NCBI GenBank assembly: GCA_963716745.1
Contig: OY970320.1
Span: forward strand, 640,001 to 704,000
DNA length: 64,000 bases
Source: an uncultured Gemmatimonadaceae bacterium
GTDB taxonomy: Bacteria > Gemmatimonadota > Gemmatimonadetes > Gemmatimonadales > Gemmatimonadaceae
Reading direction: 5' to 3'
Numbering within the stretch: the stretch's first letter is position 1; each line of letters starts with the position of its first letter. The translations under genes were made by a program, and so were the position numbers. Positions 1-64,000 of the stretch are shown here, one piece after another. Under the pieces are notes generated by a model. That model was given only the letters and a program-made list of their open reading frames with translations. It searched no databases and was not told the DNA's origin.

Positions 1-467
1 GCGGCGCCTTCCTTCAGGAATTCCGGATTGCTGCATACGTGGAACGGGAACTTCGCCTGCTTGGCGACGGCGGCGCGCACGTGCGCGGCGGTGCCCACGG
101 GCACCGTGCTCTTCGTGACCACCACCGTCTCGCGCGTCATGTGCTTGCCGACCAGCTCGGCGACGGCGAGCACGTGCCGGAGATCGGCGGAGCCATCCTC
201 GTCGGGCGGCGTGCCGACCGCGATGAACACGACCTCCGCGCCCGCGATCGACGCGGGCACGTCGGTCGTGAAGCTCAGCCGCTTCTGCGCCTGATTCCGT
301 TCGACGAGCGCGTCGAGGCCGGGCTCATAGATGGGGAGGATGTTGCGCGTGAGGCCGTCGATCTTGCCGCGATCGACGTCCGCGCACACCACATCGTTCC
401 CCGTCTCCGCCAGACATGCGCCGACCACGAGGCCGACGTAGCCCGTACCAACGACCGATATTCGCAC
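1..467 (-). CDS. ugd: UDP-glucose/GDP-mannose 6-dehydrogenase, N-terminal part (runs off the left edge)
   Basis: Not in the ORF track. Manual minus-strand translation from GTG at 467: [32 protein letters not shown]...IYEPGL...FIAVGTP...[10 protein letters not shown]...NPEFLKEG, the family Rossmann and signature motifs. Confidence 0.95.
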
Positions 468-563
468 GCGTCGAAATGCACCCGGGCAAGAAGTCCAAAA
501 TAGTTACAGCTATTGAAGTTAGCGGGCCGTTCTAGGGCGGGCAATGGCGCGCGCCCACGGAGT

Positions 564-1891
564 TCACGGCGCTGGATTCTTCCCCGAGAACCTCGGGCAT
601 TTCCCGTCCGGCGGGCCCGCCAACCGGCAATCCAGATAGCCGACCGACACCTCGTCGCTGCCCTCCGGATGTGTCAGCCGGATCCAGTACTGCGCGGGCC
701 CCTTCAGCCACGAGACGAACGATGCGTCCGGCGTGGTCAGCACATCACTCGGCTGCCCGTAGGCCTTCACCGACTCGCGCCGAAGCGAGTCATACGCCGT
801 CGGCGCACCCGGCGCGGCTGCGGGATAGCGCGTGCGCAACACGATCATGTACAACCGGCGGCCGTAGAATTGCGCCGCCAGCATGCGGTTCGCGCTGCTG
901 TTCTCCGTGCGCGACGGCTCGCGGAAGACCACCATGCCCCGCGCGCTGTCCACGAGCACGAACGAGGACGTGCCGCCGTCGGGACACCAATCTTCCTTCT
1001 CGCAATCCTTGGGATCCGCGCCCGCTGCGAGCGCGAACGCACTCTCGGTCATGCCGAGCGTGATCGTCGCCCAGCCGCGCGGCAGCGGCCAAGTGGGCGA
1101 GGGCGGGATGGAATCGGCGTGCACGATCGAGTCGGCGCGACGGATGGAGACCTTCACCGCCTGGTTGTAGTCCGCGAGCTGCGGCTGCGGATCGTGCAGG
1201 GTGACGGACAGGATCGCGCCTGGCGGCGGCGCATCCTTCATGGCCGCGAGCGCGGCCGACGCGCGCAGCCGCACGACCGTTGGGCCGCGGCTCCATCCCT
1301 CGGTGCGCGACGTGCTGTCGCTGTCCATCGCGGCCGGGGCGCCGAAGAGCAATGAGTATTTCTCCCGCAGCGAATCGCGCGCGAAGGGCGCGCGGCGGAT
1401 CTCCTCGATCGTGACGAGCGTATCGCGGAAGAACGCAGCGAGCAGTTCCACGGCGCAGCTCGTCGCGGAGTCGGCGACGATTGGGCGGTACGCCGGACCA
1501 CGATCGCGCCGGCCTCGACGGTGAACAGCGCGCTCGAGGAGTGCGGGCCGAGGTTGTGGCGCGCGCAGTCCTCGGCGCGGCACGGCTGCAACGGGAGTCC
1601 GGTGAGCTTCGTGAATTCGCCGCCCGTCATGCCGAGGCTGATGGCGCCGAACTCGCGTGGAAGCGTGCGCTCGGCGACGGAATAGGCGCTCTGTTCGGGC
1701 GGCGGCGCGTAGGCGGCGAGCGTGCGCTGCAACGCTGTCGCGGGCGGCGGACAATGCGCCGCGCTCTTCGCTGCCGACTGCTTCGACGCGGCCGAATCCG
1801 CGGCCCCGCCTGATGGCGGCGCATCGGAGTGCTTGCAGCCGGCGACCGCGCCGAGCACGACCAACCCGAGGAGTGATCTAGCGAGTGTCAT
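564..1891 (-). CDS. Hypothetical lipoprotein (apparent frameshift near 1470-1500)
   Basis: ATG at 1891 gives MTLARSLLGLVVLGAVAG-C (lipobox) in the 1238..2008 ORF frame. Protein-like sequence continues in the 564..1754 frame (PAYRPIVADS...). A GxxxLGMT motif occurs twice (FGAISLGMT, WATITLGMT). Confidence 0.55.
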
Positions 1892-1974
1892 CGATCCGTG
1901 GCTTGATGTCATCCCACACAGAACGCGCGCGACCGGTCCGGCGCAACGCGCTGGAATATGCGCAAGATCCCGCC

Positions 1975-2932
1975 TTACCGCGCGCGCTTCACTGGTTTCG
2001 GGCGCCATTCCGTGCGCAATGCGGCACCGAGCAGCGCCGAGAACCTCATCGCGCCATCCCGATTCAAGTGTTCGCCGTCGCTGAAGAGCGCCGGATCGTT
2101 CTCGATCGCGGTGTCGTCGAACACGAGAAGAGTGAGGCCGCGATCCCGCGCGAGCTCCCGGTACGCGTCGAGGACGCGCGCGCGGTTCGTCACGGCCCGT
2201 GCCGCCGCGCCGAGCTGCGGCGCCATGAACATCGTGAGCTTCACGCGGTGCGCCGCGGCGACATCGAGGATCCGCTCGAACGCATGGACCCGCTCCGTGT
2301 CGATGCGGTACAGGTGTCGCGGATCGCGCGCACGGCCGAGTCGGAGATCCGGCCCGCGGAGAGCCGTGACCCCCACTCGTCGAATTCCGGCGGCGGGTGA
2401 TGGATCACGTCGAGCACGCTCGGCCACCCGATGCGCTCATTGAACTCGGCATACTTGAACAGCGGGATCCAGCGCCATGCGAGTTCGCGGGCGCCGAATT
2501 GCCGCTCGAGGTTCTCGGCGACGATCGGCTCGTCAATGTATGGCACGTACAGATACGGGTGCAATTGGTCGTGCAGCCACCGCTCGTCGAAGCCGAATGG
2601 GTCCACCTCGAGCGCGATGCGCTGCGTGGTGTTCCGCGAGAGGAAACGCTCGAGCACGAGCGCCACTCTCCGGGTACGGCGGCCCCGTTAAGGCCGAGGT
2701 TCGCACCCCGGCCGCCCACCGCGTTCTCGATCGTGGGGATGTACACCGTGTGGTACGCGCGCGACGAGCCGAGCACGATGAAGTCGAGATCCGGCCATCC
2801 ATCGCGAAGATCCAGTTCACTTTCACGACGGGATCGCGCCGCGCGGCCGTCATCGTACACGGCGGCGAGCGCCACGCTCAGGGCGACGAGCGCCACGAGG
2901 AAGCCGGCGGCACGAAGGGAGGGTCGCATCAC
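1975..2932 (-). CDS. SGNH-hydrolase-like / AlgJ-DltD-type acyltransfer partner (split over three frames)
   Basis: N-terminal TM plus FIVLGSSRA (GSS block) in 2405..2932, middle in 2241..2666, C-terminal FSDGEHLN (DxxH) in 1975..2427. Lies directly downstream of an MBOAT gene. Confidence 0.7.
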
Positions 2933-2933
2933 G

Positions 2934-4373
2934 TCAGAACTGGAAGTAGATGAATTCCATCGGCGTGTGGAACATGCCGAAGCTGATGATCAGCAGGATG
3001 AGGCCGTAGTAGAATGCCCAGCGCACCAGCATGGGTTTCTCGTCGAGGAGCTGCCGCATCTTGCCGTGGCGCTCCGCGACGTGCACCGCCTCCATGATCG
3101 CGATCATGCATACGCTGATGACGAAGTACTGCGTGCCGACGATCGCGCGAAGCGAGGCCATGTCGAGCCCCCGCAGCGCATGGCTGATGATGTACGCCGC
3201 GTCGTCGAACGAGTTGGCCCGGAAGAAGACCCACGACACCAGCACGAGATGGAACGTGACGAACGCTCGGATCCAGCGGTGGCTCCATCGCACGCGCTGC
3301 ATCGGCGCGCTGGCGTACCAGCGCCGGCGCGCGCGCTCGGTGAACCTGCCCGCGAGAATGTAGAACCCGTGCAGCGCGCCCCACACGACGAAGGTCCAGC
3401 TCGCACCGTGCCAGAGTCCGCTCAGCAGGAAGACGATCGCGATGTTGAAGCACCAGCGCGGCACCGGCACGCGATTCCCGCCCAGCGGGAAATAGAGATA
3501 GTCGCGGAACCAGGACGAGAGCGAGATGTGCCAGCGCCGCCAGAATTCGGCGATCGACTTGGCGAAATACGGGCGATTGAAGTTGTCCATCAGGCGGAAG
3601 CCCATCACCTGCGCGGCGCCGATGGCGATATCGGTGTAGCCCGAGAAATCGCAGTAGATCTGGAAGGCGAAGAAATAGGTGGCGACGATGAGCGACCATC
3701 CGTGATGACCGGTGGGCGCCTCGTACACCTGATTCACGTACAGGCCAATGCGGTCGGCGATCACGACCTTCTTGAAGAAGCCCCAGAGCATCAGCTTGAG
3801 GCCGTCGGAGACACGCCGCAGGTCGAACGCGTGATGCTCGCGGAACTGATGGAGCAGCTGGTACGGCCGTTCGATCGGTCCGGCCACCAGCTGCGGATAG
3901 AACATCACGTAGAGCGCGTAGATCCCGAGATGCCGCTCAGCCTTCTGGCGGCCGCGATACACCTCGATCGTGTAGCTCATCGCCTGGAACGTGTGGAACG
4001 AGAGGCCGATGGGCAGGATGATGTTGAGCTGCGGGATCACCCAATCGAGACCGGCCCACGCGAAGAGCGCGTTGAGATTCTGGTCGGCGAAATCGAGGTA
4101 TTTGAAGACGCACAGGAGCCCGATGTTCGCGATGAGGCTCATCAGGAGCATCGCGCGCCGGCGCCGGCCCTCGGCGTTCTCGATCCCCCGCCCGGCGACG
4201 TAGTCCACCAGAATGAGGAACGCGAGGATGAGCAGGTACTTCGGAATGAACGCGGCGTAGAACACGCAGCTGGCGGCGAGGAGCACCACCCAGCGCAGTC
4301 GCTGCGACGCGAGGAAATACAGCGTCGTGACGACCGGGAAGAACAGGAGGAACTGCAGGGAGTTGAAGAGCAT
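2934..4373 (-). CDS. MBOAT family membrane O-acyltransferase (AlgI/PatA-like)
   Basis: Starts MLFNSLQFLLFFP. Motifs LPIGLSFHTFQ, FYPQLVAGPI, YCDFSGY, NFNRPY, EFWRRWHISLSSWFRDY, SGLWHGA; ends FIYFQF. Confidence 0.95.
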   Translation of the reverse strand: MLFNSLQFLLFFPVVTTLYFLASQRLRWVVLLAASCVFYAAFIPKYLLILAFLILVDYVAGRGIENAEGRRRRAMLLMSLIANIGLLCVFKYLDFADQNLNALFAWAGLDWVIPQLNIILPIGLSFHTFQAMSYTIEVYRGRQKAERHLGIYALYVMFYPQLVAGPIERPYQLLHQFREHHAFDLRRVSDGLKLMLWGFFKKVVIADRIGLYVNQVYEAPTGHHGWSLIVATYFFAFQIYCDFSGYTDIAIGAAQVMGFRLMDNFNRPYFAKSIAEFWRRWHISLSSWFRDYLYFPLGGNRVPVPRWCFNIAIVFLLSGLWHGASWTFVVWGALHGFYILAGRFTERARRRWYASAPMQRVRWSHRWIRAFVTFHLVLVSWVFFRANSFDDAAYIISHALRGLDMASLRAIVGTQYFVISVCMIAIMEAVHVAERHGKMRQLLDEKPMLVRWAFYYGLILLIISFGMFHTPMEFIYFQF

Positions 4374-4621
4374 CAGGCGGGCGCGAGAGAGTGTGGGGTG
4401 CGAGCCGTCGCGCGTCAAGCTCGAACGACGGTCCCTCTTGTGAGCGGCAGAGTGCTGCGGCTGTCGCGCAGCAGAGGAAGAGGTTTTCCGACCCCTTCGT
4501 GGAGTTGAGCGCCTCCTCTCGGCGTCGTGGTTCAATCCGCGACGCGCCGTGAACTTGCCGGTGAGATCGCCAACGCGCATCGTTCCTCGAGCGGACGAGC
4601 GCTTCCGGCCTCAGTCGAAGG

Positions 4622-6733
4622 ATGCGAATGACACGACGGCGCTCGACCTCCGGAACGGTTCGCGCGACGCCGGCGGCGGGAGGTCAGAAGAACGGACCGT
4701 CTACCTGGTGGGCGCGGGCGTTCGCGGTGTTCCTCGCCCTGTTCGGCCTCGTCCCGCTGTCGAATCTCCTGAGTGAGCAAACGCCAGACTCGTGGTATGG
4801 CGGCGCCGCACTGCTCTGGCTCATCCTCACTCTACTCACACTCGCGCTCGCCTTCGCGATCGCCGCGGCGTTCGGGCCGCGTCTCGACCACTGGATCGAC
4901 TCGCTCGAGAGCGTCGTTCTCGGGATCGACCCGCGCACGTTCGGCATCGCATGCGCCGCGCTAACGCTCCTCGTCTGCGCGGCGAGCGCACTGTACGCGT
5001 TCCCGCGCCACTGGCTTCCGACGGATGAAGCGTCCGCACTCTGGGAGGGCCGGCTGATCCTGTCAGGCCGTCTCTGGGTGCCGGAGGATCCGAATAGTCT
5101 GTTCTTTCCCGCCGGCAGCGCCGTGGTCCAGGGGCGCGCCTACGCGCAATACCCGATCGGCGGCCCGACGCTGCTAGCGCTGGGGGACGCGGCGCACGTC
5201 CGGTGGATCGTCGGCCCGCTCTTGTCTGGGATCATGGTGTTGGCGTTCTACCGCTTCGCGCGACAGGCGGTCGGCGAGGGGCTGGCCCGCGCAGTGACGA
5301 TCGGGATCGCACTCTCCGGCAGCATCGTGCTCATGGGTGCCACAGGCATGTCGCACGTTCCGTCATTGACGCTCATCATGATCGCCCTCGCCGCATTCCC
5401 CGTCTGGGCCGAGAGCGAGTCGAGGCGAAGCGTATTCGCGAGCGCCGCGGTGATCGGCGCGTGCATAGCAGGCGATCTCTTGTTCCGGCCATACGACGCG
5501 GTGCTGGCCGCGATCGTGATCGGCGCGTTCCAATTGGCGATGATCCGTCGATCACGAGACCGCGTCGCGTCACTGGTGGTTCAGTTTCTGGGTGGCCTGC
5601 CGCTGCTCGCGCTGACGCTTGCCGCGAACACGGCGATCACCGGCCACCCATTCGTATTCGGCTATGAGGCCGTGTACGGAAACCAGCACGATCCGGGATT
5701 CCACATGTCGCCGAGCGGATTCGAGCACACACCGCTCCGCGGCGTAATGCTCGCGTCCTCCTATCTGCTCGAACTCAATCATTCCCTGCTCTACTCGCCC
5801 ATTCCCGCGCTGCTGTTGGTGGTGGTCGGGCTCTTGGCCATGCGGCGGGTGACGCGTTGGGATCTGCTCAGTTGGAGCATGATCCTTTCGTTCGTCATCG
5901 GCTATGGCGCGTACTGGTACGACGGCCGAATGTTCGGCCCGCGGTTCCTGTATCCGACGGTACCTCTCTTCATCCTCCTCGCCGTGCGGGCGCCGGCGGC
6001 GATCGCGGACCGCCTCGCCGGCGCGGCAGCACGCGCGATGTGGCTCGTGATCCCGCTCTGCCTTGTGTACGCGTGGTGCCTGCCCGGCGCGCGGTTCTCG
6101 TTGACCACACTCACCGCGTCGTTGCACGCGAGCGCTCTTCACGAGGAGATCGACCTCGAGCGCGTCACCGAGGATGCCGGCGCCCATCACGCGATCGTCT
6201 TCGTGCCGGTGAGATGGTCGGACCGGCAGATGGCGCGGCTGCTGGGCCTTCACATCGACCTGGCGAGCGCGCAGCAGATACACCGTTTCGCGGATGCGTG
6301 TGACCTGGAGCATGCGCTCGATCGCGAAATGACGCTGCCCGGCGATCCCGCCGCGCGGGTTGCTCGCATCGTGGCCGCGACGCGCGCGGCGGACGCGGCG
6401 CCGCAGATCAAGGACTCGATCCGGGGAGACTCGCCACGTTTGCGCACGACCGACTCTCTCCCAGCCGATTGCGCGGCCGAGCACGCTGGCGACAGCGTGA
6501 GAGCGATACCCTTTGACTACGTGCTGCCGCTCGCGACTTATGACCGCGCCGGGATAGTGACGGGCGACGTGATATTTGCGCGCGACATGGGCGGCCGGTT
6601 GAACGAGGAACTGCGGAGCCGCTTCCACGATCGCACCTGGTATCTCATGCGGCGCGCCGCCGCTCCGGGCGGCGGGATCCTGGTTCCCTACCCGGCCCCG
6701 CCTACGGGTACTGGTATCTCCAGCTCGCCGTGA
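4622..6733 (+). CDS. Polytopic membrane protein, probable GT-C fold glycosyltransferase (ArnT/PMT-like)
   Basis: 703 aa with many TM segments. DE motif in the first periplasmic loop (PTDEASALW), YPIG and GPRFLYP motifs, C-terminal soluble domain. Confidence 0.65.
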   Translation: MRMTRRRSTSGTVRATPAAGGQKNGPSTWWARAFAVFLALFGLVPLSNLLSEQTPDSWYGGAALLWLILTLLTLALAFAIAAAFGPRLDHWIDSLESVVLGIDPRTFGIACAALTLLVCAASALYAFPRHWLPTDEASALWEGRLILSGRLWVPEDPNSLFFPAGSAVVQGRAYAQYPIGGPTLLALGDAAHVRWIVGPLLSGIMVLAFYRFARQAVGEGLARAVTIGIALSGSIVLMGATGMSHVPSLTLIMIALAAFPVWAESESRRSVFASAAVIGACIAGDLLFRPYDAVLAAIVIGAFQLAMIRRSRDRVASLVVQFLGGLPLLALTLAANTAITGHPFVFGYEAVYGNQHDPGFHMSPSGFEHTPLRGVMLASSYLLELNHSLLYSPIPALLLVVVGLLAMRRVTRWDLLSWSMILSFVIGYGAYWYDGRMFGPRFLYPTVPLFILLAVRAPAAIADRLAGAAARAMWLVIPLCLVYAWCLPGARFSLTTLTASLHASALHEEIDLERVTEDAGAHHAIVFVPVRWSDRQMARLLGLHIDLASAQQIHRFADACDLEHALDREMTLPGDPAARVARIVAATRAADAAPQIKDSIRGDSPRLRTTDSLPADCAAEHAGDSVRAIPFDYVLPLATYDRAGIVTGDVIFARDMGGRLNEELRSRFHDRTWYLMRRAAAPGGGILVPYPAPPTGTGISSSP

Positions 6734-8316
6734 GCTTCACCAACAGGTAGTCCTTTGAATCCGTCGGCTGGTTGTTCACGTTCGAGATGCGCGCATCGCC
6801 CACTTCGAGCGTGATCGGGAACTCGCTCATCGAGCCACGCGGCGCTCAGCCCGCCGATGAGCGAATGCTGCACATCGGGCCGCAGCGCGGTGGTATCGGG
6901 GAACGGGTCGCCCGCGTGGCCCGTGCGGTTGATCGGCGGGCGCTCATTGAGCCGCTGCGATCCGCGCTCCCACCAACCGCCGGTCGCGGCGAAACGCAGG
7001 CGCGCCGACGTCATCACTTCGAACGTGCCGAGCACCGTCTCCGCGTCGGGACCCAGGCTCGAGCCGAGCGGTGCGTCGAAGTTCTGGTAGATCTTCGCGT
7101 ACGTCTCCTGCCCCACATAGGTGAAGCTCTGCACCTTCTGCCAATTGATCGAGATGCTGCTCGCCATCGCGAGCCGGATCGGATAACTCGCGCCGAGGGT
7201 CCACGCGAGCTGGTTGGGATAGATCTGCTTGTCGTTCGCGTCAAGCTGATAATCGTCCACGAGCAGTTCGCCGGTGAGCGATGCTTTGCCGAGCGTCGCG
7301 CGCGCCGAGAAGAAGCCGGTGAGGTTCGCGTCGCCCTCGCCGGCCTGGTTGGTCTCGTGCTGCGTGGTCTGGTACGGCATGATCGGATTGAGGTACGCCC
7401 AGTCGAGTCCGCCGGTCGTGCGCGGCACGAGCGCGGTCTCGCCAAGCGTGAGCTCCACGCTCCGCACCGGCCAGAACGTGATGGCGTGCGCATATAGTGT
7501 GCGGAGCCACTTCTGCGACGCGGGCACGCTGTCGAGCAGCGGATCGAGGTTCACGTCGCTCAGCTGCCCAACGAAGCTCATGAACTCCCACTGGCGCAGT
7601 CGCAGGGCGAATCCGAAGTGGTCGATCGGCGGACCCACCGCGCTCAGCGCGAGCGACTGGGTGCCGTCGCCCATCCAGGCCACGGGCTCGCGGCCGAAGA
7701 AGAAGAACGCCGGCCCGGCGCGCGCGGTGAAATACGCTTCATCGGATCCAATGACGCCCGAACCGTGACGGAAGGCTTCCTGCCGGATCGTTGGATCGTC
7801 GCGTACGCCCGTTTGCGCGAAGAGTTCCGACACGGCGACGAAATGTTCGCCGCCGTTGAACGTGAGCCGCGCCGCCGCGTATCCGACCGCGGGCTGCGGG
7901 CCGGAATCCACCGGACGCACGTCCCGCCAGAGCGGCGCGACGGTGCCGTTCGTCTCGCCGGTGGCGCGCAGCGAGATGACGGAACCGAAGCGCAGGCGAC
8001 TTCCCGCGGTATCGTGCACCCATCCCGTGTCGCGCGTGAACCGCGCCGTGAGCAATTCGAGGATCGGCCCCTGGCAATTCTTCTCGTCGTGCGCCGCGAT
8101 GAGCGCCTCACGCACCGCGAGCGTGATGTACGGCCGGTACGGCGACAGCCGCGCCGCCACGCACCCCTGCCGCATGAGCGCGTCGAGCTGCACGTACATG
8201 GGATCATCCAGCGGGATGGACACGAGCGGATGTTGCGCAGCGCCGGCGCTCGCGCCGGCGCTCAGAAGTATCCATACGCCAGACGCCACACACGCCCGTG
8301 CTGTTGCCCGCATCAC
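6702..8316 (-). CDS. Outer-membrane beta-barrel, capsule assembly Wzi-like (1-nt frameshift near 6822)
   Basis: Signal peptide, IPLDDPMY start motif, alternating beta strands. After frame correction it ends ...LLVKLTASWRYQYP* at TAG 6702-6704, a beta-signal-like C-terminus. Confidence 0.65.
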
Positions 8317-10281
8317 ATTGCCTCGCGACTTGGAGCCCTGACCTCACCAGATACCCGATCGCGCACCCTCGCCAGCAACGCCGACTGCGGCAGGTACTCG
8401 GGTACGAGCACTTGCAACGTACGGAGCAGCTTCCGGTCATCGTGCGATTCCAGCGCCTCCCACAATTCGGCCAGCCCCGCCTCGAGCGGCACCGGTGCGT
8501 CCGTTTGCACGATGCGGATCTTCTTGTAGCGCGTGGGGAGCGTAGCTTCGCTCTCATCAGTGAGCTGCTCGTGCAGTTTCTCCCCCGGGCGCAGGCCGGT
8601 GAAGATGATCGGGATGTCCACGTCGGGCTCGAGCCCCGACAGCCGGATGAGATTCCGCGCGAGGTCGATGATCCGCACGGGCTCGCCCATCTCCAGCATC
8701 ACGATCTTGTCGCGCGCTTCATCCAGCGCAGAAGCCTGGAGCACGAGCTTCACCGCCTCGGGAATGGTCATGAAATAGCGCGTCGCATCCGGATGCGTCA
8801 CGGTCACGGGGCCGCCGTCGGCGATCTGGTTCGCGAACAGCGGCACCACCGACCCATTGCTGCCCGAGCACGTTGCCGAACCGCACGACCACGAAATGCT
8901 GCCCCGCGCTGCGATTCAGCGAGAGCACGATCTTCTCGGCGAGCCGCTTCGTGGCGCCCATCACGTTGCTCGGACTCACGGCCTTGTCGGTGCTCACCAT
9001 CACGAACTTCGCGCCGTGCTCGGCCGCCGCCGACGCGATGATCCGCGTGCCGAACACATTGTTGTGCACGGCGTGCGGGAGGTGGTCCTCCATGAGCGGC
9101 ACGTGCTTGAACGCCGCCGCGTGGAACACCACCTGGGGGCGCACCTCGCGGAAGAATCGCCCGATGTCCGCGCTGTCGCGCACGTCGCACAGCACGGCGC
9201 GCACCGAGAGGTTCGGGTGCCGGCGCCGCAGTTCCTGCTCGATCAAATACAGCGAATTCTCGCTCCGATCCACCAGCGAGATCTCGGCGGGATCGAAGGT
9301 CGCCACCTGACGCGCGAGCTCCGCGCCGATCGAGCCGCCGCCGCCCGTGATCAGCACGCGGCGCCCGGTGATGTCCACGCGCACCACTTGGGAATCGAGC
9401 TCCACGGGATCGCGGCCGAGCAGGTCTTCGACGCGCACCGGGCGCAGCTGGCTGACCAGCACGCGCCCTGAGAGCGCCGCGATCGCGGGCAGGATCTTGA
9501 AGGGGAGCCGCAGCGCCAGGCACCGGTTCACGATCGCCTGGATCGTCTCGCGCGAGGCCGACGGGATCGCGATGATGAGTTCGTCGGCCGGATGCGCCGC
9601 GAGCACGCCCGCGAGATTCGCGGTGAGCCCGATCACGGCGACGCCATGGATCTGGAAGCCCGTCTTGCGCGGATCATCATCCACGAAGCCCACGGGCTCG
9701 TATCCGAGCCGCGGATTGTTCTGGATCTCGCGCAGCAGCAACTCACCGGCATCGCCGGCGCCGATGATCAGCACGCGCCGCTTGCGCACGCCGTCGGCCC
9801 GCGGCCGGCGGCTCTCGCGCAGGGCGCGCAGGGTGAAGCGTGCGCCGCCGATCATCATCATCGTGAGCACCGCGTCGATGAAGATCACCGAACGCGGGAA
9901 CGCGAGCGCACGCCCGAGCAGCACCAGCGCCGCGGCGAAGAGGATGCTGCTCGAAAGCACGGCCTTGAGCAGTGCGTACAGATCGCGCATGCCCACGTAG
10001 CGCCACCAACCGCTGTAGAGCTGGTAGTAGGCGAACGCGCTCGCCCGCATGAGCAGCAACGGGGCGAGCGTGGTCCAGAACGTGATCAGGTCCGCCGGCG
10101 GGATCCGGAAATCGAAGCGCAGTGCGAACGCCAGCCAGTAGCTGACGGCCACAAGGAGGAGCTGGAGCCCGACCACGAGCGCGCGGCGCACATGGAAGCC
10201 GAGCCCGAGCAGCGGGAACGCGCGCTCGGGCGCATCTCCGCTCTCCGGCGTGGCCACTACGGGGGCATCGGCTTGGGTCAT
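8313..10281 (-). CDS. Nucleoside-diphosphate sugar epimerase/dehydratase, CapD/WbpM/PglF family (1-nt insertion near 8864)
   Basis: N-terminal TMs, IIGAGDAG, ITGGGGSIG, HAAAFKHVP, STDKAV, MGATK. RFGNVLG-SNGSVVPLF is restored by removing one G; then TRYFMTIPEA and GLRPGEKL. Confidence 0.93.
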
Positions 10282-10371
10282 GACGCGGCTCCCTCCGTCG
10301 GGCCCGCCGGCAAGCGTTGAGCGTATGTCATGCGCTCATTCGACGCACGCCGGCGCGCCGTTGTCACTGGG

Positions 10372-11484
10372 TCAGCGTCCGAAGAATTCGCGTACGGCCG
10401 CGATCGTCTCGTTCTGCTGCGAGCGGGTCAGTTCCGGATACACCGGCAGCGACAGGACCTCCTTCGCGGCCAGCTCCGAGTGCGGGAACGTGCCCGCCTT
10501 GACGCCAAGATACGCAAAGCATTTCTGCAAGTGCAATGGCAGCGGATAATAGACCGAATTGCCGATCCCTTTCGACTTGAGATGGGCCTGCAACTCGTCG
10601 CGCCGCGGGACACGGATCGTGTACTGGTTGTAGATCGATTCGTTGTTCGGATCGATCACGGGCGTGCGGATGTCCGCGGTTCCCTTGAACGCCTCGTTGT
10701 AGTACGCCGCGTGTTCCCGGCGCGCCGCGCTCCACGCGGCCAGGTGCCCCATCTTCGCGAGCAGCACCGCCGCCTGCAGCGCGTCGAGCCGGCTGTTGTA
10801 TCCCACTTCGTCATGGAAGTAGGTGGTGGTCGCGCCGTGCGTGCGGAGCTTGAAGAGGCGCGCGGCGATCGCGTCGTCCTGCGTGACCATCATGCCGCCG
10901 TCGCCGTAGCCGCCCAGGTTCTTCGACGGGAAGTACGAGAAGGTGCCGATCGTCGCGCGCTCGCCCGCCATGGTCCACTTGCCGTCGATCTTTCGCCGCG
11001 CACCGATCGTTTGCGCAGCGTCCTCGATGAGCGGCAACCCCGGCATCGCCGCGAGATACTGCTCGATCGGCGCCATCTGGCCGAACAAGTCCACCGGCAT
11101 GATGGCCTTCGTCTTCGACGTCACGGCCGCCTTGGCGGCCGCCACCGAGAGATTGAACGTGTCGGGCTCGATGTCCGCGAACACCGGCGTCGCACCCGCG
11201 TTGTGAATGGTGCCCGCGGTCGCGAAGAAGGTGAACGGCGTTGTGATCACCTCGTCGCCCCGTCCGATGTCCAGCGCCTTGATGGCGAGCAGGAGCGCGT
11301 CGGTGCCGCTCGCGCATCCGATCGCATGCTTGGTCTTCGACAATTCCGCCGTCGCCTTCTCCAGCGCGGCGACCGGCTTGCCCAGGATGAACAGCTGATC
11401 GTCCACCACCTGCATCATCGCCTGCACGATCTCGTCGCGGATCGTGGCGTGCTGGGCCTTTAGATCGAGCAGAGGGACTGGCAT
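10372..11484 (-). CDS. DegT/DnrJ/EryC1/StrS family sugar aminotransferase
   Basis: MPVPLLDLKAQ, SGTDAL, EDAAQ, FSYFPSKNLGGYGDGG (PLP Lys), NSRLDALQAA, LSLPVYP. Confidence 0.95.
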   Translation of the reverse strand: MPVPLLDLKAQHATIRDEIVQAMMQVVDDQLFILGKPVAALEKATAELSKTKHAIGCASGTDALLLAIKALDIGRGDEVITTPFTFFATAGTIHNAGATPVFADIEPDTFNLSVAAAKAAVTSKTKAIMPVDLFGQMAPIEQYLAAMPGLPLIEDAAQTIGARRKIDGKWTMAGERATIGTFSYFPSKNLGGYGDGGMMVTQDDAIAARLFKLRTHGATTTYFHDEVGYNSRLDALQAAVLLAKMGHLAAWSAARREHAAYYNEAFKGTADIRTPVIDPNNESIYNQYTIRVPRRDELQAHLKSKGIGNSVYYPLPLHLQKCFAYLGVKAGTFPHSELAAKEVLSLPVYPELTRSQQNETIAAVREFFGR

Positions 11485-11540
11485 TCTCGTGAGGGCTGGA
11501 GTTCGGGGCTGCGGAAGTTTGACGCGGGGACCGTCAGCCG

Positions 11541-14767
<3,227 letters not shown>

Positions 14768-14784
<17 letters not shown>

Positions 14785-15730
14785 GGATCAACTCATCGAT
14801 GAGAGTGTCGAGCGGCCGCTCCGGCGTCCATCCGGTGGCGGCACGCAGCTTCGAAGCATCGCCCACGAGCGCGGGCACATCCACGGGGCGCTGGAGCGCC
14901 GGATCGGGCTGCAACATGGCCTGCACGCCGGCGCGCGCGAGCACGAGCCGCGCGAGTGCGGCGACATCCGTGCCCACGCCGCTCGCGATGTTGTACGCCT
15001 CACCCGGCGCGCCGCGCTCGGCGAGCAGCACGTATGCGCGCGCGACATCCGCCACGTGCGAGAAATCGCGCACCGGCGTCATGTTCCCTACTGGCACCAC
15101 GTTCGCGCCGCTCGCCTTCGCTGCGATCGCCCGCGCGACGAGCGCCGGCAGCAGGAACTGCGCCGACTGCCCCGGGCCGCTGTGATTGAACGCACGCACG
15201 GCGATCACCCGCACGCCGGCGCTGCGATGCGCCTCGAGTGCGAGCACCTCCTGCGCCGCCTTGCTCGCCGCGTACACGCTGAGCGGCCGCTGCTTCGTGG
15301 TCTCGCGCAGCGGCACATCGGCGGAGTCGTGCCGCCCGTACTGCTCGCCGCTGCCGGCAATGATCACCACCGGATCGAGCGTGCCCGCCGCGCGCCGCAC
15401 GCGCAGGTCGCCGAGCAGACGCGCGGCGGCGCCGACGTTCACGTCCACCGCCGCGCCCGGATCCTTGTCGGCCGCGGGCACGAACGCGACGCCGGCGAGA
15501 TGGAACACCATGTCCGGCTTGGACGCCTCGAGCGCGCCGCGCACGTCGTCCATGCGCGTCACGTCGCAGCTGCGCCAGGTCACGGCTCTCTTCTCGTCCG
15601 AGGTGAGCGCACCGGCCGGCACGTCGCCGCCCAGCGCGGTGCCGGTCACGGCAATGCCCTGGCGCAGCAGCTCGTGACAGAGCCACTGGCCGACGAATCC
15701 GGCCGCGCCGGTCACCAGCGCGCGGCGCAT
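14768..15730 (-). CDS. rmd: GDP-4-keto-6-deoxy-D-mannose reductase-like extended SDR
   Basis: [40 protein letters not shown]...RDF, RPVD...LVGDASKL. Adjacent to gmd. Confidence 0.75.
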
Positions 15731-15732
15731 GC

Positions 15733-16785
<1,053 letters not shown>

Positions 16786-16803
16786 CTATTCGCGCCGGTC
16801 GCA

Positions 16804-17016
16804 TCACGCGACGGGGACCCCGCGCGGCGCGCGCTGGATCTTGCCGGCCGCGAGACAGCGGGTGCAGACCTTGATCTTGGTGATCTTGCCGTCGACGAGG
16901 ATGCGCGCGACCTGGAGGTTCGGCTTCCAGACCCGGCGCGTCCGGTTATTGGCGTGCGAGACGTTGTTCCCGAAGGTCACGCCCTTCTTGCACACGTAGC
17001 AACACTTGCTCTGCAT
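16804..17016 (-). CDS. rpmB: 50S ribosomal protein L28
   Basis: CYVC...[21 protein letters not shown]...KVCTRCL. Confidence 0.96.
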
Positions 17017-17019
17017 GGG

Positions 17020-17376
17020 TCAGCCCTCGATCAGCTCGATGCGCGCCATCTCGGCGCCGTCACCCTTGCGGTGACCGATCTTCAGGATGCGGGTGTAGCC
17101 GCCGGCGCGCGTCTTGAAGCGCGGGCCGATCTCGGTGAACAGCTTGTCGCCCAGGTCGCGCTGCTGCACATGACGGCCGGCGAGGCGGCGCGCATGCAGC
17201 GTGCCGGTCTTGGCCTTCGTGATCAGCTTCTCGACGAACGGACGGAGCTCCTTGGCCTTCGCCTCGGTGGTCTCGATCGCGCCGTGCTCGATGAGCGCGG
17301 ACGCGAGCCCGCGCATGAGCGCGAGCTTCTGTTCGCCGGTGCGGCGGAGCTGACGGCCTGCCTTCTGATGGCGCAT
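17020..17376 (-). CDS. rplQ: 50S ribosomal protein L17
   Basis: MRHQKAGRQL...IETTEAKAKELR...GGYTRILK...RKGDGAEMARIEL. Confidence 0.98.
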   Translation of the reverse strand: MRHQKAGRQLRRTGEQKLALMRGLASALIEHGAIETTEAKAKELRPFVEKLITKAKTGTLHARRLAGRHVQQRDLGDKLFTEIGPRFKTRAGGYTRILKIGHRKGDGAEMARIELIEG

Positions 17377-17382
17377 GGTGCT

Positions 17383-18448
17383 CTACTCCTCGTCGTCTGG
17401 TGCGGCGGCGGCGGCGCGGCTCGGCGGCGTGCCCCAATCGGTGACGCGCACGCCCTCGGCGCCTTCCTCGTACCGCATGCCGAAGTTCAATCCTTCACGC
17501 TCGAGGAGCGTCGCGATCTCCTGCAGCGACTTCTTCCCGAAATTCTTCACCTGCAGCATTCTGCGTCTCGGTCTGGCGCACGAGGTCGCCCAGCGTGCGG
17601 ATGTCCGAGTTCTTGAGCGAGTTCACCGAACGCACCGACAGCTCGAGCTCGTCGATCGGCGTCAGGAGCAGCGTCGCGAGACGGTGTCCGTCGCCCGAGT
17701 GGTCGCCCTCGACGCCGGCCACGCCCTGCGAGTGCGAACCGAAGTTCGCGAAGAACTGGAAGTGCGTCTGCGCCAGCGCGGCCGCGTAGCTCACGGCCTC
17801 TTCCGGCGTCAGCGTGCCGTTCGTCTCGACGGTGAGCGTGAGGCGGTCGTAGTCCGTCCGCTGGCCGACGCGGGTCTCGGCGACCGCGAAGTTCACGCGG
17901 CGCACCGGATTGTAGATCGCATCGATGCGCACGAGGTCGATCGGCAGGCCGCGGTCGGCGGGATGCTGGTCGCTCTCGAGGTAACCGCGCCCCTTGTTCA
18001 CGTAGAGCTCGATGTTCAGCTCGCGGTCATCCTGCAGCGTGAGGATGTGGTGCGAGGGATCGATGACCCGCGCCGCGCCGCTCTCCTCGATGTCGCGCGC
18101 CGTGACCGCGCCCGTGCCGTTCTTGCGGATCTTCAGCACCGTCTCGTCCACGTCGTCCGCGAGGACGAGCGTGAGCGTCTTCAGGTTGCCGATGATCTGG
18201 TGCACATCCTCGACGACGCCGGGGATGGTCTGGTGCTCGTGCAGCACGCCGTCGATGCGGAAGCCCCACACCGCCGAGCCGCGGAGCGACGAGAGCAGCA
18301 GGCGACGCATCGCGTTGCCGAGCGTGTGGCCGTAGCCGCGCTCCAGAGGCTGGACCCGGAATTCCGCGACGTTCGGACTGTCGTCCCGCTTCGTCGCCTC
18401 AACTACCTGCGGGCGAACCAGGCCCGTAAGATCGATCGCTTGCGCCAT
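17383..18448 (-). CDS. rpoA: RNA polymerase alpha subunit (1-nt insertion near 17560)
   Basis: PLERGYGHTLGNAMRRLLLSS, DAIYNPV, LELSVRSVNSLK. Removing one A restores ETQMLQVKNFGKKSLQEI and a stop at 17383. GAGGA RBS upstream of ATG 18448. Confidence 0.97.
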
Positions 18449-18464
18449 GCTTGGATTCCTCGAA

Positions 18465-18588
18465 TGGTCAGACCGGGAGAGCCCGGCCACGCTTCACCTC
18501 GCCTCTGATGCGCGGTGAACCCGTACGGGGATCAGAGCCCCGACCAGTGCAGCGGCACGCCGGAGCGCGCCGCACCAATGCAACCGGA
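18465..18588 (-). ncRNA. Candidate cis-regulatory structured RNA (kissing-loop) in the rpsD-rpoA spacer
   Basis: Hairpins CGGGG-CUCUGAU-CCCCG and UUCACCGCGC-AUCAGAG-GCGAGGUGAA have complementary loops. Further hairpins lie on both sides. Confidence 0.5.
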
Positions 18589-19221
18589 TTACTTGCTGTA
18601 CAACTCGACGATCAACTGCTCCTGCGCTGCGATCGGGATGTCCGTGCGGCTGGGCTTCTCGAGCATCTTGCCGCTGAACGTGTCCTTGTCCACGGCGATC
18701 CACGAGAGCGGCACGCCGCGTCCCGCCTGCTCCATCGCCTGGATCACGGACACCTGTTCGCGCGACGCCGGACGCACCCGCACTTCCTCGCCGGGACGCA
18801 CGAGATAGCTCGGGATGTCCACCTGCTTGCCCTTCACCTCAATGTGCCGGTGCCGGATGAGCTGGCGCGCGGCCTTGCGGCTCGCAGCGAATCCCATGCG
18901 GTAGACGATGTTGTCGAGGCGGCTCTCGAGCGCGCCGAGCAGGTTGTGCCCGGTGATGCCGGGGAGCTTGGACACGCGCACGAACGTGTTGCGGAACTGC
19001 AGTTCGCTCACGCCATACATGCGCTTCACCTTCTGCTTCTCACGCAGCTGCTTCGCGTACTCGCTCGCCTTGCGGCGGCGCGCGGTGCTCTGGCCGTGCT
19101 GGCCGGGCGCGTACGGACGGCGCTCGACCGGGCACTTCTCGGTGAAGCACTTGGTGCCCTTCAAGAAGAGCTTGGTGCCTTCGCGGCGGCACTGGCGGCA
19201 GCTGGGACCCGTATAGCGCAT
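18589..19221 (-). CDS. rpsD: 30S ribosomal protein S4
   Basis: MRYTGPSCRQCRREG...PGQHG...QLREKQK...LESRLDN...IVELYSK. Confidence 0.98.
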   Translation of the reverse strand: MRYTGPSCRQCRREGTKLFLKGTKCFTEKCPVERRPYAPGQHGQSTARRRKASEYAKQLREKQKVKRMYGVSELQFRNTFVRVSKLPGITGHNLLGALESRLDNIVYRMGFAASRKAARQLIRHRHIEVKGKQVDIPSYLVRPGEEVRVRPASREQVSVIQAMEQAGRGVPLSWIAVDKDTFSGKMLEKPSRTDIPIAAQEQLIVELYSK

Positions 19222-19224
19222 CGG

Positions 19225-19617
19225 TCAGACCCTCCGGCGCTTCGGCGGACGGCACCCGTTGTGCGGGATGGGCGTCACGTCACGGATCGACTTGATCTGC
19301 AGACCGGCGGCGGCGAGCGCCTGGATGGCGGACTCGCGGCCGCTGCCCGGGCCCTGCACGCGCACATGGAGGCGCTTCACGCCGAGGTCCTTCGCTTCCT
19401 TCGCGCACATCTCGGCGGCGACGGTCGCGGCGAACGGCGTGGACTTCTTGGAGCCCTTGAACTGCGCCTTGCCCGACGACGCCCACGCGACGGTATTGCC
19501 GTGCATGTCCGTGATCGTGATGAGCGTGTTGTTGAAGGTCGCGTTCACGTGCGCGATCCCTTCGGATTCGACGGCACGCTTCGCCTTCTTGGGAGCGCCG
19601 GGTTTTGCGGTTGCCAT
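19225..19617 (-). CDS. rpsK: 30S ribosomal protein S11
   Basis: ATFNNT...KKSTPFAA...GPGSGRE...[18 protein letters not shown]. Confidence 0.98.
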
Positions 19618-19674
19618 GCTGTGCGAGCCTCTAGATCGGTAGTCGGAGAAAGCGGAGAATGCGGAGCGCCGCGA

Positions 19675-20052
19675 TTACTTGGTGACCTTCTTCTTCCCGG
19701 CGATGGCGCGGCGCGGGCCCTTCTTAGTGCGGGCGTTCGTATGCGTGCGCTGGCCGCGGACGGGCAGACCCTTCCGGTGGCGGACGCCGCGATACGAACC
19801 GATGTCCATCAGTCGCTTGATGTTCATGGCGACTTCGGTGCGGAGCGCGCCTTCGACGCGCAGGTCCTTCTCGATCGCCTGGCGGAGGCGGTTCGTGTCG
19901 GCGTCGTTCAAGTCCTTCGCGCGGATATCGGGGCTGACCCCGGTGTCGGCGAGGATCTTGCGCGCGGTCGCGCGCCCAATGCCGAAGATGTACGTCAGGC
20001 CGATCTCGATGCGCTTCTCGCGCGGCAGATCGACTCCCGCAATGCGTGCCAT
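19675..20052 (-). CDS. rpsM: 30S ribosomal protein S13
   Basis: [10 protein letters not shown]...LTYIFGIG...[23 protein letters not shown]. Confidence 0.98.
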
Positions 20053-20055
20053 GGA

Positions 20056-20172
20056 TTAACCCTGCCGCTGCTTATGCTTTGGATTGCGCTTGCAGATGAT
20101 GCGAGTCACGCCGTTTCGCTTGACGACTTTGCAATGCTCGCAGATCGGCTTCACGCTGCTTCGAACTTTCAC
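20056..20172 (-). CDS. rpmJ: 50S ribosomal protein L36 (below the ORF-track size cutoff)
   Basis: Manual translation from GTG 20172: [38 protein letters not shown]. Confidence 0.97.
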
Positions 20173-20218
20173 AGGAACTCCGGTTTGGTGCCGAAACTGA
20201 AATCCGGTCAAGTCTCAC

Positions 20219-20247
20219 AGAATAACCAACTTAGAGTTCCAATGCAA
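20219..20247 (-). promoter_or_regulatory. Sigma70-type promoter of the rpmJ-alpha operon
   Basis: TTGCAT-17 nt-TATTCT on the minus strand in an AT-rich patch about 47 nt upstream of rpmJ. Confidence 0.7.
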
Positions 20248-20274
20248 GGGAGGCGCAGGAGGTCACCGCAGACC

Positions 20275-20389
20275 GCGGGGTTGGTACCGCAAGAGGCGCG
20301 TTAGCGTTGGCGTTGGGGATGACAATCACGACGCAAGCCACGGTTCCTAACGCCAACGCCACACACGCCCCCAGCGGTACCAGCCCCGC
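20275..20389. repeat. 115-bp imperfect palindrome (REP/REPIN-like) just after the pyrF stop
   Basis: GCGGGGTTGGTACCGC pairs with GCGGTACCAGCCCCGC; the inner GCGTTGGCGTTGGGGA pairs with TTCCTAACGCCAACGC. Confidence 0.8.
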
Positions 20390-20391
20390 CC

Positions 20392-21081
20392 TCAGCGGTT
20401 CAACTCACGCAGTATTTCCGTGAGTTCCGCACCTGGATCCGTCGCCTCGGTCACCGCCCGGCCGAGCACCAAATAACTCGCCCCCGCCGCCACCGCCGCG
20501 GCCGGTGTCACCACCCGCGCCTGGTCATGCGCGTCCCCGCCCGCCCGTCTGATCCCCGGCACCAGAATAGCCAGCTCGTCTCCGAACGCCGCCTTCACCG
20601 CCCCACACTCGGCGCCCGAGCACACCACCCCATGCGCGCCCGCCTCCGCGGCGATCCCCGCGAGTCTCAACACCTCGGCGCTCAGACTCGTGATCGAGCG
20701 CCCCCACGCCGCGCCGAGCGATGGCGCGTCGAGCGAGGTGAGCACCGTCACCGCGAGCACTTTGCAATGCGCGCCTGCCCCTTCGACGGCCGCCTCGATC
20801 ATCGCGCGGCCGCCCGACGCGTGCACCGTCACGAGCGCCGCGCCCGTCGCGGCCGCATTGCGCGCCGCGCCGCGTACGGTGTTCGGAATGTCATGCAGCT
20901 TGAGGTCCAGGAACACGTCGCGTCCTTCGTCGCGCATGGCGCGCACGACCGGCGGCCCTCCCGCGGTGAACAGCTCGAGTCCCACCTTCACGAAATCGCA
21001 CGCCGCGCCGAGGCGCGCGGTGAGCGCCGCCGCCCGCGCGAGATCGGGCACGTCGAGCGCGACGATCGCGCGCGGCTTCAC
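20392..21081 (-). CDS. pyrF: Orotidine-5'-phosphate decarboxylase
   Basis: GTG start overlapping the pyrD stop (GTGA). IVALD, KVGLELF, FLDLKLHDIPNTV, VTVLTS, VPGIR, DQARV, LGRAV. Confidence 0.95.
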   Translation of the reverse strand: MKPRAIVALDVPDLARAAALTARLGAACDFVKVGLELFTAGGPPVVRAMRDEGRDVFLDLKLHDIPNTVRGAARNAAATGAALVTVHASGGRAMIEAAVEGAGAHCKVLAVTVLTSLDAPSLGAAWGRSITSLSAEVLRLAGIAAEAGAHGVVCSGAECGAVKAAFGDELAILVPGIRRAGGDAHDQARVVTPAAAVAAGASYLVLGRAVTEATDPGAELTEILRELNR

Positions 21082-22014
21082 GACGGCCACTCCAGCGTGC
21101 CGATCACTGCGCCGATGGATCGCACACCCTCGCGCTCGCACCACCGCTCGAGATCCGCGCACGATGCGCGCGGGCGCGCGCGGGTCGCGCAGTGCCGCCG
21201 TGCCCACCGCGAAGATCGTCGCGCCGGCCAGGAGATATTGGAGCGCGTCGTTCGCGGAGGCGATCCCGCCCACGCCGCAGAGCGGCACCGCGGCGCCGAG
21301 CGCTTTGCGCACGCGCCACACCGCGAGCACGCCTACCGGCAGCAATCCCGCCCCGCTCACGCCGCCCGTGCCGAAGCCGAGCGCGGGGCGTCGCGTGCTC
21401 GTGTCCACGAGCAGACCGGGGATCGTGTTCACCACGCTGATGCCATCGGCGCCCGCATCGACGGCGATGCGCGCGCTCGCGCCAATGTCGCTCAGCACGG
21501 GGCTGAGCTTCACGAAGAGCGGCTGCGAGGTCGCGGCGCGCGCTGAACGCACGACGGCCGCGAGCGTCGCCGGGTCGGCGCCGAATTCCATGCCGCCCGC
21601 TTTCACGTTCGGACAGCTGACATTCAGTTCGAAGCCGTGCACGCCCGGCGTGCCGGTGAGTCCGCGCACCACCTCCCCGTATTCCTCCACGGTGTCCCCC
21701 ACGACGTTCACGAGCGCACGCGCGCGGCGGAGATGCTCCGCGATCCAGGGGATCTCGTCGCGCCGCACCGCCTCGAGACCGGGATTGGCCAGACCCACCG
21801 CGTTGATCATCCCGCCGGGGAAATCGGCGGCGCGCATTGCTGGCGCACCGGCGCGCGGCCGCACGCTCACGGCTTTCGTGAATATCCCGCCGAGCGCGTC
21901 GAGATCCATGACATCCTGCAGCTCGCGCCCGTATGCCGCGGTGCCGCTCGCGAGCAGCAGCGGATTCTGGAAGCGGATCCCGGCCGCTTCGACTTCGAGC
22001 GCTCCGGCCGTCAC
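21078..22014 (-). CDS. pyrD: Dihydroorotate dehydrogenase, family 1B catalytic subunit (1-nt insertion near 21155)
   Basis: NPLLLASGT, MINAVGLANPG, ELNVSCPNV, VKLSP, GGVSG. Removing one G gives the normal end DLERWCEREGVRSIGAVIGTLEWPS*. Confidence 0.93.
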
Positions 22015-23225
22015 GGCGTGCCGCCGCGCACGCGGCGCTCGTAGTGGTCGAGATACTCCATGGTCGCGTCGGCGATCACGTTGGCGATCTTCCGCTGCTG
22101 CGCCTGATTCGTGAGCAGCTTCGCGTCATCCGGGTTCGTGCCGAAGCCGATCTCCACGAGCACCGCCGGCATGTACGCGGTCTTGAGCACCACGAACCCA
22201 GCCTGCATTACGCCGCGGCTCGGTCCCGGCATCGCGTCGCCCAGGCGCCGCTGCACGATCTCGGCCAGTTCCTTGGACTCGCGCAGGTGTTCGTTTTGCG
22301 CCATGTCGTTGATAATGAAGTTGAGCGGGTCGCCCTGCGGCGCGTTGGCCCCCGTCTCGAACTTGATCACGTCGTTCTCCATCTTCTCGACGCGGCGCGC
22401 GTCCTCGGTCTTCGCTTCGGACAAGAAGTACGTCTCGAACCCGCGCGTGTCGCCCGGGCGGTGCCACTCGAGCGGCGCCGCGTTCACGTGCACGGAGACG
22501 AACACGTCGCCGTGCCATTTGTTGGCCATCGGCCCGCGATCGTAGAGACCGATGAGCGTGTCGGCGGTGCGCGTCATCATCACGTCCACGCCGCGGTCGC
22601 GAAGGTTCGCGGCGAGCTTCTTGGCCACCGAGAGCGTGATGTCCTTCTCGTGCATCTGCCAGTGCGAGCCGATGGGACCGTGCATGCCGCCGTCGACGCC
22701 GCCATGTCCGGCGTCCACCACGACGCGGCGGCGGTGCTTCCGAACGCCGGGGCGCGTAGCGTTCCCCTTCTTCGTGACCGGCACGTCGGCGACCGCGACG
22801 ATCGGCGGCCGCTCGCCGGGGGCGACGAGCGTGAGCTGGCGGTTGGGCGGATCGTACACCCAGCGCGACGGCGTCACGCGCGGCAGCATCTCCGCGAACA
22901 CCTCGTAGGGGACGAGCAGCACGCCGTCGCGCTCGCGCGGCGCGACGGCGAGCGGAATGGTCTCGCCGTCCACGCGCATGTACGGTACGTCGAGCGCGAG
23001 TTCGACGAGCGTTCCGCCGATGAGCAGTTCATGGCGCCCGCCGAGGCCGATGCTGTCGCGCACCGCGATCACGGGCGCGAGGCCGATCACGGGCACGAAC
23101 GAGATGCCGTCGCGCTGCGCGACCGCGACGTCGGCCGTCGCGGCGCCCGAGCGGATGCTCAGCACGCCGGGCGCCGCGGCCGGCATCCCCGCGGCGAGTT
23201 GCAGCGCGATCGCGAGGTGGATCAC
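22011..23225 (-). CDS. N-acetylmuramoyl-L-alanine amidase (Amidase_3, AmiA/B/C-like)
   Basis: VVVDAGHGG, EKDITL, MTR, FVSVHVNA, RGFETYF, AGFVVLK...PAVLVEIGF. Confidence 0.93.
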   Translation of the reverse strand: MIHLAIALQLAAGMPAAAPGVLSIRSGAATADVAVAQRDGISFVPVIGLAPVIAVRDSIGLGGRHELLIGGTLVELALDVPYMRVDGETIPLAVAPRERDGVLLVPYEVFAEMLPRVTPSRWVYDPPNRQLTLVAPGERPPIVAVADVPVTKKGNATRPGVRKHRRRVVVDAGHGGVDGGMHGPIGSHWQMHEKDITLSVAKKLAANLRDRGVDVMMTRTADTLIGLYDRGPMANKWHGDVFVSVHVNAAPLEWHRPGDTRGFETYFLSEAKTEDARRVEKMENDVIKFETGANAPQGDPLNFIINDMAQNEHLRESKELAEIVQRRLGDAMPGPSRGVMQAGFVVLKTAYMPAVLVEIGFGTNPDDAKLLTNQAQQRKIANVIADATMEYLDHYERRVRGGTP

Positions 23226-23689
23226 CGGACGCGGCGCGCGCGCGCCATCTCGCGCTCATCGTCCTTCTTGCGCTCGTCGGCCCGCTTGTCGTGGAGTTTC
23301 TTTCCCTTGCCGAGCGCGATCGTCACCTTCGCCTTGCCCTTCTTGAAATAGAGGTCGAGCGGAACGAGCGTGAGTCCCTGTCGCTCGGTCGCGCCGATGA
23401 GCCGGCGGATCTCGCGCCGGTGCATGAGCAGCTTGCGCGTGCGCGTGGGCTCGTGGTTGAACTGGTTCCCCTGCTCGTAGGGCGAGATGTGCAGGTTGAG
23501 CAGGTAGACCTCGCCGCCATGCACGATGCCGTAGCTGTCCGAGAGGTTCGCTTTGCCGTTGCGCAGCGATTTCACTTCGGTGCCCGTGAGCGCGATGCCG
23601 GCTTCCCACGAGTCGAGGATGGAATATTCGTGGCGCGCCCGCCGGTTCCGGGCGATGAGCTCCTGGTCGCCGCGCTCCTCGCTGGCCAT
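23222..23689 (-). CDS. smpB: SsrA-binding protein SmpB
   Basis: NRRARHEY, EAGIALTGTEVKSLR, RTRKLLMH, GKGKKLHDKR. Confidence 0.98.
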   Translation of the reverse strand: MASEERGDQELIARNRRARHEYSILDSWEAGIALTGTEVKSLRNGKANLSDSYGIVHGGEVYLLNLHISPYEQGNQFNHEPTRTRKLLMHRREIRRLIGATERQGLTLVPLDLYFKKGKAKVTIALGKGKKLHDKRADERKKDDEREMARARRVR

Positions 23690-23737
23690 CGTGGGCGGAA
23701 GTTAGACGGCGTTCTCGCATCGGGCAACGGCGTCGCG

Positions 23738-23766
23738 TTGACTTCGATTCTCACGCGGCCTAGCTT
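23738..23766 (+). promoter_or_regulatory. Sigma70-type promoter of tRNA-Leu
   Basis: TTGACT-17 nt-TAGCTT ending 9 nt before the tRNA. Confidence 0.75.
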
Positions 23767-23775
23767 TGCAATCCC

Positions 23776-23859
23776 GCCGAAGTGGTGGAATTGGTAGACG
23801 CGCTGGCTTCAGGAGCCAGTGAGGGCAACCTCGTGGGGGTTCGAGTCCCCCCTTCGGCA
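23776..23859 (+). tRNA. tRNA-Leu(CAG), CCA not encoded
   Basis: Acceptor GCCGAAG/CTTCGGC+A, D-arm TGGTGGAATTGGTAGAC, anticodon arm CTGGC-TT-CAG-GA-GCCAG, long variable arm, GGTTCGAGTCC T-loop. Confidence 0.97.
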
Positions 23860-23896
23860 CTCCATGTGACGCGATCCTCCGTGAGCCATATCGAAG

Positions 23897-23930
23897 AAGG
23901 GCGGCACACCATTCGGTGTGCCGCCCTTTT
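23897..23930 (+). terminator. Rho-independent terminator after tRNA-Leu
   Basis: AAGGGCGGCACACC-attc-GGTGTGCCGCCCTT followed by further Ts. Confidence 0.8.
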
Positions 23931-23943
23931 CGTGTGCCAGAGG

Positions 23944-24040
23944 CGCGTGTGGCAACGGAGCGTATGGTACTACTTTCTGCGCTCGTAGTGAGTAGTCCAA
24001 CGGACGCCCTGCCGTACCATACGCTTAGTTGCTAGACGCG
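23944..24040. repeat. 97-bp imperfect inverted repeat
   Basis: 27-bp arms CGCGTGTGGCAACGGAGCGTATGGTAC vs reverse-complemented CGCGTCTAGCAACTAAGCGTATGGTAC (23/27). Confidence 0.75.
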
Positions 24041-24073
24041 TATTTACAGCGGTACTAAGGCCCACACGCGCCG

Positions 24074-24637
24074 TTATCGCCGCGCCGCCATCGCGCTCGG
24101 CGCGATGTCCTCTGGCAGTTCCGCCGCGCCGTATGCGGCCCGCAGCGCCGCGTTCGCCTCCGCGAGATAGCGCGCCGCGATGTCGCCGGCGCGCGCGATC
24201 TGCTCGTCGGATCCCGGCTCGAGGCGGCCAGCGAACTGCAGCAGCGCGCTGCCGAGATGGTAGCCGGTGCCCGGCGCCTCGCGGCGGCCCAGCGCGTCGG
24301 CGTAAGCGCGGAGACGCGCGTTCAACTGATGCTCCACGATGCGGCGCTTGTCGGGCGCCACCGCGGCATCGGTGGCCATCACATCATCGAGCGCGCGCGC
24401 CACTTCCGACGCCGTGCGGTCGTCGAGCGCATCGCGCTGCGAAGTCACCAGCCCCAGTGCGCGCCGCGCGTAGCGCAGTTCCCAGCGCGCGTGATCGAGA
24501 TCGCCCTGCGTGCCCGCGTCGGCGAGCCACGCGACATCGTCGGCATCCGGTTCGATCTCCAGCGCCGCGACGAACGCCACCGCGCTCGCCTCGCGCGCAC
24601 GCGCCTCGCGCCACCGCCGCAGGAAGGAAGGAAGCAT
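24074..24637 (-). CDS. Hypothetical alpha-helical protein
   Basis: 187-aa ORF with normal composition, in operon orientation after the Rrf2 gene. Confidence 0.7.
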   Translation of the reverse strand: MLPSFLRRWREARAREASAVAFVAALEIEPDADDVAWLADAGTQGDLDHARWELRYARRALGLVTSQRDALDDRTASEVARALDDVMATDAAVAPDKRRIVEHQLNARLRAYADALGRREAPGTGYHLGSALLQFAGRLEPGSDEQIARAGDIAARYLAEANAALRAAYGAAELPEDIAPSAMAARR

Positions 24638-24657
24638 GCCGTCGCGCGCGGCCGCGC

Positions 24658-25113
24658 TCAGCCGTGCAGCACGGGGAGACCCACCCGCAGCCGGACCTCC
24701 GGCTCGTCATGCAGCAGGTCGGCGAGATGCACGCCATCGAGCACGTCGTCGATCTTCTGCTGGAGGAGCATCCACACCGGCCGGATGCTGCACTCGTGCG
24801 ACGCGTCGCACCGCTCGTCATCCACCGGATGCGACACGCAGTGCAGATCGAACGTCGCCAGCTCGGACGCGTTGATGACGTCGCGCACCGAGATCTCGGC
24901 CGGCGTGCGCGCGAGCGCGTAGCCGCCCCGTGCCCCTCGCGTGCTGTTCACGATGCCCGCGCGCCGCATGCGGAGCAGGATCTGCTCGACGTAATCGGCG
25001 GGGAGTTTCTCCCGCGCGGCGATCTCCCGCCCGGTCACCGGCTCATCGTTCGATCGGCGCGCGAGATGCAGCGCGCAGATCAAGCCGTACTCGGCCCACG
25101 TCGTGATCCGCAT
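24658..25113 (-). CDS. Rrf2 family transcriptional regulator (three Cys, likely Fe-S binding)
   Basis: MRITTWAEYG, YVEQIL, STRGARGGYAL, C-terminal CVSHPVDDERCDASHEC. Confidence 0.92.
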   Translation of the reverse strand: MRITTWAEYGLICALHLARRSNDEPVTGREIAAREKLPADYVEQILLRMRRAGIVNSTRGARGGYALARTPAEISVRDVINASELATFDLHCVSHPVDDERCDASHECSIRPVWMLLQQKIDDVLDGVHLADLLHDEPEVRLRVGLPVLHG

Positions 25114-25158
25114 GGATGGACGATAGGCACCTTTCCGGGGCGCGACAAGGGCGCCCGT

Positions 25159-26587
25159 TCAGCCCGCGGACACTCCGCCGTGCTTGCCGCCGGGCACGCC
25201 GATCTCGGTCATCTTGCGCAAATCGAGCGTCTCGTCGATCTCGGCGTCGGGCAGCACGTGCTCGCGGTGCACGAGCTCGCGAATGAGCGTGTTCTCCTTC
25301 ACCGACTGCTTGCTCAGCTCGGCCGCGCGCGCGTACCCGATCTGCGGGGCGAGCGCGGTCGCGAGCGCCGCCGAGCGCTCCACCCAGTACTCGCACATCT
25401 CGCGGTTCGCCTCGATGCCGCGCACGCAGCGCTCGGTGAATACCGTGAGCGCGTTCGTCGGTGATGCCGATCGCCTGGAACAGATTGTGCGCGATCACCG
25501 GCATCATCACGTTCAGCTCGAGCTGCCCCTCCGATGCCGCCATCGCAATGCATGCATCGTTGCCCACCACTTGGCACGCCACCTGGTTCACCATCTCGGG
25601 GATCGACGGATTCACCTTCCCCGGCATGATCGACGAGCCGGGCTGCACCGCCGGCAGCCGGATCTCATCGAGGCCGGTGCGCGGGCCCGACGCCATCAGC
25701 CGCAGGTCGCTCGAGATCTTCGCGAGATCGCACGCGAACGCGCGCAATTGCCCCGAGAACGCCGCGGCGTCGCCCATGCTCTGCATGAGCTGGATGCGGT
25801 CCGTTCCCTCGCGCAGCGCGAGACCGCTGATCGCTTTCAGATTCGCGACCATCAGCGCCGGATACTCCGGCTCGACGTTCACGCCCGTACCTACGGCGCT
25901 GCCGCCGATCCCGAGGTCGCGCAGATCGTCGGCCGCGTGCTCGAGCCGGCGGCGATTCCGCTCCACGGTATTCCCGTACGCGCGGAACTCCTGGCCGAGC
26001 CGGATCGGCATCGCGTCCTGGAGATGGGTGCGGCCGCTCTTGATGATCCCGTCGAACTCCTTGCCCTTCGCGAGCAGCGCATCGCGCAGTGCCGCCATCG
26101 CGCGGTCGAGATCGGCGGCCAGCTTGAGCGCGCCGAGCCGGATCGCGGTGGGGATCACGTCATTGGTGGACTGCGCCATGTTGACGTGGTCGTTCGGATG
26201 CACCGGTGCGTAGGCGCCGCGCGCCGCGCCGAGGATCTCGTTCGCCCGATTCGCGAGCACTTCGTTCGCGTTCATGTTGTGCGACGTGCCCGCGCCGGCC
26301 TGGAAGGGATCCACCACGAAATGCTCGCGATGCTGGTCCGCCAGCACTTCATCCGCGGCGCGCACGATGGCATCGGCGAGCCGCGGCTCGAGACGCCCCG
26401 TCTTCTTGTGCGTGAGGGCCGCCGCTTTCTTGATCCACACCACTGCGGTCACGAACATCGGCAGCGGACGCGCACCGCTCACCGGGAAGTTCTGCACGGC
26501 GCGCAGGGTCTGCACGCCATACAGCGCGCTGGCGGGGACCGCCAGCGCGCCGAGTGGGTCCTTCTCCGTGCGTGTCGCCTCCGTCAC
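25159..26587 (-). CDS. Aspartate ammonia-lyase / class II fumarase (frameshift near 25460)
   Basis: YGVQTLRA, QAGAGTSHNMNANEV, HVNMAQSTND, KSGRTHLQDA, signature GSSIMPGKVNP. C-terminal domain in 25159..25425. Confidence 0.9.
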
Positions 26588-27388
26588 GGTGCTAGTACAC
26601 CCACCGTGTCGAACTTCGAGTAGCTGTACAGCAGGCCGTTGTTCGTGGTCGTCGCGTAGGTAGTGACCCAGCGGAATGCCGTCACGCGCTGGTAATAGTT
26701 CGCCGCCGTGTCCCAGTGCACCGCCATCGCGCGAGGCACGTAGATCTGGCCATCGTCATCGGCGGAGCAGATGATCTGGCGGTCCGGCACGAGGGAGGTG
26801 GGCGTCTCGTAGATCAGGTAAATGTTCACGGCATCCGTGCCCGGCACACCGGCCGTCCAGTTGATCGGGAACGAGTCGGTGGGATGCGACGGCACCGGCG
26901 CCAGCTCCAGCTTCTTCGCCGTGAGGGCGGGGATCGTCGCGGCATCGAATCCGCCCGACGCGCCGGGGATCGTGAACGCGATATTCGCGCCAGGAACGTA
27001 CTGGAATCCCGCGCCGTGATAGCGGTAGACGATCTGGACGTTCGGGATCGTATCCGGCTTCAGTGCGCCGGTCGAGAGCGTAGACACGAACAGGATCGAA
27101 TCGCCGGCATTCAGCTGGTTCGGCACCACGGCGTGCGATGTATCGGGCTTGAAATAGATCGTATCAATGCACGCATCCGGCGGTGCGTTGCTCCCGGGCA
27201 GCGAGACGTTCGACGCATCCCAGAACACGGCCTGCGGCGAGGTCAGATAACCGCCGACGCCATCGGAGGAGTCGCCGAGCGTGATGACGCCCAGCGGCCG
27301 CGACGTCGGCGGCGATGCGCTGGAGCCGCACCCCGCGGCGATGGCGGCGATCGACGAGCATGGTGCACAGACGAGCACTGGGTCGCAT
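26584..27388 (-). CDS. Hypothetical lipoprotein (frameshift in signal peptide near 27355)
   Basis: GAGGA RBS then ATG 27388 (MRPSARL...) joins IAAIAAG-C lipobox of the 26584..27378 ORF. Beta-rich, Thr/Ser/Asp-rich mature part. Confidence 0.7.
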
Positions 27389-27546
27389 AGCGGATCCTCG
27401 AGTCATGGTCCAACGGACCGGGGCGCCACCTCAGCGCGGCGCCGGCCAGTCACGCCTGAAAGGTGCATCCGGTGACGGCATTCCGACAACCGGGGGCCTA
27501 ATGCGATCGAACCTCATACCCCACTGGCGAGATCAGGCTCCGTCCG

Positions 27547-28191
27547 TCAGCCACCCGCGGCGACGCGCGCCAGACCATTCAAGAACGGATTCTCGGCGCG
27601 TTCGCGCGCGATGGTCGTGGCCGGACCGTGGCCGCTGTAGACGACAGTTGCGTCACCCAGCGCCGCGATTCGCGCGAGCGTGCGGCCAAGCTGGCGGCCG
27701 TTCGCCAACGGAAGATCGGTGCGCCCGATCGAGCCAGCGAAGAGACAATCGCCGACGAACGCAACGCCATTCCCGTGGATCACGACGTGGCCCGGTGCGT
27801 GGCCGGGCGCGTGCAGCACCGTGAACGCGAGCGATCCGACGCGCAGCACTTCGTCGTCGGCGAACTCCCCGTCGGGATCGGGCGGCTGCTCGATCGTCGT
27901 GCCGAACATGAGACCGTGCTCCGCCGCGGCGCGATAGAGCGGCAGGTCGGCGGGATGCAGGAGCACCGGCACCGGGAGTGCGCGCTTGATCGCCGCGATC
28001 GCGCCCACGTGGTCGACGTGGCCGTGGGTCACCCAGATCGCGTCGAGCGTCGCACCCGATTCGCGCACCGCCGCGAGCAGCCGCGAGGCCTCGTCGCCGG
28101 GATCGATCAGCACCGCGTGGCGCGTCGCGTCGTCGATGAGGAGATAGGCGTTCTCCTGCATCGGCCCGACGGTGAACGCGCGGATGATCAT
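27547..28191 (-). CDS. MBL-fold metallo-hydrolase (glyoxalase II / YcbL-like)
   Basis: THGHVDH, PGHAPG, GDCLFAGSIGRTD, SGHG. Confidence 0.93.
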   Translation of the reverse strand: MIIRAFTVGPMQENAYLLIDDATRHAVLIDPGDEASRLLAAVRESGATLDAIWVTHGHVDHVGAIAAIKRALPVPVLLHPADLPLYRAAAEHGLMFGTTIEQPPDPDGEFADDEVLRVGSLAFTVLHAPGHAPGHVVIHGNGVAFVGDCLFAGSIGRTDLPLANGRQLGRTLARIAALGDATVVYSGHGPATTIARERAENPFLNGLARVAAGG

Positions 28192-29180
28192 CGCGCGACG
28201 GCCGCCGCTCCATGCACGGCCGCGGCGGCGCGCTCATGGTCGCGGCGCATCGCCAGATATTTCTCGGCCGCGATCGTCGCGGTGGTCGCGTCGCCCGCCG
28301 CGGTCGTCACCTGGCGCGTGAGCTGCGCGCGCACGTCGCCCGCCACGAACAACCCGGGCAGCGATGACGACATGTTCTGGTCCGTGACGATGTAGCCGGA
28401 CGCATCGTGCTGCACGTGTTCCTGCAGGATGCCGGTGTTCGGCTTGAATCCGATGAACACGAACAATCCGCTCGCGGCGAGCGCGCGCGATTCGCCGGTG
28501 ATCGCGTCGCGGAGCATCACGCGGTGCACGAGACCTTCGGCGTCACCCTCCACGCGCTCCACGAGCGTGTTCCAGATCACTTCGATCTTCGGGTTCTCGG
28601 CCACGCGCTTCTGGATGATCTTCGATGCGCGGAATTCGTGGCGCCGGTGGACCAAGTAGACTCTCTCGGCGTAGCGCGTGAGGTAATCCGCCTCTTCGCA
28701 CGCCGCATCGCCGCCGCCGACGACCGCGATCGTATGCCCGCGGAAGAAATGGCCATCGCACACCGCGCAGTACGACACGCCCTTCCCCGCGAACTCGAGC
28801 TCGCCGGGCACGCCGAGCTTCACGGGCGTGCCGCCGGAGGTCATGATCACGGCGGGCGAGCGGTACATGTCGCCGGTGTCGCTTACGGTCTCGAACGTGC
28901 CATCGTGGAGCCGACGCAGCGCGACGACGTTCACGCCGGTCGCGATCTCGACGCCGAATTTCTTCGCGTGCTCCTCGAACTTCTGCGCGAGCTCCCAGCC
29001 GTCCACGCTCTGGAAGCCGGGATAGTCCTCGACCTTCTCGGTGTTGAGCAGTTCGCCGCCCGGCGCGCCCTTCTCCAGCGCCACGGCGCGCAGCATCGAC
29101 CGGCCCGCGTACAAGGCGGCGGTGAGCCCCGCGGGCCCCGCGCCGATGATCACGATGTCGTATTCGAGCGTCCGGGCCAC
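28188..29180 (-). CDS. trxB: Thioredoxin-disulfide reductase
   Basis: IIGAGPAGLTAALY, GKGVSYCAVCDG, VVGGGDAACEEA, HRR, FVAGDV. Confidence 0.95.
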   Translation of the reverse strand: MARTLEYDIVIIGAGPAGLTAALYAGRSMLRAVALEKGAPGGELLNTEKVEDYPGFQSVDGWELAQKFEEHAKKFGVEIATGVNVVALRRLHDGTFETVSDTGDMYRSPAVIMTSGGTPVKLGVPGELEFAGKGVSYCAVCDGHFFRGHTIAVVGGGDAACEEADYLTRYAERVYLVHRRHEFRASKIIQKRVAENPKIEVIWNTLVERVEGDAEGLVHRVMLRDAITGESRALAASGLFVFIGFKPNTGILQEHVQHDASGYIVTDQNMSSSLPGLFVAGDVRAQLTRQVTTAAGDATTATIAAEKYLAMRRDHERAAAAVHGAAAVAR

Positions 29181-29250
29181 AATGCGTCCTCACGAATGAT
29201 GCCGACGGTTAAATATGGCGACTCCCGCAAGGGTCCGCCCGCTCCGCCGC

Positions 29251-29985
29251 CTACCGGATGTGACGTCCTCCGTCCACGATGAGCGTGTCGCCGGTCACGT
29301 ATTCCGCCTCGAGCAAGTAGAGCACCGCGCGCGCCACGTCATCGGCGTTGCCGATGCGCCCGAGCGGGGTGGTCTTCGCGAGATGCTCCGCGTCGGCCGC
29401 GCTCCAGCTCGCGGGCAGCATCACGGCGCCGGGCGCGATCGCGTTCACGCGGATGTGCGGCGCGAGCGCGAGCGCCAGTTCGGTGGTCATGTGGATCACG
29501 CCTGCCTTCGAGATGCCGTGCGGCACGTAGGCCGGCCACGCCTCGAGCCCCGCGAGATCGGCGATGTTCACGATCGATCCACCGCGCGTGCCCATCACGC
29601 GCGCCGCGGCGCGTGCGCAGAAGAATGGCGCGCGCAGGTTCAGCGCCATGATCTCGTCCCACTGTTCCACTGTCACGTCGGCGACGGGCGTGCGCACCAT
29701 GCTCGCCGCCGAGTTCACGAGCACGTCGAGCGCTCCGAAGTGCGCGGCCGTGTCGCGCACCAGTCGCTCGGCCTCGGCGGCGTCGCGGAGATCGGCGGTG
29801 ACGGCCCATCCCTCGCCGCCGGCGGCTTTCAGTTCCTGGACGAGTTGGTCGGCCTCCTCGCGCGATGCGTGGTGATGCACCGCGATGCGCATCCCGCGTG
29901 CCGCCAGCGCGACGGCGATCGCCCGTCCCACGCGACGGCCGGCGCCGGTCACGAGCGCGACGCGCCCTGCGAGCGCGAACGTCAC
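29251..29985 (-). CDS. Short-chain dehydrogenase, pteridine reductase/FolM-like
   Basis: TGAGRRVG, LVNSA, SIVNIAD, HGISK (YxxxK variant), RVNAIAPG, VTGDTLIVDGG. Confidence 0.85.
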   Translation of the reverse strand: MTFALAGRVALVTGAGRRVGRAIAVALAARGMRIAVHHHASREEADQLVQELKAAGGEGWAVTADLRDAAEAERLVRDTAAHFGALDVLVNSAASMVRTPVADVTVEQWDEIMALNLRAPFFCARAAARVMGTRGGSIVNIADLAGLEAWPAYVPHGISKAGVIHMTTELALALAPHIRVNAIAPGAVMLPASWSAADAEHLAKTTPLGRIGNADDVARAVLYLLEAEYVTGDTLIVDGGRHIR

Positions 29986-30428
29986 GCGTTCAAGGCGGCG
30001 AGCACCTCGGCGGGGGGTGGCGCGCCGCGTTCGCCGAAGCGGATCACACCGTCGCGTCCGATCAAGTACACCGTGCGCTGGATGCCGCGCCCGTCCTCCT
30101 TGAGCGCGTGGTACGCGCGCGCGATCGAGTGATCGGCGTCGCTGAGCAGCGGGAAGCCGAAGGCGAATTTGGCCGCGTACTTCGCGTGGCTCTCCACGCT
30201 CGCCGGATTCACACCGAGGGGCTGAACGCCTGCTTTATGGAACGCTGCCATCTCATCGCGCACGGCGGAGAGTTGTTTGTTTCAGCCAGGGGTGTTGTTG
30301 CCCGGATAGAAGAACAGCGCGACGCCGCCGTCGCGCAGCAGGTCGGCGAGCGCGTAGCGCCGCCCGTCGTCAGCTGGCGCGTCGAACGCCGGCGCGGGCG
30401 TCCCACGCGCGAGCGGCACGCCGGTCAC
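29982..30428 (-). CDS. Peroxiredoxin (BCP/PrxQ type) with in-frame TGA at the peroxidatic position; probable selenoprotein
   Basis: One frame from GTG 30428: ...FFYPGNNTPG-TGA-NKQLSAVRDE...FPLLSD...QRTVYLIGRDG. TGA (30284-30282) sits at the C of PxxxTxxC. Both gene ends overlap neighbours by GTGA. Confidence 0.85.
30252..30272 (-). promoter_or_regulatory. Candidate bacterial SECIS hairpin
   Basis: After UGA comes a 9-nt A-rich spacer AACAAACAA, then CUC-UC-CGC-[CGU]-GCG-c-GA-u-GAG. The G-containing apical loop is about 17 nt from the UGA. Confidence 0.45.
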
Positions 30429-31282
30429 GCGACGACCTCCGACGCGGAACGCGACCGCACCAGCGCATCCTGCCGCTCGAGCCACTCGGCCGGCACGTTC
30501 ATGCAGCCGATCGTACGCGGCCCTTCCGAGGCTCCGTGCCAGTCCGAGCCGCCGCTGGGCAGCAGCTCGAGTTCGGCGGCGAGCGTCGCGAGGCGTGCGG
30601 TCTCGGAGACGCCGTGCCCGGGATGGCGCACTTCCACGCCGTCCATGCCCGCGGCCGCGAGCGCGGCGAGCTTCTCGCGCGTGCCATCGGGCCCCGGATG
30701 CGCGATGACCGCGAGTCCGCCCGCATCGTGGATGAGCGCGAACGCTTCGGGGATCGTGAGTCGGCGCTTCTCGACGAACGCGGGCCGGCCCGCGCCGAGC
30801 CAGCGGTCGAAGACCTCGCGGTGATCCTTCGCGAAGCCGCCCGCGACGAGCGCCCGCGCGACGTGCGGACGGCCGATCGCCGCATCGCCCGCCTGCTCGA
30901 GCACCGCCTGGGCGGTGACCGGTATCCCGAGCGCGTTCAAGCGCTCGACGATCTCGAGCGCGCGCGCGCGGCGCGCGGTGCGGAAGATGTCGAGGGCATT
31001 CTGCAGCGGCCCGGGTCGCGCAATGTGCAGTCCGAGGATGTGCACCTCCGCGCCCGCGGAATCGACCGCGCTCAACTCCACGCCCGCGATGACGCGCACG
31101 CCTACGCGGTCGCCCGCGGCGCGCGCCTCGTCGAACCCCGCGAGTGTGTCGTGATCGGTGAGCGCGATCGCCGCGAGTCCCGCACCCAGCGCCGCGGCGA
31201 CGACCGCGGCCGGCGCCTGCGAGCCATCCGATGCCGTCGAGTGCATGTGCAGATCGACGCGCGCACCGGCGATGGTGCTCAC
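30425..31282 (-). CDS. PHP domain phosphoesterase (TrpH/YciV-like)
   Basis: DLHMHSTASDG, ALTDHDT, GVELS, HILG, GRPHVA, IAHP, GGSDWHG. Confidence 0.93.
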   Translation of the reverse strand: MSTIAGARVDLHMHSTASDGSQAPAAVVAAALGAGLAAIALTDHDTLAGFDEARAAGDRVGVRVIAGVELSAVDSAGAEVHILGLHIARPGPLQNALDIFRTARRARALEIVERLNALGIPVTAQAVLEQAGDAAIGRPHVARALVAGGFAKDHREVFDRWLGAGRPAFVEKRRLTIPEAFALIHDAGGLAVIAHPGPDGTREKLAALAAAGMDGVEVRHPGHGVSETARLATLAAELELLPSGGSDWHGASEGPRTIGCMNVPAEWLERQDALVRSRSASEVVA

Positions 31283-31551
31283 CGCGAGTAGCCCGCTTCG
31301 GGCGATCGCACGCTCGACTGCGACTGCGCGAACAGGCGCTGGAGCTCGGCGCCGCTCAGCTCGGCGAACGAGGCCTCGCGCACGCGCGCGCCCTGCGGCG
31401 AGTATCGCGTCACGCGGACCTCGGGCGGTGCGCCCGCCGGCGCGCGGCGCGTGAACAGGAGCGTGAATTCATCGCGGTCGGACTGGGTGATCCGCCCCGC
31501 GGGGGCGACCTCCCACGTGTCGCCGCCGACGGTGATCGTGCGCACGGGCAT
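31279..31551 (-). CDS. Hypothetical protein
   Basis: 90-aa ORF overlapping both neighbours. Confidence 0.75.
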   Translation of the reverse strand: MPVRTITVGGDTWEVAPAGRITQSDRDEFTLLFTRRAPAGAPPEVRVTRYSPQGARVREASFAELSGAELQRLFAQSQSSVRSPEAGYSR

Positions 31552-31811
31552 CAGGCGAGCTCCACTTCCTGGTAGATCCGAGCCGGGTCGAGCACCGGAT
31601 CGGGCGCGGCGGTGAGCGCCTTGTAGAGCGTCTCGCCATCCGCCGCTTCAATGAATTCGATGAACGCACCCGAAAGTTCCGCTTCCTCGAACACCCAGTG
31701 CTTGCACTGGTTCGCGAGATAGAAGGCGTGCCGCGCCTGCAGCTTGGCGAGGAACTTTTTGCGGTCGCCGGCCGGGACGATGGACCGCTTGAGAGTGAGG
31801 GCGCGCGGCAC
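31551..31811 (-). CDS. Hypothetical protein
   Basis: GTG 31811 [12 protein letters not shown]...YQEVELA. Appears in the track as the tail of the 31551..33164 ORF only because of the E2 frameshift. Confidence 0.7.
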
Positions 31812-31813
31812 GG

Positions 31814-33164
31814 CTACAGTACCGCGTCGGGGAAGGTCTCGATCTGTTGCTTCACGAACGCGAGGAACTGATCGGCGACGGCGCCGTCGATGATGCGGTG
31901 GTCGAACGAGATCGAGAAGAACGCGCACGTGCGGATCGCGATCACGTCCTCGCCGTCGGGGCCGGTCTTCACCTTCGGGCGCTTCTCGATCGCGCCGACG
32001 CCGAGCACCGCCACCTGTGGCTGGCTGATGATCGGCGTGCCCATGAGCGAGCCGAATACGCCGGGATTCGTGATGGTGAACGTGCCGCCCGCTACTTCGT
32101 CCGGCTGCAGCTTCTTCGCGCGCGCGCGCGCCGCGAGGTCGTTGAGCGTGCGCGTGATCCCGGCGAGCGAGAGATCGTCGGCGCGCTTGATCACCGGCAC
32201 GATGAGCCCCCAGTCGAGCGCGACCGCGACACCGATGTTGAACTGCTTGCGATAGATGACGTTGTTGCCGGCCACCGAGGAATTCATGATCGGGAATTCC
32301 TTGAGGCCCTTCACCACCGTCTTGATGATGAACGGCATGTACGTGAGCTTCTGGCCGGTGGCCTGTTCGAAGGCCGCGCGCTGCGCCGCGCGGATGCGCG
32401 CGACGCGCGTGAAGTCGATCTCCATGAACGACGTCACGTGCGCCGAAGTGCGGCGCGAGAGCACCATGTGCTCGCTGATCTTCTGCCGCATGACCGACAT
32501 GGGCTCCACCACGTCGCCGGGCCACGCCTCGGGCATGGGCCCATGTTGCACGGCGCCCGTGGGCGCGTGCATCGACGGCGGCGCCATCGGCGGCGCCGCG
32601 GCGGCAGCGCGTGCGGCTGGAGCCGCGGCGGCCGCGCCGCCCGAAGCGACGTAGCGCTCGAGGTCCTTCTTCGTGACGCGACCGGCGATGCCGGATCCCT
32701 GCATCGCGGTCACTTCGATCCCCTTGTCGGCAGCCATCTTGCGGACGAGCGGCGACGAGCGCGTGCGCACGCGATCCTCGAACGAACCGGCGGGCGCGGC
32801 CGGTGCGGCGGGCGCGGCGGCCCTTCGGAGCGGCCGGCGTTGCGGCGGCCGCGGCGGGCGCACTCTGCGCAGCCGGCGCCGTCGGCGCCGCGGCGCGCGA
32901 CGGAGCGACCGCCGCCGCGCCCTTCTCGGTCTCGAGGCGCGCGACGATCGTCTGCACCGGTACCGTCTGCCCTTCCGTCACGAGGATCTCCACGAGGACG
33001 CCGGCGTTGGGCGCGGGGATCTCCGCGTCCACCTTGTCCGTGCTGATCTCGAAGATCGGCTCGTCGCGCTTCACCTCGTCGCCCACCTTCTTCAACCAGC
33101 GGGACAACGTGCCCTCGGCGATCGACTCGCCCATCTGAGGCATGATCACATCAATGCGTGCCAC
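31814..33164 (-). CDS. 2-oxoacid dehydrogenase E2 dihydrolipoamide acyltransferase (frameshift near 32825)
   Basis: Lipoyl domain [12 protein letters not shown]...ISTDKVD, E3-binding SSPLVRK...GRVTKKD, catalytic TFTITNPG and FDHRIIDGA. Confidence 0.92.
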
Positions 33165-33168
33165 TGGA

Positions 33169-33450
33169 TCAACTCCGCGCTGAATTCCCTGGACCGCCCC
33201 TCCCTCGCCGCAGCCGCCAGAACACCAGCGACGGCAACAGCACGACCCCCACGACCGCCGCCGGCAGCACGTAGCTCCACGTGTCGCACGCCGGCATCCC
33301 TTCCGGCGGCGCGCAATTCCGCGCGCTGCCGACCACCTTCGCCACCAGGGCGCCGACCATCCCGCCGCCGAAGAACCCCGGGATCATCATCAAACAGCCT
33401 ATCGCGAACCGGTTCGGCCGTACCGCCGCCGGCTCCTTCCCTGCCGTCAC
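33169..33450 (-). CDS. Small two-TM membrane protein
   Basis: Two hydrophobic segments flanking a loop [10 protein letters not shown]. Fits tightly between E1beta and E2. Confidence 0.7.
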
Positions 33451-33451
33451 G

Positions 33452-34429
33452 CTAGTATCCCGCGAGCCGTCGCGCCACGGTCACGATGTCCGCCGTCTGC
33501 GGCAGCACGTAATCCTCGAGCGGCGGCGCGTACGGCAGCGGCACATCGGCCGCGGTCACGCGCAGCACCGGCGCATCGAGCCACTCGAACGCGTGTTCGT
33601 TGATGCGCGCCGTGACCTCGCCCGCGATCCCGCCCGTTCGCGTGTCCTCGTGCACGATCATCACGCGGTTCGTCTTCTTCACCGTCGCGATGATCGCCTC
33701 GTCATCCATGGGCAGCAGCGACCGCAGATCGATCACCTCGACGCTCAGCCCGTCGCTCTTCTCCAACTCCTCCGCCGCCTCGAGCGCCTTCCACACGGTG
33801 GCGGCGTACGTGATGATCGACAGGTCTCTCCCCTCGCGCGCTGTGCGCGCCTTGCCGATCGGCACGACGTGATCGCCGGCGGGCATCTCCTCCTTGATCC
33901 GGCGATACAGATACTTGTGCTCGAAGAACAGCACCGGATCCTCGTCCCGGATCGCCGCCTTCATCAGGCCCTTCGCGTCGCTCGCCGTGGCCGGGTACAC
34001 GATCTTGAGGCCGGGCGTGTGCAGGAACGCCGCCTCCGGATTCTGCGAATGGAACGGTCCGCCGCGCACGTACCCGCCGCTCGGCCCGCGCACCACCATC
34101 GGGCACGCGAGCATCGCGCGGTAGCGCGACGTCGCGACGTAGTTCGTGAGCATGTCGTAGGCGCACGAGATGAAATCGATGAACTGCATCTCGACCACCG
34201 GCCGCATCCCCATGTGCGCCGCACCCGCGGCCGCGCCGACGATCGCCGCCTCGGAGATCGGCGTGTCGATCACGCGCTGCTCGCCGAACTTCGCCATGAG
34301 GCCGTCGGTCACCTTGAACGCGCCGCCGTACGCGCCGACGTCCTCGCCGAGCACGAACACGTTCTTGTCGCGCTCCATCTCCTCGAAGAGCGCCTGGCGG
34401 ATCGCCTCGAGATACGTGATCTCAGCCAT
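33452..34429 (-). CDS. 2-oxoacid dehydrogenase E1 beta subunit
   Basis: MAEITYLEAI, GEDVG, DTPISE, EMQFIDF, HSQ, FEHKYLY, VIDLRSL, WLDAPV. Confidence 0.95.
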   Translation of the reverse strand: MAEITYLEAIRQALFEEMERDKNVFVLGEDVGAYGGAFKVTDGLMAKFGEQRVIDTPISEAAIVGAAAGAAHMGMRPVVEMQFIDFISCAYDMLTNYVATSRYRAMLACPMVVRGPSGGYVRGGPFHSQNPEAAFLHTPGLKIVYPATASDAKGLMKAAIRDEDPVLFFEHKYLYRRIKEEMPAGDHVVPIGKARTAREGRDLSIITYAATVWKALEAAEELEKSDGLSVEVIDLRSLLPMDDEAIIATVKKTNRVMIVHEDTRTGGIAGEVTARINEHAFEWLDAPVLRVTAADVPLPYAPPLEDYVLPQTADIVTVARRLAGY

Positions 34430-35552
34430 TGAACGTTCCCCACGAAGCGGGCCGCTCGTGCTGCGCCACCGCGGACCGCACGCCTTCGCGGAACCAGAGC
34501 GGTTCGGTGGCGGCCGGATCGGCGTAGATGCCCGCGAGCGCGTCGCCCGCTTCGGGCATCGGCGACTGCTCGGCAAGATCGGTCGCCTCGTCGATCTCCT
34601 GCTTCACGCGCGCGTCGATCTTCTCGAGCGCCGAGCGCTTCTCCTGCTCCTCGTCGAGCAGCACGCGCACGTAGCGGTCGAGCGGATCGTTGTTCTTCTC
34701 CCACCACTCGATCTCGCCTTCGGGTACGTAGCTCTGATTGTCGTGCTCGGCATGTCCCTTGCGGCGGTAGGTGATGAGCTCGACGAGCGTCACGCCCTCG
34801 CCGCGGCGCGCGCGGTCCACCGCGCGCTTGGTCACGTCGTACGTCGCGAGCACATCGTTGCCGTCGGCCTGCACGCCGGGGATCCCGTACGCGAGCGCCT
34901 TGTCCTTCAGCTCCTTCACCGCGGTCTGTTTGCTCGTGGGGGTCGAGTAGGCGTAGCCGTTGTTCTCGACGATCACCACGAGCGGGCACTTCTGCACCGC
35001 CGCGAAGTTGATCCCCTCGTGGAACGCGCCCGTGGAGGTCGCGCCGTCGCCAATGTACACGAGGCCTACGCGGTCCTCGCCCCGCATCTTGAAGGAGAGC
35101 GTGATGCCGGCCATCACCGGCACCATGTCGCCCAGGTGCGAGATCTGTCCGACGAACCCGCGCACGAGATCGCCGAAGTGGATGTTCAGCTCGCGCCCGC
35201 GCGTGGGCGAATCGCCCTTCGCCATGTACTGCCGGATGATCTCGAGGGGCGTCGCGCCCTGCACCAGCATCGAGCCAAGGTTCCGAATGAGCGGGCTCAA
35301 GAAATCGCCCTTGCCGCGGTCGAGCGCGAAGGCGCTGCCCACCGCGTCGGCCTCCTGCCCCAGTGACCGGAAGAGTCCGCCCACCACTTTCGTTTGGCGG
35401 TACAGATTCACGAGTCGCTCCTCGAGCGACCGCGTGAGCCGCATGTAGTAATAGAGCTGGAGCTTCTGCTCCTTCGAGAGCGATGCCGACGGGCGGTCCG
35501 CTTCGCGCGACGGCGCAGCGGGGACGATGCGGGGCGCGGCGCCGGACGGCAT
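34422..35552 (-). CDS. 2-oxoacid dehydrogenase E1 alpha subunit (TPP-dependent)
   Basis: LGQEA, GDGATSTG...ENNGYAYST (TPP motif), DGND, TYRRKGH. Confidence 0.93.
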   Translation of the reverse strand: MPSGAAPRIVPAAPSREADRPSASLSKEQKLQLYYYMRLTRSLEERLVNLYRQTKVVGGLFRSLGQEADAVGSAFALDRGKGDFLSPLIRNLGSMLVQGATPLEIIRQYMAKGDSPTRGRELNIHFGDLVRGFVGQISHLGDMVPVMAGITLSFKMRGEDRVGLVYIGDGATSTGAFHEGINFAAVQKCPLVVIVENNGYAYSTPTSKQTAVKELKDKALAYGIPGVQADGNDVLATYDVTKRAVDRARRGEGVTLVELITYRRKGHAEHDNQSYVPEGEIEWWEKNNDPLDRYVRVLLDEEQEKRSALEKIDARVKQEIDEATDLAEQSPMPEAGDALAGIYADPAATEPLWFREGVRSAVAQHERPASWGTFNG

Positions 35553-35845
35553 CAGTAGGCGGCCTCGAGCGTGCGGGCGGGCTCTTCCGCCTTCCGCACT
35601 TTCACGAAATACCGCTTCACGTTGCGGTCCAGCCGGCTCTCGCCGGTCTGGTCGGTGTCCGCCTCGATGAACGTGTAGTGCCCGCCATCGGGGCGGATTC
35701 TGAGCGTCATGGTGCCGAGCGTTCCCGAGAACGCGCGCGAATGCGCGAGCGACGAGGTCTTCGCGAGACCGATCGTCGGGAAGAATTCGTCGGCGAGCTT
35801 GAGCGCCGCATCGGATGAAATGTGCGTGCGATGATAGTGGCGCAT
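35552..35845 (-). CDS. Hypothetical protein
   Basis: ATG 35845 MRHYHRTHIS...LEAAY, 97 aa, stop overlaps the E1alpha start. Confidence 0.75.
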   Translation of the reverse strand: MRHYHRTHISSDAALKLADEFFPTIGLAKTSSLAHSRAFSGTLGTMTLRIRPDGGHYTFIEADTDQTGESRLDRNVKRYFVKVRKAEEPARTLEAAY

Positions 35846-35847
35846 GT

Positions 35848-36312
35848 TCAATGGACCTCGCCGCTGGCGTTGTTCACCGTTTGCATCCAGTCCACCTGCT
35901 CGAGTTTCTGCGTGGAATCCTTCCGGAAGCGCAATCCCATCGCCCAGTCGCCGGCGATCGTGTAATTCAGGTTCGCGTAGTACGTGCCCGGTTCCGCGCC
36001 CGCCACGAAGGTGTCCCACACCTTCACGACCGGCACGTCGACGTACTTGTCACCGATCTTCTGCTTGGGATTCGTGTTCCCGTACAGGATCCCCTCGCCG
36101 CCGTTGATCGGCTCCTTCGTGTCCTTGTCCCGCACGACGATCTTGAACGTCACACGCTCGCGCGCGCGCGGCGGCGCCGGGTCGCTCGTGACGCGCATCA
36201 TGTATTTGTCGGTGTACGCCGGCATGCCCTTCTCCGGCTCCTGCCCGCACACCGCGGCGACGAACACCACCGCCGCGAGCGCCGCGATCCGCATCGGGAA
36301 CGCGCGCCTCAT
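35848..36312 (-). CDS. Exported Ig-like protein (YtkA/FixH-like)
   Basis: Signal peptide, VTSDPAPP, PGTYYANLNYTIAGDW pattern. ATGA overlap with the ino1 stop. Confidence 0.6.
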   Translation of the reverse strand: MRRAFPMRIAALAAVVFVAAVCGQEPEKGMPAYTDKYMMRVTSDPAPPRARERVTFKIVVRDKDTKEPINGGEGILYGNTNPKQKIGDKYVDVPVVKVWDTFVAGAEPGTYYANLNYTIAGDWAMGLRFRKDSTQKLEQVDWMQTVNNASGEVH

Positions 36313-37643
36313 GAGGAGTAGTACTCCAGGCCGAGGTGCGTGATCTGCTCCTCGCCCATGAGATGGCGCAGCGTGTTCTTGAGTTTCGTCTGCTGGATGA
36401 ACAGGTCGTGCTCCGGCTGCAGCCCGGGCGCCGCCATGGGACTCTTGAAGTAGAACGACAGCCACTCCTGGATCCCCTTCATTCCCGCGCGATGCGCGAA
36501 GTCCATGAAGAGCGCGAGATCCAGCACGATCGGTGCCGCCAGGATCGAATCTCGGCATAGGAAGTTCACCTTGATCTGCATGGGGTAGCCCATCCAGCCC
36601 ACGATGTCGATGTTGTCCCAGCCTTCCTTGTTGTCGCCGCGCGGCGGGTAGTAGTTGATGCGCACCACGTGCGAGAAGCCCTGGTACAGATCGGGATACT
36701 GCTCCGGCTGCAGGATCGTGTGCAGCACGCTGAGCTTGGACTCTTCCTTGGTCTTGAACGACTGCGGATCGTCGAGCACCTCGCCGTCGCGATTGCCGAG
36801 GATGTTGGTGGAGTACCAGCCGGCGAGACCGAGCATGCGCGCCTTGAGCGCCGGCGCGATGACGGTCTTCATCCAGGTCTGGCCTGTCTTGAAATCCTTG
36901 CCGGCGATCGGGAGCCCCTGCTTGCCCGCGAGCTCGACCAGCGCGGGCGAGTCCACCGTGAGATTCGGCGCGCCGTTCGCGAAGGGGACGCCCTCCATGA
37001 GCGCCGCCCACGCATAGAGCATCGAGGGCGCGATCGACTCGTCGTTGCACGCCATCGCTTTTTCGAACGCTTCGAGCGACGCGTGCGCCGGGCCGGGCGT
37101 GATGAAGATCTCTGTGCTCGCGCACCACACCATCACGAGGCGGTCGCACTCGTGCTTCGCCTTGAAGTCGCGGATGTCCTGGCGCAACTGCTCGGCGAGA
37201 TCGCGCTTGGTCTTGCCCGTCTTCACGTTCGTGCCGGTGATGCGCGTGACGTAGTGATTGTCGAACACGGCGGGCATCGGCTTGATCGCGGCGAGGAAAT
37301 CGGCGATCGGCGCGAGATGCTTCTCCTCGAGCACGCCGGCCTTCCGCGCGGCGGTGAGCGCATCATCCGGGATCGGATCCCATGCGCCGAACACCAAGTC
37401 CTTCATCGAACTGAGCGGCGCGAAATCCTTGATGAGCGGCGCGCGGTGCTCGGTGCGCTTGCCCAGGCGGATCGTGGCCATCTGCGTGAGCGAACCGATC
37501 GGCTTCGCCAGGCCGCGGCGCGCATTCTCCACGCCGGCGATGAAGGTCGTCGCGACCGCGCCAAGACCCGGAGTGAGCACGCCGAGCCGGCCGGTTGCCG
37601 GGCGCGGCGCGGGGCGCGCGCCGCCGGTGGACGATCCCTGCAC
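36309..37643 (-). CDS. ino1: myo-inositol-1-phosphate (inositol-3-phosphate) synthase
   Basis: PGLGAVATT, VWCASTE, ANGAPN, GKDFKTGQT, STNILGNRDG, GDNKEGWD, CRDSILAAPIVLDL, SFYFKSP. Confidence 0.95.
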   Translation of the reverse strand: MQGSSTGGARPAPRPATGRLGVLTPGLGAVATTFIAGVENARRGLAKPIGSLTQMATIRLGKRTEHRAPLIKDFAPLSSMKDLVFGAWDPIPDDALTAARKAGVLEEKHLAPIADFLAAIKPMPAVFDNHYVTRITGTNVKTGKTKRDLAEQLRQDIRDFKAKHECDRLVMVWCASTEIFITPGPAHASLEAFEKAMACNDESIAPSMLYAWAALMEGVPFANGAPNLTVDSPALVELAGKQGLPIAGKDFKTGQTWMKTVIAPALKARMLGLAGWYSTNILGNRDGEVLDDPQSFKTKEESKLSVLHTILQPEQYPDLYQGFSHVVRINYYPPRGDNKEGWDNIDIVGWMGYPMQIKVNFLCRDSILAAPIVLDLALFMDFAHRAGMKGIQEWLSFYFKSPMAAPGLQPEHDLFIQQTKLKNTLRHLMGEEQITHLGLEYYSS

Positions 37644-37646
37644 TCG

Positions 37647-38288
37647 CTATTCTCCTCTCGCGCGTTCCGAGCCGCCGCGGTCCGCCGCACGGTACACGGC
37701 GACGATCCGCTGCGCAGCCGTGAGCCACGCGGTAACGGTCAACAACACCAGGATCGCACTCAACACGAACCCATCCAGCGCGAGGCCGAAGAACGCCTGC
37801 GGCGCCGACAACAAGACCACTCGCTCGGGGCGCTGCAGCATCCCGACGCTCGCGTGCACGCCGATCGTCTCCGCGCGCGCCCGCGTATAGCTCGTGATGA
37901 ACGTGCCGATCAGGCCCAGCACGCTCACCGCCACCATCGCCAGCGCCCACGAACCGGGGCGCGACGCCCAGAACACCGCGAAGCTGCCGAGCACGAACCC
38001 GTCCGCCACGCGGTCGAGCGTCGAATCGTAGAACGCGCCGAACGCCGTGCTGCGTCCCGTGCGGCGCGCCACCGTTCCGTCGAGCACGTCGAAGAGCGCC
38101 GTGAGGCCGAGCACCCAGCCGCCGGTGCGAATGTGGCCCGTCGCGTAGAACCCGGCGGCCGTCATCGCGCTCAGCGTGCCAACGGTCGTGATCGTGTTCG
38201 GCGCGACGCCGAGACGCACCAACCCGTCCGCGACCGGTTCGATGAGCCTGAGATAACCGGAACGGAGCCAGCCCGGGAGGAAAGTCAT
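37647..38288 (-). CDS. CDP-alcohol phosphatidyltransferase (phosphatidylinositol-phosphate synthase-like)
   Basis: PNTITT, signature DVLDGTVARR...GAFYDSTLDR, SYTRARAE, RPER. Directly upstream of ino1. Confidence 0.88.
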   Translation of the reverse strand: MTFLPGWLRSGYLRLIEPVADGLVRLGVAPNTITTVGTLSAMTAAGFYATGHIRTGGWVLGLTALFDVLDGTVARRTGRSTAFGAFYDSTLDRVADGFVLGSFAVFWASRPGSWALAMVAVSVLGLIGTFITSYTRARAETIGVHASVGMLQRPERVVLLSAPQAFFGLALDGFVLSAILVLLTVTAWLTAAQRIVAVYRAADRGGSERARGE

Positions 38289-38366
38289 CGCGCGTTCGCC
38301 GGGCTCGCAGCCCGGCCGGTTAACTTATCCGGCCGCGATGCGCGGAGCAACCCGACGCCCGCCGCG

Positions 38367-39716
38367 CTATTGATAGATGAGGAAGCGCTTCGTCTTGCGC
38401 TTGAACTCGACCGTCGACGCGAGCGATGAGTCGATGATCTGGTCGGGGTCGAGCCCCTTGAGCAGCTTGTCGCGCACCGGCTCCCCGAACGTGCGCGCGA
38501 ACCCCACCGAATCGACCTTGAACGAGTCCGGGTGCGTCTTCTTGATCGCGAACGCGATCCACGCGCCGAGCCGCGACGTCTGCAGCACGCTGCGGTCGGT
38601 GACGGTGATACGGATCCCCTTCATCGTCTTCCCATTGTAGCGGAAGTCCGTGGGCTTCACCGGCGTCTCGGTCTCGACGGAGAATTTCACGCCGGGATGC
38701 GTGAAATCATCGAGCACGTTGATGACCTTCTTCGCGTTCATCCACGGCGCGCCCACCCACTGGAAGGGGACCGGCGTGCCGCGTCCCACCGAGACGTTCG
38801 ACGGCTCGAGGATGACGAGACCCGGATAGAGCGTGGCCGCCGCAAGCGACGTCATGTTGGGCGAGGGGTTCACCCACGGCAGCCCCGTGTGGTCGAACCA
38901 CCGCGAGCGCCGCCAGTTCGCCATCGGAATGACGTGCAGATCGGCGCCGAGTTGGAGTTCGCTGTTGTAAAGCTTCGCGAGCTCGCCCATGGTCATGCCG
39001 TGGCGCAGGGGGATCGGGTAGAGCGCGGTGGGCTGCGCCGAGCGCTCGGGGCTCTGGCTGCCGGCCCACGCGAGCGAACTGTCGAGCACCGGGCCTTCGA
39101 CGTCCTGGCCGTTGATCGGGTTCGGGCGATCGAGCACCAGCACCATCACATGATGCTGCGCGGCGGCACGCATCGCGTACACGACGCTCGCCGGATACGT
39201 CCACGGGCGCGCGCCAATGTCCTGCAGATCGATCACGAGCGCGTCGATCTGGTCGAGCGCGCTGTCGGGCGGCGGCAGCACGTTGTTCCCATAGAGCGAG
39301 ATGATGGGGAGTCCCGTGCTCTTGTCCGTGCCGCCGGCGACGTTCGTGTGGTCCTCGGTGCCGCGAATGCCATGCTCCGGGGAGAAGAGCATCAGGAGCT
39401 TCATCCCCGGCGCCTTGCCCTTCTTGCTCGCTTCGACGAGCAGGTCCGCGTCGCTCACCCCGTTCTCATCGATCCCCGTCTGGTTCGTGAGCAGACCGAC
39501 GCGCTTGTTCTCGAGGAGTTCCAGGCTGTCGCGGAGCAGCACCGTGATGCCCGGCAGCGTCTTCATCGCCTGCTTGCGCTGCGACATCGTCATTTGCAGC
39601 CCCTGCTGCGTATCGGGATCGGGATCCTCCCTCGGCGTGCTGGCGCAGGCGAGGGCGATGACGCCGGCGATGCCGGCGACTGCGGCGAACACGGTGCGTT
39701 TCTGCGTGCGGGTCAT
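38367..39716 (-). CDS. Exo-beta-N-acetylmuramidase NamZ family (DUF1343), lipoprotein
   Basis: Lipobox IALA-C, VGLLTNQTG, FSPEHG, DLQDIGAR, LDRPNP, RHGMTMGE, PSPNM, SVGRGT. Confidence 0.9.
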   Translation of the reverse strand: MTRTQKRTVFAAVAGIAGVIALACASTPREDPDPDTQQGLQMTMSQRKQAMKTLPGITVLLRDSLELLENKRVGLLTNQTGIDENGVSDADLLVEASKKGKAPGMKLLMLFSPEHGIRGTEDHTNVAGGTDKSTGLPIISLYGNNVLPPPDSALDQIDALVIDLQDIGARPWTYPASVVYAMRAAAQHHVMVLVLDRPNPINGQDVEGPVLDSSLAWAGSQSPERSAQPTALYPIPLRHGMTMGELAKLYNSELQLGADLHVIPMANWRRSRWFDHTGLPWVNPSPNMTSLAAATLYPGLVILEPSNVSVGRGTPVPFQWVGAPWMNAKKVINVLDDFTHPGVKFSVETETPVKPTDFRYNGKTMKGIRITVTDRSVLQTSRLGAWIAFAIKKTHPDSFKVDSVGFARTFGEPVRDKLLKGLDPDQIIDSSLASTVEFKRKTKRFLIYQ

Positions 39717-39803
39717 TGAGGGGGGATGGGGGTGACGGGATAATACACCGGAGACACGAAGTTGGTCGGGGAGGGAGGTTTCATCGTTAACGCGCGACGT
39801 GCG

Positions 39804-39908
39804 GTGTCGTAACTGCAGACCTAGACGCTAGACCTAGACGATAGACTGCGGACCTCGTCTTCGCATTCTAACGTCTAGGTCTAGCGTCTAAGTCTGCAGT
39901 TACGACAC
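39804..39908. repeat. 105-bp near-perfect palindrome with internal TAGAC(G/C) repeats
   Basis: 47-bp arms, 44/47 complementary. Confidence 0.92.
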
Positions 39909-39917
39909 GGGCCGTTC

Positions 39918-39946
39918 TTGAATTGGGCTTTGTTCGTCATTATACT
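39918..39946 (+). promoter_or_regulatory. Sigma70-type promoter of erpA/iscA
   Basis: TTGAAT-17 nt-TATACT. Confidence 0.75.
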
Positions 39947-39983
39947 AGTAAACAGAGTCCCCCTCTATAACGAGGCCAGCGCC

Positions 39984-40340
39984 ATGAGCACCACCCAGGA
40001 ACCCACCATCGCCGTCACGCTCACCTCCGCCGCGGGCGTCGAGGTGAAGAAGTTCATGGAACAGGAAGGCGTCACCGAAGCGGCCGGCGGACTGCGCGTC
40101 AGCGTGCAGCCCGGCGGGTGCAGCGGCTTCAAGTACGGCCTGCTCATCGAGGAGAAGGCCGCCGACGACGATCTCGTCGTCGATCAGGAAGGCGTCCGCG
40201 TCTTCGTCGACCCTTTCTCCGCCCAGTACCTGAACGGCGTCACGATCGACTACGTGACGTCGATGCAAGGTTCGGGATTCACGTTCAAGAATCCGAACTC
40301 CACCGGCGGCTGCGGCTGCGGCAGCTCGTTCAACGCGTAG
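39984..40340 (+). CDS. A-type Fe-S cluster carrier (ErpA/IscA/HesB family)
   Basis: GGCSGFKY and NPN...CGCGSSF motifs. Confidence 0.95.
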   Translation: MSTTQEPTIAVTLTSAAGVEVKKFMEQEGVTEAAGGLRVSVQPGGCSGFKYGLLIEEKAADDDLVVDQEGVRVFVDPFSAQYLNGVTIDYVTSMQGSGFTFKNPNSTGGCGCGSSFNA

Positions 40341-40364
40341 CATTGCGTCGGGCTGACGCGCGCG

Positions 40365-40399
40365 AGGCCCGCGACCGCACTGTCGGTCGCGGGCCTTTT
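40365..40399 (+). terminator. Rho-independent terminator after the A-type carrier gene
   Basis: 13-bp stem AGGCCCGCGACCG/CGGTCGCGGGCCT followed by TTT. Confidence 0.7.
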
Positions 40400-40416
40400 C
40401 ACATCCCCCGCCCCAC

Positions 40417-41952
40417 ATGAACGCCGCGAGCCGTTTCGGCTGGATCGATCTCGCGGTGCTCGTCGCGTATCTCGTGGGCGTCACGCTGCTCGGCCTCCGC
40501 CTCGGCCGCCGGCAGGAGAACGCGAGCGATTATTTCGTCGCATCGCGGCGCATCCCGTGGTGGGCGGTGATGTTCTCGGTGGTCGCCACCGAGACGAGCG
40601 CGCTCACGTTCATCTCGATTCCCGGGCTCGCGTACATCGGCGATCTCGGATTCCTCCAGATCGCCGCGGGATACATCCTCGGCCGCATCGTCGTCGCGCG
40701 CACACTGCTGCCGCGCTATTACCAGGGTGAGCTGGTCACCGCATACACGCTGCTCGAGACGCGATTCGGCGTCGCGACGCGGCGCTTCACGTCCATCGTG
40801 TTCATGGTCACGCGCGCGATGGCGGATTCGGTGCGCGTGTTCGCGACGGCGATCCCCGTCGCGCTGATCATCGGACCCGCGTTCGCGGGCAGCGAACGCT
40901 CCTCCATGGTGGCCGCGATCCTCGTGCTCGGTGCGCTCACGGTGCTCTACACCTGGCGCGGCGGCATGCGCGCGGTGGTGTGGACAGAGCTGCTCCAGGC
41001 GGGCGTGTACATCCTGGGCGGCACCGCGGCACTCGTGCTCATCGGACATCTCGCGCCCGGCGGGTGGTCATCGATCCTGCACGACGCGTCGGCAGCCGGG
41101 AAACTCCGAGTGATCGACCTCTACACCGGATTCGACCGCCCGCAAACGCTCATGGCCGGACTCATCGGCGGCGCCTTCCTCGCGATGGCGTCGCACGGCG
41201 CCGACCAGCTCATCGTGCAGCGCCTGCTCACTGCGCGCTCGCTCCGCGATTCGCAACGCGCGCTGATCGGCAGCGGCATCGCCGTATTCGTGCAGTTCAC
41301 GCTCTTCCTCATGATCGGCATCGGGCTCTGGAGCGTGATGCAATCGCGCTCGTTCGCCGTGCCCGATTCGGTGTTCCCCACGTTCATCGTGGAGCAGATG
41401 CCGGTGGGCCTGCTCGGCCTCGTGGTAGCCGCGATCGTCGCCGCCACGATGAGCACGCACGCCGGCGCGATCAATTCGCTCGCGACAGCCACCACGTACG
41501 ACATCTATCTGCCGCTCACCGGCCGCGCGCCCGGCGATCCCCGTGCGCTCCGCATGGGCAAGATCTTCGCGCTCACCTGGGGCACCGCACTCACACTCGG
41601 CGCGCTGCTGTTCCGCCAGCAGGGAACGCCGGCGGTCGTCGTCGCGCTCGGCATCGCGTCGTTCACCTACGGCGGGCTGCTCGGCGGCTTCTTCCTGGGT
41701 ATCTTATGGGCGCGCGCGCGGCAGACGGACGCGATCATCGGCATGAGCACCGGGATCATCACGATGGCGGCGATCGTGTTCGCGAGACCGCTCGCGCTCG
41801 CAGTGCCCGCCTGGGCGAACGCATTGGCGCCGGTGTCGCGCATCGCGTGGCCCTGGTACGTTCTAATCGGGACTTCGATCACGCTTGCAGTGGGCGTGCT
41901 CGCATCGTTCACCCACGCGGCGCCGCCGCATGCGGAGCCAGGAGTCACATGA
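40417..41952 (+). CDS. Sodium:solute symporter (SSS family)
   Basis: DYFVASR, SVVATETSALTF, GGMRAVVWT, HGADQLIVQR, AATMST; about 13 TMs. Confidence 0.92.
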   Translation: MNAASRFGWIDLAVLVAYLVGVTLLGLRLGRRQENASDYFVASRRIPWWAVMFSVVATETSALTFISIPGLAYIGDLGFLQIAAGYILGRIVVARTLLPRYYQGELVTAYTLLETRFGVATRRFTSIVFMVTRAMADSVRVFATAIPVALIIGPAFAGSERSSMVAAILVLGALTVLYTWRGGMRAVVWTELLQAGVYILGGTAALVLIGHLAPGGWSSILHDASAAGKLRVIDLYTGFDRPQTLMAGLIGGAFLAMASHGADQLIVQRLLTARSLRDSQRALIGSGIAVFVQFTLFLMIGIGLWSVMQSRSFAVPDSVFPTFIVEQMPVGLLGLVVAAIVAATMSTHAGAINSLATATTYDIYLPLTGRAPGDPRALRMGKIFALTWGTALTLGALLFRQQGTPAVVVALGIASFTYGGLLGGFFLGILWARARQTDAIIGMSTGIITMAAIVFARPLALAVPAWANALAPVSRIAWPWYVLIGTSITLAVGVLASFTHAAPPHAEPGVT

Positions 41953-42878
41953 CGCAGATCGTTGTTGGCGTTGATGCGGGAGGCAGTCACACGCGCGTGC
42001 GCGTGGCCGATGACAGCGGCGAGCCGCTGGGCAGCGCCGAGGGCGCAGCGGGTGCGATGCGCCCGGGCGAAGCGGACCGCGCCGCCGACGCGATCGTGGA
42101 TTGCCTGCGCGATGCGCTGGCAAGTTGCGACATGGGGAACGTCGTGCCGCGCGTACTGTGCGTGGGCGCGGCGGGCGCCGGGCGGGATCCCGAGCGCCTC
42201 GCGCTGTGGGAAGCATTGAGCGCTCGCGGGATCGCGGAGGATGTCGTGGTGCACACCGACGCCGAGACTGCGTTCGATGATGCGTTCGGCGACAACGCGG
42301 GGATCCTGCTGCTCGCGGGTACGGGCTCGATGGCATATGGGCGTGGCCCCACGGGTGTGATCGCACGCGCGGGTGGATGGGGACCGATGTGTGGTGACGA
42401 AGGCGGCGGCGCGTGGATCGGGCGGCGTGCGTTATCGGCGGTCACCGCCTCCGTGGACGGCCGCGAGCCGGAGACCGCGCTCCTTGGCGCCGTGCTCACC
42501 GCGTGCGAGCTGACCGACGCCGAACAGTTGATCGCCTGGAGCGCGAGTGCGTCGCTCGGGAAGATCGCGACGCTGGCGCCCGTGGTCGCGCGCGTGGCCG
42601 ACGCAGGTGACATGCGGGCCAACGCCTTGATCACGCTTGGCATTGAGGAGCTGGTGCTGCACGTGCGCACGTTGGCGCGGTCACTCTTCGGCGACGAACG
42701 GGCGTCGTGCCCGGTGGCGCTGGCGGGCGGACTCATCGGGCCGGGGCGGCCGCTGCGCAAACGGATCGAGCGGCGGCTGAAGAGTGCGGTGCCGGGAGTG
42801 CAACTCCACGCGGGCGAAGTGATCGCGGTGAGAGGCGCGGTGCGCGGGGCGCTGAGGCACCTGGGAGTACACAGCTAA
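41949..42878 (+). CDS. BadF/BadG/BcrA/BcrD family sugar kinase (GlcNAc/MurNAc kinase-like)
   Basis: GVDAGGSHT, GAAGAG, TDA, AGTGS, RAGGWG...GDEGGG. Confidence 0.88.
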   Translation: MTQIVVGVDAGGSHTRVRVADDSGEPLGSAEGAAGAMRPGEADRAADAIVDCLRDALASCDMGNVVPRVLCVGAAGAGRDPERLALWEALSARGIAEDVVVHTDAETAFDDAFGDNAGILLLAGTGSMAYGRGPTGVIARAGGWGPMCGDEGGGAWIGRRALSAVTASVDGREPETALLGAVLTACELTDAEQLIAWSASASLGKIATLAPVVARVADAGDMRANALITLGIEELVLHVRTLARSLFGDERASCPVALAGGLIGPGRPLRKRIERRLKSAVPGVQLHAGEVIAVRGAVRGALRHLGVHS

Positions 42879-42881
42879 AGA

Positions 42882-42999
42882 GCCGGGAACCGATTACCGG
42901 GAACCGGTGATGCATAACAACGCATGGAGTACTACCTCGCGCGAGGTCGTACTCCATGCGTTTTCATGCCATACCGGTTCCCGGAAATCGGTTCCCGGC
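42882..42999. repeat. 118-bp palindrome filling a convergent intergenic gap
   Basis: GCCGGGAACCGATT-a-CCGGGAACCGGT pairs with the right end; inner CGCATGGAGTAC..ACCTCGC/GCGAGGT..GTACTCCATGCG. Confidence 0.9.
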
Positions 43000-43001
43000 C
43001 G

Positions 43002-44258
43002 TTATGCAGGATTCTCCGTGGACGCGTGGAACTCTCCCTCCCATTGCGCCATGACAACAGTGGCCAAACAATTCCCCACGAGATTGATCGACGTCCGCGC
43101 CATGTCCATGATCGCGTCCACGCCGAGGATCACGGCAACGCCCTGGAGCGGTAGCCCGAACGTCGCGAGCGCGCCGGAGAGGATCACGAGTGACGCGCGC
43201 GGCACCGCGGCGACGCCCTTCGACGTGAGCATCAGCGTGAGCATCATGATCAACTGATTGCTGAGCGACATGTCGATGCCGGCGGCCTGCGCGACGAATA
43301 CGCTCGCCACGGCCAAGTACAGCGTGCTGCCGTCGAGGTTGAACGAATAACCGGTGGGCATCACGAAGGCCACGATGCGCCGCGGCACGCCGAACTGCTC
43401 CATGACTTCCATCGCGCGCGGCAGCGCGGCCTCGCTGCTCGCAGTGGAGAACGCGATGAGCGCCGGCTCCTTCACCGTCTTGATGAACCGCTTGAGCGGC
43501 ACCTTGGCGATCAGCGCAACCGGCACGAGCACGAAGATGATGAATACCGCCAGCGCGCCGTAGAGCGTGAGCACGAGCAGGCCGAGGTACTTGAACACGC
43601 CGAGTCCGCTCTTCCCCACGGTGACCGCGATCGCCGCGCCGATGCCGATCGGCGCGAATCCCATCACGAGATTGGTGAACTTGAACATGATCTCGGAAAG
43701 CGACTCACAGAATCGCAGCATCGTCTGTTTGGGCGCATCCGATGCCTTGGAGACCGCGACGCCGAAGAGCACCGCGAAGAACACGATCTGGAGCACCTCG
43801 TTGTTCGCCGCCGCCTCCGCGAAGCTCTGCGGCACAATGTGCTCGAGCACGTTCGCGATCGTCACCTGGTGCCCCGCGAGTTCCTTGCCCGGCGCGTCGG
43901 ACGCCGCGGTGATGTTCACGCCGACGCCCGGCTTCACCCAGTTCACCGCGATGAGTCCCACCGCGAGCGCGAGCGTGGTCACGATCTCGAAGTAGATGAT
44001 CGAGCGCAGCGCCAAACGTCCCACGCGCTTCATATCGTCGCCGTGCCCCGCAATCCCCACGACGAGCGTGCTGAAGATCAGCGGCACGATCAGCAGCTTG
44101 ATCATCCGCAGGAACACGGTGCTCAGCGGCTTGAGCGAAGTGGCGGTGAATGCATTCGCCGCGGCGCCCGCATCGGGGAACAGCGCGCCGATGATCGTGC
44201 CGAGGATCATCGCGATGATGATCCACTGGGTGAGGGAAAGTTTCCGGAGGAAACTCAC
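43002..44258 (-). CDS. Dicarboxylate/amino acid:cation symporter (GltP/DctA family)
   Basis: FLRMIK, AFSTASSEAALP, PTGYSFNLDG, SKGVAAVP, DMARTSINLVGN. Confidence 0.95.
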   Translation of the reverse strand: MSFLRKLSLTQWIIIAMILGTIIGALFPDAGAAANAFTATSLKPLSTVFLRMIKLLIVPLIFSTLVVGIAGHGDDMKRVGRLALRSIIYFEIVTTLALAVGLIAVNWVKPGVGVNITAASDAPGKELAGHQVTIANVLEHIVPQSFAEAAANNEVLQIVFFAVLFGVAVSKASDAPKQTMLRFCESLSEIMFKFTNLVMGFAPIGIGAAIAVTVGKSGLGVFKYLGLLVLTLYGALAVFIIFVLVPVALIAKVPLKRFIKTVKEPALIAFSTASSEAALPRAMEVMEQFGVPRRIVAFVMPTGYSFNLDGSTLYLAVASVFVAQAAGIDMSLSNQLIMMLTLMLTSKGVAAVPRASLVILSGALATFGLPLQGVAVILGVDAIMDMARTSINLVGNCLATVVMAQWEGEFHASTENPA

Positions 44259-44272
44259 GGCTGGCCTCGGCG

Positions 44273-45805
44273 CTAGGCGCTAGGTGGTTGCGCCTGCGCT
44301 TGGCCGCCCTTCAGCGTCGAGTGACCGTAGCCGTACGCGATGTACAGCGCCAAGCCGATCACGAGCCACACGCCGAAGCGGATCCATGTGACGCCCGGCA
44401 GTCCCTTCATCACGTACAAACATGCGGCCGCGCCACCGATCGTCGTGAACCAGAGGCCCGCCTTTCCGCCGGGAACGCGGAACGGGCGCGGGCGCTCGGG
44501 TTCCGTGTGGCGGAGCACCAGCACGCCGATGCACACGAGCACGAACGCGAACAGCGTGCCGATGTTCGTGAGGTCGTACGTCTCGCCGGCGTCGCCGATC
44601 ATGGCCCACGAGGCCACGAACACGCCCGTGAGGATCGTCGTGATGTACGGCGTGCGGTACTTACCGTGCACCTTGGCGGCAAATGGCGGCAGCAGACCAT
44701 CGCGAGCCATCGCGAAGAAGATGCGCGGCTGGCCGTATTGGAATACCAGGAGCACGGCGGTCATCGAGAACACCGCGCCGAACGCGACGATGCGCCCGAC
44801 GTTGTTCAGCCCCGCGAGCTGCAATGCCTTGGACAGTGGATCGGCCACGCCGAGCTGGCTCGTGGGTGCCATACCGGTGAGCACGGCTCCGACGATGATG
44901 TAGATGACGGTGCAGATCGCGAGTCCGCCCAGGATCCCGATGGGCATGTTCCGCTGGGGATCCTTCGTCTCCTCAGCGGCCGTGGAGATGCAGTCGAAGC
45001 CAATGTAGGCGAAGAAGACGATCGCGGCGCCCTGGTGGATCCCGTGCCAACCGTTGGGCGCGAACGGATGGTAATTCGCCGGTGTGATGTGCATGACGCC
45101 CACCGCCACGAACAGCGCGAGCACCACGAGCTTCACCGCCACCATGATGTTGTTCGCGCGAGCGCTCTCCCGCACGCCGAGCACGAGCAGCCACGTGATC
45201 AGCATGACGATCGCGGCCGCGGGAAGGTTGATCAGGATCGGAATGCCGAGGAAGTGCGGTGCGCTCTGCATCAATCCGTGGATCGCCGGATCCGAGCTGA
45301 GGAGCGCGGTGCGATACCCGGTGGTCATCCAATCGGGCAGTTGGAAGGCGCCCTGCATGAGCGTCTTGAAGTAGTCGCCCCACGAGATGGCGACCGCGAC
45401 GTTGCCCACCGCATACTCGAGGATAAGATCCCACCCGATGATCCACGCGACGATCTCGCCGAGCGTGGCATAGGAGTACGCATACGCGCTGCCGGCCTGC
45501 GGGATCATCGCCGCAAGCTCCGCGTAGCACAGCGCGGCCAATGCGCACACGACGCCCAGCAGCAGGAAGGAGAGCACGAGCGCCGGTCCAGCGCCGGCGC
45601 GAATGACCTCGCCATTGGGCCCGAGTTCGCCCGCCGCCGCCGTGCCGATCGCGCCGAAGATCCCGGCGCCGATCACGGCGCCGATCGCGAGCATGATGAG
45701 GTCGAGCGGCCCGAGCGCGCGCTTGAGGCCGTTCGGATTGTCGGCCTCCGCCATGAGCGCGGCGATCGGCTTGCGCGAGAAGAGCCTCTTGACGATTGAG
45801 CTCAT
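44273..45805 (-). CDS. APC-family amino acid permease (cationic amino acid transporter-like)
   Basis: GAVIGAGIF, CYAELA...AGSAY, GWDLILEY, FFAYIGFD, AEETKDP, RDGLLP. Confidence 0.93.
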   Translation of the reverse strand: MSSIVKRLFSRKPIAALMAEADNPNGLKRALGPLDLIMLAIGAVIGAGIFGAIGTAAAGELGPNGEVIRAGAGPALVLSFLLLGVVCALAALCYAELAAMIPQAGSAYAYSYATLGEIVAWIIGWDLILEYAVGNVAVAISWGDYFKTLMQGAFQLPDWMTTGYRTALLSSDPAIHGLMQSAPHFLGIPILINLPAAAIVMLITWLLVLGVRESARANNIMVAVKLVVLALFVAVGVMHITPANYHPFAPNGWHGIHQGAAIVFFAYIGFDCISTAAEETKDPQRNMPIGILGGLAICTVIYIIVGAVLTGMAPTSQLGVADPLSKALQLAGLNNVGRIVAFGAVFSMTAVLLVFQYGQPRIFFAMARDGLLPPFAAKVHGKYRTPYITTILTGVFVASWAMIGDAGETYDLTNIGTLFAFVLVCIGVLVLRHTEPERPRPFRVPGGKAGLWFTTIGGAAACLYVMKGLPGVTWIRFGVWLVIGLALYIAYGYGHSTLKGGQAQAQPPSA

Positions 45806-45838
45806 GCGACCCCACGACCGAAGAAGGAAATGATAGCA

Positions 45839-45868
45839 GACCGGGCGGCCCCGAAGGACCGCCCGGTC
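45839..45868 (-). terminator. Stem-loop after hppA (terminator or stability hairpin)
   Basis: GACCGGGCGG/CCGCCCGGTC stem with cUUCGg loop on the minus strand; weak U-tract. Confidence 0.5.
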
Positions 45869-45883
45869 ACCAACGTACTCGAA

Positions 45884-48301
<2,418 letters not shown>

Positions 48302-48334
48302 GAGGTCAGCGTTTGGGATAAAGGGTGTTCGCGT

Positions 48335-48358
48335 TCGGGACTCGGGACTCGGGATTCG
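48335..48358. repeat. Heptamer tandem repeat (TCGGGAC)n
   Basis: TCGGGAC TCGGGAC TCGGGAT TCG in the spacer upstream of hppA. Confidence 0.7.
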
Positions 48359-48372
48359 CTACTGCGACTTCA

Positions 48373-49831
48373 CTACGCCGCCTCGGCTTTGCGCCAGGCG
48401 TAGTACACGGGGATGCCCACGAGAACGAGCACGAGCCCCAGGAATGCTTGCACGCGCTTCGTCTCGGCGATCAGCAATACGACACACACCGTGCTGGCCA
48501 GAACGATGTAGAGCGCGGGGAGGAACGGATAGCCGATCGCGCGATACGGACGCGGCACGTCGGGACGCTTCGCGCGCAGCACGAAGAGGCCGATCGTCGT
48601 GAGGGCGTAGAAGAGGAGCGCGGCGAAGATCACGTAGTCGAGCAATTGGCCGTACGTGCCGCTCAGGCAGAGGAGCGAGGTCCAGATCGCCTGGGCCACG
48701 AGCGCGACGGCCGGCACGCTTCGCTTGCTCAGCACGCCCGCCTTCTTGAAGAACAACCCGTCCCGCGACATCGCGTAGTACACGCGGCTGCCCGAGAGGA
48801 TGAGCCCGTTGTTCGCGCCGAACGTGGAGATCAAGATCGCCACCGCCATCAGCGTCACGCCGCTCGCACCGAAGATCACCTCGGCGGCGGCGGTGCCCAC
48901 GCGGTCCTGCGACGCGAACTGGATGCCACGCGCCATGACGTCGGCGCCGTCCTTCGCACCGTGCAGCGGCAACGTGCTCAGATACGAGATGTTGGTCATC
49001 ACGTAGAGCACCGTCACGAGCAGTGTGCCCATCGCGAGCGCGCGCGGGAGGTTCCGCGCCGCATCCTTCACTTCGGCGGCCGCGAAGGTCACGTTGTTCC
49101 ACGCATCGCTCGAGAAGAGCGAGCCCACCATCGCGGCGCCGAACACCACGACGAAAGCTCCGGTCCACGTTCCGTGCGCCGTGAAATTCCCGGCGCCGAA
49201 ATTCGCGGCGACCGCCGTCGCGTTGCGGCCCACGGCGAGGCCCAGGATCACGAGCAGCGCGAGCGCGGCCGTCTTCACGAGTGTGAACGACGTTTGCACG
49301 AGCTTCCCCTCGCGCACGCCGCGGAGATTCACCCACGTCAGCACCCACACGCTCACGATCGCCACGACGCGCTGCGCGGTGAGGCCGAAGGTGATCGTGC
49401 CGCCCGGGATGGTCGTCTCGGCGTGCGGGAACCACGGGTACAGGTCCGGCGTGATCGCCGGCCAGAGCACCCCAAGGAAGCGCGCGAAGGCCACCGCCAC
49501 GGCAGCGATCGTGCCCGTCTGGATGATCGTGAAAAGGGTCCAGCCATAGAGGAAACCCATGAGTGGACCCATCGCTTCGCGGAGGAACACGTACTGCCCG
49601 CCGGCTCGCGGGTACATGGCCGCCATCTCGCCGTACGCGAGGGCGCCGAGCAGGGTCATGAGCCCCGAGAGCCCCCATACGCAAAGCAGCGAGCAGCGGA
49701 GAGCCGAGCGACCGCGAGATGTCCGCCGAGACGATGAAGATCCCCGATCCGATCATGGAGCCGGCCACGAGCATCGTCGCATCGGTGAGCGACATGGCCT
49801 TTACGAACTCGGAGGACGGCTCAGGGCTCAT
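48373..49831 (-). CDS. APC-family amino acid permease (LAT-like), frameshift near 49700
   Basis: GSMIGSGIF in the upstream frame, then GALAYGEMAAMYPRAGGQY, DAWNN, SRVYYAMSRDG, RPYR in 48373..49659. Confidence 0.9.
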
Positions 49832-49917
49832 CAAACCTCGGCTAACTGCTGTCTGGGGGCGCGTTTCGAGGCGGAAAACTAGCCCAGCGCGAGGGTGGAG
49901 GCTAGGGCGCGATACTA

Positions 49918-50021
49918 CGCGGGAAGCGGGACGCGGGAAGCGCCGCGGGAGGCGAGAACTGACGTGGCGCTCATCGGTGGTTCTCGCATCCCGCGGCGCG
50001 TCCCGCGTCCCGCGTCCCGCG
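49918..50021. repeat. REP-like palindrome, (GCGGGAM)3-GCGCCGCG family, copy 1
   Basis: Arms CGCGGGAAGCGGGACGCGGGAAGCGCCGCGGGA and TCCCGCGGCGCGTCCCGCGTCCCGCGTCCCGCG. Confidence 0.88.
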
Positions 50022-50024
50022 CAG

Positions 50025-50860
50025 TTACAGCTCCAAATCGTACGGGAACACCGACGCCACCGGCGTCCCGTCCCGCTTGTGCGCCGGCCGGAATTTGTAC
50101 TCGAGGCATTTCGCCCGGAGCAGCTTGTCGTAGCCGCGGTCACCCGAGGATTCGAATTCGACGCGCAGCACCTTGCCGTGGTCGTCGAGGGCGAACAGGA
50201 GCTTGAGTTTCTTGCCGCGCACGCTGTTCGGAGATGGGAGCGGCGGCAGGATGAGATACTCCGGCGTCGCGAGGTAGATATCGCCCCCCTCGCCGCCCGT
50301 CCCCGGCCCGTTCGCCGAGCCCGTGCCGGTGCCGACGCCCGTGCCGATCCCGCCGCCCGAGCCGGGGCCGTTGCCGCCCGTGCCGTCGGTGCCGCTGCCG
50401 CCGCCGGTTCCGGCGACCGGCGCGATCGCTTCCACCGGCGGCGGCGTGACGTCGAGCTTCACATCGATCTTCGCAACGGGCGGCACGATCTCCTTCGGCG
50501 GTGGCGGCGGTACGGGCTTGGGCGGCTGCGGCAGCTGCGAGCTGCTGCGCGGGCGGCGCCGCCGGCGGCTTCACGGCGAAGTAGCGCACGTGCTCCTCGC
50601 GGATCTCGCCGCCATTGCCGCGGTTCCCGCCGCCACCGCCGCCGACCGGGCCCAGCGCCGCCCGCGCCCTTCTCCACCACGAGCGCCACGTCGTGCTCGA
50701 AGAGCGGCACGAAGATCAGCAGGATGATCAGCAGGTGCATGAGCACCGACACGATGCCCCCGCCCCGCCCCTCGCGCCCCAATGGCAGGCCGAGTGGCGG
50801 TCGATAGCGGGGCTTCGGCGCCCCGCGCGCGGGAAGGTTCACTTGAACGTTGTCGGCCAT
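50025..50860 (-). CDS. TonB-like energy transducer (TM anchor, Pro/Gly-rich linker, TonB_C-like end); multiple frameshifts
   Basis: SVLMHLLII anchor (SxxxH), Pro-rich and GTG-repeat linker, C-terminal SSGDRGYD...KFRPA..DGTPV. Confidence 0.65.
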
Positions 50861-50904
50861 CGCTCCTCTGGGGCCGCGCGCAATGGATCTCGCGCTCACA
50901 CCCC

Positions 50905-50950
50905 CTAAAAATAATACGACGGACGAACCCGGAAGGTTCGTCCGTCGTAT
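50905..50950 (-). terminator. Rho-independent terminator after exbD
   Basis: Perfect 16-bp stem ATACGACGGACGAACC/GGTTCGTCCGTCGTAT followed by TATTTTT on the minus strand. Confidence 0.85.
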
Positions 50951-50972
50951 GCCAGCGCTCGCGCGCCGGGGG

Positions 50973-51377
50973 TTACTTGGGCGGAATGCCGATGACCTTC
51001 ACGCCGGCACCGCGCGCCGCATCCATCGCCAACACCACATCCTGGTACTTCACGGCCGGATCGCCCTTCACGAAGATGATCTTCTCGGGGCGCTGGTCGT
51101 AAATATCCTTGAGCCGCGCCGCGAGCCCTGCCTGCGTCACATCTTCGCTGTTGATCTTGAACACGCCGTTCGGCAGCACCTGCAACACGATCTGTGGCGT
51201 CGGCGGTCCCGGCGGCGTGTTCTGCGGCGTCGGATCGGGCAGCTGCAGATCGATCGCCTTCCGCATCATCGGGATCGTCATCATGAAGATGATCAGCAGC
51301 ACCAGCAGCACGTCGATCATCGGCGTGACGTTGATATCGTTCGTGAGGCCGCCCCCGCCTCCAGTGGACATCGACAT
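50973..51377 (-). CDS. exbD: Biopolymer transporter ExbD/TolR
   Basis: INVTPMIDVLLVLLIIFM. Confidence 0.9.
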   Translation of the reverse strand: MSMSTGGGGGLTNDINVTPMIDVLLVLLIIFMMTIPMMRKAIDLQLPDPTPQNTPPGPPTPQIVLQVLPNGVFKINSEDVTQAGLAARLKDIYDQRPEKIIFVKGDPAVKYQDVVLAMDAARGAGVKVIGIPPK

Positions 51378-51388
51378 AGTCTCGTCTC

Positions 51389-51850
51389 CTACGGCGTTGG
51401 GGGCTTCTTCTGATCCTCAGGCGCCGTACTCGATGTGCCCGGCGTCTGATCGCTGATCGCGCCGACCACCCGCACACCGTTGTGCGCGGCGATGTCGATC
51501 GCGTCCAGCACCTTGCTGTACTGCAGATCCCGGTCCGCCTTCAGGTACAGGATCTTGTCCGTCGTGCGTGCATCGAAGATCGCCTTCAATTGCTCGGCCA
51601 GTGTCTCGTTCTTGATCGGGCGCTTGTTGAGATAGTACTGGCCATCACGGTCGATCCCGAGCACTTGATCGTCGGGATCCTCCGGGTGCGACTTCAGATT
51701 GATGCCGACCGGCGGCTGCGCCGCGAAGCCGGCGTTGATGAGCGGCGTCACGATCATGAAGATGATCAGCAGCACGAGCATGACGTCGATCATCGGCGTC
51801 ACGTTCGGTTCCGCTTTGACTCCGCCCCCTCCTCCAGTGGACATCCCCAT
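51389..51850 (-). CDS. exbD: Biopolymer transporter ExbD/TolR
   Basis: PNVTPMIDVMLVLLIIFMIVTP, LKADR. Confidence 0.9.
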   Translation of the reverse strand: MGMSTGGGGGVKAEPNVTPMIDVMLVLLIIFMIVTPLINAGFAAQPPVGINLKSHPEDPDDQVLGIDRDGQYYLNKRPIKNETLAEQLKAIFDARTTDKILYLKADRDLQYSKVLDAIDIAAHNGVRVVGAISDQTPGTSSTAPEDQKKPPTP

Positions 51851-51878
51851 GGGATGATCTCCTCAGTGGAATGTCGGA

Positions 51879-52616
51879 CTACTGCGCGATCGGGCCGCCG
51901 CTTCCGCTCGCCGCGCTGAACTCGCGGGTGAAGCGCGAACGGCCGAACTCGCCGGCGACGCCCTTGATCAGATAGTCGATCATCTCCTTCGAGGTATACG
52001 TCATCTCGACCTGGAGATTGTCAATTTTCGTCGTGAAGTAGTTGTACGCCCACACCGCCGGGATCGCGACGACGAGACCGAAGGCCGTCGTGATCAGCGC
52101 CTCGGCCACACCGGCCGAGATCGCGCCGATGCCGCCCGCGCCGCTCTGCGCCATGCCCTGGAACGCGTTCACGATACCCATCGTCGTGCCGAGCAGACCC
52201 ACGAACGGCGCCGTGGCGCCGACGGTCGCGAGCACCGCGAGGCCGCGCTTCAGCTCCGCCAGGATGATCATCATGTTGCGCTCCACCGCGCGCTCCGCCG
52301 AGTTGATGTCGGACACGGTGACCGAGCCGTCCTGCAGCAGCGGCTTCACTTCGCCCAAGGCGCCGCCGAGCACGCGCGCGACGTGCGACTTCTTGTAGCT
52401 CTCCGCGAGCTTGATCGCCTCGTTGAGGTTGTCCTCTTCGAGGAACTGCGAGAACTCAGGCGCGAACTTGCGCGTCTCGGCCTGCGCCTTGCGCAGTCTC
52501 CACCACTTCTGGAGCATGATGGACATCGAGAAGAGCGACATCGCGAGGAGCGTGAACACGATCCCCTTCGCGAACCAGCCCATCGAGTTGTAGAGCGTAA
52601 TGAGTGAGATGTTCAT
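51879..52616 (-). CDS. exbB: MotA/TolQ/ExbB proton channel
   Basis: ATAPFVGLLGT, GVAEALITTAFGLVVAIPAV. Confidence 0.92.
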   Translation of the reverse strand: MNISLITLYNSMGWFAKGIVFTLLAMSLFSMSIMLQKWWRLRKAQAETRKFAPEFSQFLEEDNLNEAIKLAESYKKSHVARVLGGALGEVKPLLQDGSVTVSDINSAERAVERNMMIILAELKRGLAVLATVGATAPFVGLLGTTMGIVNAFQGMAQSGAGGIGAISAGVAEALITTAFGLVVAIPAVWAYNYFTTKIDNLQVEMTYTSKEMIDYLIKGVAGEFGRSRFTREFSAASGSGGPIAQ

Positions 52617-52651
52617 GGTGACGAGTCTCCCCTAGTGCGGAATGGAAGTGA

Positions 52652-53353
52652 TTACTTCTTCAGCGGTGCGAATGTGAACGGCTGCTGCACGACCTGCCGT
52701 ACCTTGTGGCCGCCGGCCTCGGCGGGGTAGAACTTGAGGAAGGGCAGGACGCGCTTCACTTCCTGTCCGAACAGCTCGTTCGATGCCTTGAGGATCTTGA
52801 ACGAATTCATCTCGGGATGGCCGAGCGTGTCGACCACGAACTGCACCAGTACTTCGCCGGCCACCTGCGCGTTCTGGAGGATCTCCGGATAGCGCGGCGA
52901 CGGATTGCCATCGCGCGCCAGTACCGGCTTCTCCACCTGGAACTCGAACAGCGGCTGGTCGGTGGGCGTGCCACCCACGACACCCTTGGACGTTCCGCCG
53001 GCGACTCCCTTTCCGCTGAAGTCGTTCTCGTCGGTCACGGCCTTGGAGAGATCGACATCCGGGATCTTGTCCGGGATGTTCACCGGCGCCTGCAAGAGCT
53101 GGAAGCCCTTGGGCGGCGGCGGCGCCGCGATCTCCTGCGGCGGTGGCGGCTTCTTCTCCTCGGGCGGCGGATCCTTCTTCGTCTCCGCGAACTTCACGTC
53201 CTCCGCGACCACTTTCTCGACGACCTTCTCCCCGGCGTGCAGGGTGACGACGACGAGCAGCGCGACGACGGCGACGTGGAGGAAGAGACTGAAGACCGTG
53301 CCAGTGACCTGGCGGTCCTTCGCCCGCTTCGATTCGATCAGGTTGTTGAACAT
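52652..53353 (-). CDS. tonB: Energy transducer TonB
   Basis: SLFLH anchor, PPP-rich linker, PRYP...GEVLVQFVVD...FYPA. Confidence 0.9.
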   Translation of the reverse strand: MFNNLIESKRAKDRQVTGTVFSLFLHVAVVALLVVVTLHAGEKVVEKVVAEDVKFAETKKDPPPEEKKPPPPQEIAAPPPPKGFQLLQAPVNIPDKIPDVDLSKAVTDENDFSGKGVAGGTSKGVVGGTPTDQPLFEFQVEKPVLARDGNPSPRYPEILQNAQVAGEVLVQFVVDTLGHPEMNSFKILKASNELFGQEVKRVLPFLKFYPAEAGGHKVRQVVQQPFTFAPLKK

Positions 53354-53464
53354 GCGTCGCTCACCTGAAGGTGAATGCTCCGGTGATACTGAGTTGCGGG
53401 AGAAAAGGTATGCGCGGTGGATTGAGGGGTAATGATTCAAACATTAAGAATTGGTGATAATAAA

Positions 53465-53527
53465 TGCGGACAACGGGCTGTCGGCTGTAGGCTGTCGCAG
53501 GCCACAGCCGACAGCCGACAGTCCGCA
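53465..53527. repeat. 63-bp palindrome built of GGCTGT(C/A) heptamers
   Basis: TGCGGAC..GGCTGTC GGCTGTA GGCTGTC pairs with ACAGCC GACAGCC GACAGTCCGCA. Ends 2 nt from the kinase stop. Confidence 0.8.
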
Positions 53528-53528
53528 G

Positions 53529-55001
53529 TTAGGCTGTGCCCGGCGCTACGACCTCCGTCGCCGGCTCATAGATGGGCAACGTCACCGTGAACGTCGTTCC
53601 CCTCGTGAGTCTCGACCTCACCGCGATCGATCCCCCATGCGCCTCCGCGATGTACTGCGCGATCGCGAGGCCGAGGCCGAAGCCGCCGCGCTCCGACAGA
53701 CGCGAGCGCGCGCGATCGGCTCGGTAGAAGCGCTCGAAGATGTGCGGCAGATCGCCGGCCGAGATCCCGATGCCGGAATCGCGCACGCTGAATGCGACGG
53801 TGCGTTCGTGCCGGAGCAGGTTGAGTTCCACGCTGCCGCCCCGCGGCGTGTACTTGATGGCGTTCGTGGCGACGTTGAGGAAGAGATGGCGCAGGCGCGT
53901 GCTGTCGCCGTAGACCATCGCGGCCTCGAGACGCGGCAGCGTGACGGTCAACTCGGCGCTCTCACCGAGGATCGCGGCGGTCTCGAACACATCGCGCACG
54001 ATCAGCGCGAGGTCCACCGGTTCGCGATGCAGGTCGAAACGGCCCTCGTCCGCGCGCGCGAGCGTGAGCAGGCTCTCCACCAGGTCGGCCATGCGCGTGA
54101 TCTCGTGCAGCGCCTCCTCGAGCGCCACGAGGCGGTCGGCGCGCGGCGCGCTCTCGGTCATCGCGCGTTCCACGTCGGCGCGCAGCACGGCGAGCGGGGT
54201 CTTCAACTCGTGGCTCGCGTCCGCGGTGAACCGGCGCAGCGCGCCGAACGAACTCTCGAGGCGCTCGAGCATCTCGTTCAGCGTCGACACGAGCCGTTGC
54301 ATCTCCGCGCCCTCGATGGCCGCGAGCCGCCGGTGCAGCGATCGACCGTCGGTGATCGCGTGCAGTTCGTTGATGATCTTGTCCACTGGCCTGATGGCGC
54401 GGCCGGCGATCGCGTACCCGAGCGCGAGCGACACGAGGAGGAGCAGCGGCGCGATGACCACGAGCGTGCCGATCAGCTCGCGCAGGCCCTCCTGCACCAC
54501 CGGGCGGATCGGGATCGCCACCGCGATGCGCGCGATCGCCGACCGCGTGGCCTCGGGCTGCCGGATCACGAGCAGCATCGGCTCGCCTTTGAGCTGGAGC
54601 ACGCGCGCCGCGCCGCCCGCCGGCGACGCGAGCGACGTCGTGTCGAGCAGCACTTTGTCGTCGGAGGAGAGGTCCTGGACGGCCGATTGTGACAGCGCCA
54701 GCAGCCGGCCATCCTGCGCGAGCACGGCGACGTAGTCTGGCATCCCCTCCACGAGCGCGCGCAGGTCAGGCATGAGCACGGGGCCCACGACCGAATCGCG
54801 CACGATCGTGACGGGGTGCCCCGCTTCCTCCGTTTGACGGAACACGGCGAGCACGATCTCGGCCTCGGCGCGCGCGGTGCGCCGCACTTCCTCGGCGGCA
54901 CCGGAGCGGCGCGCGACCCACACCGCCCCCGCGAACGCGAACATCGTGATGAGCAGCGCCCCGGCGAAGCGGACGGTGAGCTGGAAACGGATCGTGTTCA
55001 T
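53529..55001 (-). CDS. Membrane sensor histidine kinase with HAMP (CusS/heavy-metal-sensor-like)
   Basis: Two TMs, FTADASHELKTPL, NAIKY, DSGIGI, FERFYR, GFGLGL. Confidence 0.93.
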   Translation of the reverse strand: MNTIRFQLTVRFAGALLITMFAFAGAVWVARRSGAAEEVRRTARAEAEIVLAVFRQTEEAGHPVTIVRDSVVGPVLMPDLRALVEGMPDYVAVLAQDGRLLALSQSAVQDLSSDDKVLLDTTSLASPAGGAARVLQLKGEPMLLVIRQPEATRSAIARIAVAIPIRPVVQEGLRELIGTLVVIAPLLLLVSLALGYAIAGRAIRPVDKIINELHAITDGRSLHRRLAAIEGAEMQRLVSTLNEMLERLESSFGALRRFTADASHELKTPLAVLRADVERAMTESAPRADRLVALEEALHEITRMADLVESLLTLARADEGRFDLHREPVDLALIVRDVFETAAILGESAELTVTLPRLEAAMVYGDSTRLRHLFLNVATNAIKYTPRGGSVELNLLRHERTVAFSVRDSGIGISAGDLPHIFERFYRADRARSRLSERGGFGLGLAIAQYIAEAHGGSIAVRSRLTRGTTFTVTLPIYEPATEVVAPGTA

Positions 55002-55025
55002 CGCCGGCGGCGCGCGCGGTGCGCG

Positions 55026-55690
55026 CTACTCCCGCACCACGTAGCCCACGCCGCGCACGGTGTGGATGAGCTTCACCTTGTGCCCGGTGTCCACCTTCTT
55101 GCGCAGATGGTTGATCACGACGTCCACGATGTTCGTGCCGGGATCGAAGTGATACCCCCACGCGTATTCGGTGATGAGCGTGCGGCTCATGACACGGCCG
55201 GGATGCCGCATCAGATATTCGAGCACCGTGAATTCCTTGGGCGTGAGCTCGATCGCGTCCTTGCCGCGCGTGACCGTGCGCGTGTTGCGGTCGAGCTCCA
55301 GGTCGAGCACGTGCAGCACCGGCGCCGCGATCACCTGCGGGCGCCGGCTCAGCGCCTCGACGCGCGCGAGCAGCTCTTCGAACGCGAACGGCTTGGTGAC
55401 GTAGTCGTCGGCGCCGGCGCGCAGCGCCTTCACCTTCGCGTCCACCGCGTCCTGCGCCGTGAGCACGAGCACCGGCCGTTCGAAGCCGCGGGCGCGGAGA
55501 TTGTGCAGCACCTCCATGCCCGAGCGCCCGGGCAGGCGCATGTCGAGCACGATCAGATCGTACGAGCCGTTCGCGGCGAGCTTCTCCCCTTCCTCGCCTT
55601 CGGCGACGAGGTCCACCACCCAGCGCTGCTCCTCGAGACCGCGCTTCACGTACTGGCCGACGGTGGGGTCGTCCTCGATCACGAGGATCT

Positions 55691-55694
<4 letters not shown>
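55026..55694 (-). CDS. OmpR-family response regulator (CusR-like)
   Basis: GTG start VKILVIEDD, LDMRLP, GADDYVTKPF, LTPKEF, NIVDVVINHLRKK, TVRGVGY. Confidence 0.94.
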
Positions 55695-57078
<1,384 letters not shown>

Positions 57079-57082
<4 letters not shown>

Positions 57083-58398
57083 CGCGCCCCCGCGGGGAAA
57101 GGAAGCCGCACGCGGAACGTGCTCCCGCGCCCCACCGTGCTCTCCACCTCGATGCGCCCCCCGTGATCGCGCACGAGCCCGAAGCAGATCGCGAGGCCCA
57201 AGCCGGTGCCGCGCCCGGGCGGTTTGGTGGTGTAGAACGGTTCGAAGACGCGCGCGAGGTCGCCCGGCGCGATGCCGTTCCCGCGATCGCTCACCTCGAG
57301 CAGCGCTTCATTCCCTTCGCGTACGGCGCGCACGAGCACGCTTCCGCCGCCGCCCATCGCATCCGCCGCGTTGAGCAGCAGCGCCACGAGCACTTGCACC
57401 AGCTGCGGCGCGCTGCCGATCACCGGCGGGAGCGCCACATCGACCACGCGCTCCGCCGCGACGCCCTTGAAGCGCGCGTGATGGCGGAGCAGCAAGAGCG
57501 CCTCGTCCACGACCGCGCCGAGCGGCACCGCGGACTTTACTTCCTCCGACGGGCGTGAGAAATCGAGCACGCCGTTCACGATGCGCTTCGCACGCTGCAC
57601 TTCGAGGTCGATGATGGTGCACAGTTCGAGTGCGCGCGCCCGCGCCGCCTCGTCGCCGAGGGCGGACGGGAGTTGGAGCGCGAGTGTCTCGGCGCACGCG
57701 CCCACCGTCGCGAGGGGATTGTTCACCTCATGCATCACGCCCGCGGCGAGCTGTCCCACCGCGGCGAGCTTCTCCGCTTGCGCCGCGCGCAGTTGCGCGC
57801 GCTTCGCGTCGGTCACGTCCTCGCCGAGCGTGATCACGTGCGTGACGCCGTGCCCGTCCATGCGCATCGGGATCTTCGACACGCGGTACGTGCGCGCCTC
57901 GCCGGTGGCGCGCGATTCGATCTCGAACTGGCGCACCTCGCCGTCGGCGAACACTTCGTCGAATTCGCGCCGCAGCATTTCGGGCGCCTGGCGGCGCAGC
58001 ACGTCGAAGATGGTGCGGCCCATCGCAAGATCGCGCCGCACACCCTGCGTGCCGATCTCGCGCGACCGGTTCCAGGCATGCACGCGATACTCGCGGTCCA
58101 CCACGTAGAGGCCGAGCGGGAGGGCATCGATGATGCCGGCGAAGAGCTGCGTATCGCCGTCCGTGGAGGCGGTGCGCGCCAGCGACGCGGCGATCGCCTG
58201 CGCCGCGGCTGCGAGCTTGGCGCGCTCGGCGGGTTTCGCCGTGCGCGACCGCGACGCGCGGCGCAGCCGCTCGACTGTGGCCGTGAGCGCCTCGTCGAGC
58301 GACGCGTCGTCCGCGAATTCGCCGGCGATCGCGGCGATCAGATCGACGGCGCTCTTCTTGTCCTGACGGGGCGGCCGGGTGCGCACGCGAGCGGGCAA
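57079..58398 (-). CDS. Cytoplasmic PAS sensor histidine kinase (NtrB-like)
   Basis: PAS region, GQLAAGVMHEVNNPL, NAADA, DRGNGI, FEPFYTTK, GTGLGL. Confidence 0.92.
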
Positions 58399-58469
58399 AA
58401 TGCCTCAGATGGTGGACGTCGCGCGAGAAGCTACGCGTGCGCAGCGGGCCGGACAAGATGACCGAACGA

Positions 58470-58574
58470 CGCGGGAAGCGGGAAGCGGGAAGCGCCGCGA
58501 TGGACGACGGGACTGCCGATGGTGCCATCGGCGTCCCGTCGTCCCGCGGCGCTTCCCGCTTCCCGCTTCCCGCG
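58470..58574. repeat. REP-like palindrome, (GCGGGAM)3-GCGCCGCG family, copy 2
   Basis: 30-bp perfect outer arms CGCGGGAAGCGGGAAGCGGGAAGCGCCGCG plus an inner hairpin. Confidence 0.92.
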
Positions 58575-58577
58575 CCG

Positions 58578-59057
58578 TCAGCTCAGTTTCCTGATCTGGT
58601 CAAGGAGTTCCTCATTCGAGCGCTTCTCACTCGTCGACTTCTCGACATGGCTCCACGCGACGCGGCCGGCCTTGTCGATCAGGAAGTAGGCGCGCTCGGA
58701 GTAGAATTTCTCAGGGATCAGTACGCCGTAGGCGCGCGAGACATCGCGCTTGAAGTCGCTCAGCAGCGTGGCCTTCATCTCGTACTTGTTCTTGAACTCG
58801 CGCAGCGACGCGGTGGAATCCACGCTGATGGGAAGTACTTCCACGTTCTCTCCGCCGAAGCGATCGAACTCATTCGAGAAATCGCAGAGTTCGGCGGTGC
58901 ACGTGCTCGTGAACGCGAGCGGAAAGAAGGCGAGGAGCACGTTCTTCTGTCCGCGCAGCGAGCTGAGCGTGAAGGGGCCCGCGGTGGAACCGACGGTGAA
59001 GTCCGGGGCCATCTGTCCCTTGGAAGGCGGCGTGCCGGGTGGCGGAGAGGAGATCAT
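58578..59057 (-). CDS. Peroxiredoxin (AhpC/TSA, AhpE-like), Cys form
   Basis: APDF, FFPLAFTSTCTAELC, ISVDS, LLSDF, ERAYFLID. Confidence 0.92.
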   Translation of the reverse strand: MISSPPPGTPPSKGQMAPDFTVGSTAGPFTLSSLRGQKNVLLAFFPLAFTSTCTAELCDFSNEFDRFGGENVEVLPISVDSTASLREFKNKYEMKATLLSDFKRDVSRAYGVLIPEKFYSERAYFLIDKAGRVAWSHVEKSTSEKRSNEELLDQIRKLS

Positions 59058-59128
59058 TGCTTGACCAAGGGCTGGGGTTCTGTGGCCGATCGCTTCCTTC
59101 GTTCACTACAGGCCACGTGCTTCTGCAT

Positions 59129-59234
59129 GTTCGGGACGCGGGACGCGGGAATCGCCGCGGGAAGCGGGAACGAACGTGGGTTCCTCGCATCCCGTCAGTT
59201 CAACGCGGCGAGTCCCGCGTCCCGCGTCCCGAAC
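59129..59234. repeat. REP-like palindrome, (GCGGGAM)3-GCGCCGCG family, copy 3
   Basis: GTTCGGGACGCGGGACGCGGGAATCGCCGCG pairs with CGCGGCGAGTCCCGCGTCCCGCGTCCCGAAC. Confidence 0.88.
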
Positions 59235-59292
59235 GTCGCGAGTGCTTGGGCTCGACGATCCTCAAGAGACTCAATCCACCAGGGAGCCGCCG

Positions 59293-60231
59293 TTAGTCCG
59301 TGGGAGCCGACATGGCGACGAGGCCGGCGGTGACGATGATCACGAGAAGTCCAAGGGACAACTCCACGAGTGCCGTTCGGCTCATCGTCCGCGCGGCGCC
59401 CTCGGAGCCGAGTCGCGGGCCGTGATAGCGCCAGTTGACGGCACCGAACACCATGACGAGCGCGATGATCCCCAGTTTAATGAGCAGCACGCGACCGTAG
59501 TCGCTCGAGAACAGTGGGCCGAGGCCGCCCAGGCGCATCCACGCGGCGTAGCTGCCGGTGAGCGCCAGCACGCCGGCGCTGGTGAGTGCGAGCGGCGAGA
59601 AGGCGCGCACGAGCGCGGCGGCCACGGTGCCGCGCGCTTCCTCATTGGCGCGCAGCGCGGCGGGGATCCCGGCGAAGGTGAGCGACGCGAGCGTGCCGAT
59701 CCACGCTCCGACGGCCACCATGTGCAATACATCGGCCGTCTGCTCGACGAGCTGCATCGAGGAACCGTCGGCCGCGTGTCCCGACCGGGCGAACCCCACG
59801 GCCACGGCGACGGCGCAGAAGAGCACGACCCGCCAGCGCCGCACGGCGCCTACGCCCGTGCCGCTCATCTTGCGGATCGCGATCACGGTCACGAGTGCCA
59901 TCAGCGCGCCGACGAGCTGCAGCCGCCACGCCCAGCCGAAGTGCGTGTCGAGCGCGGCGCTCACGGTTGCGTCGTTCACCAGCGCGAAGCAATAGAGGCG
60001 GGCGGGCGTCGCCAGCAGCAGCACCGCGCCCGACACGATCGCCACCCGGCGCGCGGCCGTCGCCGCGTCCTCGGCGAACAGATCACTGGCCAAGCCCAGC
60101 GCGCGCACGCGCCGGAGGAGCAGCAGTACGAACAAGGCGGCGCCGATCAGCCCGGTGAGGCCGGCGTACATCGCGACCCGCACCGCCACGTACGCGGGGG
60201 ATTCGAGGCCGAACTCGGATGGGGAGGACAT
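59293..60231 (-). CDS. CopD family copper-transport membrane protein
   Basis: SGHA, DVLHMVAVGAWIG, RAFS, LTG, YGRVLLIKL, GAVNW motifs. Confidence 0.85.
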   Translation of the reverse strand: MSSPSEFGLESPAYVAVRVAMYAGLTGLIGAALFVLLLLRRVRALGLASDLFAEDAATAARRVAIVSGAVLLLATPARLYCFALVNDATVSAALDTHFGWAWRLQLVGALMALVTVIAIRKMSGTGVGAVRRWRVVLFCAVAVAVGFARSGHAADGSSMQLVEQTADVLHMVAVGAWIGTLASLTFAGIPAALRANEEARGTVAAALVRAFSPLALTSAGVLALTGSYAAWMRLGGLGPLFSSDYGRVLLIKLGIIALVMVFGAVNWRYHGPRLGSEGAARTMSRTALVELSLGLLVIIVTAGLVAMSAPTD

Positions 60232-60259
60232 CGGCGCCCCCGCGAACGGTGGATGTGGA

Positions 60260-60332
60260 TGGAGCGTGCGAGGATCGAACTCGCGACCTCTCGGTTGCAA
60301 ACCGAGTGCTCTCCCAGCTGAGCTAACGCCCC
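60260..60332 (-). tRNA. tRNA-Ala(TGC), CCA not encoded
   Basis: GGGGCGTTAGCTCAGCTGGGAGAGCA-CTCGG-TT-TGC-AA-CCGAG-AGGTC-GCGAGTTCGATCCTCGC-ACGCTCC-A. G3:U70 alanine identity pair present. Confidence 0.97.
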
Positions 60333-60379
60333 CAAGCGCGAAAGATACCGGCGGCGCGCGAGGCGGGCCAGCCGCGCCG

Positions 60380-61706
60380 TCATTCGTGCGCGGGGAGCGG
60401 CTCCATCGTCTTGGGATCCACTGGGATCTGCACTTCGTCGCGGTAGGGCGACGTCATGAGCGTCACGCGCATCCGCGGGAAGGCGTCCATGAACCGCGCG
60501 TAGCAGAGCATCCAAAGGCCGAGCACGCCCATGGTCACGCCGATCTCCGGAATGCCGTACGGCACCGATGCCGGCGTGCCGAGCAGCGACGGATAGACCT
60601 CGAGATAGCGCAGGATCCACAGTCCGATCACGGTGGACATCGTGAACGTGATGAACGTCGGCAGATACACCTTCGCGGCGCGCGAAAGCAGACCGAAGAA
60701 CGGGATCACGAACATCAAGAAGACCATCGTGACCGTGAGATGCATCCACGGCGCGATGAGACGCAGCCGCGGCCAGTGCGTTTCCTCACCGACGTTCCCG
60801 TACCATATCACCAGGTACTGACCGAATGTGAGATAGCCCCAGAACGCGGTGAACGCGAAGCAGAGCTTGCCGAGATCGTGGAAGTGATGCTCGGTGAGGA
60901 GGTCCGACGCGTTCAGATGGCGCCGCCACCAGAGCACGAGCAACGACCAGCTCGCAAGCGCGCCCACCCAGCCGCCCATGAAGAACCACCACGAGTACAG
61001 CGTGCTCTGGAAGTGCAGGTCGAGCGACATCGAGAAATCCCACGCGAACACGCTCATGAAGTAGCCGAAGCAGACCGCGAGGATCACCGCGAGATAGCCC
61101 TGCTTCGAATGCGTGGTATGCAGCTCGCGCCGCTCGTGGCCGAAGCCGTGTCGCATCCGCGCGCGTACGCCTCTCGCCCATTCCGCGCCGCTGTCGGGCA
61201 GCACGCCCACATCCAGCCGCACCGAGAGCCACACGTAGCGCACGCTGAGCGCGGCGATGATCGCCATGAGCGCGAGATCGCGCGTGATGATGAACGACGG
61301 ACGCATCCACACGCGCTTTCTCGGCGATGCCAACTTCCTCATGCGCCCATGGGAAGATATGCGCGCGGCCCAGGAAGATCAGCACCATGAGCAGGAACGC
61401 CATCGGCAGGAACGCGGCGTATCCCTCGAGCATTCGGACGACCGGACGAGACCAGCGTGCCGTGGTAATGCGCTGCACCGCGACGAACACCACGCCCGCC
61501 TGGGAGACTGAGTAGAAGAAGAGCCAGTTGACCAGCAGCGCCTGCCAGACGCGATCGCCGCCCATGAAGGCGCCGGACGAGAACGTCACCACACCGATCC
61601 CGATGAACGTGAGCGCCAGGATGTACCACGCGCGCGGGATCGGCTTCGACGTGGACGCGACCAGTTCGGCGCGGCTCGGGAGATGCGAATCGTCGTAGGT
61701 GCTCAC
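60380..61706 (-). CDS. actF: Alternative complex III subunit ActF (frameshift near 61318)
   Basis: ARWSRPVVR, IFPW, DFSMSLD..FQSTLY, HFHDLGK...FWGYLTFGQYLVIWYGN..EET. Confidence 0.87.
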
Positions 61707-62413
61707 GGCGTGCTCCTCGCGGGCGCGGCCGGCGGCACCGCGGGCGGCGCGGCCGGCGATTCCTGCCGGTTCATGTCCTGCGGGCGGTACGGAGCCGGGC
61801 GCGTCGGCGCGGTGCGGGTGTAGCCCGGCACCGTGCGGCCGTTCTCGCCCGGCGTGCCGGCCGGCGACGTGTCCGCGACGACGCCCGGTATCTTCCCCTG
61901 GAGCGCGCGCACGTACAGCACGACGTCCCAGCGGTCGGAATCCTCGATCCGGTCGTACGTGGGCATGAGCGTGCGGCCGTTGCGGATGATCCCCCAGATG
62001 TAGCCGTCGCTCCGCCCCTTCGTGAGATCGGTGAGCAGGCTCGGCGCCGGAATGCCGTAGCGCAGCGCGCGGCCAGTGCCGGCCCCACTCGCGCCGTGGC
62101 ACACCGAGCAATTGATCTGGAAATACTTGCGGCCGTTGTCGAGCGACACCGCATCGGCGGTGTGCGGATTCGCGAGGCTCGACATCGAATCGATCGTGGC
62201 CGGCAGCGCTGCGTGCGACACCATGTACGCCGGTTCCGGATCGCCGGTGATCGGCACCGAGAATTCCGGCTGGCCACGGAACGGCGTCGTGTCATTGCCG
62301 GCGTACTGGTCCTCCCACGGCTTGATCTTCGGCTGGTAGCGGAAGTCCGTGAACCACGAGCAGCCCGCGACGGTGAGCGCCGCGGCGGCGAGGCAGAGGC
62401 GCTTAGCGATCAC
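61703..62413 (-). CDS. actE: Alternative complex III monoheme cytochrome c lipoprotein ActE
   Basis: Lipobox TVAG-C, QPKIKPW, CSVCH, MP..., DRWDVVLYVRALQ. Confidence 0.87.
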   Translation of the reverse strand: MIAKRLCLAAAALTVAGCSWFTDFRYQPKIKPWEDQYAGNDTTPFRGQPEFSVPITGDPEPAYMVSHAALPATIDSMSSLANPHTADAVSLDNGRKYFQINCSVCHGASGAGTGRALRYGIPAPSLLTDLTKGRSDGYIWGIIRNGRTLMPTYDRIEDSDRWDVVLYVRALQGKIPGVVADTSPAGTPGENGRTVPGYTRTAPTRPAPYRPQDMNRQESPAAPPAVPPAAPARSTP

Positions 62414-62903
62414 CGCGCACCTCCGTCGCTCCGGCGTTCGACATGATCGCGCGCACGGCGTTCTGCTTCTCCGGCGCGCACTCCACCCACACGCCGAAGT
62501 CGGCGTCGCTGAAGCGCGGATCGTAGCCCACGGTCATCGTGATGCGCGGGAGCCGCGAATGGATGAAGAGCCCCGCGACGGTCGAGAGCGCGCCGAATAG
62601 CACCATGAGCTCGAAGCTGATGATGGTGTACGGCACCCAACTCGAGACCGGCTTCCCGCCCGTGACGAGCGGCCAGTAGCGCGAGATCCAGATCGCGATC
62701 CAATAGCCGAACGTCGCGCCGAGGAATCCGCCGATCAGCGTGTAGCGCCGCACGACGCTGGGGCCGGCGTGGATCGCGTGCTCGAGCTCGTGGCGCGGCG
62801 TGGGCGAATAGACGGTCATCGCGCCCGCCTTCTCCTTGCGGAGCGCGCCGATCGCGTCCACGGCGGCATCCAATTCGCGGAAGACCCCCAGGATGCCGCG
62901 CAT
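62403..62903 (-). CDS. actD: Alternative complex III subunit ActD (DUF3341)
   Basis: YSPTP, WPLVTGGKP, FELMVLF, YDPRFS. Confidence 0.88.
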   Translation of the reverse strand: MRGILGVFRELDAAVDAIGALRKEKAGAMTVYSPTPRHELEHAIHAGPSVVRRYTLIGGFLGATFGYWIAIWISRYWPLVTGGKPVSSWVPYTIISFELMVLFGALSTVAGLFIHSRLPRITMTVGYDPRFSDADFGVWVECAPEKQNAVRAIMSNAGATEVRGDR

Positions 62904-64000
62904 CAGTCGTGCTCCCCCGGCGTGTCCGCCTCGAACGCGACGTGCTCACCCGTGACGCGGATGCCGTGCTGGTGCGGCCGCTTCACCGCGGGCGGCACGA
63001 TCTCCTTCACCTCGGTCACGGCGATCACGGGCAGCTGCTTGATGAAGAGCAGGAACCACATTGAGAACCAGCCGAAGCTGCCGAGCAGGATCGACCAGTC
63101 GATGTACGTGGGCGAGTACGGTCCCCACTGCCACGGTTCGAACTCGTGCGAGAGCGACGGAATGATGATCACGAAGCGCTCGAACCACATGCCGAGATTG
63201 ATGAACATGGAGAGGATGAACAGCCACGTGGTGTTCCGCCGCAGCGCTGCGAGAAGAGCGACATCGGCAGCAGCATGTTGCACGTGAGCATGATCCACGC
63301 CGCCCACCACCACTGGCCGAACACGCGATTCATGAAGTACTGCTGCTCCACCGCATTGCCGCTGAACCACGCGATCCAGAACTCGGTGAGATACGCGCAA
63401 CCGACCACCATGGACGTGAACAGACAGAGCTTCGCCGCCGCGTCGAGATGGTTGATCGTGACGTAGTGCTTCAGGTGGAAATAGCGGCGGATCGGGATGA
63501 TGATCGTGAACACCATGCCGACGCCCGAGAAGATCGCGCCCGCAACGAAGTACGGCGGAAAGATCGTCGTGTGCCAGCCCGGCGTGAGCGCCATCGCGAA
63601 GTCGAACGACACGACCGAGTGCACCGACAGCACGAGCGGCGTCGAGAACGCGGCGAGGAACAGATACGCGCGCGCGAAGTGGCGCCACTCACGGTCCGAG
63701 TTGCGCCACCCGAGCGAGAGCTGCGCGTAGATCGCCTTGCGCACCGGATTCTTCTCGCGATCGCGCATCGCCGCGAGATCGGGGATGAGTCCGACGTACA
63801 AGAACGTCGCCGAGACCGTCAGGTAGGTCAGAATGGCGAACACGTCCCACACCAGCGGGCTCCGGAACTGCGGCCACACCAGCCGCCAGTTGGGATACGC
63901 GATGAGCCAGAAGAATTTCCACGGGCGGCCGAGATGCAGGATCGGGAACAGCCCGGCCGTCATGACGGCGAACACGGTCATCGCCTCGGAGCACCGGTAG
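62903..64000 (-). CDS. actC: Alternative complex III subunit ActC (NrfD/polysulfide reductase family), partial, frameshift near 63248
   Basis: EAMTVFAV, HLGRPW, FRSPLVWDVFA, PLVLSVHSVVSFDFA, PPYFVAGAIFSG, GMWFERFVII. Confidence 0.93.

Follow-up and report, generated by a model that had tools for sequence, protein, structure and literature searches.

A kissing-loop four-way junction RNA between rpsD and rpoA in Gemmatimonadaceae, a candidate translational operator of rpoA-rplQ-rpmB

The S4 operator in the alpha operon of Escherichia coli, named Alpha_RBS in Rfam, is a pseudoknot at the start of rpsM, the first cistron, and occurs in Gammaproteobacteria. The available sections of PMC10931766 describe it as a translational operator that traps the 30S subunit, and report that S4 represses the alpha operon while the alpha cistron itself escapes S4 and is regulated independently, by a route that is not known. 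According to the same sections, a second S4 site before rplQ was once proposed, and the E. coli rpmB-rpmG operon was reported not to be feedback-regulated. RNA polymerase alpha is encoded midway within a ribosomal protein (r-protein) operon, and how bacteria control its amount is poorly understood.

Further leader candidates have been described for genes of this cluster. Eckert and Weinberg (2020, PMC7247131) present S4 r-leader candidates in Bacteroidia, Flavobacteria, Clostridia and Fusobacteriales, situated before rpsD or rpsM, as well as an L17 r-leader candidate in Actinobacteria and Proteobacteria, situated before rplQ, and characterize r-protein leaders as typically narrow in distribution. 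The available portion of that paper places no candidate in the rpsD-rpoA interval and none in Gemmatimonadota, and it contains neither 'Gemmatimon' nor 'kissing'. Loop-loop pairing has been proposed for the mycobacterial rpsO (S15) leader, in which, according to the accessible text of PMC8470358, a 'kissing loops' form stabilized by the repressor would hinder ribosome loading.

Here, we describe a structured RNA in the spacer between rpsD and rpoA of an uncultured Gemmatimonadaceae bacterium, within a window of 64,000 nucleotides (the whole stretch of DNA analyzed). Comparison among relatives makes it nearly certain that its fold is real: a four-way junction of helices P1, A, B and C in which the loop of hairpin A pairs with that of hairpin B. 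The element is new, family-wide in occurrence and absent from Rfam. It may well be a translational operator of rpoA-rplQ-rpmB and a candidate for binding by a protein, a reading to which we give a probability of roughly 0.55. This would set a well-defined candidate operator exactly at the ribosome-binding site of rpoA, conserved across a family of an understudied, mostly uncultured phylum.

On the minus strand the genes run rpmJ, rpsM, rpsK, rpsD, spacer, rpoA, rplQ, rpmB. The rpsD gene ends at 18589 and the rpoA ATG begins at 18448, both on the minus strand, leaving 140 nt between them (Table 1). A first-pass annotation, made from the letters of this DNA, had placed a set of hairpins on the minus strand of this 140-nt spacer, with positions that all hold, and had observed that the 7-nt loops CUCUGAU and AUCAGAG are exact reverse complements, as they indeed are. 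Hairpin A had been drawn with a five-pair stem (CGGGG/CCCCG); its position and loop stand, while the fifth C-G pair does not, as in relatives C18542 pairs with G18469 in P1 (GGUC/GACC) rather than with G18526, so that the conserved stem A has 4 bp. An additional helix, B0, forms where the bases directly 3' of hairpin A pair with those directly 3' of hairpin B, lengthening the latter.

Table 1. Features of the rpsD-rpoA region and of the downstream genes, in window positions.
Feature	Position	Strand	Remarks
rpsD (S4)	18589..19221	-	gene 5' of the spacer
Upstream hairpin GCGGCGCGC[UCCG]GCGUGCCGC	18552..18573	-	genus-specific; outside the conserved element
Whole conserved RNA element, about 82 nt	18465..18546	-	four-way junction and loop-loop pseudoknot; covariance model R1, 94 bits
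P1, 5' strand GGUC	18542..18545	-	partner 18469-18466
P1, 3' strand GACC	18466..18469	-	end lies 17 nt 5' of the rpoA ATG
Possible extra (fifth) P1 pair, U18546 with A18465			UGGUC 18546-18542 / GACCA 18469-18465
Hairpin A	18527..18541	-	stem GGGG/CCCC, 4 bp; 7-nt loop CUCUGAU (18537-18531)
Hairpin B, from B0 to the loop	18489..18524	-	7-nt loop AUCAGAG (18509-18503)
Hairpin B, B0 helix			ACG 18524-18522 / CGU 18491-18489, 3 bp, then a 2x1 internal loop
Hairpin B, B1 helix			UUCACC/GGUGAA, then a G-A mismatch
Hairpin B, B2 helix			CGC/GCG, closes the 7-nt loop
Kissing helix, 7 bp	18503..18537	-	18537-18531 with 18509-18503
Hairpin C	18472..18487	-	GCCGGG[CUCU]CCCGGU; loop length varies among relatives
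Shine-Dalgarno-like GAGGA of rpoA	18457..18461	-	4 nt after the element end at A18465
rpoA (RNA polymerase alpha)	17383..18448	-	reading frame breaks near 17560
rplQ (L17)	17020..17376	-	6 nt after rpoA
rpmB (L28)	16804..17016	-	3 nt after rplQ
Intrinsic-terminator-like hairpin and U run	16749..16777	-	after rpmB; likely operon end

With the E. coli S4 operator the element has in common the rpsM-rpsK-rpsD-rpoA-rplQ operon family and a pseudoknotted mRNA beside a ribosome-binding site. Its fold, a four-way junction with a 7-bp loop-loop helix, is unlike that of the E. coli operator, and so is its place: rpmJ and rpsM are only 3 nt apart here, the element lies 1.5 kb downstream of the rpsM start, and no match to the model of the E. 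coli operator was found. Among kissing complexes, ColE1 RNA I and RNA II pair 7-nt loops completely and are bound by Rop, in an intermolecular, antisense setting. The L2-L3 kiss of the lysine riboswitch is intramolecular, and riboswitch kisses lock multi-helix junctions and belong to metabolite aptamers. The element shares with ColE1-type complexes loops that are paired over their full length, a quasi-continuous helix that a protein can recognize; unlike both ColE1 and riboswitch kisses, it joins two neighboring arms of a single junction within an operon-internal leader. Such a rare 7-bp intramolecular loop-loop helix, with many independent compensatory changes, is a clean object for RNA structure work.

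As far as the available text of PMC7247131 describes them, the S4 and L17 r-leader candidates are, like the element, lineage-restricted, backed by covariation and located in the same gene cluster; their presumed ligands are S4 or L17. The L17 r-leader candidate adjoins rplQ, whereas the element stands upstream of rpoA and the short rpoA-rplQ gap leaves no room for a leader. The mycobacterial rpsO leader differs in gene, lineage and fold alike; in the accessible portion of PMC8470358 its kiss is predicted in a single species and conceals the Shine-Dalgarno (SD) sequence, whereas the kiss described here covaries in 85 sequences and does not include the SD.

The annotation had recognized no named family, and Rfam 15 bears this out. 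A cmscan of window positions 16500-21000 (E <= 10) gave no match in the spacer and three weak, unrelated ones outside it, and the same search of the loci of 18 diverse relatives (E <= 1) found nothing on the element. The weak matches in relatives are three, all to microRNA families (E 0.35-0.7, 22.5-27.7 bits against gathering thresholds of 78-97) and sit in the variable spacer beside the element. A full-text literature search, whose coverage left out most subscription journals, found no description of it. The element is thus a ready addition to RNA family databases.

Judged from the single sequence, the evidence for structure is modest. The folding energy of the spacer is unremarkable (z = -1.6 for the mRNA strand, -1.3 for its opposite), and among 20,000 dinucleotide shuffles of the spacer, 84 contained a pair of hairpins whose stems had at least 3 bp and whose 7-nt loops were fully complementary. 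The comparative evidence against chance, by contrast, is decisive. Our first search, using a DNA query that ran from the rpsD end through the spacer to the rpoA start, covered 41 related genomes. Aligned with MAFFT (alignment A1, 16 sequences), the family spacers share a readily alignable core, in which the kiss is 100% paired and 6 of its 7 pairs are changed on both sides. We built covariance model R1 from A1 using the nested helices only, leaving out the kiss, and sampled beyond A1 with 40 deliberately low-scoring matches, against bias toward consensus-like copies. Alignment A4 comprises 86 sequences, 85 of them distinct, with genomes flagged as unpublished left out.

Across A4, 97.8% of the cells of the whole structure are paired, compared with 38-47% when the 3' partners are slid by 1-3 columns; double-sided changes affect 27 of the 33 pairs, and the observed scores were reached in 0 of 500 shuffles. 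Every helix contributes: P1 is 94.1% paired (double-sided changes in 4 of 4 pairs), stem A 99.7% (4 of 4), hairpin B 98.8% (7 of 12), hairpin C 94.8% (6 of 6) and the kiss 99.5% in the 85 distinct sequences (6 of 7). Because the kiss is absent from the fitted model, its pairing in A4 is not a fitting artefact. The comparison of rpsD-rpoA spacers among relatives that the first-pass annotation had proposed, loop-loop changes included, therefore shows covariation in all helices, among them hairpin C and the closing helix that it had also drawn.

Complementarity of the loops is kept by compensatory changes, as in the class of loop-loop pseudoknots. We counted 21 combinations of loop pairs, at least 13 of them different and perfectly complementary, such as CCCUAAC/GUUAGGG, CCCUGAC/GUCAGGG, CCUUCAC/GUGAAGG, CCGCGAC/GUCGCGG and CUCUACC/GGUAGAG; the CUCUGAU/AUCAGAG pair of the window is the variant of its genus. 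B0 covaries as well, its first pair being A-U in 73 sequences, U-A in 4, G-C in 3 and G-U in 2, and its third G-C in 81 and U-A in 1. G-U pairs are frequent (one pair of hairpin C has 36, and hairpin B has 8 U-G) and would be C-A mismatches on the opposite strand, which assigns the structure to the mRNA strand. Exceptions are few. In alignment A2 one relative (L004) has a C-A mismatch and another (L002) a 1-nt deletion in loop A, and in A4 loop B is 6 nt long in two sequences and the border of loop A with its stem is ambiguous in two. Both L004 and L002 are assemblies from the same genus whose rpsD and rpoA are frameshifted as well.

These data bear on whether the spacer has an RNA function at all, as opposed to a DNA-level signal, an antisense transcript, a small ORF or chance. 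The unexceptional folding energies on both strands would suit such a reading, which we nevertheless regard as extremely improbable in view of the compensatory changes and G-U pairs described above. The spacers moreover vary in length (107-229 nt) with no coding pattern, and the independently made MAFFT alignment A1 gives the same result as the model-based one, against an artefact of model fitting. We also rejected a tRNA-like fold, as ARAGORN finds 0 genes in 18350-18700.

Conservation extends beyond what pairing requires. The first kissing pair and the top of hairpin B (CCGCGC...GCGRGG) vary hardly or not at all, suggesting sequence-specific recognition, and unpaired purines are conserved in the junction and internal loops (R35, G36, G43, R57 and G64 in A4 numbering). 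Two architectures occur, a full four-way junction in most genomes and a subgroup (e.g. L022, L198 and L194) that lacks P1 and C, keeps A, B0/B and the kiss, and has the ribosome-binding site directly after them.

R1 matches 141 of 151 Gemmatimonadaceae genomes, with one strong match per genome, and 105 of the 108 that are at least 90% complete. Four of these genomes (G012, G054, G055 and G153), all with a match, are unpublished; leaving them out gives 137 of 147 and 103 of 106. One genome, G097, has a second R1 match on another contig. Nine of the ten genomes lacking the element also lack a match to an rpoA protein query, most likely because the region is unassembled. The tenth, G047, has rpsD, an unrelated 130-nt spacer, rpoA, rplQ and rpmB in the same orientation, and so the element can be dispensed with or replaced.

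In a sample of the whole phylum, 30 of 31 genomes of the family carry the element, and 119 genomes from 11 other families gave a single noise-level match (26 bits, E = 0.002). A second match, just as weak, occurs inside one genome of the family. A scan for the 19-mer core of hairpin B, a probe biased to the commonest loop B sequences, across 185,579 species genomes returned at least 120 stretches, of which 80 were examined. Among the matches listed, 66 loci labeled Gemmatimonadaceae, Gemmatimonadales, Gemmatimonadota, Gemmatimonadetes or Gemmatimonas, and one labeled 'uncultured bacterium', are all full matches of at least 48.8 bits; of the 13 loci from other phyla, 12 carry only the bare 19-mer, at 18-27 bits, and one has no match. 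Occurrence outside the family (Streptomyces, Actinomadura, Myxococcales and other labels) was accordingly rejected among the matches listed, these being bare chance copies by R1. Judged by these sequence searches, the element is specific to the family Gemmatimonadaceae.

The neighboring families offer a natural comparison. Within the family, 20 loci holding both genes have rpsD-rpoA spacers of 107-229 nt (one of them, L006, comes from an unpublished genome, and its sequence was left out). In two sister families belonging to the same order, rpsD and rpoA overlap by 4 nt in 8 of 10 loci and lie 5-7 nt apart in the other 2, and the element is absent from all 10 of these rpsD-rpoA loci. There, rpoA is coupled directly to rpsD through overlapping stop and start codons. 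The rpmB gene follows rplQ in the same orientation in 20 of 20 loci of the family (again counting the unpublished one) and is convergent in 9 of 10 sister-family loci, having not been seen in the tenth. This association of the element with rpmB orientation rests on essentially one evolutionary event, and a strict form of it is weakened by G047, which has the rpmB arrangement and no element.

That the element takes the place of the stop-start overlap of the sister families would also suit a role in processing, stabilizing or uncoupling the mRNA between highly translated rpsM-rpsK-rpsD and rpoA-rplQ-rpmB, whether as a site that an RNase recognizes, as a 5' structure that protects the mRNA once it has been cut or, least likely, as a self-cleaving ribozyme. 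In that case the upstream and downstream halves of the transcript would differ in lifetime or translation rate. Scoring the spacer for promoter-like and terminator-like sites found none, as such a role would have it. A further point in its favor comes from the sequence upstream of the element. The long hairpin there, which the first-pass annotation had grouped with the others, is present and kept with compensatory changes within the genus only, so it does not belong to the conserved element. Relatives with at least 15 nt of upstream spacer have unrelated stable hairpins (z <= -1.96) in 14 of 17 cases and none in 3, and in two further relatives the upstream spacer is just 4 and 9 nt. These variable hairpins preceding the element could protect a 3' end, yet two relatives (L009 and L010) do without one. 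We rejected the upstream hairpin as part of the element, given its lack of conservation beyond the genus and its absence from those two relatives, and as a terminator, since it has no U run and no terminator-like site scored there.

Other observations speak against processing or uncoupling. Neither uncoupling nor protection needs invariant nucleotides or a covarying 7-bp kiss, the Rfam scans matched no known ribozyme family, and the fixed distance to the start codon points instead to translation initiation. RNA contigs also span the element unbroken, although contigs cannot exclude cleavage. These contigs, from metatranscriptome runs of four studies and close relatives (at least 88% likeness), join the spacer to its flanks: X4 covers 18459-18711, across the rpsD stop, X2 covers 18379-18550, across the rpoA start, and X1 covers 18356-18609, the entire spacer with just 20 nt in rpsD. 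They are weakly consistent with co-transcription of the spacer with its flanks, as neither strand nor ends can be read from contigs and the libraries may contain carried-over DNA. Position 18459 is where two contigs, from two studies, stop; we rejected it as an RNA end since close relatives diverge exactly there. Overall, we consider the processing role possible though unlikely.

The distance to the rpoA start is constrained. In 70 sequences the end of P1 lies 11-25 nt from the start codon (median 19), and in 8 sequences without P1 and C the end of hairpin B/B0 lies 14-25 nt from it; alignment gaps mis-sorted four more sequences, and in 4 the pattern found no start. Because hairpin B takes a similar position where P1 and C are missing, the constant feature is the distance to the ribosome-binding site. 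An SD-like tetramer stands between structure and start in 64 of 82 sequences, with none found by the simple pattern in 18. The SD lies outside all conserved helices and anti-SD-like stem strands covary freely; since the SD takes part in no conserved pairing, control by sequestration is not indicated.

Proximity to the ribosome-binding site, together with the compact pseudoknotted fold and the conserved unpaired purines of the junction and internal loops, could also be read as the mark of a small-molecule riboswitch, responding for instance to an alarmone or a nucleotide and tuning rpoA-rplQ-rpmB translation to growth state. With no Rfam match it would be a new class. We saw no conserved alternative pairing and no expression platform, there being neither a terminator-like site in the spacer nor a sequestered SD; the subgroup that lacks P1 and C and keeps A, B and the kiss fits a protein site better than a ligand pocket in a junction, and restriction to one family and one gene is rare among riboswitches. 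We therefore think such a riboswitch quite improbable.

Several observations fit the proposal of the first-pass annotation that this is an internal cis-regulatory element for rpoA-rplQ-rpmB: in the family genomes it is single-copy and always within the rpsD-rpoA spacer, at a near-constant distance from the start codon, rplQ and rpmB follow tightly, and the terminator comes only after rpmB. Like r-protein leaders in general, it is a conserved, covarying structure that adjoins the ribosome-binding site of a cistron with r-protein genes behind it. We favor a translational operator bound by a protein because its relation to the ribosome-binding site is near-constant, the recognition surface does not vary, A, B and the kiss persist even where half of the junction has gone, and the downstream genes are tightly spaced. 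In this model, a trans-acting protein, most likely an r-protein from the same transcript, would recognize the invariant top of B and the kissing helix. Once in excess of free rRNA, it would block or trap the 30S subunit at the rpoA start, and as rpoA translation fell, that of rplQ and rpmB would fall with it by translational coupling across the 6-nt and 3-nt gene spacings. By analogy, the E. coli r-protein operators of this operon are described as working likewise in the available sections of PMC10931766.

As to the ligand, our rough odds put L17 and S4 level, each a tentative choice. L17 is encoded downstream and has no room for a leader of its own, while S4 is the classical regulator of this operon; the S4 cistron lies upstream of the element, so S4 bound here would not be autoregulating that cistron in the classical way. 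L28, suggested by the co-orientation of rpmB, is a more doubtful candidate, weakened by G047 and by the E. coli rpmB-rpmG report, and any other protein would be a long shot. Comparing primary sequence with the genome's own 16S and 23S rRNA for mimicry revealed nothing beyond shuffles: the longest shared words, 9 and 11 nt, were reached in 46% and 8.5% of shuffle trials, and we rejected the 11-nt word shared with 23S because it sits in a differently folded hairpin.

An alternative to r-protein control, which we rate as rather unlikely, is that the element is a dedicated sensor setting alpha synthesis apart from that of the upstream r-proteins, either as a new riboswitch class for a growth-state signal or as an operator to which alpha or an assembly intermediate of RNA polymerase binds. 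If true, it would be the first known case of rpoA control by a cis-RNA. Under such a reading, the kiss and B0 might be two alternative states of a switch, a possibility that the geometry raises independently. With B0 formed, we infer that hairpin B spans about 14 layers against the 4 bp of hairpin A, and a 7-bp kiss would then need a sharp bend at the internal loops of B, or else B0 and the kiss may alternate, which would make the element a conformational switch. For the loops alone, the energy of the kissing duplex is -7.6 kcal/mol here and ranges from -9.0 to -12.0 kcal/mol for four other natural loop pairs.

Comparison of loci from the two sister families of the same order (L017, L020 and L023-L029) with loci L001-L022 revealed that rpmB, encoding L28, and rplQ converge in those families, whereas in Gemmatimonadaceae rpmB lies 3-40 nt downstream of rplQ and reads in the same direction. 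Gain of the long spacer between rpsD and rpoA is thus accompanied by an inversion. The canonical terminator behind rpmB (see table) indicates that this organism does use U-tract terminators, which makes it unlikely that the hairpins of the rpsD-rpoA spacer serve as terminators themselves.

Features mapped around the rpsD-rpoA spacer (window coordinates)
Feature	Position	Strand	Details
Canonical intrinsic terminator	16749-16777	minus	11-bp stem and U run, directly 3' of rpmB
rpoA frame break	17495-17565	minus	near 17560, at ACGCAGAATGCTGCAGGTGAAG
Long imperfect inverted repeat, ~96 nt	20284-20379	minus	within the 180-nt gap between an upstream pyrD/pyrF-like ORF and rpmJ

Short tandem or palindromic repeats occur in the variable part of the spacer at two related loci, with GGCTATT-type units in the upstream part (~135 nt) of the L016 spacer and CTGTCTGA-type units in L008, which suggests that small repetitive elements have inserted between rpsD and the RNA element. 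Only one genome of the family, G047, carries rpoA and lacks the kissing-loop element. Its 130-nt spacer (L191:1373-1502) is unrelated in sequence to the others and contains a GC-rich hairpin (CGUCGGGGCGCGCGCCCCGAGACG), and may represent a replacement element.

The rpoA ribosome-binding sites of 82 relatives were checked for an SD-like tetramer no more than 20 nt from the start; none was detected in 18 of them, where the stretch is C/A-rich. Translation of rpoA in these relatives may initiate on a non-SD basis, possibly through the RNA structure itself.

Beyond the frame break in rpoA, the conserved C-terminal domain (MLQVKNFGKKSLQEI...) resumes in a different frame and runs to 17383 (minus strand). 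Split matches to both rpsD and rpoA were also observed in assemblies L002-L004 of the same genus, and the rpoA break looks like the product of long-read assembly indel errors as opposed to a genuine pseudogene. An Rfam scan of the inverted repeat preceding rpmJ returned a weak and meaningless microRNA as its sole match; this repeat could either terminate transcription of the preceding gene or act as a leader for the rpmJ-rpsM operon.
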